From Promethearchaeota archaeon (GTDB taxonomy: Archaea; Asgardarchaeota; Lokiarchaeia; Sigyniarchaeales; SOKP01), in the NCBI GenBank assembly GCA_048940925.1, contig JBHLOC010000003.1, forward strand, positions 128,001 through 192,000: a DNA stretch of 64,000 nucleotides. The letters run 5' to 3'. This document shows positions 1 to 64,000 of the stretch, one piece after another (within the stretch, counting starts at the first letter, position 1; every line of letters starts with the position of its first letter). The notes below the pieces were generated by a model. The model saw only the letters and a list, made by a program, of their open reading frames with translations. It was not told the origin of the DNA and ran no database searches. The position numbers and the translations under genes were made by a program.

Positions 1-105
1 AAATTTAATGGTCATACTAAGAAACACCATGAAATTTATCTTAGTGATCCAAGAAAAGCTAATCCTGCTATTATGAAAACTGTTATAAGACAACCTTTTA
101 TCTAA
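1..105 (+). CDS. GyrI-like small-molecule-binding domain protein, 3' end only (truncated by window edge)
   Basis: Frame 1 reads KFNGHTKKHHEIYLSDPRKANPAIMKTVIRQPFI*. HHEIYLSDPR...KTxIRQP is the typical C-terminus of this family. Confidence 0.75.
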   Translation, partial: KFNGHTKKHHEIYLSDPRKANPAIMKTVIRQPFI

Positions 106-440
106 ATTTTTATTGATTTTTAAACATTAAATTAAATCAGAGGGGGAAGCCCTAAAATTATTAAAAAAAGTCTCTTTCTTTATTTTTTTAAATCGGTTAT
201 TCGCCATTTTAACTCTCTTTTCAAGATTAATATTAACTGAAATTTACAAAAAGTAAACTTTTAGATATTCTATAATCAGTATATCAATCACAGGTAATCA
301 AGTCACAGCTATGAAAACCATTTAAAAAAATAAGATCGTTGAAAAAAATCTCTGGATCTTATTAGAGCCACACATTTAGTGATAATTATGTTGACAATTT
401 TTGAGATATTTATAATTCCTTAGACTTTTATTTATTTTAA

Positions 441-2846
441 TCAAATGAAGCATAATAAATCTTTCTGAATAGATTTTTTGTCATAATCTAAAGTCAGCAA
501 TTCCTCAAGTTCAGGGAATTCAAAAGGGAAAATGTTTTCAAAGGCTCTTTTTAGCAGTTCGACATATTTTCTTCTGTCATATTCATGCTTGTTATCATTA
601 TACAAATCTGAAAGGACAATCTTTTTCTCAGGAAAATCAGGATTGGCATCGGCGTTAAGAATGATATATCTCACACTTTTTCCAGCCGAAGCTACTATTC
701 CTGACCGCTCTAGTTGCTTTGCAGCAACAGCTTGATATGAGTTAACTTTGTATTGATTTGGTCTACGGGATATCCTTTGACGAATCGTAAGTTCCTCTCT
801 TGATATCTTTCCGGAATAGATTCTTTCTACATATTCATAGAGCTTTTTCTTAGCATCAGGTACTCTTTTGAGGAACTCTTCAACAGTTTCTGCTCCTTGA
901 AAACTGTCAATAAAGGCATACTGCGCATCTTTTACAATTTTTGGCATATCTCTACGCCTTACTTCGATCCCCCTGACTTTTGTTTCTCCATTACTCTTTA
1001 TCCCCCAGTAGTGACTGAGAGCAGGAACATCTGGCTCAGCCCTAGAAGGAAGAAAGACAATCACATTGTATCTTCCTTCCCAGTTCATGGGAATACTGGT
1101 GTGTTCAGTGATTTCATTCGCAATTTTTTTTGTTATTTCATCGAACTCTTTTGGAGCTCGGCTTTGTGTGTCCTTGAGCCATATCGAGTCTACAATTCCA
1201 TGAACTATTCGACACCCATGCTGTTCGGCTATTTCTGCAGCTCGCATTAGGAATTCACGTGCAAATGCACAGACCGTTTGATGTGCTTCTATCTTTCCAA
1301 AACGGGCGTTTTTAAATCCTAAATATCCAAAACTTACAACAAGTACCCATTTTAGTGCGGAGTCTGTGAACTTGTACCGAAGATCATCATGAGTTTTGTT
1401 GTATTCTTTATACTCAAGTCGTTTTCCTAAAGGCAGGCTAATCGATTTAGAAATAATGCCTTGTCTCTTGCTGCAAATATGGAAATTAAGTCCAGGCACC
1501 TTAATCCCAGTTCCATCATCGTTACAGCAGCTACAGTTGATGGTTTCAGAAGAGATATTGTATTTCGCCATCAGTGAAGGATACATTGAAGAAAAGTCAA
1601 GTTCTACCACTTGATCAAACACCCCAATTATTGGTTCAAAGATATGCCCTCCCCGATCGCCTCTAATTAAATCCATGCCATTTCTAAATCCCTCAGGACT
1701 TTTTTTGAAAGGAGGTACGAGATGATCAAGTTTGTAAGCATTGTAAAATTGAATGGATTGTAAAGCGCCTCCTATTGTAACTCTACATAACCTTTGCATA
1801 GGTATACGAGAAATACGAGCGACTTCAATCACCCCTGGGATATTACCGTCACTGAAATGTAGACTAGCGTAAGTTGCAGTATCTAGATGAAATCGCCCGG
1901 TGAAATACACCTGGGTTTTTGAGCGTCGGAAGATTATACCATATGACATATAATGGTCAGAACTTCCTGAAAGATCAAAAATGCAGTTTCTAAGTGGTGT
2001 TTTATTCCTTGAAAAAAAAAGATCCTTTGAAACACGATTCACAGATGCTCTGGCAGCCAGATATGGAAATAAAAACTCATCTCCATTATGAGTAAGAATA
2101 ATATCAGGATCAAGCCGTTCAATCACATTACTAATTTTTTTCAAAGTTTCTGCCTCATCTGCTTCGTCAATTAAAGTTTTTTGCTTCTTATACCCATCCG
2201 CTCGTGGCACGTTGTTTTCATCATTTTCCACGATGCTGACTTCGGCATATTCAAGAATGTCATTGAAATAGGGGCGTATTCCCTGCTGTCGTATTGTAAT
2301 GTCTAGCCAAACAGCCCTCAAGGGAGGTAAATTGTAGAATAGTTCTTCATTGTCATCTTTCAATTCCAACGAGACTAATTTCATCACTTCTTTATTTCTT
2401 TTCTTTGTTATCTCTGTTTTTACCTTGAAACTACAATAAGACATTGGAAATAAGTCATTTACGTAGAAATACATCTGGGAGAGAGGAAGATCAGTGTTAT
2501 ATAATGTAAAAAGTCCTATTTCATCGATTTCCTTAACTGTTTTTTTAAAAACTGAAGGTTTTACTACAGAAACACCAAATATTTTTGTTTTTTTGTGATC
2601 CTCGAGTTTTACATACTTTTCACAAATTCGCACATCTTTTATATTGTTATGTGACTTGAGAATTTGCTTCAACCTTTTAAAATCCTTACCAGTATGTTTT
2701 CTCGGGACAGCAAAGAATTCGGGACAAAATTCTTGAAAAACATTAATAACTTTTTGCTCCTTTATTGTTTTCACCCAAAGAATAACTCCTGTACTACAAG
2801 TAGAAACATCCAAAAGCCAGCCATCAAATTGCTCGTGATAATCCAA
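441..2846 (-). CDS. polB2: Family B DNA polymerase, PolB2 group (proofreading-deficient)
   Basis: Motif A DFSSMYPS, motif B KWVLVVSFGYLG, motif C altered to HGIVDS (PolB2 pattern). Exo I/II motifs are degenerate (LDITI, NGDEFL). C-terminal QKDLLCFI is PIP-like. Confidence 0.9.
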   Translation of the reverse strand: MDYHEQFDGWLLDVSTCSTGVILWVKTIKEQKVINVFQEFCPEFFAVPRKHTGKDFKRLKQILKSHNNIKDVRICEKYVKLEDHKKTKIFGVSVVKPSVFKKTVKEIDEIGLFTLYNTDLPLSQMYFYVNDLFPMSYCSFKVKTEITKKRNKEVMKLVSLELKDDNEELFYNLPPLRAVWLDITIRQQGIRPYFNDILEYAEVSIVENDENNVPRADGYKKQKTLIDEADEAETLKKISNVIERLDPDIILTHNGDEFLFPYLAARASVNRVSKDLFFSRNKTPLRNCIFDLSGSSDHYMSYGIIFRRSKTQVYFTGRFHLDTATYASLHFSDGNIPGVIEVARISRIPMQRLCRVTIGGALQSIQFYNAYKLDHLVPPFKKSPEGFRNGMDLIRGDRGGHIFEPIIGVFDQVVELDFSSMYPSLMAKYNISSETINCSCCNDDGTGIKVPGLNFHICSKRQGIISKSISLPLGKRLEYKEYNKTHDDLRYKFTDSALKWVLVVSFGYLGFKNARFGKIEAHQTVCAFAREFLMRAAEIAEQHGCRIVHGIVDSIWLKDTQSRAPKEFDEITKKIANEITEHTSIPMNWEGRYNVIVFLPSRAEPDVPALSHYWGIKSNGETKVRGIEVRRRDMPKIVKDAQYAFIDSFQGAETVEEFLKRVPDAKKKLYEYVERIYSGKISREELTIRQRISRRPNQYKVNSYQAVAAKQLERSGIVASAGKSVRYIILNADANPDFPEKKIVLSDLYNDNKHEYDRRKYVELLKRAFENIFPFEFPELEELLTLDYDKKSIQKDLLCFI

Positions 2847-2847
2847 T

Positions 2848-3132
2848 TTAATCTTTTCCTTTAATAGTTTCTTCTAATTCGTCTACCTTTTTCTCCAATA
2901 TCATAATCTTTTTCTCTTGCTCAATCGCAAAAGAAATAAAAAGAATTTCGGAAAGCATAGGACGAGCACTCAGGCTCCCCGCATCAGCATGATTTCGCGC
3001 AAAATTCATCAATCTGTCAAAAACTTTTTGTTCTTCTGGACGAAGTGCTCTTTTAAAATCTTTCCAACTTTCAATTTCGTGTTCCAACGCAGGTCTAAAA
3101 GAAGGAACTGTCCTACCCATAATAATAACCAC
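2848..3132 (-). CDS. Small PolB2-associated protein (arCOG07300-like)
   Basis: MGRTVPSFR...W..FKRALR.E...FDRL pattern of the small gene commonly found upstream of polB2. Its stop is 1 nt from the polB2 start. Confidence 0.8.
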   Translation of the reverse strand: MVIIMGRTVPSFRPALEHEIESWKDFKRALRPEEQKVFDRLMNFARNHADAGSLSARPMLSEILFISFAIEQEKKIMILEKKVDELEETIKGKD

Positions 3133-3164
3133 ATGAAGTAATTTTCTGAGAGATTTAAAAGAAA

Positions 3165-3184
3165 ATACATTGACAATTTTTCGA
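3165..3184 (-). promoter_or_regulatory. Putative regulator box upstream of the polB2 operon (sense TCGAAAAATTGTCAATGTAT)
   Basis: 16/20 identical to 11883..11902 at the same distance from the start codon, just upstream of a TATA-like TTTTAAAT (3153..3160). Confidence 0.6.
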
Positions 3185-3299
3185 TTTTTGTTTTGAAACT
3201 CAATTCTTTGAAAAATGCTTGTTATTGTCTATAAGCGGTATCAAATATTATAAAGCTATTTTACGAAATTTTTTAATTTCCTTTAATTTAATTAATATT

Positions 3300-5891
3300 A
3301 TGTTCATTTTTTTTGATAATTTAATTAGTTCCGAAGATAAGGAACAACAAGCATTTTTAATTCCAGAACCTCGCTACGTCAAATTGACAAATTTTAAAAA
3401 AATGAAGTTTAATGAACAGACAAAACTATTCACCAATTTGAAAGAAGAATATTCCTTTATAATTGAACAACTTCAAGAAAAGTTAGAATTTTTTGGATTG
3501 AATGCGAATTTAGAAACCCATAGAAGTCAGGAAATTAATGATTTTTCAGTTATTGAGTCATATTTAGAAGAAATAAAACACAAATTTCCAGACGATCTTT
3601 ATAATTTGATTAAAAGTGAAAAGAACTTTATTGAACAAGGATATGTTTTAGTTGCTGAAGATAATAGGGTTTTAATTGAAGGATCTACTCCTCAAGGTTT
3701 ATTCTATGGAATTCAAACCCTACTCCAATTATTGAACTCAAGTCAAAATAAGATATCATTAAGCGAATTAAAGATAATTGATTATCCTGTTTTAGAAATT
3801 AGGGGTGTTTCAGACGATATTTCTCGGGGACAAGCACCTACTATTGATAATTTAAAGAAATTTATAAAAGAACTAAGTCACTACAAGATAAATCAATATT
3901 ATCTGGTTTACATGCAAGATATGTTTAAATTTACAAATTATCCTAAAATTGGAAAAGATAGAGGGGCTTATTCAAAAGAAGATATAATAGAATTGCATAA
4001 ATATGCAAAAAATTTCTTTATTGAAATCATCCCTATTTTTCAGACTACAGGTCATTGGGATAACATTTTACACCATCCTGATTACTGGAACTATGGTGAG
4101 TTTCCTGGATCCAATAGTTTAAATATTTCTAATGAAAAAATTTATGAGCTTTTAGATGAAATGATTGGTGAATTAAGTGAGGCTTTTAAATCAGAGTACT
4201 TTCACATTGGTGCTGATGAGAGTTGGGATGTCGGAAAAGTAGCTTCAAAGAAGTATGTTGAAGATATTAGCATTGAAATTGCATACCTAAATCATTATAA
4301 GAGAGTCTATGATATTGTCAAGAAATATGGATATAAAAAAGTCATCATTTATCATGATATTCTTTATAAATATAAAGATATTCTTGAAGGATTACCAAAA
4401 GACATGATAATTATGTATTGGAACTATAAAACTCAACAAGTACATCCAATATTAAAAGAAATAAAAAATTATAATTTTCCTGTAATTGTTAGCCCCACAA
4501 TAATGGATTTTAATCGAATTTTTCCTTCAATCGATAAATATGAAAAGAATATCCTAAATTTAATTAAATATGGTCATGAAAACGGAGTTATTGGAGAGAT
4601 AACTTCAAGTTGGGGAGATTTTCATAACAAGGAAATCAGAGAAAACAGATTTTATGGTTTTATATTTTCTGCTATAGTAGGATGGAATCCTTTAAAAGAA
4701 ATTAACATAATATATTTTTGGAAATGTTTGTTTATTCACTTTTTCGGAATATTAGATAATAGACTAATTCAAATTTTCAGTTTTATCCGTTCACTCCAAG
4801 ATAAACGAAAATTGCATTTAAGAGACACAGCATATTATAATCATTTTTTTGCACATCCTTATGCTAAAAAAACTAAAAGATATAAAAAAAATATTAAAAT
4901 TTCGGGTTTTAAAAAATTAATAGAGGAATTGGATGAAATTATTAAGAAATGTGAAGAGTTAGAAAATATTGTTCTTAAAAATAAGATTAACATTATAAAC
5001 CTTGCCTTTATAACAAAACATATAAAATTTTATTGTAAAAAAAGAATAAACACAAAATCTTTAGTTGAGTATATTCCAGTTAAAGAAGTTTATACCAATT
5101 ATAAAATTGCTGAAATTCAAGAGTTGAAAAATGAATTAATTTTATTATTAGATGAATACGAACATCTTTGGATAAATTGTGCGAAAAAAGTAGGACTTGA
5201 AACAATAAAAAGGCAATATTTATGGTTAATAAAGTTTTACGATGTTAAAGTTGAACAACTAAAAAAGCACGTTAGATGGGAAAATCCTTATATCCCCAGC
5301 GAGTTGATATATTTAGATTGTGAAGGAATGCACAAGCTCCATACCACATTTTATAAGAAAATAATAAATATTGATGGAGAAATAGAACATGCCCATTTAC
5401 AAGTTATAGCTGGAACGTTTGCTAAAATTTTAATAAATAATTCAGAAGTAGGTCATATTATTACTCGACATTCCCTTAATTTTGTTGTATTAGAAAATAA
5501 TATTAAAATTTTTGATATAAAAGAGTATCTAAAACAAGGTGAGAATCTAATATTAATTGAAAATATAGACTATATTGGTGGTTTCTCTCCAATAAATATC
5601 TATGGTGAAATTAATTTAACTACAGAGGAACGACTAATAATTAAAACAGATAAAACTTGGACAGCTACAAGAAAATTAAATGGGGAATGGAAAGAAGTGA
5701 AAAGTTTTGGCAGACCTCCAAAGGCTACTGGTGGTTTATCTTATCCTGATTTTAAAAATTCTCTACCTTCAAAAGGAGATGAGGGAGTGGCTTTAATAAA
5801 TACAATTGCTAGTAGGAGAGAAAAAAAAAAAAAATTTTGGAGGTTAAAATTAGTATATAAACTTTTTAACAGATTCGATATTTTAGAATAA
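3300..5891 (+). CDS. Beta-N-acetylhexosaminidase, GH20 (GcnA/HexD-like) with extra C-terminal domain
   Basis: IPEP..., [22 protein letters not shown] and catalytic HIGADE. Start at ATG 3300 preferred over TTG 3219 because of BRE/TATA-like CGAAATTTTTTAAT at about 3264-3277. Confidence 0.85.
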
Positions 5892-5904
5892 TTATTTAAC
5901 AATT

Positions 5905-6066
5905 TCATCTTATATTCTGTTTTATTTCTTTTCTCTTCCCTTTACATTTAGGGCATATAATTTCATCAAAATCTTCTAAATCACTTCTATAAACCCAAAT
6001 TTTTCCATTACCTTGACATACCTTACATATTTTCTTATCTCCTTTTGGAAAAACATAATAATTTAT
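5905..6066 (-). CDS. Small (53 aa) DnaJ-type zinc-finger protein, not in the ORF track
   Basis: INYYVFPKGDKKICKVCQGNGKIWVYRSDLEDFDEIICPKCKGKRKEIKQNIR*: CxxCxGxG plus CxxCxG. SD-like GGAGAGGTGG upstream. No in-frame ATG/GTG/TTG start. Confidence 0.65.
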   Translation of the reverse strand: MNYYVFPKGDKKICKVCQGNGKIWVYRSDLEDFDEIICPKCKGKRKEIKQNIR

Positions 6067-6342
6067 CTTTTAAACCACCTCTCCTAAACTTAAGAAATAT
6101 AATATTTTATATTATCATTAAGTATTACAATTCTAAAATTCAACAATTTAAGGGTATTCTACCTATTTAAATGTTTTCATAAAGTTTGAAATTTATAAAA
6201 AAATTATGAATAGTTAAGTTCTATTAAACAGTAAAAAAGTGAATAAATTATTCCAATTTTTTCATTATTACCAATAAAAAGGAAAAGAACGAGAAATTTT
6301 TGAATTTTTTTTTGCAAATTTATAATTTTTTGTAAATGTTAA

Positions 6343-7461
6343 TCACAATTTTTCTAAAGCTTCTAAAATTTCATCCTTTATTCTACCTTCACTTTCATCA
6401 AGAAATTCTTGTAAAGCTTTTTTAGCTTTTGAGCCACCAATGCGACCTAAAGCCCAGGCACACATACACTTAATTCTTTCATCATTATTATCATTGAAAG
6501 CTTGGATAAGGTCTGGAATATACTTTTGATCTAAGCTATTTCCCATTGCTCTTGCCACATTCATTTTCCATCTCCAAAGATCTGTTAATGGCATATAAAA
6601 CATGTGTTGCCAAATTTTAGTTCTATAAAATTTCTTATCCATATGGAGCAAACTCCGAAGGTCAAAATCTTTTTCCTTAGCAACTACTCTTTTGTTAATA
6701 GGCAAATCTTGAGCTAACCATGGTTTGTTTCGGGGACATACATTTTGACAATGGTCACACCCATAAACCCATAATCCCATTGGTTCACGAAGTTCTCTGG
6801 GGGTAAGATCTTCCCCTAAATATGTGAGATACGAAATACATTTGCGTGGATCTATTTTACGTGGACCTTTTAAGGCTCCGGTTGGGCAAGCACCAATACA
6901 TGCATTTTTACACCATTTTGGACATCCTATATCGTAAGTAGGTTCATCGGGGATAAATTCATAGTCTACTACAATAGGTATAGGCAAAATCCAAGAACCC
7001 CCACGAGCTACTTTATGTGAATAAAGTAAACAATTTTTTCCAAAGTTCCCTAACCCCGCACGGGCAGCTGCAACTCGTTCAGGTAGATTGGGGAGTATGA
7101 CCGAACTAATTCCATTATCTCGTAAATATTCACGAAAAGCTTTTATCTTTAAATATGATCCATCTCGAGTCATACGATAATCATCTAAATAACAACGACC
7201 AAAATATCCTTCTAATGAAGGAGGAAATGCTTCGTTAAAATAAGTCTCAATAAGCACGATTATTGATTTAGCATTAGGGTACATCTTCTTCGGGTCAGTA
7301 CCACTCATAAGGTCGATACCAGATGATAATAACCATGCATATTCTTCTCGTCGTGATTGTAATATCTCTAATTGTGATTCAAAAGGTTCAGCACTCGTAA
7401 ATCCTATATCCGCAAATCCAAGATCATATGCCTTATCAATGATTTGGTTTTTAGAAAGCAT
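6343..7461 (-). CDS. Epoxyqueuosine reductase (QueG)-like cobalamin/4Fe-4S protein with C-terminal HEAT repeat
   Basis: AARAGLG.FGKN, C..C..ACPTGAL, CISYLT, GCDHCQNVCP.N and AWALGRIG. Confidence 0.8.
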   Translation of the reverse strand: MLSKNQIIDKAYDLGFADIGFTSAEPFESQLEILQSRREEYAWLLSSGIDLMSGTDPKKMYPNAKSIIVLIETYFNEAFPPSLEGYFGRCYLDDYRMTRDGSYLKIKAFREYLRDNGISSVILPNLPERVAAARAGLGNFGKNCLLYSHKVARGGSWILPIPIVVDYEFIPDEPTYDIGCPKWCKNACIGACPTGALKGPRKIDPRKCISYLTYLGEDLTPRELREPMGLWVYGCDHCQNVCPRNKPWLAQDLPINKRVVAKEKDFDLRSLLHMDKKFYRTKIWQHMFYMPLTDLWRWKMNVARAMGNSLDQKYIPDLIQAFNDNNDERIKCMCAWALGRIGGSKAKKALQEFLDESEGRIKDEILEALEKL

Positions 7462-7622
7462 AAATAAAATTATTTATAATTTTAATTTCTCTAAAAATAA
7501 GAATTAATATCAGAAATAATAATTGAACAAAAAATATTTTGATTTAAATTTTTAAGACTTTTATTTAAAAATTGGAAAGAATTAGAAAATAAGTTTAGAC
7601 GTTTTAAGAAAAGAAATCTCTT

Positions 7623-9680
7623 TTAAAATTGTGTTATTATAGCACAATGATCCGAGCTTATCGAGCAAAAAACCTCACTATTTTTTGGGTTTAAGTCAGG
7701 AGAACACATAATATAATCAATCCTTTTATGAGGATTATAATTGTCATCAAAGTCGCCTGTAAAACCAGGATCAGAATTTAGTAATCTATATGTGTCAGTA
7801 AAATTTAAGCTAGAGGTACTATTGATTAATAAATATTCTGTAGAATCGGGTTCAAGATTAAAATCACCCATCCATATTATTCTCTTGAAAGGTATTTCTT
7901 TCTCAATTTCATTAACAATGAAAGGGACTTGTACTAATCTGTCTTCTGAATTTGTTGATAAATGAGTGACAAATATAACCCAGATTGATGAATTTACTTG
8001 AATTTCAGCTCTTATTAAAGATCTTGGCCTTTCAGAAGGAATAGCTAGAGGTAAGCTAATGATTTTTGCTTCTAATATGGGATATTTGCTCAAAATAACA
8101 TCTCCATAATGTTTATAAAAAGTAAAGCCAAAAAAATAATACATATTAAGTTCATGGGCGATATATGATGGCATATCTATAAAAGAAGTTTTAAGTGCTC
8201 CTAAATCGACTTCATTTAGTCCTAATATGTCAGGATCATTTTCTTTGATATCTTGGATAAGACGATTAATCTGAAATGAGTCGTCAGCTCCGATAGCAGT
8301 ATGTATATTCCACATCATAAATTTAGGATTTGGGTTTTGAACAGGTGTAGATTTACGTTCTTGAACCAGAACTCCTATAAAAAAACCATAGATTATTAAA
8401 ACACATATAAGCATTATTCCCATGGTTTTATTCAAATTTTGAGAGTGCTCTTTCGGAGAAAGTGTTATTTTCTTAGTTTTTAATTCATAAATTGAAATTA
8501 CTAATACACCGACTACTATTTGAATTATTAGATTTGTCAATAATGACAAATATTCATACCATAGAATCTCTACATGAAGGATTATAAAAAACATATTTGT
8601 AAGAAAGAAGATTATTATTCCAATCAACAATTTTTTAGGGGAATCAAAGGTATAAAAATTAAATAAATACGATATATAAAATAGAATAGAAAAAACACTA
8701 ATTACTGTCATCAATGAAATATAAATTGAAGAAATTAAGGTAAGATCATTTTCAATAATGTAAAGCGCGAACACTGTTAAGATACAAGTAATTCCAATGA
8801 AAAAAATAACAATTTTCTTGACTAACTTTTGATTTAACGTAAATAAATACTTAAATATTATTATATAGCTCATAATTGCTGTAAGAAGTATCAATAAAAT
8901 ATAATATGTGAATCCATAAGTCGGCCATTGATTTAGGGAATCTGGGATTAAGTTGTTTATGCTCAGATTAATAATGTCATATGCTGAGAGTGCCATTGGA
9001 TTAAAGATCCACATAATTGAAAAAATAAATAGAATTCCCAAGATTATAAAGTGAAATAACGAGATGTTTGTTTTATCTGATTTAATAGGTTTTTTATCAA
9101 TATCAGAGATTAATTTCTCAAATCTATCAGGATAAAAAAGATAATTATTGATTACAAGTAATATTACCATAAAAATTAATATGGGAATTAATTTGCTGAC
9201 ATCTGAAGTTAGATTTGATGATATATTAATAGTTAAAAAGATAAATTGAATCCCCAATCCGATAATCACACTTCCTAAAAAGTGTGAATAATTTATGTAA
9301 GATTCACTTACTTCCATTAATAAAACAAAACCCATAAAGAAAATCAATATAGTAAATAGCATTATTAAATTAAGTACAAGAATTACACTGGGAGTAAGAA
9401 CAAACTGAGTACTTATTCGGACTCCAACAATAATGTAAGTTAAAATATACGGTTTATACTTCTTTTTAATTCTTGCTGACATAAAAAAGAAGTATTCAAA
9501 TATTATAAGCAGAATTGCAATTATTAATGTAGGTATTACAGTAATGATCTCTGAGAAGTTCATGAAAATGTAGGCATTAATATTTACTAGAACGTTATAA
9601 AAGCTTTCTATGAAAAGGTAAAAAATAATTCCAATAAGACAAATTGAACTGATCTTACCATATTTCTGCATTTTTCTCAA
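7623..9680 (-). CDS. Multi-pass membrane protein with C-terminal EEP (exonuclease/endonuclease/phosphatase) domain
   Basis: About 440 hydrophobic N-terminal residues, then WNIH, DILGLNEVD, THL, MGDFN, RIDYI and SDH. Confidence 0.85.
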   Translation of the reverse strand: MRKMQKYGKISSICLIGIIFYLFIESFYNVLVNINAYIFMNFSEIITVIPTLIIAILLIIFEYFFFMSARIKKKYKPYILTYIIVGVRISTQFVLTPSVILVLNLIMLFTILIFFMGFVLLMEVSESYINYSHFLGSVIIGLGIQFIFLTINISSNLTSDVSKLIPILIFMVILLVINNYLFYPDRFEKLISDIDKKPIKSDKTNISLFHFIILGILFIFSIMWIFNPMALSAYDIINLSINNLIPDSLNQWPTYGFTYYILLILLTAIMSYIIIFKYLFTLNQKLVKKIVIFFIGITCILTVFALYIIENDLTLISSIYISLMTVISVFSILFYISYLFNFYTFDSPKKLLIGIIIFFLTNMFFIILHVEILWYEYLSLLTNLIIQIVVGVLVISIYELKTKKITLSPKEHSQNLNKTMGIMLICVLIIYGFFIGVLVQERKSTPVQNPNPKFMMWNIHTAIGADDSFQINRLIQDIKENDPDILGLNEVDLGALKTSFIDMPSYIAHELNMYYFFGFTFYKHYGDVILSKYPILEAKIISLPLAIPSERPRSLIRAEIQVNSSIWVIFVTHLSTNSEDRLVQVPFIVNEIEKEIPFKRIIWMGDFNLEPDSTEYLLINSTSSLNFTDTYRLLNSDPGFTGDFDDNYNPHKRIDYIMCSPDLNPKNSEVFCSISSDHCAIITQF

Positions 9681-9847
9681 ATGAATTATCGAATTGATTA
9701 ATATTAATTCAATCTGAAGATTTATAATGGTTTAGCTAATTTTATTCAAAAAAAATTAGAAGCGTTGATATATTTTAAAACTACTAAAATCTGTATTCTT
9801 TTTGAAAAATAAAATTTTTTATGTTCATATTTTATTAGTTATTTATT

Positions 9848-10582
9848 ATGGTTGAATTAAATATACTGTTAAATTTCATCGGAATGATCTTTGAAATCTT
9901 TATAATGATTTTCGCTGCAGTTCTTCTAATACTTATATCAAAAAAATATTTAATTAAACGTCATAAACTCACACGATTGCTTCTATTAATTTTTATTAAT
10001 TATTTTATAGCAATTGTTTTTTCTTGGATCTCAAAAGTTTTTGTTGTTTCACAGTTAACTGTAGAACAAGATGGCTCAATAGGTGCTTGGATATATAATG
10101 TGATATCAGATTTTAGATTAAGTGAATTCTTTGTTGTTATTGCTATTTTTCTATCTTATATATTGAAGGTAAATGTTTTTGAAAAAGGATATAATACTAT
10201 ACAGCGATATGTGGTGATAATTTATGGTATTTTCTCAGGTTTTTATGTATTAATCATCTATGAAAGCGGTAATACTTTATTGGATGTTTTTGCGTTCTTA
10301 ATTGTATTTTTATATATGGTTATGGTTTATGCTCCCTTTTTACGAAGAGCAATAGAATCTTATCGAGCAGTAGATGAAAAGACATATAAACAAGCATTTT
10401 TATCATTAGCAATAATGTCAGTTAGTTTTATGTTGATATTTCTCAATTTTGCGACTGATCGAGCATTAATCTTCTTAGGTAGCCCGGGATTTACAGTGTT
10501 TTATTTCTTAGCCTGGAGTTGCGCAATAATTGGAATTTTTGGAGCATATTATGGGTATATTAGACCAAAAGCAAGTGAATAA
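9848..10582 (+). CDS. Seven-TM membrane protein (putative sensor/receptor)
   Basis: About seven hydrophobic segments in 244 aa, with no soluble domain. Confidence 0.7.
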   Translation: MVELNILLNFIGMIFEIFIMIFAAVLLILISKKYLIKRHKLTRLLLLIFINYFIAIVFSWISKVFVVSQLTVEQDGSIGAWIYNVISDFRLSEFFVVIAIFLSYILKVNVFEKGYNTIQRYVVIIYGIFSGFYVLIIYESGNTLLDVFAFLIVFLYMVMVYAPFLRRAIESYRAVDEKTYKQAFLSLAIMSVSFMLIFLNFATDRALIFLGSPGFTVFYFLAWSCAIIGIFGAYYGYIRPKASE

Positions 10583-10672
10583 TAAAATTAAATTTTTTAA
10601 AAACTAAACATTAAATAATTTTTATTTGTTTTTTCTTAATTATTTGTAAAGTCAATTGGAATATAATAAGCA

Positions 10673-11095
10673 GTGATACCTGTGGAAAAAATAATACAAG
10701 ATATTTGGATACTAAGTGATGCTGGCACTGTATTATATCACCGCGCTTCTGATAAGAAAGTAGATGATCAATTAATAGGGGCACTAATATCTGCATTGAA
10801 TCTGTTAGCAGAAGAATTAGAGCGCGGAGGTTTGTCTAGCTTCGAGTTACAAGATAAAAGATATATTATAATGAAACAGCATGGATTATCATTTATTGTA
10901 AATACTTCAAAAAAGGTTAAGGAAAAAAAGGTTAAAGAAGAGATGAGAAGTATCGTTAACAGATTCTTTGATATATATCCAAAAGAGATTTTTGAAAATT
11001 GGGATAATGATATAAGTATCTTTACTGACTTTGAAAAGCGTTTTGAAGATAATTTACAGGAAACTATAAAAAAATTTGAAAACGCCTTTTGGTGA
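10673..11095 (+). CDS. Longin/roadblock-like domain protein
   Basis: IWILSDAGTVLY...DDQLIGALISALNLLAEEL...LSSFEL pattern typical of Asgard longin-like proteins. Confidence 0.7.
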   Translation: MIPVEKIIQDIWILSDAGTVLYHRASDKKVDDQLIGALISALNLLAEELERGGLSSFELQDKRYIIMKQHGLSFIVNTSKKVKEKKVKEEMRSIVNRFFDIYPKEIFENWDNDISIFTDFEKRFEDNLQETIKKFENAFW

Positions 11096-11100
11096 TAAAT

Positions 11101-11850
11101 TTAAAACCATACATCGAGGGTCATATTTCTTAAAGGAACTTTCTTCTTTGGTTCACATGGTTTCCATTTTAATAATCGCTTTTCGGGCAAATAAGGATGC
11201 TGAACAAGCGTATATTCGACACATCGCTCGTCATCTTTTATCATTACTAACACACTTCCAAAATGGGAAAGGATTTTTCCACCTTTAGGTCTGAAATGCG
11301 AATATTCGTTTAAAGGTGCCGTTATAATAATTAGTGGGTTTGTTTTCCAAAGTATTTTTTTTATTCCATCTATTGCTCTTAGCAGGTCTTCAAAGGTCTG
11401 TTTTTCATAATTTTCAAATAAGGTAGTAATTCCAGAGATTAAGACTACTTTAATATCCTCTAGTTTGGAAAGTTTGTTTTCTAAAAGCTCAACCATTTGA
11501 TCCCAAGTAAAGGCTCTAGCAATTAGAATGTTCTCTAATACTTTTGTGGGTGATAAATTTTGTGAAACTGCAAATTTACTTATATTATAAGGATTAAATC
11601 GATTATTTGCATCAATGAAGGCAACTCTGACACCATCCCCGAACCCTCCATTACTAAAGGACTTTTGAACAATAACAGAAGTTGTAATTAAAATATTAGT
11701 GGATACCTTCTTATCTCCATAGAGTAAATACACTAAATCCCGGTGATAGCCCCCAGAAAGCAATTCATCTAGAGTCTTATCTCCACTTGAAATGAGTCGG
11801 AAATGATTATTCTTCTTGTAGACCTTAAATCCTGAATTAAACGACATCAT
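11101..11850 (-). CDS. RadA/Rad51-like paralogue, predicted inactive ATPase
   Basis: SSGDKTLDELLSGG, AFIDANNRFNP and ILIARAFTWDQ. Walker A replaced by LYGDKKVS and Walker B by VLISG. Start re-set to ATG 11850. C-terminal NMTLDVWF. Confidence 0.8.
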   Translation of the reverse strand: MMSFNSGFKVYKKNNHFRLISSGDKTLDELLSGGYHRDLVYLLYGDKKVSTNILITTSVIVQKSFSNGGFGDGVRVAFIDANNRFNPYNISKFAVSQNLSPTKVLENILIARAFTWDQMVELLENKLSKLEDIKVVLISGITTLFENYEKQTFEDLLRAIDGIKKILWKTNPLIIITAPLNEYSHFRPKGGKILSHFGSVLVMIKDDERCVEYTLVQHPYLPEKRLLKWKPCEPKKKVPLRNMTLDVWF

Positions 11851-11882
11851 ATGAAGTAACAATTCTTCAAAATAAAACAGAG

Positions 11883-11902
11883 ATACACCGACAATTTTCT
11901 GA
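11883..11902 (-). promoter_or_regulatory. Putative regulator box upstream of the RadA-like gene (sense TCAGAAAATTGTCGGTGTAT)
   Basis: Matches 3165..3184 at identical spacing. TATA-like TTTTATTT at 11870..11877. Confidence 0.6.
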
Positions 11903-12331
11903 AATACGTGCATTTTGTCTATAGTTTAGAAATTCTATTTCCTTCTTTAATAAAAAATGTTCTTTTAAAAGTAATATGTTTCTATAGGGATAGAGAGGGG
12001 AGAGTAAAAGTAAAAATGAATTATGTGTAATTCTAAATCAATCAGAAGTGTCCGACAAAATCCGAAAGACTTTTTTGTGTTAAATATAGTTTTTTTAATC
12101 TTTTATCTATCTGAATTAAATTAAATAATAAGTCATATAAGATAATGTATTATCAATTTTGAAAGTTTTAAAGTAAAAAAAATTAAAGTATTAAAATGTC
12201 ATATAAAGATAGATTTTAGAAGTAAAATTGGAACCCAAACATAAAGGGTTACATATCGAGAATTGGATAAACTTTCATATGAATTCGCTAATATGTTGAT
12301 TACACAATTCTTTATCTAATTATACAAGCAA

Positions 12332-12712
12332 TTATAACTTCCCATTTAATCTCATTGCAAAATTTTTGAGAAAAGTTAATATTTTGGGTGGATTTGCTTG
12401 GGGCATTGCATATGATAGAAGAACATCTCCTTGAAAAGGAACGAATATAATATGTCCCATTCCATGATCATTGGTTCCGATAATTCCCTCAGTAGTAGTC
12501 TTAACTACCGGAAATTCTACATCGTTTAGAACAAAAGAGCGGTCTCCTTTAATAACATTTAATATATTATTTATTTGATAAGTCAGATCCCAATTGGCTG
12601 TCTGAGATATCAGCTTTCCTGTATCAGATACAACTGCTAAGCTAGCAATTTTAATGTTATTCTCAAAGGCAGCAATTCCCAAATCGTCGATAAAATTTTT
12701 TATATCAGCCAT
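12332..12712 (-). CDS. Asgard (Loki-type) profilin homologue
   Basis: LAVVSDTGKLISQTANWDL...IIGTNDHGMGHII..P matches the QTxNW / IGTNxxGxGH pattern of Loki profilins. Confidence 0.8.
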   Translation of the reverse strand: MADIKNFIDDLGIAAFENNIKIASLAVVSDTGKLISQTANWDLTYQINNILNVIKGDRSFVLNDVEFPVVKTTTEGIIGTNDHGMGHIIFVPFQGDVLLSYAMPQANPPKILTFLKNFAMRLNGKL

Positions 12713-12791
12713 ATTAAATATTTATTAGGCATACTGTTTTTAAATATTATTTTTACTATTTAGCTTTAAATTTAATAAGTAGAATATAGTA

Positions 12792-13262
12792 TTATTCTTT
12801 TTTGCTTAATTTAATGATTATAATATTTGAACTTTTTATTAACTCATCTTTTACCAAATTTTCCATGTTATATCCTTCCCTGTAAATTAATCGTTTAATT
12901 TTCGCATTTATAATTAGTTTTAGACAGCTCATACATGGGAAGGTTGTTGTATATAAGGAAGTGTTCCCTTCTATCGCAGTTCCATGGAGTGCTGCTTGTA
13001 TTATACAATTAATTTCAGCATGAACCCCTCTACATAATTCTGGTTTTTCACCGGGTTTAAGATGCTTTCGAACGCATATTTCTGATGTACAATGTGGTAT
13101 TCCTGAAGGTGCGCCATTATATCCTGTTGATAAAATATGATCATCTTTAACAAGAACCGCCCCAACTTTTCTTTTTATGCAAGTTGAACGTAAAGAGGCT
13201 ATATCAGCCATCTTCATGAAATAATTATCTTTTGAAATTCTTTTTACTTCAGATTTATTCAT
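12792..13262 (-). CDS. dCMP deaminase family protein
   Basis: RSTC..RKVGA, TGYNGAP, HAE and PCxxC. Confidence 0.9.
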   Translation of the reverse strand: MNKSEVKRISKDNYFMKMADIASLRSTCIKRKVGAVLVKDDHILSTGYNGAPSGIPHCTSEICVRKHLKPGEKPELCRGVHAEINCIIQAALHGTAIEGNTSLYTTTFPCMSCLKLIINAKIKRLIYREGYNMENLVKDELIKSSNIIIIKLSKKE

Positions 13263-13304
13263 TTCTTATAATACCTTTAAAATTAAACACAATAAACAAG
13301 AGTA

Positions 13305-14081
13305 TTACAAATTTCTGCTGATTTTTTCCTCAACAATAGAGACTACCCTTGGAAATATTTCGCCGATTATTTCATGAATTACAACTTCCGCCATCGAATC
13401 TACATCAGTTTCTTGAATGTTAATAATAGCTAATTTTGCACCTATTGCTAATGCTTTCTGAGGATACCATGCTACTGGATATACGACTAAACTACTTCCC
13501 AAAACGATTAATAAATCACAATCAGCAATCATCTTATCTGCTGCTGCTAATACTTCCGATTCTAAAGGTTCACCAAAAAAAATTGCATTTGGTTTCAACA
13601 TTCCATTACATACTTCACACATAGGAACTTTTCCTTGCAAAGCTTGATTGACCATAGTTGTTATTGGAAAGATTCTTCGGCATTGCAAGCATTTTGCTTC
13701 CATAACATTGCCATGAAATTCAACAATATTCTCTGTTTTAGCTTTATGATGTAATCTATCAATATTTTGAGTAAGAATCCCTTTTAATTTACCAAGTTTT
13801 TGAAGTCTAGTTAGAGCCTTATGAGCCTTGTTTGGTCGTGCACGAAAAATTGCTTTCCCCGTTTCTAACATAAATTCTAAATTCTTCGCAGGATGTGCTA
13901 TATAGGAATTAATTGAAGCAAATTCATATGGATCAACCTTTTCCCATAATCCTGTGCCAGGACTTCTAAAATCAGCAATACCACTCTCGGTAGACATTCC
14001 TGCACCTGTTAATACTACAATATTTTTAGATTCGAGAATTAAATTTGCTAATCTTTCAATTTTTTCCTCTATCTTACTCAT
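13305..14081 (-). CDS. cobB: NAD-dependent protein deacylase (sirtuin)
   Basis: TGAGMSTESGIADFR, TQNID.LH, HG, two CxxC and GSSL.VYP. Confidence 0.92.
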   Translation of the reverse strand: MSKIEEKIERLANLILESKNIVVLTGAGMSTESGIADFRSPGTGLWEKVDPYEFASINSYIAHPAKNLEFMLETGKAIFRARPNKAHKALTRLQKLGKLKGILTQNIDRLHHKAKTENIVEFHGNVMEAKCLQCRRIFPITTMVNQALQGKVPMCEVCNGMLKPNAIFFGEPLESEVLAAADKMIADCDLLIVLGSSLVVYPVAWYPQKALAIGAKLAIINIQETDVDSMAEVVIHEIIGEIFPRVVSIVEEKISRNL

Positions 14082-14273
14082 TTATATAATACTCCAAAAA
14101 TGTAAATCAGACAAAATATTAATAGGGATTATTTTTATTTATTGAATATAATATAATATTATACATTAAAATAACGATAATTAAGAAAAAGTGTCGCTTT
14201 AATTAGTGTATCAATATTGATTTCCATTAATTAAATTCCAATATTCTCTTTATTGAGAATGGTGTAAGAGTAA

Positions 14274-14822
14274 ATGGCTGCTACAAGAAGTTTCATTTAT
14301 AAGGTTTGTGTCGTTGGAGATGGCGGAGTAGGGAAAACTTCAATGGTTCTTAGATATTGTGAAAACAGTTTTAAAGAAAATTATATTATGACAATTGGAT
14401 CTAACTTTTCGACAAAGCAGGTTGAACTTGAGGAGTATCCTAATTTCATTGTAAAGCTTCAGTTATGGGATCTCGCAGGACAGAAGCATTTCAGCTTTGT
14501 GCGGCCACCTTTTTATCGTGGTGCTGGAGGAATCGTGTATGTCTTCGACTTAACCAGAAGGAGTTCATTTCAAAATATATTAGAATGGCAAACTGAAGTA
14601 GAAAAAGTTATTGGTAATGGTAAGCCAAGTATTTTGGTTGGAAATAAAATTGATTTAGCGGAACAAGGAAATCGAGAAGTTGGAGAGGGCGATGGAGAAG
14701 CCCTCATGAGTGAAATAAACGCATTTGGATATTATGAAACGAGTGCGAAAGAAAATATTCTGGTTGAGCCTGTATTTAAAGATATTACGTTAGCTATTCT
14801 TAAGAACACTCAAAAGATTTAA
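14274..14822 (+). CDS. Rab-like small GTPase
   Basis: G1 GDGGVGKT, G2 TIG, G3 WDLAGQ, G4 NKID, G5 SAK. No C-terminal prenylation Cys. Confidence 0.93.
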   Translation: MAATRSFIYKVCVVGDGGVGKTSMVLRYCENSFKENYIMTIGSNFSTKQVELEEYPNFIVKLQLWDLAGQKHFSFVRPPFYRGAGGIVYVFDLTRRSSFQNILEWQTEVEKVIGNGKPSILVGNKIDLAEQGNREVGEGDGEALMSEINAFGYYETSAKENILVEPVFKDITLAILKNTQKI

Positions 14823-14948
14823 ATTTTAATTTGCTTTAAATTTTCAATTTTTTATTTGATATAAACAATAAATTAAAATTACTTAAATTATTTTAAAATA
14901 CTAAATTCAATCTAATATCAAATAAAGAATAAAAAAGGTAAGATTTGT

Positions 14949-15665
14949 ATGTTTGGAGCTGCAGGTAGAGCATATGATCGAGCACTAACTGTGTTTAGTC
15001 CAGAGGGACGCCTATTTCAAGTTGAATATGCATTAGAAGCTGTAAGACGAGGAACACTTGCAGTAGCGGTTAAATCAAATGAAGATGTATGTTTAGCTGC
15101 TCAAATTAAAATTGCTTCAGTATTAATGGATCCTGATTCAATAGATAAAATTTTTCAAATAGATGAACATATAGGAGTAGCAATTTCAGGATTGCATGCA
15201 GACTCACGAGCTTTAATTAATTATGCTAGAGTACAAGCACAATCATTTAGATTAACATATGATGAACCAGTCCGATTAAATATGCTAACAAAATCAATAG
15301 CTGATTTGAAGCAGCAATATACTCAGTTTGGTGGGGTGAGACCATGGGGATGTGCGCTTTTTTTCATCGGAATAGATGCTCTTGGGCCACATATTTATAC
15401 AACCTCGCCAAGTGGAATATATCGTTCATTCAAAGCATATGCTTTAGGAAGTGGTGAAGCAAAAGCTAGAGAATTCCTTACTGATAATTATAAGGAAAAT
15501 TTAGCATTTGAAGAGTTAGTTTTGTTAACCATAAGAGCTCTCAAAGAGTCGATTGATGAAGAGGCAACTAAAGATAATATTCGTCTCGCATGGGTGAAAG
15601 GCGAGGATAAAAAGTTTTATATGTGCTCAAAGAACGAAGTAGATGGTTTCTTACAAAAATTATAA
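14949..15665 (+). CDS. psmA: Proteasome subunit alpha
   Basis: YDRALTVFSPEGRLFQVEYA and YTQFGGVRPWG. Confidence 0.95.
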   Translation: MFGAAGRAYDRALTVFSPEGRLFQVEYALEAVRRGTLAVAVKSNEDVCLAAQIKIASVLMDPDSIDKIFQIDEHIGVAISGLHADSRALINYARVQAQSFRLTYDEPVRLNMLTKSIADLKQQYTQFGGVRPWGCALFFIGIDALGPHIYTTSPSGIYRSFKAYALGSGEAKAREFLTDNYKENLAFEELVLLTIRALKESIDEEATKDNIRLAWVKGEDKKFYMCSKNEVDGFLQKL

Positions 15666-15775
15666 TATTTCTCTTTTTTAACATTAGTATAAAAGATTTT
15701 ATTATCTGAATTTATATCTAGATAGTAATATAAAATCACAATTTTTTTGTAATTTTAATCCCTTGGAGAGTAGAA

Positions 15776-16171
15776 ATGGCTAAAAAGAAGAAGATTAGAG
15801 AGGAATTTCAAGCGATTTTCAAGAAAGGTGATGAAAAAGCAATAAAAAAAATGTTAGACAAAAATCCATGGTTACTAGATGAAATGTCAAACACTATGGA
15901 TGCGGGGATGGTGGAACAGAATCAAGTTATCGCAGCATTAGGTGTTATGGAAGATGAACTTGGTGGACCAGTACCAATCGATGAGATTGTATTCAGTTTA
16001 AGGGTTGATTTTAACATTCGTAAAGGAGATACTGAAGTTCATGAGATTTTGAAGAGTGTAGAGAATTTAAATCTAGTGAAACGAGAAGCTAATGGGTGGT
16101 CTCTGACGAGTGAGGGAGGAAAAATTTGCGATGATTATCTTAATCGAAGTTTAGGAAAGTTAGAACTATAA
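15776..16171 (+). CDS. Hypothetical protein with winged-helix-like C-terminus
   Basis: VHEILKSVENLNLV...GWSLTSEG wing pattern; SD GGAGAG upstream. Confidence 0.65.
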   Translation: MAKKKKIREEFQAIFKKGDEKAIKKMLDKNPWLLDEMSNTMDAGMVEQNQVIAALGVMEDELGGPVPIDEIVFSLRVDFNIRKGDTEVHEILKSVENLNLVKREANGWSLTSEGGKICDDYLNRSLGKLEL

Positions 16172-16284
16172 TCAAATAAATTTTTATTATTAATTAATGA
16201 ATTCTAGTTATAGTAGAAAACAGTATTTATTTTGAACTAAGATTATTATTGGATAATTTTATTCTTAATTTTTCTTAAAAATAG

Positions 16285-19200
16285 ATGAATGTTATGGATG
16301 AGCAAAAAGAAGGAGAATTTAAGGAAGATATTGATGAGGATGGATTTGATCCAACTAAAGAAGCTTTCTTTTCAGATTTGATGGAAATGGAAGAAGATAT
16401 TGCTTCTGAGGCCTATGAACTAGTGGAACATGCTATGGGGCTAATACAATCACAATATTATGATGATGCTATAGAAGTTTTACGACAAGCAATTGGTATG
16501 TATACTCAGATAAATAGAGAAGAGGAAATTAAAGCTATTAATAACAAAATTTCTGAGATTTATCTTCTTAAAGAAAAAATATTTAGAGAAAGCGAAATTA
16601 CAACTGAAGTTAAAAGTGAAAAATTGGAGGAGGAGATAGGGGAAGGCGAAGTAAGAATTGTTGAAACTGAAGAAATTGTTAAGGAAAAAGAAGAAGAGGA
16701 TTTCATTGAAACAATAAATAGTCTATTAAAAAGGGCTAAAGAATTAATAGATGAGGATAAATTCGAAGAAGCTCTTGATAATTATGACGAAATAATTGGA
16801 ATTTATGAAGATTTAGGAAAATCTGATGAAATAGAAAAAGTTTATGTATTAATTGAAGAAGTTTATAATAAAAAGGCTGATTATTTACGTAGTATTAAAA
16901 AGGAACCTTCTAAAATTGAAATTGAGTTTGAAAGTGAGGAAGAAATTCTACCAAGAGAAGAAGAACTTAAGGAAGAAAAACTACAGCAATATTTTGATTC
17001 TAAAAAACGGGAAGAAGAAATCTCATCAAGGGCATATGAATTATTGGGAATAGCAGCTGAGCATGCAAAAAGTTATCAATATGATCAAGCGTTGCAATTA
17101 TATATAGAAGGAGCTAATCTCTTCAAGCAGTTAAATTGGACCTATGAGGTTAAAAAAGTCGAAGATACAATAGATCTACTACATCAGCAAAAAACTAACC
17201 ATTTAAAGGAACTTGAAAGACAGGAAATAAAGAAAAAAGAAGAAATTGAGACTCAAAGTCAACAGGTTGAAAAAATCAAAGTAGATGTAAAAGATAAAGA
17301 GGAGGAAGAGAGAATTGCAAAATTAGAGAAATTAAAAGGAATAGAATTTCAAAAGATGGAAAATGAGTATTTTAAAGCACAAGTTGATAATATGGCTACG
17401 GAAGCTGCTCGTATGGGGCGTGAATACGAATTAGCTATGCAGAAGGCTATAAAAAAAGGAAAGATGATTGAAGAATGTATTTATCCAAAAGTTATTGAGA
17501 TTTATAAAAGAATTAAAGAGTTATTAGTTGATAAAGGATGGAGAAATGAAGCAAAAATTTATGATGAGACTATTGATATTTATATCCAAAAATTTGAACA
17601 AGACAAAAAAATAAGACAAATTGAAGCCGAAAAAGTAAAAAAACAAAAAGAAGCTGAAGAAATGTTAAGAGTTCCTAGAGAAGAACATATTCCTACATTG
17701 AGTGAAGAAAAAGTAAGAGTATTGGAAGAACAACGTAGAAAAGAAAGCGAGATTAGAAGTATCAAGGAAAATCTGGATGAGATGACTAATCGTGCTGAAA
17801 AGATAGCGAGAGAATATGAAGTTGCTTTAAGGAAAGGAAGATTTGAATTAAAATGCCCTTTTCCAGAAATTATAAACATTTATAAAAAGGCAAGACAGAT
17901 CGCACTGGAAAGAGGGTGGGAGACAGATGCGGCGATATTTTTAAGTCAAATTCAATCATACAACGAAAAGTTACAAAAAGACAAGAAATTAAGGCAAATA
18001 GAAATAGATAAAAGAAAAAAAGAAGTAGAACTTGAAGAGATATCAAAAGTAAAAAAAGAAGAAAAAATAAAATTAGACAAAACGAAATTAGAAAGAATTG
18101 AAGAAGAGAAAAGATTAAAAGAAGAAGAAGGAGAATTTAATGAATTAATCAATAAAATGATTAATAAAGCTAAAAAATTGGCTAGAGAATATGATCTAGC
18201 TATGAAAAAAGCAATAAGGGAAGGATCGTTAGCAGAAAATCCCCCTTTTGAAGAGATTATTAAGATTTATGAAAGAGTAAAACAGATGGTCTTATCAAAA
18301 GGAAGAAATGAGGAAGCAGCTATTTATGCTAATCAAATTCTTTTATTTTCTGAAAAGTTAAAAAAAGATTTAAAATTAAGAGAAGTTGAGGCCCAAAAAG
18401 CTGAGAGACAAAGAAAAATTGAGGAAATGCATAAAGTCGATCGAAAATCAGAAATTGATGAAGTTAAATTGAAAGCTATTGAAAAGAAAAAAGAAGAAGA
18501 GGAATTTGAAAAAGATATAGCAGATACAGTTAATAAAGCTGAAAAACATGTGCGAGATCATGAAACAGCAATGAGAAAAGCTCTAAGAGAGGGAAGGATA
18601 TTAGAAAAAACACCATACCAAGAAGTGATTGAAATTTATAAAGAATTACGTGATAAAGTATTAGCAAGAGGTTGGGAAGATCAAGCTAGAATATATTCTA
18701 ATCAAATCAAAATATATCAAGATAAGTTAGAGAAACATGAAAAATTACTCGAAGTAGAAACTCAGAAAGCAGAGAGAGAAAAATTATTAGAGGAAATGCA
18801 TAAGGTCGAACGAAAATCAGAAATTGATGAAGTTAAATTGAAAGCTATTGAAAAGAATAAAGAAGAAGAGGAATTTGAAAAACATATAGCAGATATGGTT
18901 AATAAAGCTGAGAAACTTGTGCGAAATCATGAAATTGCAATGAGGAAAGCTCTAAGAGAAGGATTTATAATAGAAGACACACCATATCCAAATGTAATTG
19001 CACTCTATAAACAAATAAATGATGAAATATTAGCAAGAGGATGGGAGGATCAAGCTAGGATTTATTCCAATCAAATCAAACTATATCAAGATAAGTTAAA
19101 GAAACATGAAAATTTACTTGAAGTGGAAGCTCAGAAAGCAGAGAAAGAAAAACAATTAGAGGAAATGCGAAGAGTAGGGCGAAAATCAGAAGTTGATGAA

Positions 19201-22200
19201 AGAAGAATAAAAGCTATAGAAAGAAAAAAAGAAGAAGAGGCATTTGAAAAATCTATCACTGGTTTAATTAATCAAGCTGAAAAATTGGAGAGAGATTTTG
19301 AAAGGGCTATGAAAAAAACTATAAAAAAAGGGGAGATGCTTGAACAAACCCCCTATGTCGAAATTATAGATATTTATAAAGAAATTAAAGAAAAGGTATT
19401 AGAGAAAGGGTGGGGAGATCAAGCTAGTATCTATTCAAATCAAATAAAATTATACCAAGACAAATTAGAGAGACATAAAAAATTATTAGAGGTAGAAGCT
19501 CAGAAAGCAGAAAAAGAAAAACAATTAGAAGAAATGCATAAAGTTGATCGAAAATCAGAAATAGATAAAGGAAGAATAAAAGCAATAGAAATAAAAAAAG
19601 AGGAAGAAGAGGAATTTGAAAAATTTATAACTGACCTAATTAACAAAGCTGAAAAATTAGAAAGAGATTTTGAAAGGACTATGAAAAAAACTATAAAAAA
19701 AGGGGAGATGCTTGAACAAACCCCTTATATTGAAATTATAGATATTTATAAAGAAATTAAAGAAAAGGTATTAGAGAAAGGGTGGGGAGATCAAGCTAGT
19801 ATCTATTCAAATCAAATAAAATTATACAAAGACAAATTAGAGAAACACAAAAAATTATTAGAGGTAGAAGCTCAGAAAGCAGAGAAAGAAAATCAATTAA
19901 AGGAAATACATAAAGTTGATCGCAAATCAGAAGTTGATGAAAGAAGAATAAAAGCAATAGAAAGTAAAAAAGAAGAAGAGGAATTTGAAAAATTTATAAC
20001 TGACCTAATTAACAAAGCTGAAAAACTGGAAAGAGATTTTGAAAGGGCTATGAACAAAGCCATGAAAAAAGGGGAGATATTTGAGCAAACCCCCTATGCT
20101 GAAATTATAGATATTTATAAAGAAATTAAAGAAAATATATTAGCAAAAGGCTGGAGAGAACAATCAGAGATTTATACCAACCAAATCAAACTATATCAAG
20201 ATAAGTTAGAGAAACATGAAAAATTGCTTGAAGTGGAAGCTCAGAAAGCAGAGAGAGAAAAACAATTAGAGGAAATGCAAAGAGTAGAGCGAAAATCAGA
20301 AATAGATCAAGGAAGACTAAAAACTATGGAAAGAAAAAAAGAGGAAGAAGACGAATTTGAGAGAACTATTTCTGATTTAATTAATCAAGCGGAAAAATTG
20401 GAAAGAGATTTTGAAAGGGCTATGAAAAAAGCTATAAAAAAAGGGGAGATGCTTGAACAAACCCCTTATGTTGAAATTATGGATATTTATGAAGAAATTA
20501 AAGAAAAAGTATTAAAGAAAGGGTGGGGGGATCAAGCTAGTATCTATTCTAATCAAATAAAATTCTATCAGGATAAATTAGAAAAACACGAAAAATTGCT
20601 CGAAGTGGAAGCTCAGAAAGCAGAGAAGGAAAAACAATTAGAGGAAATGCATAAAATAGGGAAAAAGGAAGTTAAACCATATAAGCCAGAAAAAATAAAA
20701 GAAATTGAAGAGGGAAATAAGGAAGAAGATATAGTATTAAACCAAGCAATGAATCTTATAGATGAGGCTGAGAAGTTAGTTAAAAATTATGAATTAAGTA
20801 TCAAATCAGATGTTTTATTATACGAAAGTCCTTACAATAAAGCAATTGAAAATTATGAAGAAGCTCAAAAACTACTTAAACAAATTGACTGGAATGAAGA
20901 AGCTATTCGTTTAATCAAAACAATTAAATTTTATAAAGAAAAGAAAGATAAAGATGAAAAATTAAGAGAATTTGAGAAAAAGAAATTAGAGGAACCAGAA
21001 CCAACATTATTAACTGCAAAAGTTGATACTGAAAAAGAATTACTTGCAAGAGAAGAGAAGATTTTAGAATTTGAAAAGAAAAAGAAAGAAGAGGCAAAAG
21101 TAGCAGAAGAAATTTTCAATAAAATCCATAAAGCAGAAAGAATGGCACAAGAATATGAAGTGAAAATTAAGGATGGTGTTTTTGAGCAAGAAGCCCCATA
21201 TGAAGATATTCTTAAAATATATCGGGATGCTAGAAAAGATTTTGAAGAAATTGGTTGGATGGAAGAATCAATGAAACTCATCAATACAATACAATTTTAT
21301 AAAGAAAAGTTGGAAAAAGATAAAAAACTGCGACTCATGGAGATTCAAAAGGAAAAGAAACGAGAAAAAGAAATTTTAATGCAACAAAAATTACTTCAAG
21401 AGGCGAAGGAGGAACAAGAGCGATTTTTAAAACAAAAAGAAGAAGCTCTAATTTTACAAAAGGAAAAAGCAAGCGAATTTGAATCAGCTAAGAATAGTGC
21501 ATTTAATTTAATGGATCTAGCTAAAAATAAATTACAAGAAAACAATTTTGATGAAGCTATTGAACTTTACAAAGCAAGCGGAGAAATATTTTCTGATATA
21601 GGCTGGCAAGAAGGAATTAAAATGGTTAATGATTCAATTATAATGATTAAAAAGAAAAAGGAATCACTTGAGTTTGAAAAGAAATCATTAGAAGAGAGAA
21701 GAATTGAAAAAGTAAAAATTGAAGAAAAATTAGAAGAAAAATTAGCTAAAGCTGAAGAGTTAAGGATATTACAGCAGGAAGAAAAGAGAAAAGAATTATT
21801 GCGAATTCAGAGAGAGAAAGAATGGGAAAGTGAAATTTCAGAAGACGCTTACGAACTTCTAGAACAAGGTACTATTCTGCTAGAAGCTAACAAGTTTGAT
21901 GAAGCTTATGAAAAGTATATTGAAGCAAGAAAATTATTTAATAAAATTTCATGGAAACGAGAAGTCTCTAGGATAAACAATGATTTATTATTTAAACTCA
22001 AGAGAGAAAGGAAAAAATTTGAAATTCTCGAAGATATCAAAGTAAAAAAAGCTGAGGAAGAAATAGAAATGGAGAAATTAAAACAAGAAGCTGATAGGAA
22101 ACGTAGGGAACTTGAGAAAAAGAAAAAAGAAGATAAGCGTAAATTTGTAAAGGAAGAAATTGGGAAAGAGATTAAGAGTAGGTTAAGAAAAGCTGAAAAA

Positions 22201-22671
22201 CTTCTCCAAAGTTCCAAATATAATGAAGTAATATTATTATTTAAACAAGAACTCACAAGGTTGAAGAAATTAGGAAATAAAGATGAAATTGAAAAAATTT
22301 CTGACCAAATTAATGACATTATTGCTCAAGCCCAGATTCCTTTAATTACCTTAGAAGTTTTCTCTGAGAATGAAAAATATAAATCAGCGTATAAGGCATT
22401 AGATAATGCTCAATTTTCTATATCAAATAATCGTTTGATGAAAGCAATTTCAGAATTAAATGAAGCTAAGTTTAACCTCAAGAAAGTTAAAATAGATAAG
22501 AAATTCATTAAGGAAATTGACAATAAAATAAGTGAGTTTAGAGAAAAGCTGGGGAAAAAACCTGAAGTAAAAGGGGAAGCTAAAAAAGATGAGATGGAAC
22601 GTCTTAAAGCCCGAATTGCTACTAGACGGGAAGAAAGGAAGAAAAGAGTATTAGATTTATTACGGAAGTAA
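16285..22671 (+). CDS. Giant (2128 aa) alpha-helical tandem-repeat protein (helical-bundle units joined by charged coiled coil)
   Basis: Recurring A.KL..D...A......PY.EII.IY......GW..QA.IY.NQI..Y.DKL units; extremely E/K-rich. Confidence 0.85.
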   Translation: MNVMDEQKEGEFKEDIDEDGFDPTKEAFFSDLMEMEEDIASEAYELVEHAMGLIQSQYYDDAIEVLRQAIGMYTQINREEEIKAINNKISEIYLLKEKIFRESEITTEVKSEKLEEEIGEGEVRIVETEEIVKEKEEEDFIETINSLLKRAKELIDEDKFEEALDNYDEIIGIYEDLGKSDEIEKVYVLIEEVYNKKADYLRSIKKEPSKIEIEFESEEEILPREEELKEEKLQQYFDSKKREEEISSRAYELLGIAAEHAKSYQYDQALQLYIEGANLFKQLNWTYEVKKVEDTIDLLHQQKTNHLKELERQEIKKKEEIETQSQQVEKIKVDVKDKEEEERIAKLEKLKGIEFQKMENEYFKAQVDNMATEAARMGREYELAMQKAIKKGKMIEECIYPKVIEIYKRIKELLVDKGWRNEAKIYDETIDIYIQKFEQDKKIRQIEAEKVKKQKEAEEMLRVPREEHIPTLSEEKVRVLEEQRRKESEIRSIKENLDEMTNRAEKIAREYEVALRKGRFELKCPFPEIINIYKKARQIALERGWETDAAIFLSQIQSYNEKLQKDKKLRQIEIDKRKKEVELEEISKVKKEEKIKLDKTKLERIEEEKRLKEEEGEFNELINKMINKAKKLAREYDLAMKKAIREGSLAENPPFEEIIKIYERVKQMVLSKGRNEEAAIYANQILLFSEKLKKDLKLREVEAQKAERQRKIEEMHKVDRKSEIDEVKLKAIEKKKEEEEFEKDIADTVNKAEKHVRDHETAMRKALREGRILEKTPYQEVIEIYKELRDKVLARGWEDQARIYSNQIKIYQDKLEKHEKLLEVETQKAEREKLLEEMHKVERKSEIDEVKLKAIEKNKEEEEFEKHIADMVNKAEKLVRNHEIAMRKALREGFIIEDTPYPNVIALYKQINDEILARGWEDQARIYSNQIKLYQDKLKKHENLLEVEAQKAEKEKQLEEMRRVGRKSEVDERRIKAIERKKEEEAFEKSITGLINQAEKLERDFERAMKKTIKKGEMLEQTPYVEIIDIYKEIKEKVLEKGWGDQASIYSNQIKLYQDKLERHKKLLEVEAQKAEKEKQLEEMHKVDRKSEIDKGRIKAIEIKKEEEEEFEKFITDLINKAEKLERDFERTMKKTIKKGEMLEQTPYIEIIDIYKEIKEKVLEKGWGDQASIYSNQIKLYKDKLEKHKKLLEVEAQKAEKENQLKEIHKVDRKSEVDERRIKAIESKKEEEEFEKFITDLINKAEKLERDFERAMNKAMKKGEIFEQTPYAEIIDIYKEIKENILAKGWREQSEIYTNQIKLYQDKLEKHEKLLEVEAQKAEREKQLEEMQRVERKSEIDQGRLKTMERKKEEEDEFERTISDLINQAEKLERDFERAMKKAIKKGEMLEQTPYVEIMDIYEEIKEKVLKKGWGDQASIYSNQIKFYQDKLEKHEKLLEVEAQKAEKEKQLEEMHKIGKKEVKPYKPEKIKEIEEGNKEEDIVLNQAMNLIDEAEKLVKNYELSIKSDVLLYESPYNKAIENYEEAQKLLKQIDWNEEAIRLIKTIKFYKEKKDKDEKLREFEKKKLEEPEPTLLTAKVDTEKELLAREEKILEFEKKKKEEAKVAEEIFNKIHKAERMAQEYEVKIKDGVFEQEAPYEDILKIYRDARKDFEEIGWMEESMKLINTIQFYKEKLEKDKKLRLMEIQKEKKREKEILMQQKLLQEAKEEQERFLKQKEEALILQKEKASEFESAKNSAFNLMDLAKNKLQENNFDEAIELYKASGEIFSDIGWQEGIKMVNDSIIMIKKKKESLEFEKKSLEERRIEKVKIEEKLEEKLAKAEELRILQQEEKRKELLRIQREKEWESEISEDAYELLEQGTILLEANKFDEAYEKYIEARKLFNKISWKREVSRINNDLLFKLKRERKKFEILEDIKVKKAEEEIEMEKLKQEADRKRRELEKKKKEDKRKFVKEEIGKEIKSRLRKAEKLLQSSKYNEVILLFKQELTRLKKLGNKDEIEKISDQINDIIAQAQIPLITLEVFSENEKYKSAYKALDNAQFSISNNRLMKAISELNEAKFNLKKVKIDKKFIKEIDNKISEFREKLGKKPEVKGEAKKDEMERLKARIATRREERKKRVLDLLRK
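18421..20640 (+). repeat. Six in-frame tandem repeats of 369/372 bp
   Basis: Unit starts (GAGGAAATGC-like) at 18421, 18790, 19159, 19528, 19900, 20269 and 20641. Confidence 0.9.
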
Positions 22672-22751
22672 TAAAATTTAATTTCTATTTATGAATGTTT
22701 TTAGTTTTAGTATTAAGTTTACATATAAAAAGAAAAAAGGATAAAAGTTAA

Positions 22752-22985
22752 TTAGGTTAACAACTTTTCTTCCAACTCATTCGAGATTTCAGATTTTATT
22801 AAATTAGGAGAAATATTTCTTTCAATAGATTCTTCTATTAGATATTCTGTCTTAATTAAATCTCTGATTGCCACTCGAATCGCCTCACTCCTGTTTGGAA
22901 ACTTAGACTCGCTAACGAGAAATTCTAGAACTTTTAAATAGGATTCAGGTAAATTTACAGAAATCAACTTCATTGAGATACACAC
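22752..22985 (-). CDS. Ribbon-helix-helix (CopG) regulator, CdrS-like
   Basis: MKLISVNLP...L..LV....FPNRSEAIRVAIRDLI. True start is probably ATG at 22973. Confidence 0.85.
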   Translation of the reverse strand: MCISMKLISVNLPESYLKVLEFLVSESKFPNRSEAIRVAIRDLIKTEYLIEESIERNISPNLIKSEISNELEEKLLT

Positions 22986-23213
22986 TAACCCAGTTTTATA
23001 TTAATCATATTTATAAATTAATACACTAGATATCACCACGGTTATATTTAAGCTTTTCAATCGAAAATGACCTCATGTAGTCCGACAGAAATCAGTTTCA
23101 TGCCTTTCTTATGCATTTGAGGTGAGAATGGGAAGAAATTGTATGATATGTAATAGCTGAATATTTTTAATAAATTATATGCTCAAGATATTTTACGAAA
23201 ATTTTTATATATG

Positions 23214-23240
23214 TGTATTGTGTTACATGTAACCCATACA
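23214..23240. promoter_or_regulatory. Palindromic operator-like site
   Basis: Perfect GTTACATGTAAC (23222..23233) flanked by TGTAT...ATACA, just downstream of BRE/TATA-like CGAAAATTTTTATATA. Confidence 0.5.
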
Positions 23241-23309
23241 ATTTTTATTTGAGATTAATATTTTAAAATTAAAAATTAAAATAAAAAAACAAATAGAATT
23301 TGAAAGATC

Positions 23310-23633
23310 ATGGCAGATATTGAATTACAATTAAAAGAACACTTAAAAAGTGGAAAAGATTGGGAAAAAATGGAGACTCCGATTGAGGGTGTAAATGTTG
23401 TTAAAGTTCCTGCTACAAAAGCCAGACCTGCATTGCTATTTTTAGAGATAAATCCTTTAAAAGAAGATGGTAGACCCCTAAAAAAAAGAGGATTATTCGT
23501 TGGTAATAAGGAAATGCTTATTAAATTTAGCGAAGCTTTAAACGATGACAAAACATTTCAATTAATTGGAGAAATAGAAAAAGTTAATCCAAAAGTACCT
23601 GAAAATGGTACAGCTAAAAAATTAAAAATGTAA
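23310..23633 (+). CDS. Hypothetical protein
   Basis: Clean 107-aa ORF (WEKMETPIEGV..., LEINP...KKRGLF); function not recognised. Confidence 0.7.
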   Translation: MADIELQLKEHLKSGKDWEKMETPIEGVNVVKVPATKARPALLFLEINPLKEDGRPLKKRGLFVGNKEMLIKFSEALNDDKTFQLIGEIEKVNPKVPENGTAKKLKM

Positions 23634-23759
23634 ATAGCTTCTTGTTTTTTTCATCTATTTTAAATTTTTTACTTCTTTATATCCTTATTGAAAATAAGAT
23701 TAAAAAAAAAGTTAGTTATTGATTAATTTTTTATTGATACCCTCACTCCTTAAACGTCA

Positions 23760-25544
23760 TTAATCAAAGTACCAGTGCCAGCAATCAAGCATAGCCATAA
23801 CGTTGTATCCCACTCCTTTTAAGCCTTTTATATGAGCTTGTTGAATTAAAAATACCCATCCTGGAATGTGACAGTAAGAGGAAGGATTAACTGGTCGAGT
23901 TATGTCAAAAAGGTAAGATTGAATGTCCATATATATAGACTGCCTAGCTATAGGATCGGTCAATGATGCAGCAGACTCTATCATTGAAATTAATACAGGA
24001 TCGCTTATTCTAGAGAAACATGACCCCGATTGGTTGTTAAATATTGGATCAAGCATGTTAAATGCATCTAAATAGTCAGGACACCAACCAATAAATCCAA
24101 CATCCATCTCCCAAGGAGTATGTTCACCTGTATCTAAGTATTCTCCCCATGTTCTAATGGTAACCTCAATATTTACTCCAATTAAAGCAAAATTATTTTC
24201 CATTAATTGATTTAATCTCTGGTTAGTGGTATCACCAAAATGTTGATTTACTTCGAGTGTTTTCAGTGATAATTCGGTCCAATCAGATTCAGAGTCACCA
24301 GGATAATTAGGATCAAGACCATTCGTTTCTGAGGGATACAGTGCCATTATAATTTCTCGTGCCTTTTTTACATTACTTTCATAATCCCCACCAAAAGGAT
24401 AATCAGCCACCATCTTCCCTTCAATTGACTTATTATATCCAGGCATAGCCCGTGGAACAGCAGGACACGCGGGATAAGCATACCCAGATAGAATTTCATC
24501 AGTAATATAAGAATAGTTGGTTACTAAAGCAAGAGCTCTTCTAAACTCTGCAGATAGTTTCTGATTTACTTGACCTCCTACTATAGGTGATTCACCCCCG
24601 GGAGGTCCACTATAAATCTCCAAATAAAAGTAACATAAATCTTCGCCAACATCTTCAACTATAATATCAGATTCTGCTTTAAATTGTGTAATATATGACT
24701 TCGGTACATTATTAACATAATCGAATTGCCCTGCTAAACCTGCAGTCATTCTAGCTGTGTCATCTTCAATTATTCTAAAAATAAGAATTTCTGCCCAAGG
24801 ATTGGTTCCCCAATATCTCTCCCATCTTTCGAATCTAACTTCACGATCATATATATAATGTATATATTTAAATGGACCAGTACCAATTATTATGTCTGAA
24901 TTCATATCTAGAAATCTATATTTGGGTGTAGAAGCTGGTGATAAGATATAAGTACCACAAAAAGTCATTAAGTCTATAAAAGCACCAAATGGTTTATTCA
25001 AGTAGACAGTGAAGTTATACATATCAGTCACTTCTGTTTTATTTATAATCGGAGTCCCATCAGAGAAATAATACACTGCTGATAGAAAGGCTTCCCAAGA
25101 GGTATCATTAGCAACAAGATCACCTGACGAATTGATGAAATACATTAGCCTATCAAAATTCCATTTTACGGCCTCAGCAGTTAAAGGATACCCATCATGG
25201 AAAAAGACATTTTCTCTAATTTTAAATGATATACAAGATGAATTATGCCAAAACCATTCTTTAGCAAGTTTTGGTATTATACTATAGTTTGGATGATCCT
25301 GATAATCATAATCTACTAAACTCTCAGCAACTTGATGTTCTGCGATATGTGATGGAACATCCCAGGTGTCGAGAGGATCAATTGCAGCTAAATTTGACCC
25401 ATAACCTACTATAATTGTATTCTTTTTTTCAGATCTGCGCCCAAGTATTCCACCAGAAACAGCTAAAACTATATTTCCAATGCCTGATGCAACAAGTACA
25501 ATAGAAAGAATTATGATTGCAAAATTTTTTTTCTCCATTTCCAT
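23760..25544 (-). CDS. ABC transporter substrate-binding protein, OppA/DppA family (orphan)
   Basis: N-terminal TM anchor, FHDG.PLTAEAVKWNFDR, IGTGPF and GWCPDY.D. Confidence 0.9.
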   Translation of the reverse strand: MEMEKKNFAIIILSIVLVASGIGNIVLAVSGGILGRRSEKKNTIIVGYGSNLAAIDPLDTWDVPSHIAEHQVAESLVDYDYQDHPNYSIIPKLAKEWFWHNSSCISFKIRENVFFHDGYPLTAEAVKWNFDRLMYFINSSGDLVANDTSWEAFLSAVYYFSDGTPIINKTEVTDMYNFTVYLNKPFGAFIDLMTFCGTYILSPASTPKYRFLDMNSDIIIGTGPFKYIHYIYDREVRFERWERYWGTNPWAEILIFRIIEDDTARMTAGLAGQFDYVNNVPKSYITQFKAESDIIVEDVGEDLCYFYLEIYSGPPGGESPIVGGQVNQKLSAEFRRALALVTNYSYITDEILSGYAYPACPAVPRAMPGYNKSIEGKMVADYPFGGDYESNVKKAREIIMALYPSETNGLDPNYPGDSESDWTELSLKTLEVNQHFGDTTNQRLNQLMENNFALIGVNIEVTIRTWGEYLDTGEHTPWEMDVGFIGWCPDYLDAFNMLDPIFNNQSGSCFSRISDPVLISMIESAASLTDPIARQSIYMDIQSYLFDITRPVNPSSYCHIPGWVFLIQQAHIKGLKGVGYNVMAMLDCWHWYFD

Positions 25545-25767
25545 AAATATTCACTTTTAATTTTTAATTTTTTTTTACGTTTTTATTCTGTTAAATTAAA
25601 GATTTATCAATCTTTATTTAATTTTTAAATCTAAATTATAGGTTAAATATATCTCTGAAATCGCCAATTTAAACATTGTTATATGCATTTTATGATAAAA
25701 AGATTTCTCTACATTTCATAATATCTCTAAAATTTCATGATATTTTAAGTCATCTCGATATTTTATG

Positions 25768-26117
25768 AAGTTTGGATATTTCCACATATTTCCCATTTAT
25801 GCTCAGAAAAGAAAAGACTTCTCCCAGAAGTATGTTTTCTAGGAGAAGATTTGATATTATACAATATGCAAATGGAAATGAAAAATGAGAGTTGATGAAT
25901 AAATGCCCGTATTAACATATTAATAATTGCAATTTTCTTAATTTCCTCTCAAATTTCGCTTTATATAAATAAAACTAGAAAATCTTAAATATAAATAATT
26001 ATCAAACAAAGTTTTATAAATAATATTTTCCCACACTTCAAAAAATTACGAGAAATTTAGATTTCTTTATTTTTCAAAATATTATTTGAAAGTTTGGATA
26101 TTCCCACATATTTCCCA
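25768..26117. repeat. 28-bp direct repeat pair built from 11-bp ATATTTCCCAC-like units
   Basis: AAGTTTGGATATTTCCACATATTTCCCA (25768..25795) versus AAGTTTGGATATTCCCACATATTTCCCA (26090..26117), 27/28 identical. Extra TTTTCCCACA near 26026. Confidence 0.8.
25818..25848. repeat. Inverted repeat (12-bp arms, 7-nt loop)
   Basis: CTTCTCCCAGAA-GTATGTT-TTCTAGGAGAAG, one mismatch. Confidence 0.7.
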
Positions 26118-26256
26118 CATAACTGTCAATGACTCATATATGTGTTGTATGCCAAAAATAAAGATTTTTAGATAAATCCCTTTTTTGAAAAACATTTAAT
26201 TTTTAATTGCATAATTTATTTAATATTATAATATAATAAGTCAATTATGTGATTAT

Positions 26257-26544
26257 ATGGTTAATCAAGAAGATGGTGTGCATTGTATAGTTTGTGGAAA
26301 AGATAATTTTTCTCTGGCTCATGATGAGTGGATGAGAAGAGCATTTCCATTTGTAGAACAAGGTCAACTTAAAATGTGTTCGGGTTGTGGAGCGAAATAT
26401 TTAGTTTGTAATAATTGCGGAGGTTTATATTGTCGCATACATCCTGCTCTTGAAGCATGGGAACTTCCAGATAAATGTCCTAAATGCGGATGGATAAATA
26501 AGGACGTAAAAGTTTGGGACGGAACATCTGCTCGTCATTTTTAA
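26257..26544 (+). CDS. Cys-rich zinc-ribbon protein
   Basis: CIVC, CSGC, CNNC and CPKC in 95 aa. Confidence 0.8.
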   Translation: MVNQEDGVHCIVCGKDNFSLAHDEWMRRAFPFVEQGQLKMCSGCGAKYLVCNNCGGLYCRIHPALEAWELPDKCPKCGWINKDVKVWDGTSARHF

Positions 26545-26755
26545 TAGAAGATTTTTTAATTGACATTATGTTTTTTATATTTTAAATTTTAAGCAGAAGA
26601 AATTTATATAAATTTCGAAGTCTAACGGGTTCAAAGTTAATTAGCTATAATAAAATTAACATATTTTGAGTTCTTAATTAATAATAAGTCAAGAAAGTTT
26701 TAATTTTAAAGAATCAATAATATTTTTATTAATAATTATTTTGTAATGGTTAGAT

Positions 26756-27229
26756 ATGACCAATATAAAGGTAGAAATAGCTTCCCCTGAGCAGATCGAG
26801 GATTTAAAAAATTTAACGAAGCTATTGGTGGAAGGTCTTGGACAAGAATTTGATCCAAAGCGATTTGACTGGGGTATTCGTCGTCGACTTTATGATCCCC
26901 TCCAACGACATGGTATACTCATCGCTGTAGATGAAGATGAGAATAAAGTTGTAGGAATGATTATTGCTGAATTGCGAATAGATCCATTTGGGTCATCTGA
27001 AGGATATATTAAACAATTCTTCTTGAAGGAAAAATATAGAAGAAAAGGTTCTGGACATCTTTTACTAGAAAAAGCACTTGAACACTTAAAAAAAATAAAA
27101 GTGGAAAAAGTAAAAGTTAATATTAAAGAACAAGCAATAGATGCTTCAAGTCTTTATGAACAGATGAATTTTAAGAAGGTCTACGAGGTTTTAGAATTAG
27201 ATTTAACTAGAGAAAAACCCATAAGTTAA
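26756..27229 (+). CDS. GNAT family N-acetyltransferase
   Basis: YRRKGSG acetyl-CoA motif and A.SLYEQMNF. Confidence 0.85.
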   Translation: MTNIKVEIASPEQIEDLKNLTKLLVEGLGQEFDPKRFDWGIRRRLYDPLQRHGILIAVDEDENKVVGMIIAELRIDPFGSSEGYIKQFFLKEKYRRKGSGHLLLEKALEHLKKIKVEKVKVNIKEQAIDASSLYEQMNFKKVYEVLELDLTREKPIS

Positions 27230-27247
27230 ATATTTAATATTAAAAAA

Positions 27248-28219
27248 ATGAGTCTAGAGATTCCTTGGGTTGAGAAATATCGTCCAAAGTCACTTAATGA
27301 AATAGTTAGCCAGAATATTGCGATTAATCGTCTAAGAGAATTTTTGAAAACTCCCAATATGCCTCATATGATTTTTACTGGCCCTGCGGGTACAGGTAAA
27401 ACTAGTACTGCCTTATTAATAGCGAAAAATTTCTTAAAGACAAAAGATTTAGATACAAACCTTTTAGAATTAAATGCTTCTGATACTGTAAGAATAGATT
27501 ATGTAAGAAATATTTTAAAAAGTTTTGTTAATCAAAACTTAGTCAAAGATGGGAGTCTTAAATTTGTAATTTTAGACGAGGCAGATAACATTCCTGGACA
27601 AGTTCAGCAAGCTCTTAGAAGAATTATTGAAAAGGCATCATCTAATATAAAGTTTATCTTATTATGTAATTATATAAATAGAATAATCGATCCAATTATT
27701 TCTAGATGTGCTGTATTTAGGTTTGTGAATTTAGCAAAGGAAAGTATTGTACAAAGGTTAAAATTCATAATTAAACAGGAAAAATTAAAGATAGCCCCTG
27801 AAAAATCAGAAGAATTTTTTAATCTATTATTTTTTATATCAGGAGGGGACTTAAGAAAAGGTATAAATACTCTTCAAATGTCTGTATCTCTGGAACTACT
27901 AACCAACTTAGATTTAGACGAAATTTTAAAAATATCTGGATTCTTGGATAAAACAACCTTGAATGATTTAATAAATGCTCTTAAAAAGAAAGATTTAATA
28001 CAAGCAAAAGAAATTATGGAAACTATTGAGTCACTTGACAGTCGAAATTTTATACGACAATTACTAGAAGTTGTACCACAGTTTAAAATTAATCCTGAAA
28101 AAATGTTAAAAATTAGGAGTTATGTTGGAGAGATAGATTACCGAATAAGTCAAGGTGCTGATGAAGATATCCAAATTTCAGCACTACTAGCAACAATTTT
28201 AGAGAATATAGAATCATAA
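27248..28219 (+). CDS. rfcS: Replication factor C small subunit
   Basis: PWVEKYRP, GPAGTGKT, ELNASD, ILDEAD, SRC and GDLRK. Confidence 0.93.
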   Translation: MSLEIPWVEKYRPKSLNEIVSQNIAINRLREFLKTPNMPHMIFTGPAGTGKTSTALLIAKNFLKTKDLDTNLLELNASDTVRIDYVRNILKSFVNQNLVKDGSLKFVILDEADNIPGQVQQALRRIIEKASSNIKFILLCNYINRIIDPIISRCAVFRFVNLAKESIVQRLKFIIKQEKLKIAPEKSEEFFNLLFFISGGDLRKGINTLQMSVSLELLTNLDLDEILKISGFLDKTTLNDLINALKKKDLIQAKEIMETIESLDSRNFIRQLLEVVPQFKINPEKMLKIRSYVGEIDYRISQGADEDIQISALLATILENIES

Positions 28220-28264
28220 TTATTTTAATATATATTAACCATAATAATAGAGAAAAAAACAAGC

Positions 28265-29311
28265 TTGACCAATAACATTCCAATTTGGCGAATCAAATAT
28301 CATCCTAAGAATTTAGACCAAATTTGTGGAAGAGAGGAGGTTAGAGACAGATTAAGCAAATTTGTTAAACTGAAAAACTTTCCCCATTTACTAATTGTAG
28401 GATCAGAAGGTATTGGTAAAACAACTATTTCATATTTATTCTCAAAAAAGTTTCTGGGGAAAACTTTTGATGCTAATTTTAAATTAGTTTATGCGAATGT
28501 TCCGCTGAGTAATGAGGAAAGAAAACAAGCAAGAAGTGAAGCCTATATTTCAACTAGTAAAATTGGAAGCTTGGCAGGTAAAAGAATTACGACTCCTGCA
28601 TTTATCCAAGTGAAAGTAAAACCTTTTGTGCAATTGAAAGTTTTAGGAGGTGCTCCTTTTAAAATCTTGATTGTAAAGAATTTTGAGGCTTTAGATACTA
28701 ATCAACAGGGATTTAGGAGACTAATGGAGATATATGGTACAAATTGTAGGATGATTTTAATAACAACTAAAATATCGAGTATAATTGAACCAATAATTAG
28801 TCGATGTCAAATATTTTTAATACCTCGAGTAGATTTAAAGAATTTTAAAAATTTAATTCTTTATATCGCTGAAAACGAATCATTACAGATTTCCGATGAA
28901 ACAATTGAGATCTTATACAAAATTTCTAGAGGAAGATTCAGTCGAGCGATAGATCTTTTACAATTAAGCAGTATTACTGGGAATATCATTGATGAGGAAA
29001 AATTGTATGAAAATTATCAGATATTTCATAATGATTTAATAAAAAATCTTTTAATGATGGCTTTAAAAGGTGATTTTCCAAAATCTAGAGAATTAGCCCG
29101 GAAAGTTCTTTCAAATTATAAATATAATTCTCATGAACTCTTTAAACTACTTCTTGACGAATTACATAAATTACCGTTAAGCAGATATACAAGATGTCAA
29201 TTGATTAAATATATTTCAGATTCTGATTTTCGCGCACTTGCTGCGAGGGATACTGACATTCAAATTTCTGCCTTAATATCTAAGATTTGTTTATTTAGTC
29301 AATATTTATAG
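28265..29311 (+). CDS. Second, divergent RFC small subunit
   Basis: PIWRIKYHP, GSEGIGKT, Walker B replaced by IVKNFE, SRC kept. Confidence 0.85.
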   Translation: MTNNIPIWRIKYHPKNLDQICGREEVRDRLSKFVKLKNFPHLLIVGSEGIGKTTISYLFSKKFLGKTFDANFKLVYANVPLSNEERKQARSEAYISTSKIGSLAGKRITTPAFIQVKVKPFVQLKVLGGAPFKILIVKNFEALDTNQQGFRRLMEIYGTNCRMILITTKISSIIEPIISRCQIFLIPRVDLKNFKNLILYIAENESLQISDETIEILYKISRGRFSRAIDLLQLSSITGNIIDEEKLYENYQIFHNDLIKNLLMMALKGDFPKSRELARKVLSNYKYNSHELFKLLLDELHKLPLSRYTRCQLIKYISDSDFRALAARDTDIQISALISKICLFSQYL

Positions 29312-30673
29312 GTGAATCAAATGAGTAATACTAATAAACTTCCATGGGTTGAAAAATATCGACCAAAAAGCTTATCTGAAATGGCATTACCTACAGCAAG
29401 AGTTAGGGGTCAAAAAGTTAAGTTGGATGAAGAATTAAACAATTTTGTTAAAAATTTCTTTCTGGAACGAAATCGAATAAATAAAGAAAAGATAAAAATT
29501 AGAATCTTTAATAGAACCGCTAATGAAAAAGAACAAAAAGAAGAAATTATGATTTCTCCCGAAAAAGCAGCGGTTCTGTTAGAGGGACCTCCAGGAATCG
29601 GTAAAACATCAATTGTTTACGCACTTGCTAATGACCTAAATATGGAAGTGATTGAGACAAATGCTTCTGATACAAGGACTAGAGCTACTCTTGAGAGAAA
29701 ATTAAAAGAAACGACTAAAACTCGTGGGATAATGGATTTTATTACTGAATCTAAAGAAAAGTTAATTTTGATCGATGAGATTGATGGGATTTATGGGGTA
29801 CAAGATAGAGGAGCAATTCCAACCGTTATAGATTTAATTCAAAGTACTCAATTTCCCATTATTATGTGTTCTAATGAATACAAGACTAATCTTCAACCAA
29901 TATATAATAAGATTAGAAGATTTGAGGTAAGACCCTTACCTAAAAAGGAAGTAATTAAAATTGTAAATAGTATTCTCAAAAAAGAAAAGATTACAAATAT
30001 TAAAGATGATGATTTAGAACTACTTATCGAAAAGAATAATGGAGATTTAAGAGGAATTATTAATGACCTCCAAGGGATTAGTCAAGGAAAAGTTGAAGAA
30101 GATGCTAAAGAGTTAATCCTTAGTCTACATCGAGATAGTATCGAAGAAATTTTTACTTTAATACGAGATTTGTTCCAAGTCTCCTCACTAAGAGAAGCTC
30201 GGAATTTAACTGATAAATCTGATGTGGATTATAATTTTTTGTATAAGTGGATAAATGAAAATCTTCCTACATTTATCAAATCAAATAGTGAGATTGCAGA
30301 GGCATATGAAAATCTCTCATTGGCAGATGAAATATTTGGTAGAATCCGTATTAATCAATATTGGGGATTATTGCCTTATTTTTTTGATCTTTTTGCGGGA
30401 GGTGTTGCTTTATCCCGAAAAGAAACTCCCATATCTAATGGTTTTCGAAATGTACTATTTCCTAGATATAGTACTGGAAGTTATTTTTCTTTAAATAGTA
30501 CAGAGAAAGAATTTTTGGAAAAGGTTAGAATAAAATATGAGATATCTCCAATTGAATTTGTACAAAATTTCCTCCCTTTTTTAAAAATTTTATGTGGAAC
30601 TTCAAGAAGACAGCTTAAAAATGTCAGTGATTGGTTAGATTTAGATGCTAAAGAAAAAAAATTATTAAAATAA
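29312..30673 (+). CDS. rfcL: Replication factor C large subunit
   Basis: PWVEKYRP, GPPGIGKT, ETNASD.R, LIDEID, GDLRGIINDLQ, WINEN and LSLAD. Confidence 0.92.
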   Translation: MNQMSNTNKLPWVEKYRPKSLSEMALPTARVRGQKVKLDEELNNFVKNFFLERNRINKEKIKIRIFNRTANEKEQKEEIMISPEKAAVLLEGPPGIGKTSIVYALANDLNMEVIETNASDTRTRATLERKLKETTKTRGIMDFITESKEKLILIDEIDGIYGVQDRGAIPTVIDLIQSTQFPIIMCSNEYKTNLQPIYNKIRRFEVRPLPKKEVIKIVNSILKKEKITNIKDDDLELLIEKNNGDLRGIINDLQGISQGKVEEDAKELILSLHRDSIEEIFTLIRDLFQVSSLREARNLTDKSDVDYNFLYKWINENLPTFIKSNSEIAEAYENLSLADEIFGRIRINQYWGLLPYFFDLFAGGVALSRKETPISNGFRNVLFPRYSTGSYFSLNSTEKEFLEKVRIKYEISPIEFVQNFLPFLKILCGTSRRQLKNVSDWLDLDAKEKKLLK

Positions 30674-30965
30674 AGACCTAATTTAGAGATGTTTGGATGA
30701 AATCACCAATCTTATTAATTATATCTCCAAAAATGGGTAGATTAAATTTTTAAAAATTTAGACCATGAAGATAAAAACATTAAGACATTTATTGATCTTA
30801 TTAATATGTATTTATTAGGTATTTCAATTTCTATTACAAAAGATGAATTTGACTATTTTTAGTCATTTTAGTTTATCAATTTGGAGCTAGTTATTTTCCA
30901 TAAATGATTTAAATAGATGTTTATTTACCCCCATAATTATAATGTTAATAATATAGGTATGGAAA

Positions 30966-31598
30966 ATGCCAGATATCAAAACTTCTGATGTAGAAATATA
31001 TGAGGAAAAAGAAGTTGCTATGTCTCCAAAAGCACGTTTAACATTAGAAATTGTAGGAGCTGCTATTTTTGGGGCATTATCATTGGTATTATCGCTATTT
31101 GTAGTACCATTTTTACCAAGGACTCCTGAGGGTTTTGCATATTTCGATCCAGTTTCGATAATTTGGGTTACATGTTTTCTCATATTCGGTCCATTAGCAG
31201 GAATATTATGTTGTTTAATTGGTATGACAGCACTTTTTCCTTTTGATCCATTTACTCCTATTGGACCACTAATGAAGTTCTCAGCTACTTTTTCATTAAT
31301 TATTGTTCCAATATTGTTATTATACTGGTATAAAAAAAGAGGAGGAGGAAGATTAAGCCAAAAACTAAAGGACCCGAAGACTTACATTATTTATGGATCC
31401 CTAGGTATCGCATTTAGAATAATTGTAATGGTCATTTTAAATATAATTGTTTATTTGGCGTTTTACGGTCAAAAAGGATTAGAATATTGGATTTTTATCG
31501 TAATTTTACTTAATGCGTTGACAAGTGTATGGGACTTAGTAATTCCATATTTTATTGTATTTGGAACAAAAATAGACCAAAAATTTGAGATTTGGTAA
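30966..31598 (+). CDS. ECF transporter S-component-like membrane protein
   Basis: AIFGALS.VL...P......FDPV.I......FGP..G pattern with about six TM segments. Confidence 0.7.
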   Translation: MPDIKTSDVEIYEEKEVAMSPKARLTLEIVGAAIFGALSLVLSLFVVPFLPRTPEGFAYFDPVSIIWVTCFLIFGPLAGILCCLIGMTALFPFDPFTPIGPLMKFSATFSLIIVPILLLYWYKKRGGGRLSQKLKDPKTYIIYGSLGIAFRIIVMVILNIIVYLAFYGQKGLEYWIFIVILLNALTSVWDLVIPYFIVFGTKIDQKFEIW

Positions 31599-31742
31599 TC
31601 TTTTTGCTTTCTTTTTTTTTCTATTAATTTAAATTTCATAATAATTCAAGATAAATTAAAGAATTTTATACTAAATACTACTATATTAAAATAATCTAGT
31701 ATCATTTGAGAATTTACTTCATCCAATCAAGAGGGGATTACC

Positions 31743-32540
31743 ATAATTAATAAAGATTATAAAGACATTTTATATAATTTCGAGAATGATATTGCTACTA
31801 TTACTTTAAATCGTCCTGAAAAACACAATGCCTTACAATATCCATTATTAATGGAAATTATAGATGTGCTAGAATATGTGAAGAAAAAGAAGTTAGTCCG
31901 AGTCATTATTATAGAAGGTGCAGGAACAAGTTTCTGTTCTGGAGATGATTTGATAAATTTGGGACCTGAAGGTGTGCGATTTGCCCCATTAGAAGATGGG
32001 TCAAGGCTACCACACCATAAAGTTGTGCGTTTAATACGAGAAATTCAAAAGCCTATTATAGGATTACTACATGGATATTGTTTAGGAGCAGGATTTGAGT
32101 TAGCACTTGCCTGTGATTTTCGATTAGCCGCAGATGATCTGAAAATTGGAGATTATCGTGCTTCCATAGCTCAATGTGCTATGAGTGGTGTAAGCTGGTT
32201 TCTTCCACGAATAATAGGATTTAGTCGTGCAACAGAGATTATTTTAACAGGTAGGCAGCTTGATGCAAAAGAGGCTTTAGAGATAGGTCTGATAAATAGG
32301 GTTTATTCTTCTTCAGAATTTAAAGAAAAAGCGGTAGAATTTATTCAAAAAATAGCAGAATTACCAACAACATGTCTTGGATATAATAAGGCTATGTTAA
32401 ACTATTCACAATTTAATGAACTTTTTCCTTCACTACAATATGAATTCAAGTTATACTTAAAAAACATTAGGACTTATGACTTTGGAGAGGGAATGAAGTC
32501 TTTTATTAAAAAAAGAGAACCTAAATTTAAAGGAAGATAA
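31743..32540 (+). CDS. Enoyl-CoA hydratase/isomerase family protein (non-canonical ATA/ATT start)
   Basis: Frame extends upstream of ATG 31851 as IINKDYKDILYNFENDIATITLNRPEKHNAL. FCSGDD, GAGFELALACDFR and KREPKFKGR. Confidence 0.85.
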   Translation: MINKDYKDILYNFENDIATITLNRPEKHNALQYPLLMEIIDVLEYVKKKKLVRVIIIEGAGTSFCSGDDLINLGPEGVRFAPLEDGSRLPHHKVVRLIREIQKPIIGLLHGYCLGAGFELALACDFRLAADDLKIGDYRASIAQCAMSGVSWFLPRIIGFSRATEIILTGRQLDAKEALEIGLINRVYSSSEFKEKAVEFIQKIAELPTTCLGYNKAMLNYSQFNELFPSLQYEFKLYLKNIRTYDFGEGMKSFIKKREPKFKGR

Positions 32541-32581
32541 AAATAATTTAATAATAATCAAAGATTTAAGATTGAATAATA

Positions 32582-33844
32582 ATGGCTTTATCGAAAGAGA
32601 TTCAAGAATTTTTGCTAAATGATGCATTGGAAAGATTTTTAAAATATGTTAGAGTCTGGACAACCTCAGATGAGAGTTCACCTTCTTTTCCATCCACAGA
32701 TAATCAATTTGAACTAGGAAAAATATTAGTAGAAGAATTAATGCAACTTGGTTTAGAAGATGTTATTCAAGATAATTTAGGATTTGTATATGCTTATCTC
32801 TCACCAACTCGAGGATGTGAACAAGTTAAACCCATAGGCTTATTAGCACATTTAGACACATCTTCAGCCGTAAATGGTAAAGATGTAAAACCCGTGATTC
32901 ATGAAAACTATGATGGAAGTAAAATTAAATATGCTCAAAACAAGGATTTAGGTTTAGGCATGAATGATTCTCCTAATTTAGAAAAATATATCAATCTTGA
33001 TATAATTACTTCACAAGGCGATACGTTACTAGGTGCTGATGATAAGGCGGGTATAGCAGAAATTATGGCAGCTTGTGCTGCATGGAAAAAATATTCAGAA
33101 TTAAAACATGGACCAATAACAATTTGTTTCACTCCAGATGAAGAGACAGGAAAACAATCTATTTTAAAAATTAATAAGAAAAGGCTTCAAGCGAAAATTT
33201 GTTATACGTTAGATGGAGGCGAGATGGGAGAATTAGAATATGAATGTTTTGATGCATGGTTAGCAACATTTAAATTTAAGGGATTAAGCGTTCATCCTGG
33301 ACATGCAAAAGATAAAATAAGAAATGCAATACATATTGCCTGTAGATTTTTTAGCGAATTACCTGAATCTGAATCACCAGAGCATACAGAAGAAAGGGAA
33401 GGATTTTTTCATTTAACTAAACTTCAAGGAAATGCAGAAGAAGCTATAGCAAGAGTATTGATTAGAGATTTTGATATAAAAAGAAATCAAAGGCGAATGG
33501 ATTATGTCAAAGCATTAAAAGATTTATATGAGATTCGTTATCCTGGATTAGAAATAGAAATGAATTTTGAACACCAATATGAAAATATGCTAAGATATTT
33601 AGAGAAAGAACGAAATGTTATTGAATTAGCTCAAAAAGCAATAGAGGCAGCTGGACTAGAAATTAAAATTCATGCAATTAGAGGAGGTACCGATGGATCC
33701 CTTCTTAGTGCTATAGGTATCCCTACCCCTAATATTTTTACAGGTGGAGAATTATTTCACTCTAGAAAAGAATATATACCCACTATAGCCTTACAAAAAG
33801 CTGCTGAAGTTTTAATCTACTTGGCTGAACTATGGACTAAATAA
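32582..33844 (+). CDS. pepT: Peptidase T (M20)
   Basis: AHLDTS, LLGADDKAG, FTPDEE, IRGGTDG and FHSRKEY. Confidence 0.93.
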   Translation: MALSKEIQEFLLNDALERFLKYVRVWTTSDESSPSFPSTDNQFELGKILVEELMQLGLEDVIQDNLGFVYAYLSPTRGCEQVKPIGLLAHLDTSSAVNGKDVKPVIHENYDGSKIKYAQNKDLGLGMNDSPNLEKYINLDIITSQGDTLLGADDKAGIAEIMAACAAWKKYSELKHGPITICFTPDEETGKQSILKINKKRLQAKICYTLDGGEMGELEYECFDAWLATFKFKGLSVHPGHAKDKIRNAIHIACRFFSELPESESPEHTEEREGFFHLTKLQGNAEEAIARVLIRDFDIKRNQRRMDYVKALKDLYEIRYPGLEIEMNFEHQYENMLRYLEKERNVIELAQKAIEAAGLEIKIHAIRGGTDGSLLSAIGIPTPNIFTGGELFHSRKEYIPTIALQKAAEVLIYLAELWTK

Positions 33845-33870
33845 TAGTGAGATTTAGCAAAGTTTTATAT

Positions 33871-34659
33871 TTATTTTTTTTTTATGTTTTTTATTGTTCC
33901 TAAAGCAATTTCTCCCTCAAGCTTTACACAAGATTTATATTGATCTTGAATCCAAGGAATTTTCCATCCTTCAAGGGGATTATAGTAGCTATAGAAAATT
34001 GCACCAAATCTAACATTTTTTAGTTTAGTTACTGTTGCTAATACATTAAGTTCTCCATTCTCCATCGAAATGAATCCTCTATTTTGTAAATTATAAATTT
34101 CTTCTTTTGTTATAGAGTAAAATGCTTCTTTTGAGTAATTTTTGCCGATGTGATAATTTTTTGTTCTTTTTGATGTCTCTTCAACTATGATATTAGTTAT
34201 TCCTTTGTCAATTTCTATTTCTTCCTCAACATTTCTTCCATAATGGATTGAGGTTCCATCAGACCCTAATCCATGAGTTGGTATTAAGTAATCAAGCAGT
34301 TTTACGTCTTTTCCTATGCCCCAAGAACCACATATGAGAAGAATGAGCTTTGCTCCACATTGAATTAAGTCTTCTGCTATTGAAGCCATTGGTGAAGCTC
34401 CCATTGGTGGAATTAATATAGTAAGGGGAATATCATGATATTTACCTCTAAAAATTTTTTCTGGAGCTGCATAGGGATGATATGGTGTTAACCATTCAAA
34501 AGATTCTAATTCGGCTTTTTCCGTTAGAAATTCTAATAGATATCTTGAAAATATTAAGAAAATATTAGGATCAACTTCAAAATCCTTTTTGCTTTTTCCA
34601 GAAGATTTTATTGCAGTTTTAATGACATCTACAGAGGTTAAACATAAATTGTTTTTCAT
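33871..34659 (-). CDS. Nucleoside phosphorylase family protein (uridine/PNP-like)
   Basis: MGAS, EDLI..GAK, GSWG, DGTSIHY and SME. Confidence 0.75.
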   Translation of the reverse strand: MKNNLCLTSVDVIKTAIKSSGKSKKDFEVDPNIFLIFSRYLLEFLTEKAELESFEWLTPYHPYAAPEKIFRGKYHDIPLTILIPPMGASPMASIAEDLIQCGAKLILLICGSWGIGKDVKLLDYLIPTHGLGSDGTSIHYGRNVEEEIEIDKGITNIIVEETSKRTKNYHIGKNYSKEAFYSITKEEIYNLQNRGFISMENGELNVLATVTKLKNVRFGAIFYSYYNPLEGWKIPWIQDQYKSCVKLEGEIALGTIKNIKKK

Positions 34660-34690
34660 AAAAGCAAATATAATATTTGAATATATTAAT

Positions 34691-35929
34691 TTACGCTTTC
34701 TTTTGGATAATTTTCGAGAAATCAGTTATAATAAATATTAACATACATAAAAATAACAAAATTGAAGTATAAATAAATGCCCATATAAATGAAAACAAAT
34801 CATAAATCAACCCAAAAATCAAAGATTCACCTAGAGATATCAGTCCAACTGACAAATAATAATAACCGTAAGCTCTACCTCGCTTATTTTTACCTGCTAA
34901 ATCAGCAATATACGCTCTAGAAATTGGATCTACAGAAGATAGATAAAAACCGTACAATATGTAAATTAAAATAATCATTATTAAGGAAAATAAAGAAACT
35001 TTGATGGGAAATGCTAAAAAAATACAAGATAATAATAATGCACATAAACCAACAACAATAACAGGCTTTCTTCCTATCTTATCTGAAATTGTACCAGTAA
35101 TAGGTGAAAACACCATGTAAACTACATTACTAAGGAGATATAATAAAGGTATTAAAAATGTTAGTGAACCAATATAATCTCTTGATCTAATTATAAGAAA
35201 CGCAATATCCAAGCTTGCAAATTCTATGACTCCTAAAACAATAATGAGTTTTATAAAATTCTTATCTATTTTATCTACTTTCGATACTCCATAATATTTA
35301 AGCTTAGATTCGTCTAATTTCGTTGGATCAACATCTTTTACCATTAAAATAAAAAAGATTGCTAATAACCCAGGGAACATGGAAAAAAAGATTATATGTG
35401 AGTAATTCCATGCTAAGAGTAGGAATATAGATGCTAGAAGAGACCCCACTACCGCACCGAAAGTATCCATTGCGCGATGCATTCCGAAGGATTTTCCTTT
35501 CTCAATAGCGTAATATGAAATTAATGTATCTCTTGCAGATGTTCGTAAACCCTTACCAAAGCGATCTGTTGCTTTTAATCCCAAAATATATTGCCAAGAA
35601 GGGCTAAATCCAATAAAAGGTTTAGATAGATTTGAGAGTGAATACCCTGCAACAACAAATGGTTTTCTTTTGTTGATTTTATCACTTAACCAACCTGAAA
35701 ATCCCTTCATAATATTTGAAAGTGCTGTAGTAACTCCTGAAATCAGCCCTAAAATAAACACTGTTCCCCCAATAGAAACAATAAATAAAGGTAAAATCGA
35801 TTGGATCATCTCTGAAGATATATCAGTAAAAAATGAAACGAGTCCCATAATAAAGACTGGTATTGTGACTCCTAGAATCAGTTTTTGTTTTTGACTGGTC
35901 TTCTTATTTGATTCCTTACTTTCAGACAT
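34691..35929 (-). CDS. MFS transporter
   Basis: SFFTDISSEMI, GWLSDKI.KRK and DRFGKGLRT.ARD; 12 TM. Confidence 0.9.
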   Translation of the reverse strand: MSESKESNKKTSQKQKLILGVTIPVFIMGLVSFFTDISSEMIQSILPLFIVSIGGTVFILGLISGVTTALSNIMKGFSGWLSDKINKRKPFVVAGYSLSNLSKPFIGFSPSWQYILGLKATDRFGKGLRTSARDTLISYYAIEKGKSFGMHRAMDTFGAVVGSLLASIFLLLAWNYSHIIFFSMFPGLLAIFFILMVKDVDPTKLDESKLKYYGVSKVDKIDKNFIKLIIVLGVIEFASLDIAFLIIRSRDYIGSLTFLIPLLYLLSNVVYMVFSPITGTISDKIGRKPVIVVGLCALLLSCIFLAFPIKVSLFSLIMIILIYILYGFYLSSVDPISRAYIADLAGKNKRGRAYGYYYLSVGLISLGESLIFGLIYDLFSFIWAFIYTSILLFLCMLIFIITDFSKIIQKKA

Positions 35930-36158
35930 TTTCTACTGGCGGTATCAGATTTAATTTTTCTTTAATTTCTATTTCTAAAAAAATGGCATCTATTATTATT
36001 TATAAATAAGAATAATAAATAAGAATACTCTAAAATAATCTTACAGAAAGGTCATAGAACTAAATATAAATGAAATAGTTATTGTTCGTTCTAGTATTTT
36101 ATATAAATTTTTAAATAGAAAAAGGATTCTTATAATTATCAAATTAATAATATTTAAT

Positions 36159-36863
36159 ATGATTCCAATGTCAGAAGAAGAAACATTAGGGATAATTGAT
36201 AAAACTCTTCAAGCTGCTGAGGCAAGTTTTCAAGAATTTATTAAAGTGTTAGAAAAATCAAGAATTGAGTTGGCTAAGCTTGAAAATGACAAAAAAGAAC
36301 TAAGTACAGAAAAGGAAAAATTAGAACACGAAAAGATGCAATTAGAAGGGGAGAAAACAAAATTGGAAGCTGAAAAAAAACAATTAGAATTTGATAAACT
36401 GAAGTTAGAAGAAGAAACTGAAAAATTGGAAAAGGAAAAACAAGAGAGAGATCAAAAAATTGGTTCATTAACAGAAGAACAAATGAGACTATTAGATGAA
36501 TATAAAAGTGTAAAAGTCGAATTACAGAAATTTATGATAGCTGCAGAAGAAGCAGAAGAAGCAGAATATAATTTTGAAAGAGTACGTGCTTTATTATCTA
36601 TTTATACCGTGCTAGTTTCAGATATATGGCAAGGACAACCTCATTATCAGATTTTAAAATTACTTCATGGTGAGAAGGAAGAGATGACACGTGATCAGAT
36701 CAAGAGCACGACGGGTATAGGAGGAGCATTTGTATTACATTCAGTTCAAGAACTAGCTAAGGTTGGTCTTGTAGAATATGATATGGATACTAGTAAAGTC
36801 AAGTTAAAAGAACGTTTATTTCCAAAGAAAGCCTTAGAAGAAAAGGAAGAAAAAATAAGTTAG
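36159..36863 (+). CDS. Coiled-coil protein with C-terminal winged helix
   Basis: Heptads LE.EK.KLE repeated about seven times, then HYQILKLLHG...MTRDQIK..TGI......VQELAKVGLVEYD. Confidence 0.75.
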   Translation: MIPMSEEETLGIIDKTLQAAEASFQEFIKVLEKSRIELAKLENDKKELSTEKEKLEHEKMQLEGEKTKLEAEKKQLEFDKLKLEEETEKLEKEKQERDQKIGSLTEEQMRLLDEYKSVKVELQKFMIAAEEAEEAEYNFERVRALLSIYTVLVSDIWQGQPHYQILKLLHGEKEEMTRDQIKSTTGIGGAFVLHSVQELAKVGLVEYDMDTSKVKLKERLFPKKALEEKEEKIS

Positions 36864-36896
36864 TAATTTTTTAAATTTGTATAAAGTAATAACAGC

Positions 36897-37943
36897 TTAT
36901 TTTGCTATTACCATTTCGTGAAGTGTACTTCCTTTTTCTGTATATGTTTTACCATCATGTATTATCTTGAGTATAAAGTTAGAATTTAATCTAAAATAGC
37001 CAGGCTTTAATTTTAAAATATTTTTTGCTATAAAACGTGTGATAGGATTTAGTTCATAAAGCAAATTATCAGCATCAATAATCTTTTCAACATTAAGAAT
37101 AATTTCATGTTGTTGAGGAACATCAATCTTTATGAGCGTTGGATATTGATTTCCCGCTTTTTTATTAAATTTAAAATTTTCTTGGCTTAGTTCAAATTCT
37201 CCTGTACTCAGGATAACATTTTCATTTTTAGCAATCATAAGCACTTTTATTGGATAATTATCCATTTTTTTATTACATTTGATATATGCGAAAACCACAC
37301 TAAAATTCTGGGAATAAATTCGCCCCCAATACCAATAATCTATTATGAGAGCAAAATTAAAATTTAGCCAGTTATGATCGTGATATCCAATTCCCTTTAC
37401 TTTGATTACTTCATTATGAACTTTAATAGTCCCTTCTACACTTGCGCGGGGAAGAGCTACACACCACCCAAAATAGTTTGACTTACCAAACTCAATATAT
37501 CCTTTCCCAGGTTTCCAGCCTTTTACTAAGGCGCTATATTTTAAATGCATGCCATATTCACCTTCATCTAAATAAATTTCGTAGATAGGAAATTTTTCAT
37601 TAGAAAGATCAACAGATATATAATTTTTGCCAATTTGTACATCTGCTACATCTTGAGAAGCTTTAAGATCAGAGTGATGGTAGTTAATTACATTTTGTAT
37701 TTTTTCTCCATTCGGTTTATAGATCGTAATCTCTACACCTGTCTTCCCTGTTTGTTGATGTTTTGCTCGAAAAAAGCCAATTACAGTGTATCCATTCTCA
37801 AGACGAGCATCAAAATACCACCATTCAATAGTTCCTCTTTTTTTCATATCTATATGTAATGCATCATCTTTTGGTTGAATGGGCTTTATCTCTCCATCTT
37901 TTCGACCAGGTCCTAACCATTTTTCTTTAATCTTTTCACTCAT
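36897..37943 (-). CDS. CrtC/AttH lipocalin-like (hydroxyneurosporene synthase / terpene hydratase-like) protein
   Basis: EWWYFDA, GYHDHNW and WYWGR. Confidence 0.75.
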   Translation of the reverse strand: MSEKIKEKWLGPGRKDGEIKPIQPKDDALHIDMKKRGTIEWWYFDARLENGYTVIGFFRAKHQQTGKTGVEITIYKPNGEKIQNVINYHHSDLKASQDVADVQIGKNYISVDLSNEKFPIYEIYLDEGEYGMHLKYSALVKGWKPGKGYIEFGKSNYFGWCVALPRASVEGTIKVHNEVIKVKGIGYHDHNWLNFNFALIIDYWYWGRIYSQNFSVVFAYIKCNKKMDNYPIKVLMIAKNENVILSTGEFELSQENFKFNKKAGNQYPTLIKIDVPQQHEIILNVEKIIDADNLLYELNPITRFIAKNILKLKPGYFRLNSNFILKIIHDGKTYTEKGSTLHEMVIAK

Positions 37944-37984
37944 ATTATTAGTCTCTCTTATTCCTAAGCTTTATTAAATATATT

Positions 37985-38401
37985 CTAGTTATTGTTATTC
38001 ATTAAAATTTTAACCAATTTCAATAAATATAGTAATTTACTGATTCCTTGCAACTTTATTTTACGAATTATCCATTTTTTAGCGATTCCTAATAATGACA
38101 TTCTATTCATGACAAACGCAAGAAAAATTTGACTATCCATTTGTAAGAATCCATCCCAACCTATATTTTTCTTTTTTAGATTTTCTTTTGGTTTGTTTGG
38201 GATACTTTCTACCCTTAATTCACCGTTATCAATAATAATCAATGCCGCAAAATTTACATTTATTGCATTTATGAGAATTTTAACATGTGTATCTTCAAAC
38301 TTCTTTTTAAATTTATCAGTTTCATTTAAAGGGGCAAGCAAATTATAAATAAGTGCACCGAAACCTCTAATCTTATTATTTCCTATTTCTACTTCTGACA
38401 T
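37985..38401 (-). CDS. SCP2 sterol/lipid carrier-like protein
   Basis: IIDNGEL.V, WDGFLQMD...F and WIIRKIKLQG pattern. Confidence 0.55.
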   Translation of the reverse strand: MSEVEIGNNKIRGFGALIYNLLAPLNETDKFKKKFEDTHVKILINAINVNFAALIIIDNGELRVESIPNKPKENLKKKNIGWDGFLQMDSQIFLAFVMNRMSLLGIAKKWIIRKIKLQGISKLLYLLKLVKILMNNNN

Positions 38402-38412
38402 TTTACTATTTA

Positions 38413-39978
38413 TTATTCCTTTGATGAGATATAAAATCCTGAATCTGCTATATTGTTCGGATCAAATGATTCTTTAATCTTTCTAAGCCAAATGTGGTAA
38501 TTTGACATATGAGGTCCAAATAACTCATGCATTCGTGTTCCTTCTACGAAAAAGGGTGCACCGAGATGCTTAAGCAAGTCCAATTGGTTACTTTCTTCCA
38601 TATATTCTGCCATTCCTTTAACGCTATTTTCATCTGTTTGATCAAACATAGTAGGTGATTCCATATGAAAAAAATGTCCTGATTCATAAGACGTCATCCA
38701 AGTTCCTTCTCCAAAATCATTGGCTATTACTCCCTTATTAATATAATTTTTCTTTATAGGGATATTCGTTTTCGTACTGCGAAGACATACCGCTGCTGTG
38801 TCTGCAACACCCTTTGAGGACTGAAAACCTCCCGTTGCTATAAATCCATGTAATCCTAGATTAGAACGTAAAGCTTCAGCATAAAAGATTGATTTAGGAG
38901 TATAGATTCTTCCAATAATGTTTTTTAACTTAAATTTTTGTAATAAATGTTCCATTACTTTTTGTTTGTAATTAAATTCTCCTTTTGTACGAGCGGCAAT
39001 TAATACAACGATAGGAGCTTTCATACTCCCAATTGTTAGTTTATCCATTAGACTTTCAATAGAATTAGAAAAGATAGCCATTACCGCAAAACCACTTAAA
39101 TAACTACACATAAAAGAAATTTCTTCCTCTTCCACCCCTAACATTATCGATTCGAGCTTCTTAAAATTCCCACAATCCATTACATATAATTTCATATAAT
39201 TAGGAATATCAAAACCATAATTAGGAGAATATCCTTTAATATTATATTCTGTACTGCAAGGATAAGGAAAAAGTTTTATAGCTACTCGAGTAAACACTCC
39301 AATACCGGATTTTGCACCTGCCCAACCACGCATTATTCCCCTTAAACTTGGACCTGGACCATCACCATGATACCAATCTGATCCCTTCTTAAGACCAAGA
39401 GAACCTAATCTTAAAACTTCTCCATCAGGTAATACCCACTCAACACCTAGTACATTACGGGCCGAATGTCCTGTTTGAGGGGAGGTAAAACCCGGACCAT
39501 TCATTGAAGTATGACTCGCTAATGGAGAAACCATTGGTCCTGCACCAGGCATATGACAGTTAAGATTATATTTCATTAATTCTGCTTGTAGTTGTGCCCC
39601 ACTTACATACGGTTCAATTACAGCATACAGGTTTTTCTCATCAATTTTGACTATTCTATTCATTCTGCGGAGGTCTAATATAATAGAATTGTCTGTTGAA
39701 GGTTGATTCCAAGGACCAAGACCAGTGCTTTGAGCCTTGAATACAATTCCATATTTATTGCATAGTTTGACTATTTTCTGTACTTCCTCAGTTGAACTTG
39801 GTAAAATTACTGCTTTGGGAACCGGGGAGAAGGGAATTGGTTTTTTACCATCCATATAATTAAAGATTTCCATGCACCAATTATATGCATAGACATTAGT
39901 AATTACCTCCCCATCATTGATATTTTCGCTTCCAACGATTTTTTCGAAATCTATGTAGATCTCCTTATCAAGAACCAT
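38413..39978 (-). CDS. FAD-binding oxidoreductase (VAO/GlcD/PCMH family)
   Basis: P.AVILPSSTEEVQ, LDLRRMNRI, GVEWVLPDG and KIKESFDPNNI. Confidence 0.88.
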   Translation of the reverse strand: MVLDKEIYIDFEKIVGSENINDGEVITNVYAYNWCMEIFNYMDGKKPIPFSPVPKAVILPSSTEEVQKIVKLCNKYGIVFKAQSTGLGPWNQPSTDNSIILDLRRMNRIVKIDEKNLYAVIEPYVSGAQLQAELMKYNLNCHMPGAGPMVSPLASHTSMNGPGFTSPQTGHSARNVLGVEWVLPDGEVLRLGSLGLKKGSDWYHGDGPGPSLRGIMRGWAGAKSGIGVFTRVAIKLFPYPCSTEYNIKGYSPNYGFDIPNYMKLYVMDCGNFKKLESIMLGVEEEEISFMCSYLSGFAVMAIFSNSIESLMDKLTIGSMKAPIVVLIAARTKGEFNYKQKVMEHLLQKFKLKNIIGRIYTPKSIFYAEALRSNLGLHGFIATGGFQSSKGVADTAAVCLRSTKTNIPIKKNYINKGVIANDFGEGTWMTSYESGHFFHMESPTMFDQTDENSVKGMAEYMEESNQLDLLKHLGAPFFVEGTRMHELFGPHMSNYHIWLRKIKESFDPNNIADSGFYISSKE

Positions 39979-41283
39979 CTATATTGCCTCCTCTGCTTTC
40001 TGTTTATAAGTTTTAATATCAAATCCAAGAGCGATTAGTATTAATTCACTGATATCATAAAATTTTAATTTAGAACCAGTTTCTTTAATTGCATCTTGCA
40101 AATTTGTTGAACAGAAAGGACACGTAGACGTAATTATATCTGCACCTGTATCTTCCGCTTCTTCTATTCTATTTTTTGCTATTTTTAGTGCAAAGTCTGG
40201 AAAAGCAGATTTAACTCCAGCTCCAGCTCCACAACAATAAGAATATTCTTTAATTCTCTCCATCTCAACAAGATTTAATCCAGGTATTCTTCTGATAATA
40301 TTTCGCGGGATTTCATAGATACCTTGTGAACCTGTTCTTTTAGGTTTAGGTGGAATATTAATAGACACTAAAGGCATTAAATGTACGGTGTCACCATCCC
40401 ATTCCTCATACTTTTCAGCATTTCTTCCTAAATGGCAGGGATCGTGATATGTGACCTTCAAAGGCACATCTTTTATAAAGTGTAACTGCTCTTTCTCAAG
40501 TAATTCATTAAAAAACTCTACTGTATGAAGAACACGAAATTTGTATTTTCTAAAGAGTGGGTAATCAACTTTAAACGTATCATAACACCCAGCACAACTA
40601 AAAATTACCGTCTCTATTCCTTTTGATTCAATTACATCAAGATTTTTGTTGAGATACTCTCTAAAAGTATTAATATCTCCAGTCCTCAAAACAGGACTCC
40701 CGCAACAAAATTCTTCATGTTGTATAATATTAAAAGAGACTCCAGCAGCTTGCATAATCTTAACAGTTGCTAACGCTATTTCTTTCCTCCTATAAGATGA
40801 TGTACATCCTACAAAATACAAGATTTTTGCATCTGGATCAAGTTGAATATCATCAGGGAGCCAATCCATTCTTTTTTCATGAGGCTCATTATACGGATTA
40901 TTTATTTTTTTCACTGCATCAATGTATTGCTGTTGTTTAGGCATAGGACCATATCCGCTATCCACTAATTTTTCTCTTAGCTTCATGATAATTTCGAGTG
41001 GTTCTAAAGTATTTAAAAATTTACAAGCAACTGCGCAACCACCACATGCAGTACATTTATACACAATTTCCCGTAATTCTGGTGAGGGTTGTAACCTACC
41101 CATTTCTAAAGCTAAAGCTAAAATAATACGACCTCCAGCACTATATGCATGATAATTGTATAAATCTATGGATGGGCATATTGTTGCATATTTTTGGCTC
41201 TTGATTTGGAGTTGTGGTATCCACTTGCATATAGAGCAACGGAGACAGCGTTTGATCATTTGGTTGTATTCTTCTTCATTCAA
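39979..41283 (-). CDS. (Fe-S)-binding CCG-domain oxidoreductase (GlcF/HdrD-like)
   Basis: CLRCSIC, CTACGGCAVAC, CCG twice, YHDPCHLGR and CPFC. Confidence 0.9.
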   Translation of the reverse strand: MNEEEYNQMIKRCLRCSICKWIPQLQIKSQKYATICPSIDLYNYHAYSAGGRIILALALEMGRLQPSPELREIVYKCTACGGCAVACKFLNTLEPLEIIMKLREKLVDSGYGPMPKQQQYIDAVKKINNPYNEPHEKRMDWLPDDIQLDPDAKILYFVGCTSSYRRKEIALATVKIMQAAGVSFNIIQHEEFCCGSPVLRTGDINTFREYLNKNLDVIESKGIETVIFSCAGCYDTFKVDYPLFRKYKFRVLHTVEFFNELLEKEQLHFIKDVPLKVTYHDPCHLGRNAEKYEEWDGDTVHLMPLVSINIPPKPKRTGSQGIYEIPRNIIRRIPGLNLVEMERIKEYSYCCGAGAGVKSAFPDFALKIAKNRIEEAEDTGADIITSTCPFCSTNLQDAIKETGSKLKFYDISELILIALGFDIKTYKQKAEEAI

Positions 41284-41467
41284 AGAATAAAAGATCCCCT
41301 TTTATTTATCAAAATTGTTTAGTTTTAAATGATTACTCATTTATTCCTAGTGAAATAAAGTAATTATTAATTGAATAAAATTATATCTATTAGTTTTTTC
41401 AATTATGATTCTTAAATAGGTATAAATATAAAACAAAGTAAAAAAAATATTAAAACGATTAGATAAT

Positions 41468-42343
41468 TTATTCAAGTTCTAGCAGTTTTTCCCAATATTC
41501 TTTAATACTCCAGATTTTATTGATTTTTATTTTAAAAGCAATTTTGCTAAGAATTTCTCTAATCATTTTTGATTGTAAATAGTGAAAATTAGGAGTAATT
41601 GCACAGATCATAAAAGTTTTAGTTTCATTATCAGAAACTCCTTTTTCAAACTTATCTACTAAGGCATAAACTTCTAGTAAATCTCGTACAACTCTTATTG
41701 TGAATTGATTAGTTTCCAAAACTTCATCAAACTTATAAATTTTGATTAAAGAAGAATACAATTGAGAAGTAAGTGCTTTAAGATTAAGCGATTGAATCTC
41801 GTTTATAGGGAAATAATTTTCTAACACTGGTCCAGTCTGATTATCCCAAACCAAATAAAATATATAAAAAAAATCAGCTCGAGAATGCCTTTTTAAAGAA
41901 GGTTCCTCAAATTTCAATATATCTTTTAATTCTTTTTCGATAAGCCTAGAGTCTTCAATTATTTTTTCATTATTTTTCACAGTTTTTTTTATTTTTTTCC
42001 TTAATTCTTTAGACTTAAATGGTTTGGTAATATAATCATCAGCTCCTAATAATTTTCCAAACCTTACATCATCTGGTTCAGTTTTGCCTGATAGAAAAAA
42101 GAATGGTATCATTGACCATTCTAAGTTTTCAGCCACTTTCATGTAGAAATCATACCCATCCATTTCTGGCATTAATATATCACTGATTATAAGATCTGGC
42201 AGTATTTCGAGATCAGAAAGAATTTCTAAACCTTCTTTCCCATTTGAAGCAGAGATTAAATTAAAATCATTCATTTCCAAATAGATTTTTAAGTTTCGGG
42301 CCAGAATTTTGTCATCTTCAACTATTAAAACAAAAGGCTCCAT
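41468..42343 (-). CDS. Response regulator receiver fused to longin/uDENN-like domain
   Basis: VEDD, PDLIISDILMPEMDG and ITKPF. C-terminal FYLVWDNQTGPVLENYFP. Confidence 0.8.
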   Translation of the reverse strand: MEPFVLIVEDDKILARNLKIYLEMNDFNLISASNGKEGLEILSDLEILPDLIISDILMPEMDGYDFYMKVAENLEWSMIPFFFLSGKTEPDDVRFGKLLGADDYITKPFKSKELRKKIKKTVKNNEKIIEDSRLIEKELKDILKFEEPSLKRHSRADFFYIFYLVWDNQTGPVLENYFPINEIQSLNLKALTSQLYSSLIKIYKFDEVLETNQFTIRVVRDLLEVYALVDKFEKGVSDNETKTFMICAITPNFHYLQSKMIREILSKIAFKIKINKIWSIKEYWEKLLELE

Positions 42344-42472
42344 AACAAATATCTCATTTAACTAGCATTATAATTCTATGACGCCTCTATAATAAAAGAA
42401 TCCATATTTAATATTTATGAAAAGGAAGATCTTTAAAAAACTCTGATTCTAATATGAATTATAAAAATTTAA

Positions 42473-43936
42473 TTAGGTATCAAAACATAAAACTCCCGGA
42501 TTTAATATATTATTAGGGTCAAAGATCTTTTTTACTTTTTTCAAAGCTATTTGGGTCGAATCTTGATGTCGTTTAAAGACTTCTTTTGCCCAAAGACCAT
42601 AGGGTCTATTAAAAAAAGCACCAGAATCCATCAATTTAATACTGGCTTCTAGGAATTTTTCCTTAGCATTCATAATATCTTGTTTGTCAAATGGATTATA
42701 GAAAATATCAAATTCACAGTGATATGATGTTCCTTGATTGATTGGTTGGATATATATTCCTAAATTAAGAGGGATTAATTTTTCCATAATTGAGATAAAT
42801 TCTGGTATTTTTTCAAAGTTAGATATAAAGAATATATCTTGATATCCTCCACTTAATCTTAACTTCCAAGGATTTATATCTGCTTGATTTAGAAAATTTA
42901 AAATAATGTCATTATTAAGGATATTATCTTTTTTCAAAATTGATATATTTTTTTCTTTCATTATATCCCTAATATCTTCTTCTAGATATGAGATTTTTTC
43001 TTTCGCAAATTTACCCCTTCCTGATAATACAAAAATTAAATTCCACTTAGGTAAACTATCAGCTAATTCTATGATATCACTCGAATCTTGCTTAACTAAG
43101 CAAGCTAAATTTAAATTATTTAAAATTAGTAATTCATCACATAAACGAAATTTTAGCAATTCAAATTGAAGGTTCAACAACTCTTGAATAGTATCTAAAT
43201 AGATATGATGTACTTCTTGAATAGAAGGAAGTAATTCTAATTTTAATGTAGCCCATGTTACAATCCCTATACTACCTTGTGCTCCTTGAATAACCCTAAA
43301 TGGACTAAATTGAGTGGGTCCCATAGGGTTTACCTGAGCTTGTCCTGCTCTTCTCTGTTGTTTTATACTACCTGGACCTGCTGCAGTTCCTGTTCTAAAT
43401 AATTCACCATTTCCAAAAATTACTTCTGTACATAACAATGGATCCGAACTATCCCACATATAACGGGGAATTATTACAGGTTCTCTTTCGAGTGCAGCAG
43501 TGAGTACAGATTTCGATGCTCTTGGATGTAAAGGGATCATTAATTTTAATCCCTTTTTCTGAAGATATGGAATTAAATCACCAAAAGTCACACCAGGTTC
43601 TACCATAATTACTCTGTTTTTTCTGTCTACGTTTCGAATTTTAGTTAATTTAGAAAGATTCAATATAATGCAATTATCATTTCGGGGAATTGTATCTCCA
43701 TGGTGCCGAGGACCAGATCTAGAACTTATAGGGATAACAGAAAAGTTTAAAGCATTAGCCAATTTCATAATATTTTCAATTTGGTAAACATTTTGTGGCC
43801 AGATGATATATTTAGGTGCTTTCTCAGGAAAAAAACTCAAATCCTTGGAAAAATTCTTTATAATCTGAGGATTATCTGAAAGATTTTTTGAACCACAGAT
43901 TTTAACTAGTTTTTGATAAATCTGCTCTTGATTCAT
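42473..43936 (-). CDS. FAD-binding oxidoreductase (VAO/GlcD/PCMH family)
   Basis: VEPGVTFGDL, EVIFGNGELFRTG, GAQGSIGIVT and FDPNNILNPG. Confidence 0.88.
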   Translation of the reverse strand: MNQEQIYQKLVKICGSKNLSDNPQIIKNFSKDLSFFPEKAPKYIIWPQNVYQIENIMKLANALNFSVIPISSRSGPRHHGDTIPRNDNCIILNLSKLTKIRNVDRKNRVIMVEPGVTFGDLIPYLQKKGLKLMIPLHPRASKSVLTAALEREPVIIPRYMWDSSDPLLCTEVIFGNGELFRTGTAAGPGSIKQQRRAGQAQVNPMGPTQFSPFRVIQGAQGSIGIVTWATLKLELLPSIQEVHHIYLDTIQELLNLQFELLKFRLCDELLILNNLNLACLVKQDSSDIIELADSLPKWNLIFVLSGRGKFAKEKISYLEEDIRDIMKEKNISILKKDNILNNDIILNFLNQADINPWKLRLSGGYQDIFFISNFEKIPEFISIMEKLIPLNLGIYIQPINQGTSYHCEFDIFYNPFDKQDIMNAKEKFLEASIKLMDSGAFFNRPYGLWAKEVFKRHQDSTQIALKKVKKIFDPNNILNPGVLCFDT

Positions 43937-44085
43937 GATTAATTTACTTTAATTATAACCTATTTCTTCATAAAATACAGCAAACTATTAAGATATTCTC
44001 ATAAAAAAAAACTAAATTTTATATAATTGATAAGTATTATTAAACAATTATATTTTTCAAAAAGTAATAAAAAAAGGAAATTCAC

Positions 44086-45489
44086 ATGAAAAAATATGAT
44101 TTAATTATAGTTGGAGCTGGACCTGGGGGTTCTGTTGCTGCTAAAACCGCTGCAGAACGAGGTCTAAAAACGATTTTTTTTGAACGTGGTAGGAAACCTG
44201 GTGAAAAAAATTCTTCTGGTTGCGGATTAGGACCAAGAATGTTCAGAGACTTTCCTGAGATGATGAATGAGCTAACTCCAGAAAAATGTCCATCAATGAG
44301 AGAGGGACGTGCAGCGAGGAATTATTTCATTAATAAAGATGATATAGTAGCGGGTTATATAATGACTCGCCCAACCGAATCTGTATCATATGAACCAGCA
44401 AAAAGATGGATTACTATGAACATATATCGCAGTGAATTCGATCCTTGGATTTCTGAATTTGCAACAGATGCAGGAGCGGAATTAAAAACATCAACTCTTA
44501 TTGTGGATTTAATAAAAAATGAGGGAAAAGTATGTGGTGTAATCGATGAAAAAGGAGAGAAATATAGTGCTCCCCTTGTTATTGGGGCAGATGGAGTCAT
44601 ATCAACTGTAGCACAAAAATCTGGATTGAGAAATAAATGGGCTCAAAATCAAGTTACATTAACACCCCAGTATGATTTTCATGCATCTTCGGATAAAATC
44701 GATGATATTATGGGTGATGAAGCTCTTGCTATATGGTGGGGCTCAACTTTTCCGGCATCCTATCAAGTTTTTTTTAATGATGGTTTTCATCAAGGTTTAG
44801 GCAACTGGATGAATTGGTGGGATAAAAATCCATTATATTATTTGAATAGGGTAGTGAATTTAAAGTATTACCAGAGGTTATTGAAAATTCTTGGAGCTAA
44901 GCCGCGAGAACTTCAAGTACATTTACTTCCTTGGTTAGATTATCCATATAATACTCATACCGATGGAGTAATATTGATTGGAGATGCTGGGGGTTTTCCA
45001 TGTCCTCTTGAGGCAGAAGGGATTTACCCTGCGATGATAACTGGAAAAATTGCTGCTGAAATAGCTGTCGAGAGTGTTACCTCGGGTGACGTTTCTAAAA
45101 TAGCATTAAAAAAGTTTGATGAAGAATGGCAAAAAACAAGTATAGGAGAAGAGTTTGAAGCAGGGAAAGAGTTATGGACAATTTGGGAAGCCTTACCATT
45201 CAAACCTAAAGAAACTATGTCGTGGTTTATTCCAATGATTATGGAAATTCTTGGTGGTATTTTTGATTGGTCCCAACCCCATACAAAACGTGTACGACAA
45301 ATTGTGAGTCAAGTTAAATCGTATATGCCAAAAGCAACACCATTTATAATGACTTATGTGCTTCCTCTAGTTGCTAAGATTTTTGAAGATGATTTAGATA
45401 AAATATTAGATCCAAAGAAGATCATGAGAGTTTTACCTAAACTTATAGATATGCTACCACAGAAGAAAAAGAAAAGAGGTGGTAAATAA
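44086..45489 (+). CDS. FixC/geranylgeranyl reductase family FAD oxidoreductase
   Basis: YDLIIVGAGPGG, GEKN, R.EFD.W, GADG and IGDAGG...EGI..AM. Confidence 0.88.
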   Translation: MKKYDLIIVGAGPGGSVAAKTAAERGLKTIFFERGRKPGEKNSSGCGLGPRMFRDFPEMMNELTPEKCPSMREGRAARNYFINKDDIVAGYIMTRPTESVSYEPAKRWITMNIYRSEFDPWISEFATDAGAELKTSTLIVDLIKNEGKVCGVIDEKGEKYSAPLVIGADGVISTVAQKSGLRNKWAQNQVTLTPQYDFHASSDKIDDIMGDEALAIWWGSTFPASYQVFFNDGFHQGLGNWMNWWDKNPLYYLNRVVNLKYYQRLLKILGAKPRELQVHLLPWLDYPYNTHTDGVILIGDAGGFPCPLEAEGIYPAMITGKIAAEIAVESVTSGDVSKIALKKFDEEWQKTSIGEEFEAGKELWTIWEALPFKPKETMSWFIPMIMEILGGIFDWSQPHTKRVRQIVSQVKSYMPKATPFIMTYVLPLVAKIFEDDLDKILDPKKIMRVLPKLIDMLPQKKKKRGGK

Positions 45490-45491
45490 AA

Positions 45492-45761
45492 ATGAATTTT
45501 GAATTAGATGGATTAACTAAAAGAATATTCGGTACAGGAGATTTTATTTCAATAGATTATAATAAATGTAATAATTGTGAGCGTTGTTTAATTATATGCG
45601 TAATGAATTTATGGAGAAAAAAAGATGGTATAATTCATATTGTTGACGATTACCAATCAAAGTGTTTAGAATGTGCAGCTTGTTATCAAGTTTGTGATAG
45701 TGGGGCAATTCAATTTCAATATCCTGCAGGAGGAACAGGGATAGTAATTGAAAAAGGTTAA
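45492..45761 (+). CDS. FixX-like 4Fe-4S ferredoxin
   Basis: CNNCERC...C, CLECAACYQVC and FQYPAGGTG; adjacent to the FixC-like gene. Confidence 0.88.
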   Translation: MNFELDGLTKRIFGTGDFISIDYNKCNNCERCLIICVMNLWRKKDGIIHIVDDYQSKCLECAACYQVCDSGAIQFQYPAGGTGIVIEKG

Positions 45762-45929
45762 AATCCCATTCAAATTCATTTTTTATCTCTTAAACTTATT
45801 AAGGAATAAGCAGAAATGAGAAGTGCTAAAAATCATATTAATGTTATGTTTTTTACATATAATCAAAGGATACAGTATAATTATTAAAGAGTAAAATGAA
45901 GAATGAAGTAACACATCCAGAAAAAGGAA

Positions 45930-46493
45930 ATGAGCAATTTATCTAGATACCTATTTAGCCTTTCTATATTGGCTAGTAAAGATGTTGGTAAAAAAATGTT
46001 AAGAAGATTTTTACCTAATACATCCCAACGGAGGACTGCTCATACTATTGGAGTTGAATTCTTCATTAAAGATATAGAAATTGCTGGTAAAAGTATAAGA
46101 CTTACAATTCACTTATATTTCTATGAAGAGGAAGATTTACCTGATATAAAACATTCTCTAATAAGGAGTGCTGCTAACAATCAAGGAGTGTTATTATTGT
46201 ACGATATCACCAACTTAAAATCGTTGACCATATTGTCTGAATGGTATAAATTGCTGAAAAAAAACGTAGAACGGGATATTCCTTTTTTCTTGGTAGGGAA
46301 CAAAAAAGACTTAGAAGAACATCGAGAAGTATCTAAAGAGCACATAGAGAAATTTAAAGAAAAATGTGATATAACTACATCTATGGAGATCTCTCTTAAA
46401 ACGGGAGAAAATGTGGAAGAAATGTTTGTAGGAATAACAAGACTAATAATTACAATCCTTCATCCAGATTTAATACAAGAACTAAATGAATGA
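45930..46493 (+). CDS. Degenerate Rab-like small GTPase
   Basis: TIGVEF, LYDIT, VGNKKDL and EISLKTGENV. G1 and G3 eroded. Confidence 0.8.
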   Translation: MSNLSRYLFSLSILASKDVGKKMLRRFLPNTSQRRTAHTIGVEFFIKDIEIAGKSIRLTIHLYFYEEEDLPDIKHSLIRSAANNQGVLLLYDITNLKSLTILSEWYKLLKKNVERDIPFFLVGNKKDLEEHREVSKEHIEKFKEKCDITTSMEISLKTGENVEEMFVGITRLIITILHPDLIQELNE

Positions 46494-46661
46494 AATTATA
46501 CATAGAAATTGTAAGGTGTTGTTATTAATTCATTTTTATGTAAAGTCTTAGGAAAAATTCGATTGTTTTATAATGATGAAGTTCTTACTTTAAAATAAAG
46601 ACAAAAGTAATATTAAAATTGACTAGAACTATTCTCCACTTCATAGGTACAGTGATTTCTA

Positions 46662-47012
46662 ATGTTAGAAGAAAATAATAAAGATAAAGAAGAGAAGTAT
46701 TATTCTGGAAGAACCAATTTAGAAAAGATAGATCAAATCTTAAGTGATACTTCTTTAACAGCAGAAGAAAGAAAAAATCTCTTAGAGAAACACTTTTCTA
46801 TGCTTGAGAAAGAAAGACCATCTGTTGGTTTCGATTTTCTTAAAAAACAACTCATGGAACGCAACTACATGAGATCTAAACAGATGGAGGATGATCAAAC
46901 GACCAGAGCAATATTATATCTTACTTCACATATACGAAAATCACAATTTAACCATCTACTACCTACTAATACATTAATTTTTATTTATAGTTCAATTGTA
47001 AATAAAATTTAA
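46662..47012 (+). CDS. Hypothetical protein
   Basis: 116-aa ORF; no recognisable motif. Confidence 0.5.
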   Translation: MLEENNKDKEEKYYSGRTNLEKIDQILSDTSLTAEERKNLLEKHFSMLEKERPSVGFDFLKKQLMERNYMRSKQMEDDQTTRAILYLTSHIRKSQFNHLLPTNTLIFIYSSIVNKI

Positions 47013-47076
47013 GAATTTTATTCAACTAGAAGTGAAAAATAGTTTATATTGCTTCTTGGGTTTTCTTTATTATGAT

Positions 47077-47958
47077 TTAGATGATTACATTTAACTTAGT
47101 TTTTAACTCTTTATATCTAGACCTTAAGGTTACCTCAGTAACTCCTACAACATCTGAAATCTGTTCTTGAGTATAGCCACTATTTTTAATCTTACAGGCG
47201 AGATAAATTGCTCCAGCACATATTCCTTTTGGATCCTTTCCACTTATAGAATATTTTAAACTATAACTTTTTAAGATATTTACTGTTAATGTTTCTATTT
47301 CAGAATCCAATCCCAATTCCGTAATATAACGTGGAACTAAAGAAATTGGATTAGTAGATGTAGTTTTTAAGTTAAATTCTCTTACCAATACACTTAAGCT
47401 TCTTCTTATATCCTTTGCGTCAACAGAAGCTTCATCTAAAATTTCTTGAAGTGTTCTAGGAAATTTCTCCCTTCTACAAGCTAAATATAAACATGCCGCA
47501 ACCATAGCATTTATAGATCTACCTCGTAATAATTTCCTCTTAAATGCTTCAATATAAAGCCGCATCGCATCTTCCTTGATATGATTTGGTAAATTCATAT
47601 TGCTAGCAATTCTTTTTAATTCAGTAGAAGCAATTAATAAATTCCTTTTTTGCCAAGTTATTCTAGTATTCCATTTAGCTGCTCTTTTTAAATCAGGATT
47701 ACTAATTTTTTTCTTGTCTATCACTGTACTTAAACCCATGTCGGGTAATAAAATTGAAATTGGGGATCCTGTTTGCTCCCTTTTGGTTCTCTCCTGATTT
47801 GTATATGCCCTTTTTCCACTATGAGAAGTATCAACAATTCGATCATTAATAATTAATCCACATTGACCACAAACTGTCTCCCCTTTTTCCTCTATGAAAA
47901 GGATTGATCCTCCACATTCTGGACAAAAATTTTTATATTTAATTATATCTGAAATCAT
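47077..47958 (-). CDS. tfb: Transcription initiation factor IIB
   Basis: CPECG...CGQCG Zn ribbon, LRGRS, GKDPKG..A.AIY and GVTEVTLRSRYKEL. Confidence 0.95.
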   Translation of the reverse strand: MISDIIKYKNFCPECGGSILFIEEKGETVCGQCGLIINDRIVDTSHSGKRAYTNQERTKREQTGSPISILLPDMGLSTVIDKKKISNPDLKRAAKWNTRITWQKRNLLIASTELKRIASNMNLPNHIKEDAMRLYIEAFKRKLLRGRSINAMVAACLYLACRREKFPRTLQEILDEASVDAKDIRRSLSVLVREFNLKTTSTNPISLVPRYITELGLDSEIETLTVNILKSYSLKYSISGKDPKGICAGAIYLACKIKNSGYTQEQISDVVGVTEVTLRSRYKELKTKLNVII

Positions 47959-48021
47959 AATCTTTATTCTAATTTATGAATACTGTTAATTTTGAATTTA
48001 ATTTTAAAAAATGTGTGTTTT

Positions 48022-50649
48022 TTAATTTGATCCTAATTTCACCTCATTAAGGGTTCCAATTTTTATAAAGCTTAAATCTCCTTTTTTGTTTGTATCGACT
48101 TCAATAAGATCGTCTGGATTGAATTCACCTTCTAACATCTTTAAAGATAGTGGATTTTGAATATAAGACTGAATTGCTCGTTTTAATGGTCTTGCTCCAT
48201 AATCGGGATCAAAACCCTTATCGCTAAGATATTCTTTAGCTCGTTCTGTAAGTTTTATTTTAATTTTATGTTCTAATAAGGTTTTATTTAAATTTCGAAT
48301 TTGAATATCAACAATATCTTTAATTTGGTCTTTTTCCAAAAAATTATAGATTATTATCTCGTCAACTCGATTTAGAAATTCAGGTCTGAAAAAGTTACTT
48401 AAAGTTTTTAAAATTAATTCTTTATTCTCAATTTCATCCTTTCCCCTATTTTCTAATATATATTTACTACCTACATTACTTGTCATTATTATAATCGTAT
48501 TCTTGAAATCTACAGTCCTACCATGACCATCAGTTAAACGTCCATCATCCATAATTTGTAATAAAATATTGAAAACTTCTGGATGTGCTTTTTCAATTTC
48601 ATCGAAAAGAATTACTGAATATGGTCTTCTTCTCACCGCCTCTGTAAGGTAACCTCCTTCATCATAACCAATGTATCCAGGAGGGGCTCCAATTAATCTA
48701 GCAACACTATGTCGTTCCATAAATTCAGACATATCAATTCTTACCATTGCATTTTCATTATCAAAAAGAAATTCTGCTAAAGCTTTTGCTGTTTCCGTTT
48801 TTCCTACTCCTGTTGGTCCCATAAAAATAAATGAACCAATAGGTTGGTTTGGATCTTGAATTCCAGCTCTTGCCCTTCTAATTGCATTTGATATAGTGGT
48901 AAGAGCTTCATTTTGACCAATAACCCTTCTTTTTAACCGTTCTTCCATTTTTAATAATTTCTGTCTTTCACCTTCTAACATTCTTGACACAGGAATACCT
49001 GTCCATTGGGAAACGATGTTTGCTATATCTTTATCATCAACTTCTTGCTTTAGCATAGTCTTATTTTTTTGGATGTCTTGTAATTCAGCATTATAGTTTT
49101 CTAATTTTTTTCTCAGTTCATTAAGCACACCATATGTTAATTCCGCAGCTTTTCCCAGTTCTCCACTTTTCTCAGCTTTCTCAGCTTTGATTTTGGTGTC
49201 TTCCATGTTTTTTTTAGTCTCATTAATTTTTGATATTATATTTTTTTCATTATTCCATTGAAGCTTCAATTTATCACTTTCTTCCCTTAGGTTTTGCAGG
49301 TCCTCATCAATTTTTTTCATTTGCTCTTTACTCGATTTATCATCTTCCTTTTTGAGGGCTTCTTTTTGTATCTCTAATTGTATAATTTTCCTCTCAAGTT
49401 CATCAATTTCAGTAGGCATACTGTCTATTTCTATCCTTAACCTTGAAGCTGCCTCATCCATTAAATCAATAGCCTTATCAGGTAAGAAACGATCTGAAAT
49501 ATATCTATGAGATAAAGTAACAGCCGCAATAATCGCTGAATCAGTGATGCGTATGCCGTGATAAATTTCATATTTTTCTTTTAAGCCTCTCAAAATTGCT
49601 ATAGAATCCTCGACCGAAGGTTCATCAATAAAGACTGTTTGAAATCGTCTAGTTAACGCTGCATCTTTCTCTATATATTTTCTATATTCATCTAAAGTGG
49701 TTGCTCCTACAGCTCTTAATTCACCTCTTGCCAAAGCAGGCTTTAACATATTAGAAGCATCTATAGCTCCTTGGGCTGCTCCAGCCCCAACTAATGTGTG
49801 TAATTCATCAATAAATAATATATATTTTCCTGAACCTTTTTCAACCTCTTTTAAAAAAGCTTTAAGTCGATCCTCAAATTCACCACGATATTTAGCTCCT
49901 GCTACCATGGCGGCTAAATCCATAGCTAAGATATCTTTATTCTTTAAAGATTCTGGTACATCACCACTAGCTATTCTTTGGGCAAGGCCTTCTACTATAG
50001 CTGTTTTTCCGACTCCTGCTTCCCCTATTAAGACAGGATTATTTTTTGTTCTTCTTGAAAGAATATGCATTACTCTCCTAATTTCATCATCTCTCCCAAT
50101 TACAGGATCTAATTTCCCTCTTCTAGCTAAATCCGTCAAATTACGACTATATTTCTCTATAGCTTGATACTTTCCTTCTGGATCTTGATCTATGACAGTT
50201 TGAGAACCCCTTATTGCCGTTAGTGCTTGTAAAACTCTCTCCTTAGTTATTCCATGTTTATTAAGTATAGGATATATTGATAATGAACTTTTAGAACTCA
50301 TAGCTAAAAGTAAATGTTCAGTACTTAAGTACTGATCTCTTAACATTTCAGCTTCTTTCCAAGCAACGTCAAATAATGTACTTGATTCACGCGATAAAAC
50401 TACATCGGTAGCTCCTGAGCCAGTTACTTTTGGAATTCTTCCAATCTCATTATAACAATCGCTAAGTAGTTGCTTTATATTTATTCCTAATTTTTGTAAT
50501 AATGGTGTGGTTATTCCCTCTTGTTGATCTATTAACGCAATAAGTAAATGGATAGGCTCTATCTGTTGATGATCTCTTTCTTGAGCTAGAGATCTAGCAG
50601 CCATTAATGCTTCTTGGACTTTAATTGTAAATTTATCAAATTTCATCAT
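48022..50649 (-). CDS. clpB: Chaperone ClpB
   Basis: [22 protein letters not shown]-domain coiled coil, GPTGVGKT and GARPL. Confidence 0.96.
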
Positions 50650-50664
50650 AATTTAAAAATCTCC

Positions 50665-51699
50665 CTATAATCCTGTCTGTTTTAATTTTTGTATTAATTG
50701 TTTTTGAGTTTTATTCAATTTTTTTGGGATTTTTATAATTATTTTAATTAACTCATTTCCCCTTTCATCAGAACCTGTTTTATGAAATCCTTGATTTTTT
50801 AATCTAAGAATTGAGCCATCTGAAGTTCCGGGAGGTACTGAAACGTTTAATTTTTTTTCTATTCCTGGAACTTGTATTTTTCCACCTAACACTGCGGTAG
50901 TAAATGGTATTTCTTGTTCAACATAGATATCATCCTCATCTAATTTAAAAGTAGGATGAGGTCTTACATTTACATTAATATACAAATCTCCAGGAATTCC
51001 CCCATTGATACCTGGCATACCCTTACCTTTAAGGCGTAATTTTTGTTGATCCTTTATTCCTTTCGGAATTTTAACCGTTAGTGTAGATGTTTCACCCGTT
51101 TGAGGATCTCTATATGATATTCTTTTTTCTCCTCCATAAAATGCTTCCATAAAATCAATCTCCATATCATATCGTAAATCATCTCCTTCAATAGGTCTAT
51201 TCCCAAAGCCACTTGAGCTTACTCGAGAACTTCTTCCTTTGCTTGAAAATACATCAAAAATATCCCCTAAATCATTGAAAAAATCAAACCCACTGAACCC
51301 ACTTGATCTCCTACCACTACTAGAGCCTCTAATGTTACTAAAAATATCATTAAAATCAAATCCTCCTGGGGAACCTGAAGTTGAATAATAATAGGTTGTA
51401 CCATCAGGTGATCTATATATTCTATTTCCTCTAGGACTGCCAGTGGTATATTGATAACTAGAGGGATCACCTTCTACAACTCCAAATTTATCATACATCT
51501 CTCTTTTTTTATCATCATTTAATATACGATAAGCTTCATTAATTTCTTTGAACTTTTCTCCAGATTTATGCTCATTGGGATTAACATCTGGGTGATACTT
51601 ACGAGCCATCTTTCGAAATGCTCTTTTAATTTCATCCTTTGAAGCATTTTTATCTATTCCTAATATATTATAGTAATCTTTTACCATACAGTTAATCAC
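50665..51699 (-). CDS. dnaJ: DnaJ, class B (no zinc finger)
   Basis: J domain with HPD, G/F region and C-terminal domain. No CxxCxGxG. Confidence 0.9.
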
Positions 51700-51779
51700 T
51701 ATCTAATAATTATAAATAATAATTTGATAATCGTGAATTTTTAAAAAAAATAAAAAAATTAATAAAAAAAATATTTTAT

Positions 51780-53687
51780 TTATTCATAATCCGCATCTAC
51801 TACATTATCATCTTGACCTGTTGCTCTCCTGAATTGTTCTTCCTCAATTTCGTCTTGAGTTTTTCCTTGATATTTTGCACCTGGAGGGACATCACCCATT
51901 CCCCCAGGTGGCGTCCCTTGATAAGTGCCTTGAGTAGGTCCTTGTTGTTGTCCATAAATTTTAGCTGAAACCTGATGTAATGCATTTTGTAATTTCTCTG
52001 TGGCAGTCTTTATTCTACTTATATCATCAGATTCCATAGCACTTCTTAAATCAGATATCTTTTCTAATATTCCAGATTTTAAATCGCCAATAATAGTCTC
52101 ATTGTCTTTCAATAATTTCTCAGTTTGATAAATCAATGCTTCAGCATGATTTTTAGCCTCTGTTAATTCCTTAAATTTCTTATCTTCTTCAGCATGTTTC
52201 TCAGCTTCCCGAATTTTTTGTTCAATTTCATCCTCAGACATTTTTTTAGACGCAGTGATTGTTATTGATTGGCTTCGTCCAGTTCCTTTATCGACTGCCG
52301 ACACATTCAAAATTCCGTTTTGATCGATATCGAATTTCACTTCGATCTGAGGGACTCCCCTAGGTGCTGGTGGAATACCTGTTAAATTGAACTTACCTAA
52401 TGTAATATTGTCAGCTGCTCTCGGTCTTTCACCTTGTAATACATGAATCTCTACTGCGGGCTGATTATCTGCTGCTGTACTGAAGATCTGCTTCTTTTCA
52501 GTTGGGATAGTAGTATTTCTTTCAATCAGTTTAGTAAAAACTCCACCCAAAGTTTCAACTCCTAAAGATAACGGAGTAACGTCGAGTAATAATAAATCTT
52601 CAACTTCACCAGTTAATACACCTCCTTGAATTGCAGCACCCATAGCAACACACTCCATTGGATCGATACTACGTTCCGGAGTTTTCCCAAGTAAATCTTC
52701 AAATTTCTTCTGAATTATTGGCATTCTAGTGGGTCCTCCAACTAAGATGATTTTATCTACTGCACCTCTTGCTATACCCGCATCTTGTAAAGCCTTCAAA
52801 ATTGGACCATCTAATCTTTTTAAAACTGGATCGATTAATTGTTCTAATTTAGCTCTTGTGAGTGTCGTATTGAAATGTTTTGGACCAGAATTAGTCGCAG
52901 TAATATACGGTAAATTGATATCCGTCGAAATTGAGGTGGACAGTTCTATTTTTGCTTTTTCAGCAGCTTCTTTAATTCTTTGCATTGCCATTGAATCTTT
53001 GGTTAAATCAACTCCTTCTTGTTTTTTAAATTCTTCAACTAAATACTCAACAAGAATCCTATCCATATCAGTTCCACCTAATTGTGTATCTCCTGCCGTA
53101 GAAATTACCTCAAAAACACCTTGCTCCATTTCCATTATGGTGACATCAAAGGTACCACCACCAAGATCTAATACCGCAATTTTTAATCGTACATCTTTCT
53201 TATCCAACCCATAAGCTACAGCTGCGGCAGTGGGTTCGTTAATTAAACGTTTTACATCTAATCCTGCGATCCTTCCCGCATCTTTTGTAGCTTGTCTTTG
53301 GTTATCATTAAAGTATGCAGGTACTGTAATTATAGCTTCAGTTACCTCCTCTCCAAGATAAGCACTTGCATCTTCTTTTATTTTCCTTAAAATCATTGCT
53401 GAAATCTCCTGTGGTGTATATTCCTTACCATCAATTTTTACGGTGTATGAAGTGCCCATCTTCCTCTTTATTGCTGTAATTGTACGATCTGGATTTGAAA
53501 TTGCTTGTCTTCTTGCTGGTTCTCCAATAAGTCTTTGTCCATCCTTTGTAAAGGCTACTACCGAAGGAAATGCTTTTCCTCCTAAAGTTAAGCCTTCAGC
53601 ACTTGGAATTATTGTAGGTTTTCCACCACTCAATACAGCGGCTGCTGAATTCGAAGTTCCAAGGTCAATTCCTATTATTTTTCCCAT
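51780..53687 (-). CDS. dnaK: Chaperone DnaK (Hsp70)
   Basis: [25 protein letters not shown] and [11 protein letters not shown]. Confidence 0.97.
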
Positions 53688-53734
53688 TTAATTTCACTCC
53701 TTTTTTTTTAAATTTTTATATTAATTTTATTATT

Positions 53735-54454
53735 TTATTTATTTTCTAAATTTACAATATGTGATTTTTTTGAAATTTTGACCTTCGCCGGTCTTAAAAT
53801 TTTGTTATTCAAATAATAACCCTTTTCTAATTCTTCTGTTATTGTGTTTTCAGGAAGATCATCCCTACCATCTTCAACTATTAAAACTTCATGTTTATAG
53901 GGATCAAATTTTTCACCCTCTGAAATTATTGGCTTAACTCCCTCCTCTTCAAGTATTTTCTTAAAATTATTAACTATGATTTCAAATCCTTTCCCTATAC
54001 CATCCATGCCTTCAACCATCTTTATTAAATTCATTGCTCGAATTAAATCATCATAGTGATTAATTAATTTCTTCAACACTCTTTCTAATGCATACGCTTT
54101 ATAATCAGCATATTCTTGTTCATTGCGTTTTTTATAGTTATCAAAATCTGCACGTATACGCAAAAGTGAATGTAGGAATTTTTCCTTCTCTTCCTCTAAT
54201 TCTTTAAATTTCCTTGCATCCTCCTTCATATCATCAAGCTCTTTAAGCAGTTGATCATTCCATGTTTTCACTTTTTTATGTTCTTCCACAAGTGCTTCAT
54301 ATTTTTCTGCCTTTTTTTTGAGATTTTGATATTCATCTTTTAAAAGTGTAATCTTTGAATTTGATCCTTTCTGAAAACCTCGCTCGTTTAAAAACCTATC
54401 AAAATAATCTTCAAATACCATATTACTCATATTTTTTTTCGCTTTTTCCAACAT
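53735..54454 (-). CDS. grpE: Nucleotide exchange factor GrpE
   Basis: RADFDNYKKR, FDPYKHE and KGY.L..KILRPAKV. Confidence 0.93.
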   Translation of the reverse strand: MLEKAKKNMSNMVFEDYFDRFLNERGFQKGSNSKITLLKDEYQNLKKKAEKYEALVEEHKKVKTWNDQLLKELDDMKEDARKFKELEEEKEKFLHSLLRIRADFDNYKKRNEQEYADYKAYALERVLKKLINHYDDLIRAMNLIKMVEGMDGIGKGFEIIVNNFKKILEEEGVKPIISEGEKFDPYKHEVLIVEDGRDDLPENTITEELEKGYYLNNKILRPAKVKISKKSHIVNLENK

Positions 54455-54528
54455 CTAAATAATAATTTTGAAGTTTTAATTTTAAAATCCCATTTTTTAA
54501 GTTTTTTATAGGGATAAAAACTTGTTGT

Positions 54529-54547
54529 TGTCAATTACTACTTGACA
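54529..54547. promoter_or_regulatory. Palindromic operator candidate of the chaperone operon
   Basis: TGTCAA-TTACTAC-TTGACA, located about 30 bp downstream (minus sense) of TATA-like TTTAAATA at about 54576-54583. Confidence 0.55.
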
Positions 54548-54606
54548 CATCTTAATATACAATTATGAATTCACCTATTTAAATATTGTGTTTTTGGAAA
54601 ATAACG

Positions 54607-54638
54607 AATTAATCTGACTAGTAATTAATCTGATTAGT
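54607..54638. repeat. 16-bp tandem direct repeat upstream of the grpE promoter
   Basis: AATTAATCTGACTAGT / AATTAATCTGATTAGT; internal palindrome TAATC-T-GATTA. Confidence 0.7.
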
Positions 54639-54757
54639 AAAACTAAAATTTCTTTTTAAAAATAAATAGAATCTTATTCATTTTTTTAATCGAGCAGCAA
54701 GATATTTTGCTTATGATTATTTTAAAGAAATAAATATAAATCATTATTATATCTGTT

Positions 54758-55537
54758 TTAATATATGAAGGGGATGAGAGCTTTTCGATTTTCAGGATAA
54801 TCTTCAAACGAATCTTGGTACCAGTGATGATTACTTCGAGCCCTTGGTCCTAAATTGGCAGAAGTCCAGATTGCAAAGACTAACCCCGGTAATGACCATG
54901 TCATAATCGCCCAGCCATACCACTCAATTATCTCACCAAAATAGCTAGGACAACTTATAAATCGAAACATACCTCCATGAGGGATCTTAAAATCAGTTTC
55001 ACCAGGTTTCCGCAGATTTCTAATTATATGATCAGAATGTACATGCATGAAAAAACCTGTAAAGAAGATTAGTATACCAATAATAAACATTGGAGTGAGT
55101 AGCCAGCTTGTTTCGTAACCTCCTGAAAATTTATTAATCCATAGTCCTTGAAGATATGCATTAGCAGAATTAAATATCATCCCAAAAAGGATTATAGTTA
55201 CTGGCATTTTTCGTTTTCCTCTTATTAAAATGGGAAAAACAAATGTCCGATATCCATAATGCATAAACCATAACCCCGAAAAAAGAAGTGTCATGAATTT
55301 TGTATGGTAATCCCCAATTAAATAAAATAGAGTATAAAGAATTACTGTTGGAATTTCCATAATCACCCAACCTACTTTATCATTAATTGTTGGGCCCCAT
55401 TTTTTTGAGATATGTTGTCCATATCCTGCTGTTATTTTTAATAATGTAAAAAAAACAAGGATTGCAATTATAATCATAGCAATCATAAACCAGTTGAAAA
55501 AAATCCTATCATCCATTATTATAAACCTTATAATCAT
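54758..55537 (-). CDS. 3-oxo-5-alpha-steroid 4-dehydrogenase (SRD5A/DET2-like)
   Basis: AGYG, GW.IMEIP, HY.YR, HSD.I.RNLR, IP.GG.F..ISCP.YFGE..EW, NL.PRA..NH.WY and RKALIPF. Confidence 0.9.
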   Translation of the reverse strand: MIIRFIIMDDRIFFNWFMIAMIIIAILVFFTLLKITAGYGQHISKKWGPTINDKVGWVIMEIPTVILYTLFYLIGDYHTKFMTLLFSGLWFMHYGYRTFVFPILIRGKRKMPVTIILFGMIFNSANAYLQGLWINKFSGGYETSWLLTPMFIIGILIFFTGFFMHVHSDHIIRNLRKPGETDFKIPHGGMFRFISCPSYFGEIIEWYGWAIMTWSLPGLVFAIWTSANLGPRARSNHHWYQDSFEDYPENRKALIPFIY

Positions 55538-55573
55538 TTAATATAAACTTCTAATTAATAATAACAAAAAAGA

Positions 55574-57124
55574 CTATTTGATAATGTTTTTAAAACAATC
55601 TTCTTGATAAATGTTATTTTCATCCTTATCGTGATTTGGGTACCAAACTTGGGCAAAATATTGATTTTTTTTTGCTTGTTCGTCATAATTCCAAGGTGGG
55701 GGTAAACATTCTGGGCACCAATGACCTGCTTTAAGGACGGTATATGGTTTCAATTCAAATTGATGACCAAATGCACATTTCCATTTGACCTTAAAGTACA
55801 TATCTCCATCCCATTGAGTTGATAAGCATTGACCGCCTCTGAATTCTGCAGCTCCTTTTAAATCTTCTAAATCCAGTTTCTCCTTTGATTCATCATACCC
55901 ATGTTTGAGGGGGTGCCATTCTGGTTCAGGATGCATTTGAGGCATATCCACACCCCAGTCTGAAATAGATTCAAATTTTTCATAGGAACCATAAAATGCT
56001 GAAATTCTCATATCCATCTTATTATTGTACCAATATAAGGGTCCTGTTTTATCCATTGCTAATTTTTTCAATTTTTTATAAGTGATTTTTTGAATCTTTT
56101 TCTTTAACCATGAAATTTTACTAGTTAAATTTACTATGATTTTCAAGTAAAAAGGTCTATTCTTCTTTACAATTTTAAAATAGTCTTCGATAGAATCATT
56201 CCAATTATTAATGTATTTATTAAGTTCCTTACTATCATCAAAATATTGCATATGAAAGTTTCTTAAAGCAAACCAGTGACGTTCTGTTACATCATCAATT
56301 CTTCCAACACCATTTATTTTCATTACTTTATTTAAAAAGTCATAGAAATTTATCCTGCAGGAGGGTCCTCCACCCATATTATAACATCTTCTCCAGAAAT
56401 CAGAGTCTTCTGGAACATCTAAACAATTAATTAAACCCCTACCCGCGTCTCTTGAGGTATTGTTTTCCATAAATGTATTAATTGGTTGATGGAACATAAT
56501 TGGATCCATAAGAGACATGATGTCAGGGATCATGATAAATGTTTGACGGAGTGAAGCCCAGTACTTAAGATTAGATTCACAAAGTGCTATTTCTCCCCTA
56601 ATTTTTGTGGTAGCATAGAAATCAAACACACTGGGTTTTATGGGATCACCAATCCTACCATGATAAATAGGAGGGAGGCGATCACCTGTCGCTGCAACAG
56701 TTCCTATATAAATAAATTTGATATGATCAGCACCACCAGGTTGTGACTCTATGGCTTTAATGATATGTTCAATGGCTGTTGTATTTACAGCTTTAGCCAT
56801 CTCTGGATTAAGATCTGCTGCAGGGGAGATAAAAGCCATCGGACAAAGACACCAATCAATCCCTTTACAAGCTTCTTCAACATCATCATAATTAGTAGCA
56901 TCTCCCCAAACAATTTTCAATCCTTTATTTTCTACTATACCATTTCCAGGAATGGGTTTAATTCCACATTCTTTTTCAAAGGATTTAAAAATTTTTTTAT
57001 TTTTCTTAGAAGGGCGTTGAAGTAAGACAATTTTAAATGTATCCCTTCGTTCCCATAAATTTTTAAATGCTTCAAAACCCAAAGTACCACTTGCACCAGG
57101 TAAAAAAACTTTTTGTTTATTCAT
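55574..57124 (-). CDS. NAD-dependent epimerase/dehydratase (extended SDR) with C-terminal Zn-ribbon
   Basis: GASGTLG, YATTK and WKCAFGH...GHWCPEC. Confidence 0.85.
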   Translation of the reverse strand: MNKQKVFLPGASGTLGFEAFKNLWERRDTFKIVLLQRPSKKNKKIFKSFEKECGIKPIPGNGIVENKGLKIVWGDATNYDDVEEACKGIDWCLCPMAFISPAADLNPEMAKAVNTTAIEHIIKAIESQPGGADHIKFIYIGTVAATGDRLPPIYHGRIGDPIKPSVFDFYATTKIRGEIALCESNLKYWASLRQTFIMIPDIMSLMDPIMFHQPINTFMENNTSRDAGRGLINCLDVPEDSDFWRRCYNMGGGPSCRINFYDFLNKVMKINGVGRIDDVTERHWFALRNFHMQYFDDSKELNKYINNWNDSIEDYFKIVKKNRPFYLKIIVNLTSKISWLKKKIQKITYKKLKKLAMDKTGPLYWYNNKMDMRISAFYGSYEKFESISDWGVDMPQMHPEPEWHPLKHGYDESKEKLDLEDLKGAAEFRGGQCLSTQWDGDMYFKVKWKCAFGHQFELKPYTVLKAGHWCPECLPPPWNYDEQAKKNQYFAQVWYPNHDKDENNIYQEDCFKNIIK

Positions 57125-57243
57125 TTTTAATTTACTCGGGTCTTACTTTCATTCTATGTTTTATTAATCATTCTTATAATATCTTCTGCTTAAAATGATT
57201 TACTTTTAATAAAAATTAGGAATCAATTTTTATTTTTTATAAG

Positions 57244-57383
57244 AACGGCTCTTTCGCATAGTATTTACCGATTTGAATCTTTGTCAATTAACACGACTTT
57301 ATCTCTGCGTTGGCTAAAAATTCAGCATATTGTGAGCCTGAAGGTCCAGCACTTGAGGTTATATTATCATATTTAATTGCATC
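57244..57383 (-). pseudogene. Remnant of a geranylgeranyl-reductase-like FAD oxidoreductase N-terminus
   Basis: DAIKYDNITSSAGPSGSQYAEFLANAE / frameshift / KVVLIDKDSNR*ILCERAV resembles KYDVII.GAGPSG...A..LA.AG.KV.LI.K...R.PCGG. Confidence 0.6.
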
Positions 57384-57426
57384 CTAATATAATCATAAAA
57401 TTTTAAAAAATTTATTATATTTAATT

Positions 57427-58395
57427 CTAAACTTTTTTAATTATCTTTTTAAATAGCGATTCTTCGATATTGCCTCCACTTATTACAGCTACGATGGTTT
57501 TATCTTTAATTTTCTGTTTATTTTCAAGGATATAAGCAACACTTGTAGCACCAGCACCTTCAACAACTTGACCTTCTTTCCTCCAGAGTAGGTTAATTGC
57601 TTTCTTAATAGAGCCTTCCTTTACTAAATCTAACTCATCAACATAACTTTTTATTATTTCCCAACTTATTGCATTAGGCTCAAGCCCACCTAATAAACCT
57701 TCAGCTAGAGTAGAAGATTCTTTAATAGAAATGATTCTACCTCTTTTCCATGATTGATACATTGTAGAAGCACCTTTAGTTTGAACTCCTATGATTTCAA
57801 TAGAAGGATTTAAATGTTTTATAGCAATAGCAATTCCAGAAATCAAGCCACCCCCTCCTACCGGAACAATAATAGCATCAACATTTCCTATTTCATCATA
57901 GATTTCAAGACCTATAGTTCCCTGTCCTGCTATAATTTCATCGTCATTATATGGACTAATATAGGTTAATCCTTCATTAGTAGATAATTTTCTTGCTTTT
58001 GCTTCTACCTCATCATATATACCTTCTTGAATAATTATTGCATCATAGGTTTTTAATTTGTCTAATTTAAGCTTCGAAATAACCTTTGGAACAATAATTT
58101 TAGCAAAAATACCTAATTCTTTTGCTGCTACAGCAACTCCTATTGCGTGATTTCCCGATGACGCAGTGATAATTCCTCTTTTCACCTCTTCACTGCTTAA
58201 TTGTAATATTCGGTTAAAAGCGCCTCTTACTTTAAATGAGTTTGTAGTTTGTTGATTTTCTAACTTCAAATAAACTGTTGCTTTACATAAATCACTAAAA
58301 AATTCTGAATGAATAAGAGGTGTTTTCTTGATAAAATCTTTAATTCGCTTATGTGCATTTTTAATTATATCAATAGTTAAAATATCTATCATCAT
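57427..58395 (-). CDS. Threonine/serine dehydratase (PLP, no regulatory domain)
   Basis: LKLENQQTTNSFKVRGA, SSGNHA, VPVGGGGLISG and SGGN. Confidence 0.92.
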   Translation of the reverse strand: MMIDILTIDIIKNAHKRIKDFIKKTPLIHSEFFSDLCKATVYLKLENQQTTNSFKVRGAFNRILQLSSEEVKRGIITASSGNHAIGVAVAAKELGIFAKIIVPKVISKLKLDKLKTYDAIIIQEGIYDEVEAKARKLSTNEGLTYISPYNDDEIIAGQGTIGLEIYDEIGNVDAIIVPVGGGGLISGIAIAIKHLNPSIEIIGVQTKGASTMYQSWKRGRIISIKESSTLAEGLLGGLEPNAISWEIIKSYVDELDLVKEGSIKKAINLLWRKEGQVVEGAGATSVAYILENKQKIKDKTIVAVISGGNIEESLFKKIIKKV

Positions 58396-58530
58396 ATCTC
58401 TTTATTCCTTAATAAAATTAAAATTCAGGTAAAATTAAATCTATCTAAGATGTGCCCTAATTAGAAAAATTAAAAATTTATAATTAACTAAATACCTTTA
58501 AAAATTGGAAAAAAATAAGAGAATATAAAA

Positions 58531-59046
58531 TTGGAGTTTTATGAAGTAGTGAGGAAAAGGAGAAGTTATCGTGTGTATAAACCTAATATGCCTGAAAAAG
58601 ATAAAATTGAGAGAATTTTAGAAGCCGCACGTTTGGCTCCTACTTGGGCGAATCTACAAGGGGTAGAATATATATTGGTTCAAGAACCAGAGAATATAAA
58701 AGCAGTTTGGAAGGCAGTAGACCAAGATACGAAATTTGGTAATGCTCCTATGTTTATCGTTGGTATTATAGCTGAATCAGGTTCAGGTGCCAATAAAAAT
58801 GGAGAAAAATATTATGGTGTTGATTTTGGTATTTGTTTTGAACATTTAATATTAGCTGCAACAGCAGAAGGTCTCGCAACTTGTTGGATTGGGCGATTTA
58901 ATGAAAACAAGATAAAAGATATATTAGGAATTCCAAAAAAATATAAAGTTATGGGATTAACACCTTTAGGTTATTCTACTAAATCTAAAGGCGAAGTAAC
59001 TGAACGAAAGCCAATTGAAAAAATAGTTCATTATGAAAAATTTTAA
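58531..59046 (+). CDS. Nitroreductase family protein
   Basis: RRSYRVY, AARLAPT..N.Q and LAATAEGLATCWIG. Confidence 0.92.
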   Translation: MEFYEVVRKRRSYRVYKPNMPEKDKIERILEAARLAPTWANLQGVEYILVQEPENIKAVWKAVDQDTKFGNAPMFIVGIIAESGSGANKNGEKYYGVDFGICFEHLILAATAEGLATCWIGRFNENKIKDILGIPKKYKVMGLTPLGYSTKSKGEVTERKPIEKIVHYEKF

Positions 59047-59093
59047 ATCTCACTTTATTATCTTTTTTTAATTAAATTAATTTAAACTTAATT

Positions 59094-59291
59094 ATGAGAG
59101 AAAGAAAATGTTTTAGATGTGGTAAAACGTTAGATTTTGAAAGCTACATTAAAAATATTGGTCCACATGAAAAAGAAGATTTGACTACACTTTGGAATAG
59201 TGATTATATTGAATTTTTTTGCTGCCATTGTTTTTCTTTTAAAATGAAATATCAGCCTAGCTTAGATGAGGATCATTTTCAATATTACTAA
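59094..59291 (+). CDS. Small zinc-finger protein
   Basis: CFRC...LW....IEFFCCHC. Confidence 0.65.
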   Translation: MRERKCFRCGKTLDFESYIKNIGPHEKEDLTTLWNSDYIEFFCCHCFSFKMKYQPSLDEDHFQYY

Positions 59292-59302
59292 CCTCATTAG
59301 GA

Positions 59303-59707
59303 TCACTCCTCTCTTAATTTTTGAATAGTATCTTCTAAAATTCTTATAATACGTTCTTTATATGGAACTTGTTCTGGGTAATTATAACTAAAAGTTTTCC
59401 AGTACGGACGTTTATGGCCAATTTTAAATTTTATTCCTTTCATAGAAGTTAGATAAGAGTTATTATCTTTTTTCGTTGCAATTTGGTCTGCAATTATATA
59501 CCAATGATATTTTGTATTAAGACTTGCTCCTGTATTATTTGGAGCAGAATTCACTCTTGTTTTTAAAGAATTAAATTGAAATCTCCATTTATCAGGGGAT
59601 TCTTTAGTTTCATACCATTTCCCATTATTATAATTCCAATAATGAGAAGAACCTACTTTCATGCCAGTATAGATTTTTTTGTTGTATACCTTGAGTGAAT
59701 TATACAT
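59303..59707 (-). CDS. Conserved hypothetical protein
   Basis: YTGMKVG.SH.W.Y..G.W.E....D.W and YHWYI.A.Q...K..N.Y; aromatic-rich pattern of a family of unknown function. Confidence 0.75.
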   Translation of the reverse strand: MYNSLKVYNKKIYTGMKVGSSHYWNYNNGKWYETKESPDKWRFQFNSLKTRVNSAPNNTGASLNTKYHWYIIADQIATKKDNNSYLTSMKGIKFKIGHKRPYWKTFSYNYPEQVPYKERIIRILEDTIQKLREE

Positions 59708-59813
59708 TATTGCTTCACAAAAATTACATTAATATTAATAACATATATGAAAAAGAAGAGTGAAATATATAAATACTAAAAGAGTAAGGATTTTTTATTT
59801 CTAGTTCAATATT

Positions 59814-61271
59814 TTAAGAACTATTTTCTAATATTTCTCCTACATAATAGAAACCAACTAGATTTCCTCTTCTTTCAAACTTTCTTGATACTAATAATAT
59901 TATTACATGTTCATTCTCATCAAGTAATTTTTTTTCAACAGCATATTTTACAGATTGCTCTATTATTTCCTCAGCATCTAAGTTGAAAAAATCAATATTT
60001 TCAATATATATTGGCTGTACCCCCCATACAAGTCCCAGCTCTCTTGCTGTCCGTTCTATAGGTGTGATCGCAATAATCGGTAAAGGGGGTCGATATTTTG
60101 AAATCATTCTTGCACCATATCCTCTTCGAGTAATCACTAAAATTTTTCCTCTGAAATTTAAGTCCTGCATCTCTGAAGCCAGGGCATGAATAGCATGTCC
60201 AAGTGTCTGTGTATGAGTTAGTCTCTCAGAATCGTATTCATCTGGAATCCTCATTGGCATATTCTCAGTAGCGGTTTTTGCTATTTGATTCATGTAACGT
60301 ACAGCATTAAGGGGATATTGCCCTACAGCAGTTTCTCCAGAGAGCATCACTGCATCACTCCCATCAAATACTGCATTAAATACATCGTTAGCTTCTGCTC
60401 GTGTAGGAATCGGTGCATTTATCATAGATTCTAACATCTGAGTGGCAACAATAATAGGTTTTCCTTCCTTATTGCTTTTATAAATCATTTCTTTTTGCCA
60501 TAATGGTACTTTATCAGGGTCAATTTCTACTCCTAAATCTCCACGTGCGACCATAATCCCATCGCTTACTTCAAGTATCGCATCAAAATTATCTAAAGCG
60601 ATAGGTCTTTCAATTTTTGAAATTAATTTAATTTTATCATTGCCATAATTTTCAAGAATTTTTCGGACATGAAGAACATCACTGCTATCTGACACAAAAG
60701 AGATTGCTAAATATTCTGGGTCTAATTCAGCGATAACTTTTAAATCTTTAATATCTTTCTCAGTAGGAACTCTTTGCTTCAATTCACCTGTAGGGATGTT
60801 GACTCCCTTTCTATTACTAATCATTCCACCTGCTAATACTTCTCCTATAATATGATCTTCTGCTTTACTTTTTACTTGTATTTTGATAATTCCATCATTT
60901 ACAAAAAAAAAGTCTCCTTTTCTTATAGTCTTAAGAAATCCATCTAAAGGTATCGAGAACTGATCTTGATCTCCTTCAATTTCTTTTTCAAAGACTTTTA
61001 CTTCTTGTCCAATATTCAGACTATAGGCCTTATCATCTTTAAATTCTCCAACTCGTATCTTTGGACCTTGAATATCAGCTAAAATTCCGATGAATCGATT
61101 AATTCCTCGTATTTTTTTTACCAATTCTCTTTTTTCATCATGACTCCCATGTGAAAAATTCAATCGAAAAATATCCACTCCCGCATCTACTAAATTCTTG
61201 AGCATTATTTTTGAACTTGATTGGGGACCAAGTGTACTTACAATCTTGACTGTATTTTCTCTAAGTGACAT
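59814..61271 (-). CDS. pyk: Pyruvate kinase
   Basis: RLNFSHG, DIQGPKIR, SKIE, MVARGDLG, ATQMLESM and VMLSGETA. Confidence 0.96.
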   Translation of the reverse strand: MSLRENTVKIVSTLGPQSSSKIMLKNLVDAGVDIFRLNFSHGSHDEKRELVKKIRGINRFIGILADIQGPKIRVGEFKDDKAYSLNIGQEVKVFEKEIEGDQDQFSIPLDGFLKTIRKGDFFFVNDGIIKIQVKSKAEDHIIGEVLAGGMISNRKGVNIPTGELKQRVPTEKDIKDLKVIAELDPEYLAISFVSDSSDVLHVRKILENYGNDKIKLISKIERPIALDNFDAILEVSDGIMVARGDLGVEIDPDKVPLWQKEMIYKSNKEGKPIIVATQMLESMINAPIPTRAEANDVFNAVFDGSDAVMLSGETAVGQYPLNAVRYMNQIAKTATENMPMRIPDEYDSERLTHTQTLGHAIHALASEMQDLNFRGKILVITRRGYGARMISKYRPPLPIIAITPIERTARELGLVWGVQPIYIENIDFFNLDAEEIIEQSVKYAVEKKLLDENEHVIILLVSRKFERRGNLVGFYYVGEILENSS

Positions 61272-61386
61272 TTGAGAAAATCCTCTTGGTTTTATTATTT
61301 AGTTAATTTTTTTAATTATTTTAGAATGTGTTCTTAAATGCTATACTTTTTAATTACTAATATTATTATTTTGTAATCCTTAAAAA

Positions 61387-61857
61387 TTATTCATTTTCAA
61401 CAATCCTTTTTAACTTCATAAATTTTTCTCTAAGCTTTTTTCTAAATTCTATCAATAACACATTTGAAGAATTATAATCTTCGATTTTTCTAATTTCTTT
61501 TAAGGATATTAATTGAATTCTTAAAGATCTCGGAAAAATTGAGTACTGAATTAATTGTAAATTATTTTTAACAGCGAAATCTCTAGCAAGCTGAACTATA
61601 AAATCAGAGGAATTATTTGCAAGAGTACATGCTAAAAAATATCTTAATTTAGGATTCTTAGAATAATTCTTTACAATAAATAGGAATAAATTCTTAAATT
61701 TTTCTTTTAAATCATAAATTGATTTAACTGATAAATTGTAAATCTTATTATCTATAACTTCAGCAATTGGTGCATGTTTTCCTCTTACCTTCTTCATATT
61801 TTTAATTACATCTTTTTTTAAAAACATTTTCAATGTTTTCAAGTTTGATTTCTTCAT
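61387..61857 (-). CDS. Hypothetical basic protein
   Basis: 156-aa ORF co-oriented between aor and pyk. Confidence 0.65.
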   Translation of the reverse strand: MKKSNLKTLKMFLKKDVIKNMKKVRGKHAPIAEVIDNKIYNLSVKSIYDLKEKFKNLFLFIVKNYSKNPKLRYFLACTLANNSSDFIVQLARDFAVKNNLQLIQYSIFPRSLRIQLISLKEIRKIEDYNSSNVLLIEFRKKLREKFMKLKRIVENE

Positions 61858-61916
61858 TTTTTATCTTTTTGTGGTATTATAATTGGATTAAATTAATAAC
61901 TATATATGATAGAGGT

Positions 61917-63878
61917 TTAATATAAGTCTTTAATAACAAATTCTAAGTTAAGCTCTTTCAATGTATCTTTTAAAGGATATCCATTTTCAGGATTCCATCC
62001 CATTTCGTAACAATATCCTTTATAAAAATCTTCATATTCTATTGTTATGCCTTTTGTTGGTCCCTTAATATCAGGAGGATCTCCAATTACTCTTCCCGGT
62101 AAGGTGTTTTTTGCTATATCTATTCCTTCACGTAAGGTGAAAGCTTGTCTTAAAGTTTGAATTCTTAACCCTATTTTAATTATTTCATCAATATTGATTC
62201 CCCAACCTGTAAATGAATTTAGAATGTCAAGGAATGGATAAGATCCAAATAAAGTGGAAAAGGAGCATAATCCAGCACTGTTTAATACTTGGTGAAAAGC
62301 AGTGACTAATTTTTGTGCTTTTTGTTTCTTTTTTTCATTATACTTCCAATTTTTTGGTAAAGTAAACCCTTTTTGAAATTTATTGATTGGTCCAATATCC
62401 ATAAAATCAATACTTGCTGCTGTATGCCTTCCCGGAGTAGGATCATAATTATAAGTAAAAGCTAATGAAGGAAAAATCCTTGGATTATGCATTGCTATTT
62501 CTGAACCTAAAGAAGATATAGAATATTTGTATGAATCTTTTCCTATTCTTTGAGCAGCGAGTTCGCTTCCATCAGCTAAAATATCTCCAACTCCATCTCT
62601 TTTAATTATTTTCTTCACTAATTCGATAATTGCTTTCGAATTCCCCCACGTGAGATTTAAACCATCAGTATCTTCTTTTGTTAAAATATTATTTTCAAAG
62701 CATTCGATAGCAAAAGCAATAGTAGCACCCGTAGAAATTGTGTCTATTGCAGCGCGATTACAGATCTCATTTATTTCAAATATGGACATTAGATCATCAT
62801 TTAGCAAAAGAGCCCCAAATGCGCAACATGTTTCATATTCTGGTTGGTGAGTTTCTTCTAAGTTTAATTCTGGAACTTTCAAAATTCCGCCACATTGTAT
62901 TGGACAACTAAAACACCCATATTCTCTTATTTTATAATTGTAAATTTTTGTTGATGAGATTTTTTTTGAGTTTTTGAAAGGAAAATCAAGATAGGTTCCA
63001 TTCCAGTTTTTAATTGGACTATCGCCAATTTCTGCCATTAATGTATTTCCTACGCTTGTACCAAGAGTATGATAAATATCTCTCAATAGGCTTGCTGTAG
63101 AAATCATCCCTATTCTGAACCTTCGCATTGTCTTAGCTTGTTTTGGGATAATTTTTAAAAGACGACTTTTAAATTTCCCTGGTTCTTTTGCTGTACCCTT
63201 TTTATTATATTTTTTTACTAAATTAATAAATTTATTTTTGTCGTTTATAGAAATTTTATGGTTTCCTTTCAAAACTAACATTTTCAATTTTTTCGAACCC
63301 ATAATTGCTCCTAACCCTGATCTTGCCGCAATTCTACCTTTATCATTGGCGATTCCTGAGATCCGAGATAACTTTTCTCCGGCTATCCCTATTGCAGCAG
63401 TTTTAATGAATTTCCCGTGTTTTTTTTTAAGTTTTTCTTCAGCTTCGATAACATCAATACCCCAAATATCTGTTGCATCTGATATTTCTTTATCTTCTCC
63501 TATTAGTGAAATATATTTAGGTTTTGATGCTGCGCCTATTATTAAGATAGCATCATATCCACACTTTTTTATTTCTGGACCAAAAGTTCCTCCCGAATTA
63601 GAATCTCCCCACGTCCCTGTCAGTGGAGATTTTCCAGCAACCATATATCTTCCTGAAAATGGTGCTGCTGTGCCTGTTAATAATCCCGGAAAAAAACCAA
63701 TAATTGATTCAGAACTTAAAGGATCAATTTTAGCAGGCATATTTTCATAAATTAATTTTACAGCTAAACCATATCCCCCCAGATATTGGTGATATATCAA
63801 TTCAGGGATTGATTCTTCCTTGAAAGTCCCTTCAGTGAGATTAACCCATAAAACTTTTCCAAAGAATCCAGTTCCCAT
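61917..63878 (-). CDS. aor: Aldehyde:ferredoxin oxidoreductase (W/Mo AOR family)
   Basis: KSPLTG, GLGAIMGSKKLK, CFSCPIQC, PEYET, DTISTG and GLC. Confidence 0.93.
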   Translation of the reverse strand: MGTGFFGKVLWVNLTEGTFKEESIPELIYHQYLGGYGLAVKLIYENMPAKIDPLSSESIIGFFPGLLTGTAAPFSGRYMVAGKSPLTGTWGDSNSGGTFGPEIKKCGYDAILIIGAASKPKYISLIGEDKEISDATDIWGIDVIEAEEKLKKKHGKFIKTAAIGIAGEKLSRISGIANDKGRIAARSGLGAIMGSKKLKMLVLKGNHKISINDKNKFINLVKKYNKKGTAKEPGKFKSRLLKIIPKQAKTMRRFRIGMISTASLLRDIYHTLGTSVGNTLMAEIGDSPIKNWNGTYLDFPFKNSKKISSTKIYNYKIREYGCFSCPIQCGGILKVPELNLEETHQPEYETCCAFGALLLNDDLMSIFEINEICNRAAIDTISTGATIAFAIECFENNILTKEDTDGLNLTWGNSKAIIELVKKIIKRDGVGDILADGSELAAQRIGKDSYKYSISSLGSEIAMHNPRIFPSLAFTYNYDPTPGRHTAASIDFMDIGPINKFQKGFTLPKNWKYNEKKKQKAQKLVTAFHQVLNSAGLCSFSTLFGSYPFLDILNSFTGWGINIDEIIKIGLRIQTLRQAFTLREGIDIAKNTLPGRVIGDPPDIKGPTKGITIEYEDFYKGYCYEMGWNPENGYPLKDTLKELNLEFVIKDLY

Positions 63879-64000
63879 ATTGTTTGTCTTAATTTCTTTA
63901 AATTGTAGTCTAATCTGTTTAAATTTATAATCGAGAAGTGAAGTATAAATTAAGAATATTTGGAATTTTCATAATTAGTTTTTTGATATTTATATAAGAG

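Follow-up and report, generated by a model that had tools for sequence, protein, structure and literature searches.

A promoter box shared by the two halves of a split PolB2 mutasome operon in a genus of Lokiarchaeia

Two 52-bp stretches lying 8.7 kb apart in the 64,000-nucleotide stretch of Promethearchaeota DNA analyzed here (the window) are the predicted core promoters of iRadA and of the PPB2–PolB2 unit, and the upstream box that they have in common is probably read by one protein. This arrangement suggests that common control has been retained for all three subunits that make up an error-prone DNA polymerase complex. Gene identities, promoter anatomy, conservation and exclusivity are described below; a factor would bind the box and would activate rather than repress transcription, and, by analogy with the Sulfolobales, in which all three mutasome genes are damage-induced (PMC11791011), the three genes would be induced by DNA damage.

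Results

The locus encodes a PolB2 mutasome opened by cargo genes

PolB2 (positions 441..2846, minus strand; 801 aa) is a B-family polymerase with Pfam DNA_pol_B and exo1 domains and altered catalytic motifs, with DFSSMYPS at motif A, HGIVDSI in place of YxDTDS at motif C and LDIT at Exo I, the non-canonical polymerase and exonuclease motifs by which a mutasome PolB2 is recognized. Its TTG start codon lies 1 nt past the stop codon of PPB2 (2848..3120, minus strand; 90 aa), a small partner of the arCOG07300 type for which a Pfam search returned no match. The N-terminus of PPB2, MGRTVPSF, fits the PPB2 MGRT motif (PMC11791011); mutasome PPB2 proteins are small and helical with a conserved N-terminal MGRT arm, and MGR(T) is kept in all orthologues. 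iRadA (11101..11847, minus strand; Pfam Rad51) is a RadA/Rad51 core without working ATPase motifs. Aligned to 1pzn, its Walker A has changed from GEFGSGKT to GDK.KVST and its Walker B from IVDS to LISG, the inactivated ATPase site that marks a mutasome iRadA, and the N-terminal HhH domain is absent. Judged by their sequences, the three genes are thus those of the known PolB2 mutasome, iRadA, PPB2 and PolB2; the original prediction, which had named polB2, a small partner and a RadA-like gene, is borne out by Pfam, the motifs, the 1pzn alignment and PMC11791011.

Both start codons given in that prediction have to be moved. PPB2 had been started at GTG 3132; the start is ATG 3120, which yields MGRT and at which ATGGGNAGR is kept in all orthologues (29). 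iRadA had been started at ATG 11850; the start is the second ATG, at 11847, and the first codon varies between species (ATG, ATA, ACA, GTG or TTG). Because PPB2 starts at ATG 3120, TTACTTCAT ends 12 nt before its start codon.

The mutasome operon iRadA-PPB2-PolB2 was described by Makarova et al. 2014 (PMC4104785) and Timinskas et al. 2025 (PMC11791011), neither of which describes its promoters. The present locus matches that operon in its three proteins, their order and strand, the MGRT start, the dead iRadA ATPase and the altered PolB2 motifs, but the three genes are not adjacent: an 8 kb split lies between iRadA and PPB2–PolB2 here, and across the genus iRadA is always upstream of PPB2–PolB2 at a distance of 0.5–8 kb, with cargo that varies between species and with a promoter of its own predicted from sequence for each unit. 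Interspersed variants of the operon are allowed for in PMC11791011. In the window the cargo (3219..11095, both strands), as annotated by Pfam, comprises GH20 (+), Fer4_16/HEAT (−), an EEP-domain membrane protein (−), a 244-aa membrane protein (+) and a longin-like protein (+), and the Pfam search found no regulator gene at the locus. Inserted cargo would have opened the ancestral iRadA-PPB2-PolB2 operon in this lineage, and each half now has a promoter of this type.

Two promoters share one frame

Read directly from the sequence, the PPB2–PolB2 promoter (3133..3184, minus strand) consists of the box TCGAAAAATTGTCAATGTAT (3165–3184), the TATA box TTTTAAAT (3153–3160) and TTACTTCAT (3133–3141), with the RNA start of the unit predicted near 3129–3132. 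The iRadA promoter (11851..11902, minus strand), read in the same way, consists of the box TCAGAAAATTGTCGGTGTAT (11883–11902), the TATA box TTTTATTTT (11869–11877) and TTACTTCAT (11851–11859), and the iRadA mRNA is predicted to be leaderless or nearly so. Both keep tCAGAAAATT-N5-TGTAT, an asymmetric, two-part box centred near −45, 4–5 bp upstream of a TATA box that itself lies ~25 bp before the predicted RNA start. A conserved TTTTAWTT stands 23–26 bp before the iRadA ATG and also before a conserved GG in the PPB2 leaders. The box has no dyad symmetry of the kind found in a palindromic SOS operator, and no local BRE consensus emerged from the promoters of the 12 tRNAs called.

Reading both stretches in sense orientation confirmed the reported ungapped identity of the 52-mers 3133–3184 and 11851–11902 (33/52) and their fixed spacing, with AAAATTGTC starting 39 nt before TTACTTCAT in each promoter. 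The 4.8-Mb genome holds exactly two copies of AAAATTGTCNNTGTAT, these two sites. An identity of at least 33/52 to the iRadA 52-mer is reached at 7 of 9.6 million positions, the iRadA and PPB2 sites included; with a matrix trained on iRadA promoters alone, the PPB2 site comes 5th among 9.6 million positions, and with one trained on PPB2 promoters alone, taken from other species, the iRadA site comes between 8th and 43rd. The uniqueness of AAAATTGTCNNTGTAT, the matrix ranks and the 52-mer scan make a chance match unlikely, and we rejected it. Of the columns conserved in both promoter families, 24/34 agree in register, compared with 24–53% when the families are shifted. When one family served as the nhmmer query, the other was barely detected (E = 9), so the likeness is modest and is carried by a few shared columns. 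We also rejected the att sites of an inserted island, as the two copies share no more than 63% identity and every species keeps each of them in place ahead of its gene.

Upstream of the iRadA promoter lies a distal block (11956..12021, minus strand) that is T-rich and then reads CCCCTCTCT followed by CTTTTAAAAG. It is kept in 29 species and is unique in the genome (E 1.7e-12); weak matches occur upstream of iRadA, in the same position and orientation, in three other genera. A second TATA-like element is found within it. An ORB-like character, with GTTCCAGTGGAAAC-AAA-GGGGG (PMC1868953) as the reference, was rejected: the resemblance is confined to columns of lowest conservation, and the copy in this genome does not show it.

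The box is conserved across the genus

Among 54 genomes of the genus, 45 hold the iRadA 16-mer exactly once each, with control hits amounting to 1 in total; of the nine others, four lack iRadA, three have iRadA cut at a contig end, one (G070) has the box with a single base changed, and the last is G066. The PPB2 and iRadA promoters match each other at 26–34/52 positions in each of 25 genomes. Across 29 species the box and TATA columns are 90–100% conserved while the flanks drop to 10–50%, and the conserved columns of the PPB2 promoter are the box, the TATA box and GAAA.ACTT.C, its flanks likewise varying. The original view, in which the usual operon is split and one upstream box is kept by both halves, is upheld: upstream of the orthologues in related genomes the box is conserved in both promoters genus-wide, and it is absent elsewhere. 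GTC is missing from the PPB2 promoter in most species; its presence in both promoters of this genome is, on this comparison, a lineage feature.

A 44-nt block of the iRadA promoter is almost invariant in the 29 species, although the proteins are 76–82% identical. A block of this length exceeds the usual need of a single factor's site, which we count against the reading by one protein.

Beyond the genus, the whole box was not detectable by nhmmer in 20 loci from 16 genera and in 18 more promoters (E above 0.3), so the conservation looked for at that depth did not materialize. There, the likeness comes down to GTCG cores flanked by AAATT, seen ahead of iRadA in four genera (~0.06 expected per window).

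Candidate readers of the box

Most likely, one sequence-specific DNA-binding protein would recognize the box and govern the expression of both units, coordinating synthesis of the subunits of a single complex. The box would then occupy, just upstream of the BRE/TATA region, the place typical of archaeal activators.

There is some small chance that the two sites instead represent a promoter class read by a TFB (or TBP) paralogue and not by a separate transcription factor. TGTAT and the next few positions would then act as a special BRE, and the abundance of the paralogue would determine how the two units are co-regulated. TFB paralogues do drive specific promoter sets (bioRxiv 10.64898/2026.09.06.749720). 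The genome encodes ~12 TFB paralogues, two full TBPs and two half TBP-like genes, with one TFB gene in the window (C77:175098-175646), and conservation extends without a break across the BRE/TATA region. However, AGAAAATT lies ~20 bp upstream of the TATA box, past the usual TFB–BRE contacts, which reach less far than this; two promoters per genome are very few for a general-factor paralogue, and no paralogue is linked to the mutasome.

We consider it unlikely that the resemblance is simply inherited, the PPB2 promoter having been copied from the iRadA promoter when the operon split, with no shared specific regulator and with both promoters kept as any working promoter would be. The whole promoter is indeed alike, down to TTTG on both sides of the TATA box, GAA and TACTT.C, and the split is genus-wide. 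Yet ordinary flanks vary, whereas in both families identical upstream columns have stayed fixed across ~29 species, and an ordinary promoter has no need of a conserved 20-nt stretch ahead of its BRE.

A second word in the iRadA box

The N5 of the iRadA box is an invariant GTCGG, giving the word TTGTCGG (11888–11894, minus strand), which the original prediction had missed. TTGTCGG is also conserved before nrdD (6/6), orc1 (6/10, with a single mismatch in each of the remaining four), a gene for an RHH regulator (3/5, with a single mismatch in each of the remaining two), a histone gene and a family of 52-aa genes; the exact word precedes the histone gene in this genome alone, the four remaining species having TTAGTCGG. 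Its count enrichment in non-coding DNA is weak (13/126 copies), a non-coding share ~2x that of same-composition words that ranks 39th of 140. Conserved before these genes, TTGTCGG looks like a second, wider input, and iRadA would therefore probably receive a second input common to replication-type genes. The presence of TTGTCGG before a small RHH_1 gene, located at C45:37178-37381 of G000, and before replication-type genes recalls the RHH cell-cycle regulators aCcr1 and CdrS (bioRxiv 10.1101/2022.07.07.499082); by that analogy, the pattern would be in keeping with a small regulator that controls itself and few other genes, with RHH_1 as a candidate binder.

A probable private control site and not a broad SOS-like operator

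Matrix scans with a null, nhmmer on the genome and inspection of intergenic candidates found no third promoter with the shared frame, and in the genus-wide pattern of 54 genomes the recurrent extra matches all fall inside long coding frames. The box is therefore most likely a private control site for two units and not the mark of a broad SOS-like regulon. The original prediction had suggested that it may be an SOS-box equivalent of Lokiarchaeia; the frame marks these two promoters and no other repair gene, and the scans found only two sites per genome. We regard it as improbable that the box is the operator of a broad DNA-damage regulon. The products of its targets do make up a translesion polymerase complex, one induced by damage in the Sulfolobales (PMC11791011), GAAAAT read on the other strand as ATTTTC fits the ANTTTC bound by Orc1-2 (PMC6061795), and the TTGTCGG part recurs at nrdD, orc1, histone and RHH genes; but the two-promoter frame occurs at no other gene in the genome or the genus and is undetectable in other genera, ATTTTC turns up often in DNA of 30% GC, and the wider TTGTCGG set, which is absent from PPB2 promoters, resembles replication or cell-cycle genes and not repair genes.

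Two known damage-responsive sites serve for comparison. The Sulfolobales element, ANTTTC within AATAGTTTCRGWDTACTCWS, is short and asymmetric, lies at −23 to −55 from the ATG, is bound by Orc1-2 and occurs in promoters that include those of polB2 (dpo2) genes (PMC6061795). There it works as an activating site near the core promoter; our box is likewise short, asymmetric and so placed, and has a fitting ATTTTC on its other strand at ~−45. Such a hexamer is frequent in AT-rich DNA, however; the 20-nt consensus is otherwise unmatched, and two promoters carry the box where dozens carry the element in the Sulfolobales. None of the three Orc1/Cdc6 paralogues of this genome tracks mutasome presence, and no box-like repeats were found beside the orc1 genes; this lack of co-variation with the mutasome speaks against Orc1/Cdc6 as the dedicated regulator, and no other candidate regulator emerged. 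The bacterial LexA SOS box at umuDC (Pol V) is comparable as one operator type set over the genes of error-prone polymerase subunits; LexA boxes, however, are palindromes that overlap the promoter, repress and serve a large regulon, whereas the box described here is without dyad symmetry, upstream of the TATA box and private to two promoters.

It is highly improbable, and we rejected it on stops, RNAalifold and Rfam, that the conserved stretch is coding (an iRadA N-terminal extension from ATG 11913) or a structured leader RNA: the frame is open upstream in most species (265–290 aa against ~249 aa) and the TATA-like element of the distal block could start a longer RNA, but eight species have a stop just upstream, G002 has one between block and start, the block lacks third-position variation though the protein is only 76–82% identical, RNAalifold gave no consensus structure (0 to −2.5 kcal/mol) and Rfam nothing above threshold.

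Discussion

The locus offers a case of how a split operon may keep its subunits coordinated. We know of no transcription-factor site or stress regulon that has been defined experimentally in Asgard archaea, and none was found in the literature searched. Tentatively, the box and TTGTCGG may be the first readable pieces of an Asgard cis-regulatory code, belonging to two factors in a replication-stress/DNA-damage circuit. If so, one factor would be devoted to turning on the entire error-prone polymerase complex, which in Sulfolobus is needed for damage-induced mutagenesis, and a second factor would tie iRadA to the nrdD, orc1, histone and RHH genes, in a circuit distinct from both LexA and the Sulfolobus Orc1-2 system. 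A 20-nt box pinned to the base and kept in ~45 species is a concrete probe for pulling down its regulator, and the two promoters may provide a read-out of a DNA-damage response in relatives of the eukaryotic ancestor.

Genes and genomic arrangement of the mutasome

Three reverse-strand genes form the PolB2 mutasome of Timinskas et al. 2025 (PMC11791011): the B-family polymerase PolB2 (441-2846; motif C HGIVDSI, Exo I LDIT), its 90-aa partner PPB2 (2848-3120; N-terminus MGRTVPSF, arCOG07300), and iRadA (11101-11847), a Rad51/RadA core without the N-terminal domain and with substitutions at the Walker A and Walker B residues. The polB2, PPB2 and iRadA genes are reported to be all damage-induced in Sulfolobales, and orc1/cdc6 genes to be enriched near mutasome genes (PMC11791011). 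Two start codons were revised; PPB2 begins at ATG 3120 and not at GTG 3132, because ATGGGNAGR is kept in all orthologues, and the iRadA start moves from ATG 11850 to the second ATG, 11847, because the first codon varies among orthologues. The C-terminal tails of PolB2 (QKDLLCFI, 441-464, reverse strand) and iRadA (MTLDVWF, 11101-11127, reverse strand) both resemble PCNA-binding tails, whereas such motifs are reported to be seldom found in both proteins at once (PMC11791011).

The operon is split throughout the genus: wherever a contig carries both units, iRadA is 0.5-8 kb upstream of PPB2-PolB2 and has the same orientation. The intervening gap is ~0.5 kb and gene-free in one genome (G006), carries the membrane-protein and longin-like pair of the source genome in another (G036), and holds a different gene in a third (G004). 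Other families of the class mostly keep the mutasome genes adjacent, 80-260 nt apart, but iRadA is far from PPB2 in several genomes of family f2. The gap (3219-11095 here) acts as an insertion hot spot whose cargo differs by species; what recurs is a longin-like gene together with the gene for a 244-aa membrane protein. In genome G005, the gap between iRadA and PPB2 holds a partial second copy of the iRadA C-terminus (C29:23598-23801), which covers residues 182-249 at 71% identity.

A promoter frame shared by the two units

Read directly, the 52-mers preceding PPB2-PolB2 (3184-3133, reverse strand) and iRadA (11902-11851, reverse strand) match without gaps at 33 of 52 positions, confirming the observation from which the analysis started. 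In the 4.8 Mb, 29.6% GC source genome, the word AAAATTGTCNNTGTAT occurs twice, solely in these two promoters, and at least 33/52 identity to the iRadA 52-mer is reached at 7 of 9.6 million positions, the iRadA and PPB2 sites among them. The PPB2 and iRadA promoters of the same genome match at 26-34 of 52 positions (mean 30) in each of 25 genomes; the likeness is therefore not peculiar to the source genome.

Footprinting used the upstream DNA of 29 PPB2 and 29 iRadA orthologues, the proteins being 76-96% identical. The iRadA promoters share a near-invariant 44-nt block, ATTTCAGAAAATTGTCGGTGTAT...TGTTTTATTTTGAAGAAT, and identity in its flanks drops to 10-50%; in the PPB2 promoters, the columns kept are AAATcAGAAAATT, TGTATT, TTTTAAT and GAAA.ACTT.C, with a conserved GG ~25 nt past the TATA box. 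Columns at least 80% conserved in both promoter families agree at 24 of 34 in register, compared with 24-53% in shifted registers. The iRadA 16-mer AAAATTGTCGGYGTAT is present in exactly one copy in 45 of 54 genus genomes, and its reversed control gave one match over all genomes combined. Eight of the nine genomes negative for the 16-mer are accounted for: G023, G029, G032 and G034 are without iRadA, the gene is cut by a contig end in G001, G019 and G031, and G070 carries a one-base variant; G066 is the ninth.

The frame is private to these two promoters. A genome scan with a matrix of the shared 20 nt scored 32.7 and 22.1 at the two promoters and 17.2, within the reversed-genome null range, at the next match; adding the TATA box to the matrix yielded no further genomic site above that null, and nhmmer with the combined profile detected no third site in the genome. 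Intergenic matches with a gene downstream were few and weak in the source genome. The pattern AGAAAAYT-N5-TGYAT has some recurrent extra words across the 54 genomes; all 20 retrieved lie in long conserved coding frames and were rejected as further promoters. Together, these results establish the exclusivity of the frame.

Outside the genus, 14 f2 genomes, seven sister-order genomes and a handful of others from the class were compared, and nhmmer found no match to the proximal promoter in them; the motif is kept upstream of orthologues within the genus but not detected as a whole beyond it. By eye, an AAATT-GTCG core is seen in iRadA promoters of genus g9 (AAGAAATTTGTCGCC, three species) and of genera g8, g11 and g17; with TGTCG expected ~0.06 times per window searched, this excess is suggestive only.

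TTGTCGG as a second element

The single box originally proposed fuses two elements; its shared frame holds in both promoters, but TTGTCGG, a separate word inside the box, is restricted to the iRadA side. This explains why the five-nucleotide spacer is frozen in iRadA promoters only. PPB2 promoters are without TTGTCGG, their spacers reading TGTAT, TGTAA, GGTAT and so on, with GTCAA or GCCAA in the source genome's clade only. Of 126 genomic copies, 13 are non-coding; because this enrichment by count alone is weak, the case rests on conservation and a coherent gene set. Non-coding copies precede genes for a histone, an RHH_1 protein, NrdD and Orc1, a pair of 52-aa paralogues, and iRadA. The word is retained in nrdD promoters of 6/6 genomes amid variable DNA, in 6/10 orc1 promoters (one mismatch in the remaining four), and in 3/5 RHH gene promoters, the remaining two reading TCGACAA. 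Histone promoters carry it exactly in the source genome only, the other four species having TTAGTCGG, then conserved GAAAAATT; orthologous promoters of the 52-aa genes carry variants. TTGTCGG is also retained in G029, a genome without the mutasome.

Several of these loci have further conserved features. The 52-aa paralogues, without Pfam match, lie at C77:126915-127073 (downstream of PolB2, 1.4 kb outside the window start) and C90:6373-6531, each with TTGTCGG ~200 nt upstream and a ~110-nt leader conserved across paralogues and species; G016 and G024 also have a copy a few kb downstream of PolB2. Upstream of nrdD (C40:247300-249900), a ~75-nt block near-invariant in six species lies ~120-200 nt before the gene and adjoins conserved CCGACAAAAT; it could be a divergent gene's promoter or an RNA element. 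Ahead of orc1, a universal gene, the entire intergenic stretch (C40:223080-223500) is strongly conserved in ten species and is probably an origin or promoter region; canonical ORB repeats were not found there.

A distal 65-nt block (11956-12021, reverse strand), 60-130 nt upstream of the iRadA box, is T-rich, contains CCCCTCTCT and CTTTTAAAAG, and is conserved in 29 species; in the source genome it is unique. Genera g9, g16 and g10 have weak matches (E 0.014 to 3) upstream of their iRadA genes, equally placed and oriented. No RNA fold was found for the block, and its resemblance to an ORB-like element failed on inspection. In layout, the block is similar to the promoter of the 52-aa genes.

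A model for control of the split operon

In the iRadA promoter, the centre of the TATA box is 23-26 nt upstream of the ATG; in PPB2 leaders, it precedes the conserved GG at the same spacing. Such TATA-to-start spacing is typical of archaeal promoters, and both predicted promoters fit this geometry. The asymmetric box stretches from ~-54 to within 4-5 bp of the TATA box. It is best read as a putative site for a sequence-specific factor, probably an activator, a single one of which would act on both units. In the main rival reading, one of the ~12 TFB paralogues, and not a separate factor, would recognise the two promoters as a class of their own. General transcription factors are unusually many in this genome (~12 TFB paralogues, two full TBP and two half TBP-like genes), and one TFB paralogue lies within the window (~47098-47646, reverse strand). 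On the opposite strand, GAAAAT of the box fits the ANTTTC element (PMC6061795), though AT-rich DNA makes such a fit weak evidence. As for an Orc1/Cdc6 link, none of the three genes tracks mutasome presence or absence across the compared genomes.

The original interpretation is thus partly supported. An SOS-box equivalent of Lokiarchaeia is not supported, the frame occurring at two mutasome promoters only and without an nhmmer match outside the genus. That the split mutasome operon is kept under shared control is well supported by a box conserved genus-wide in both promoters and private to them.
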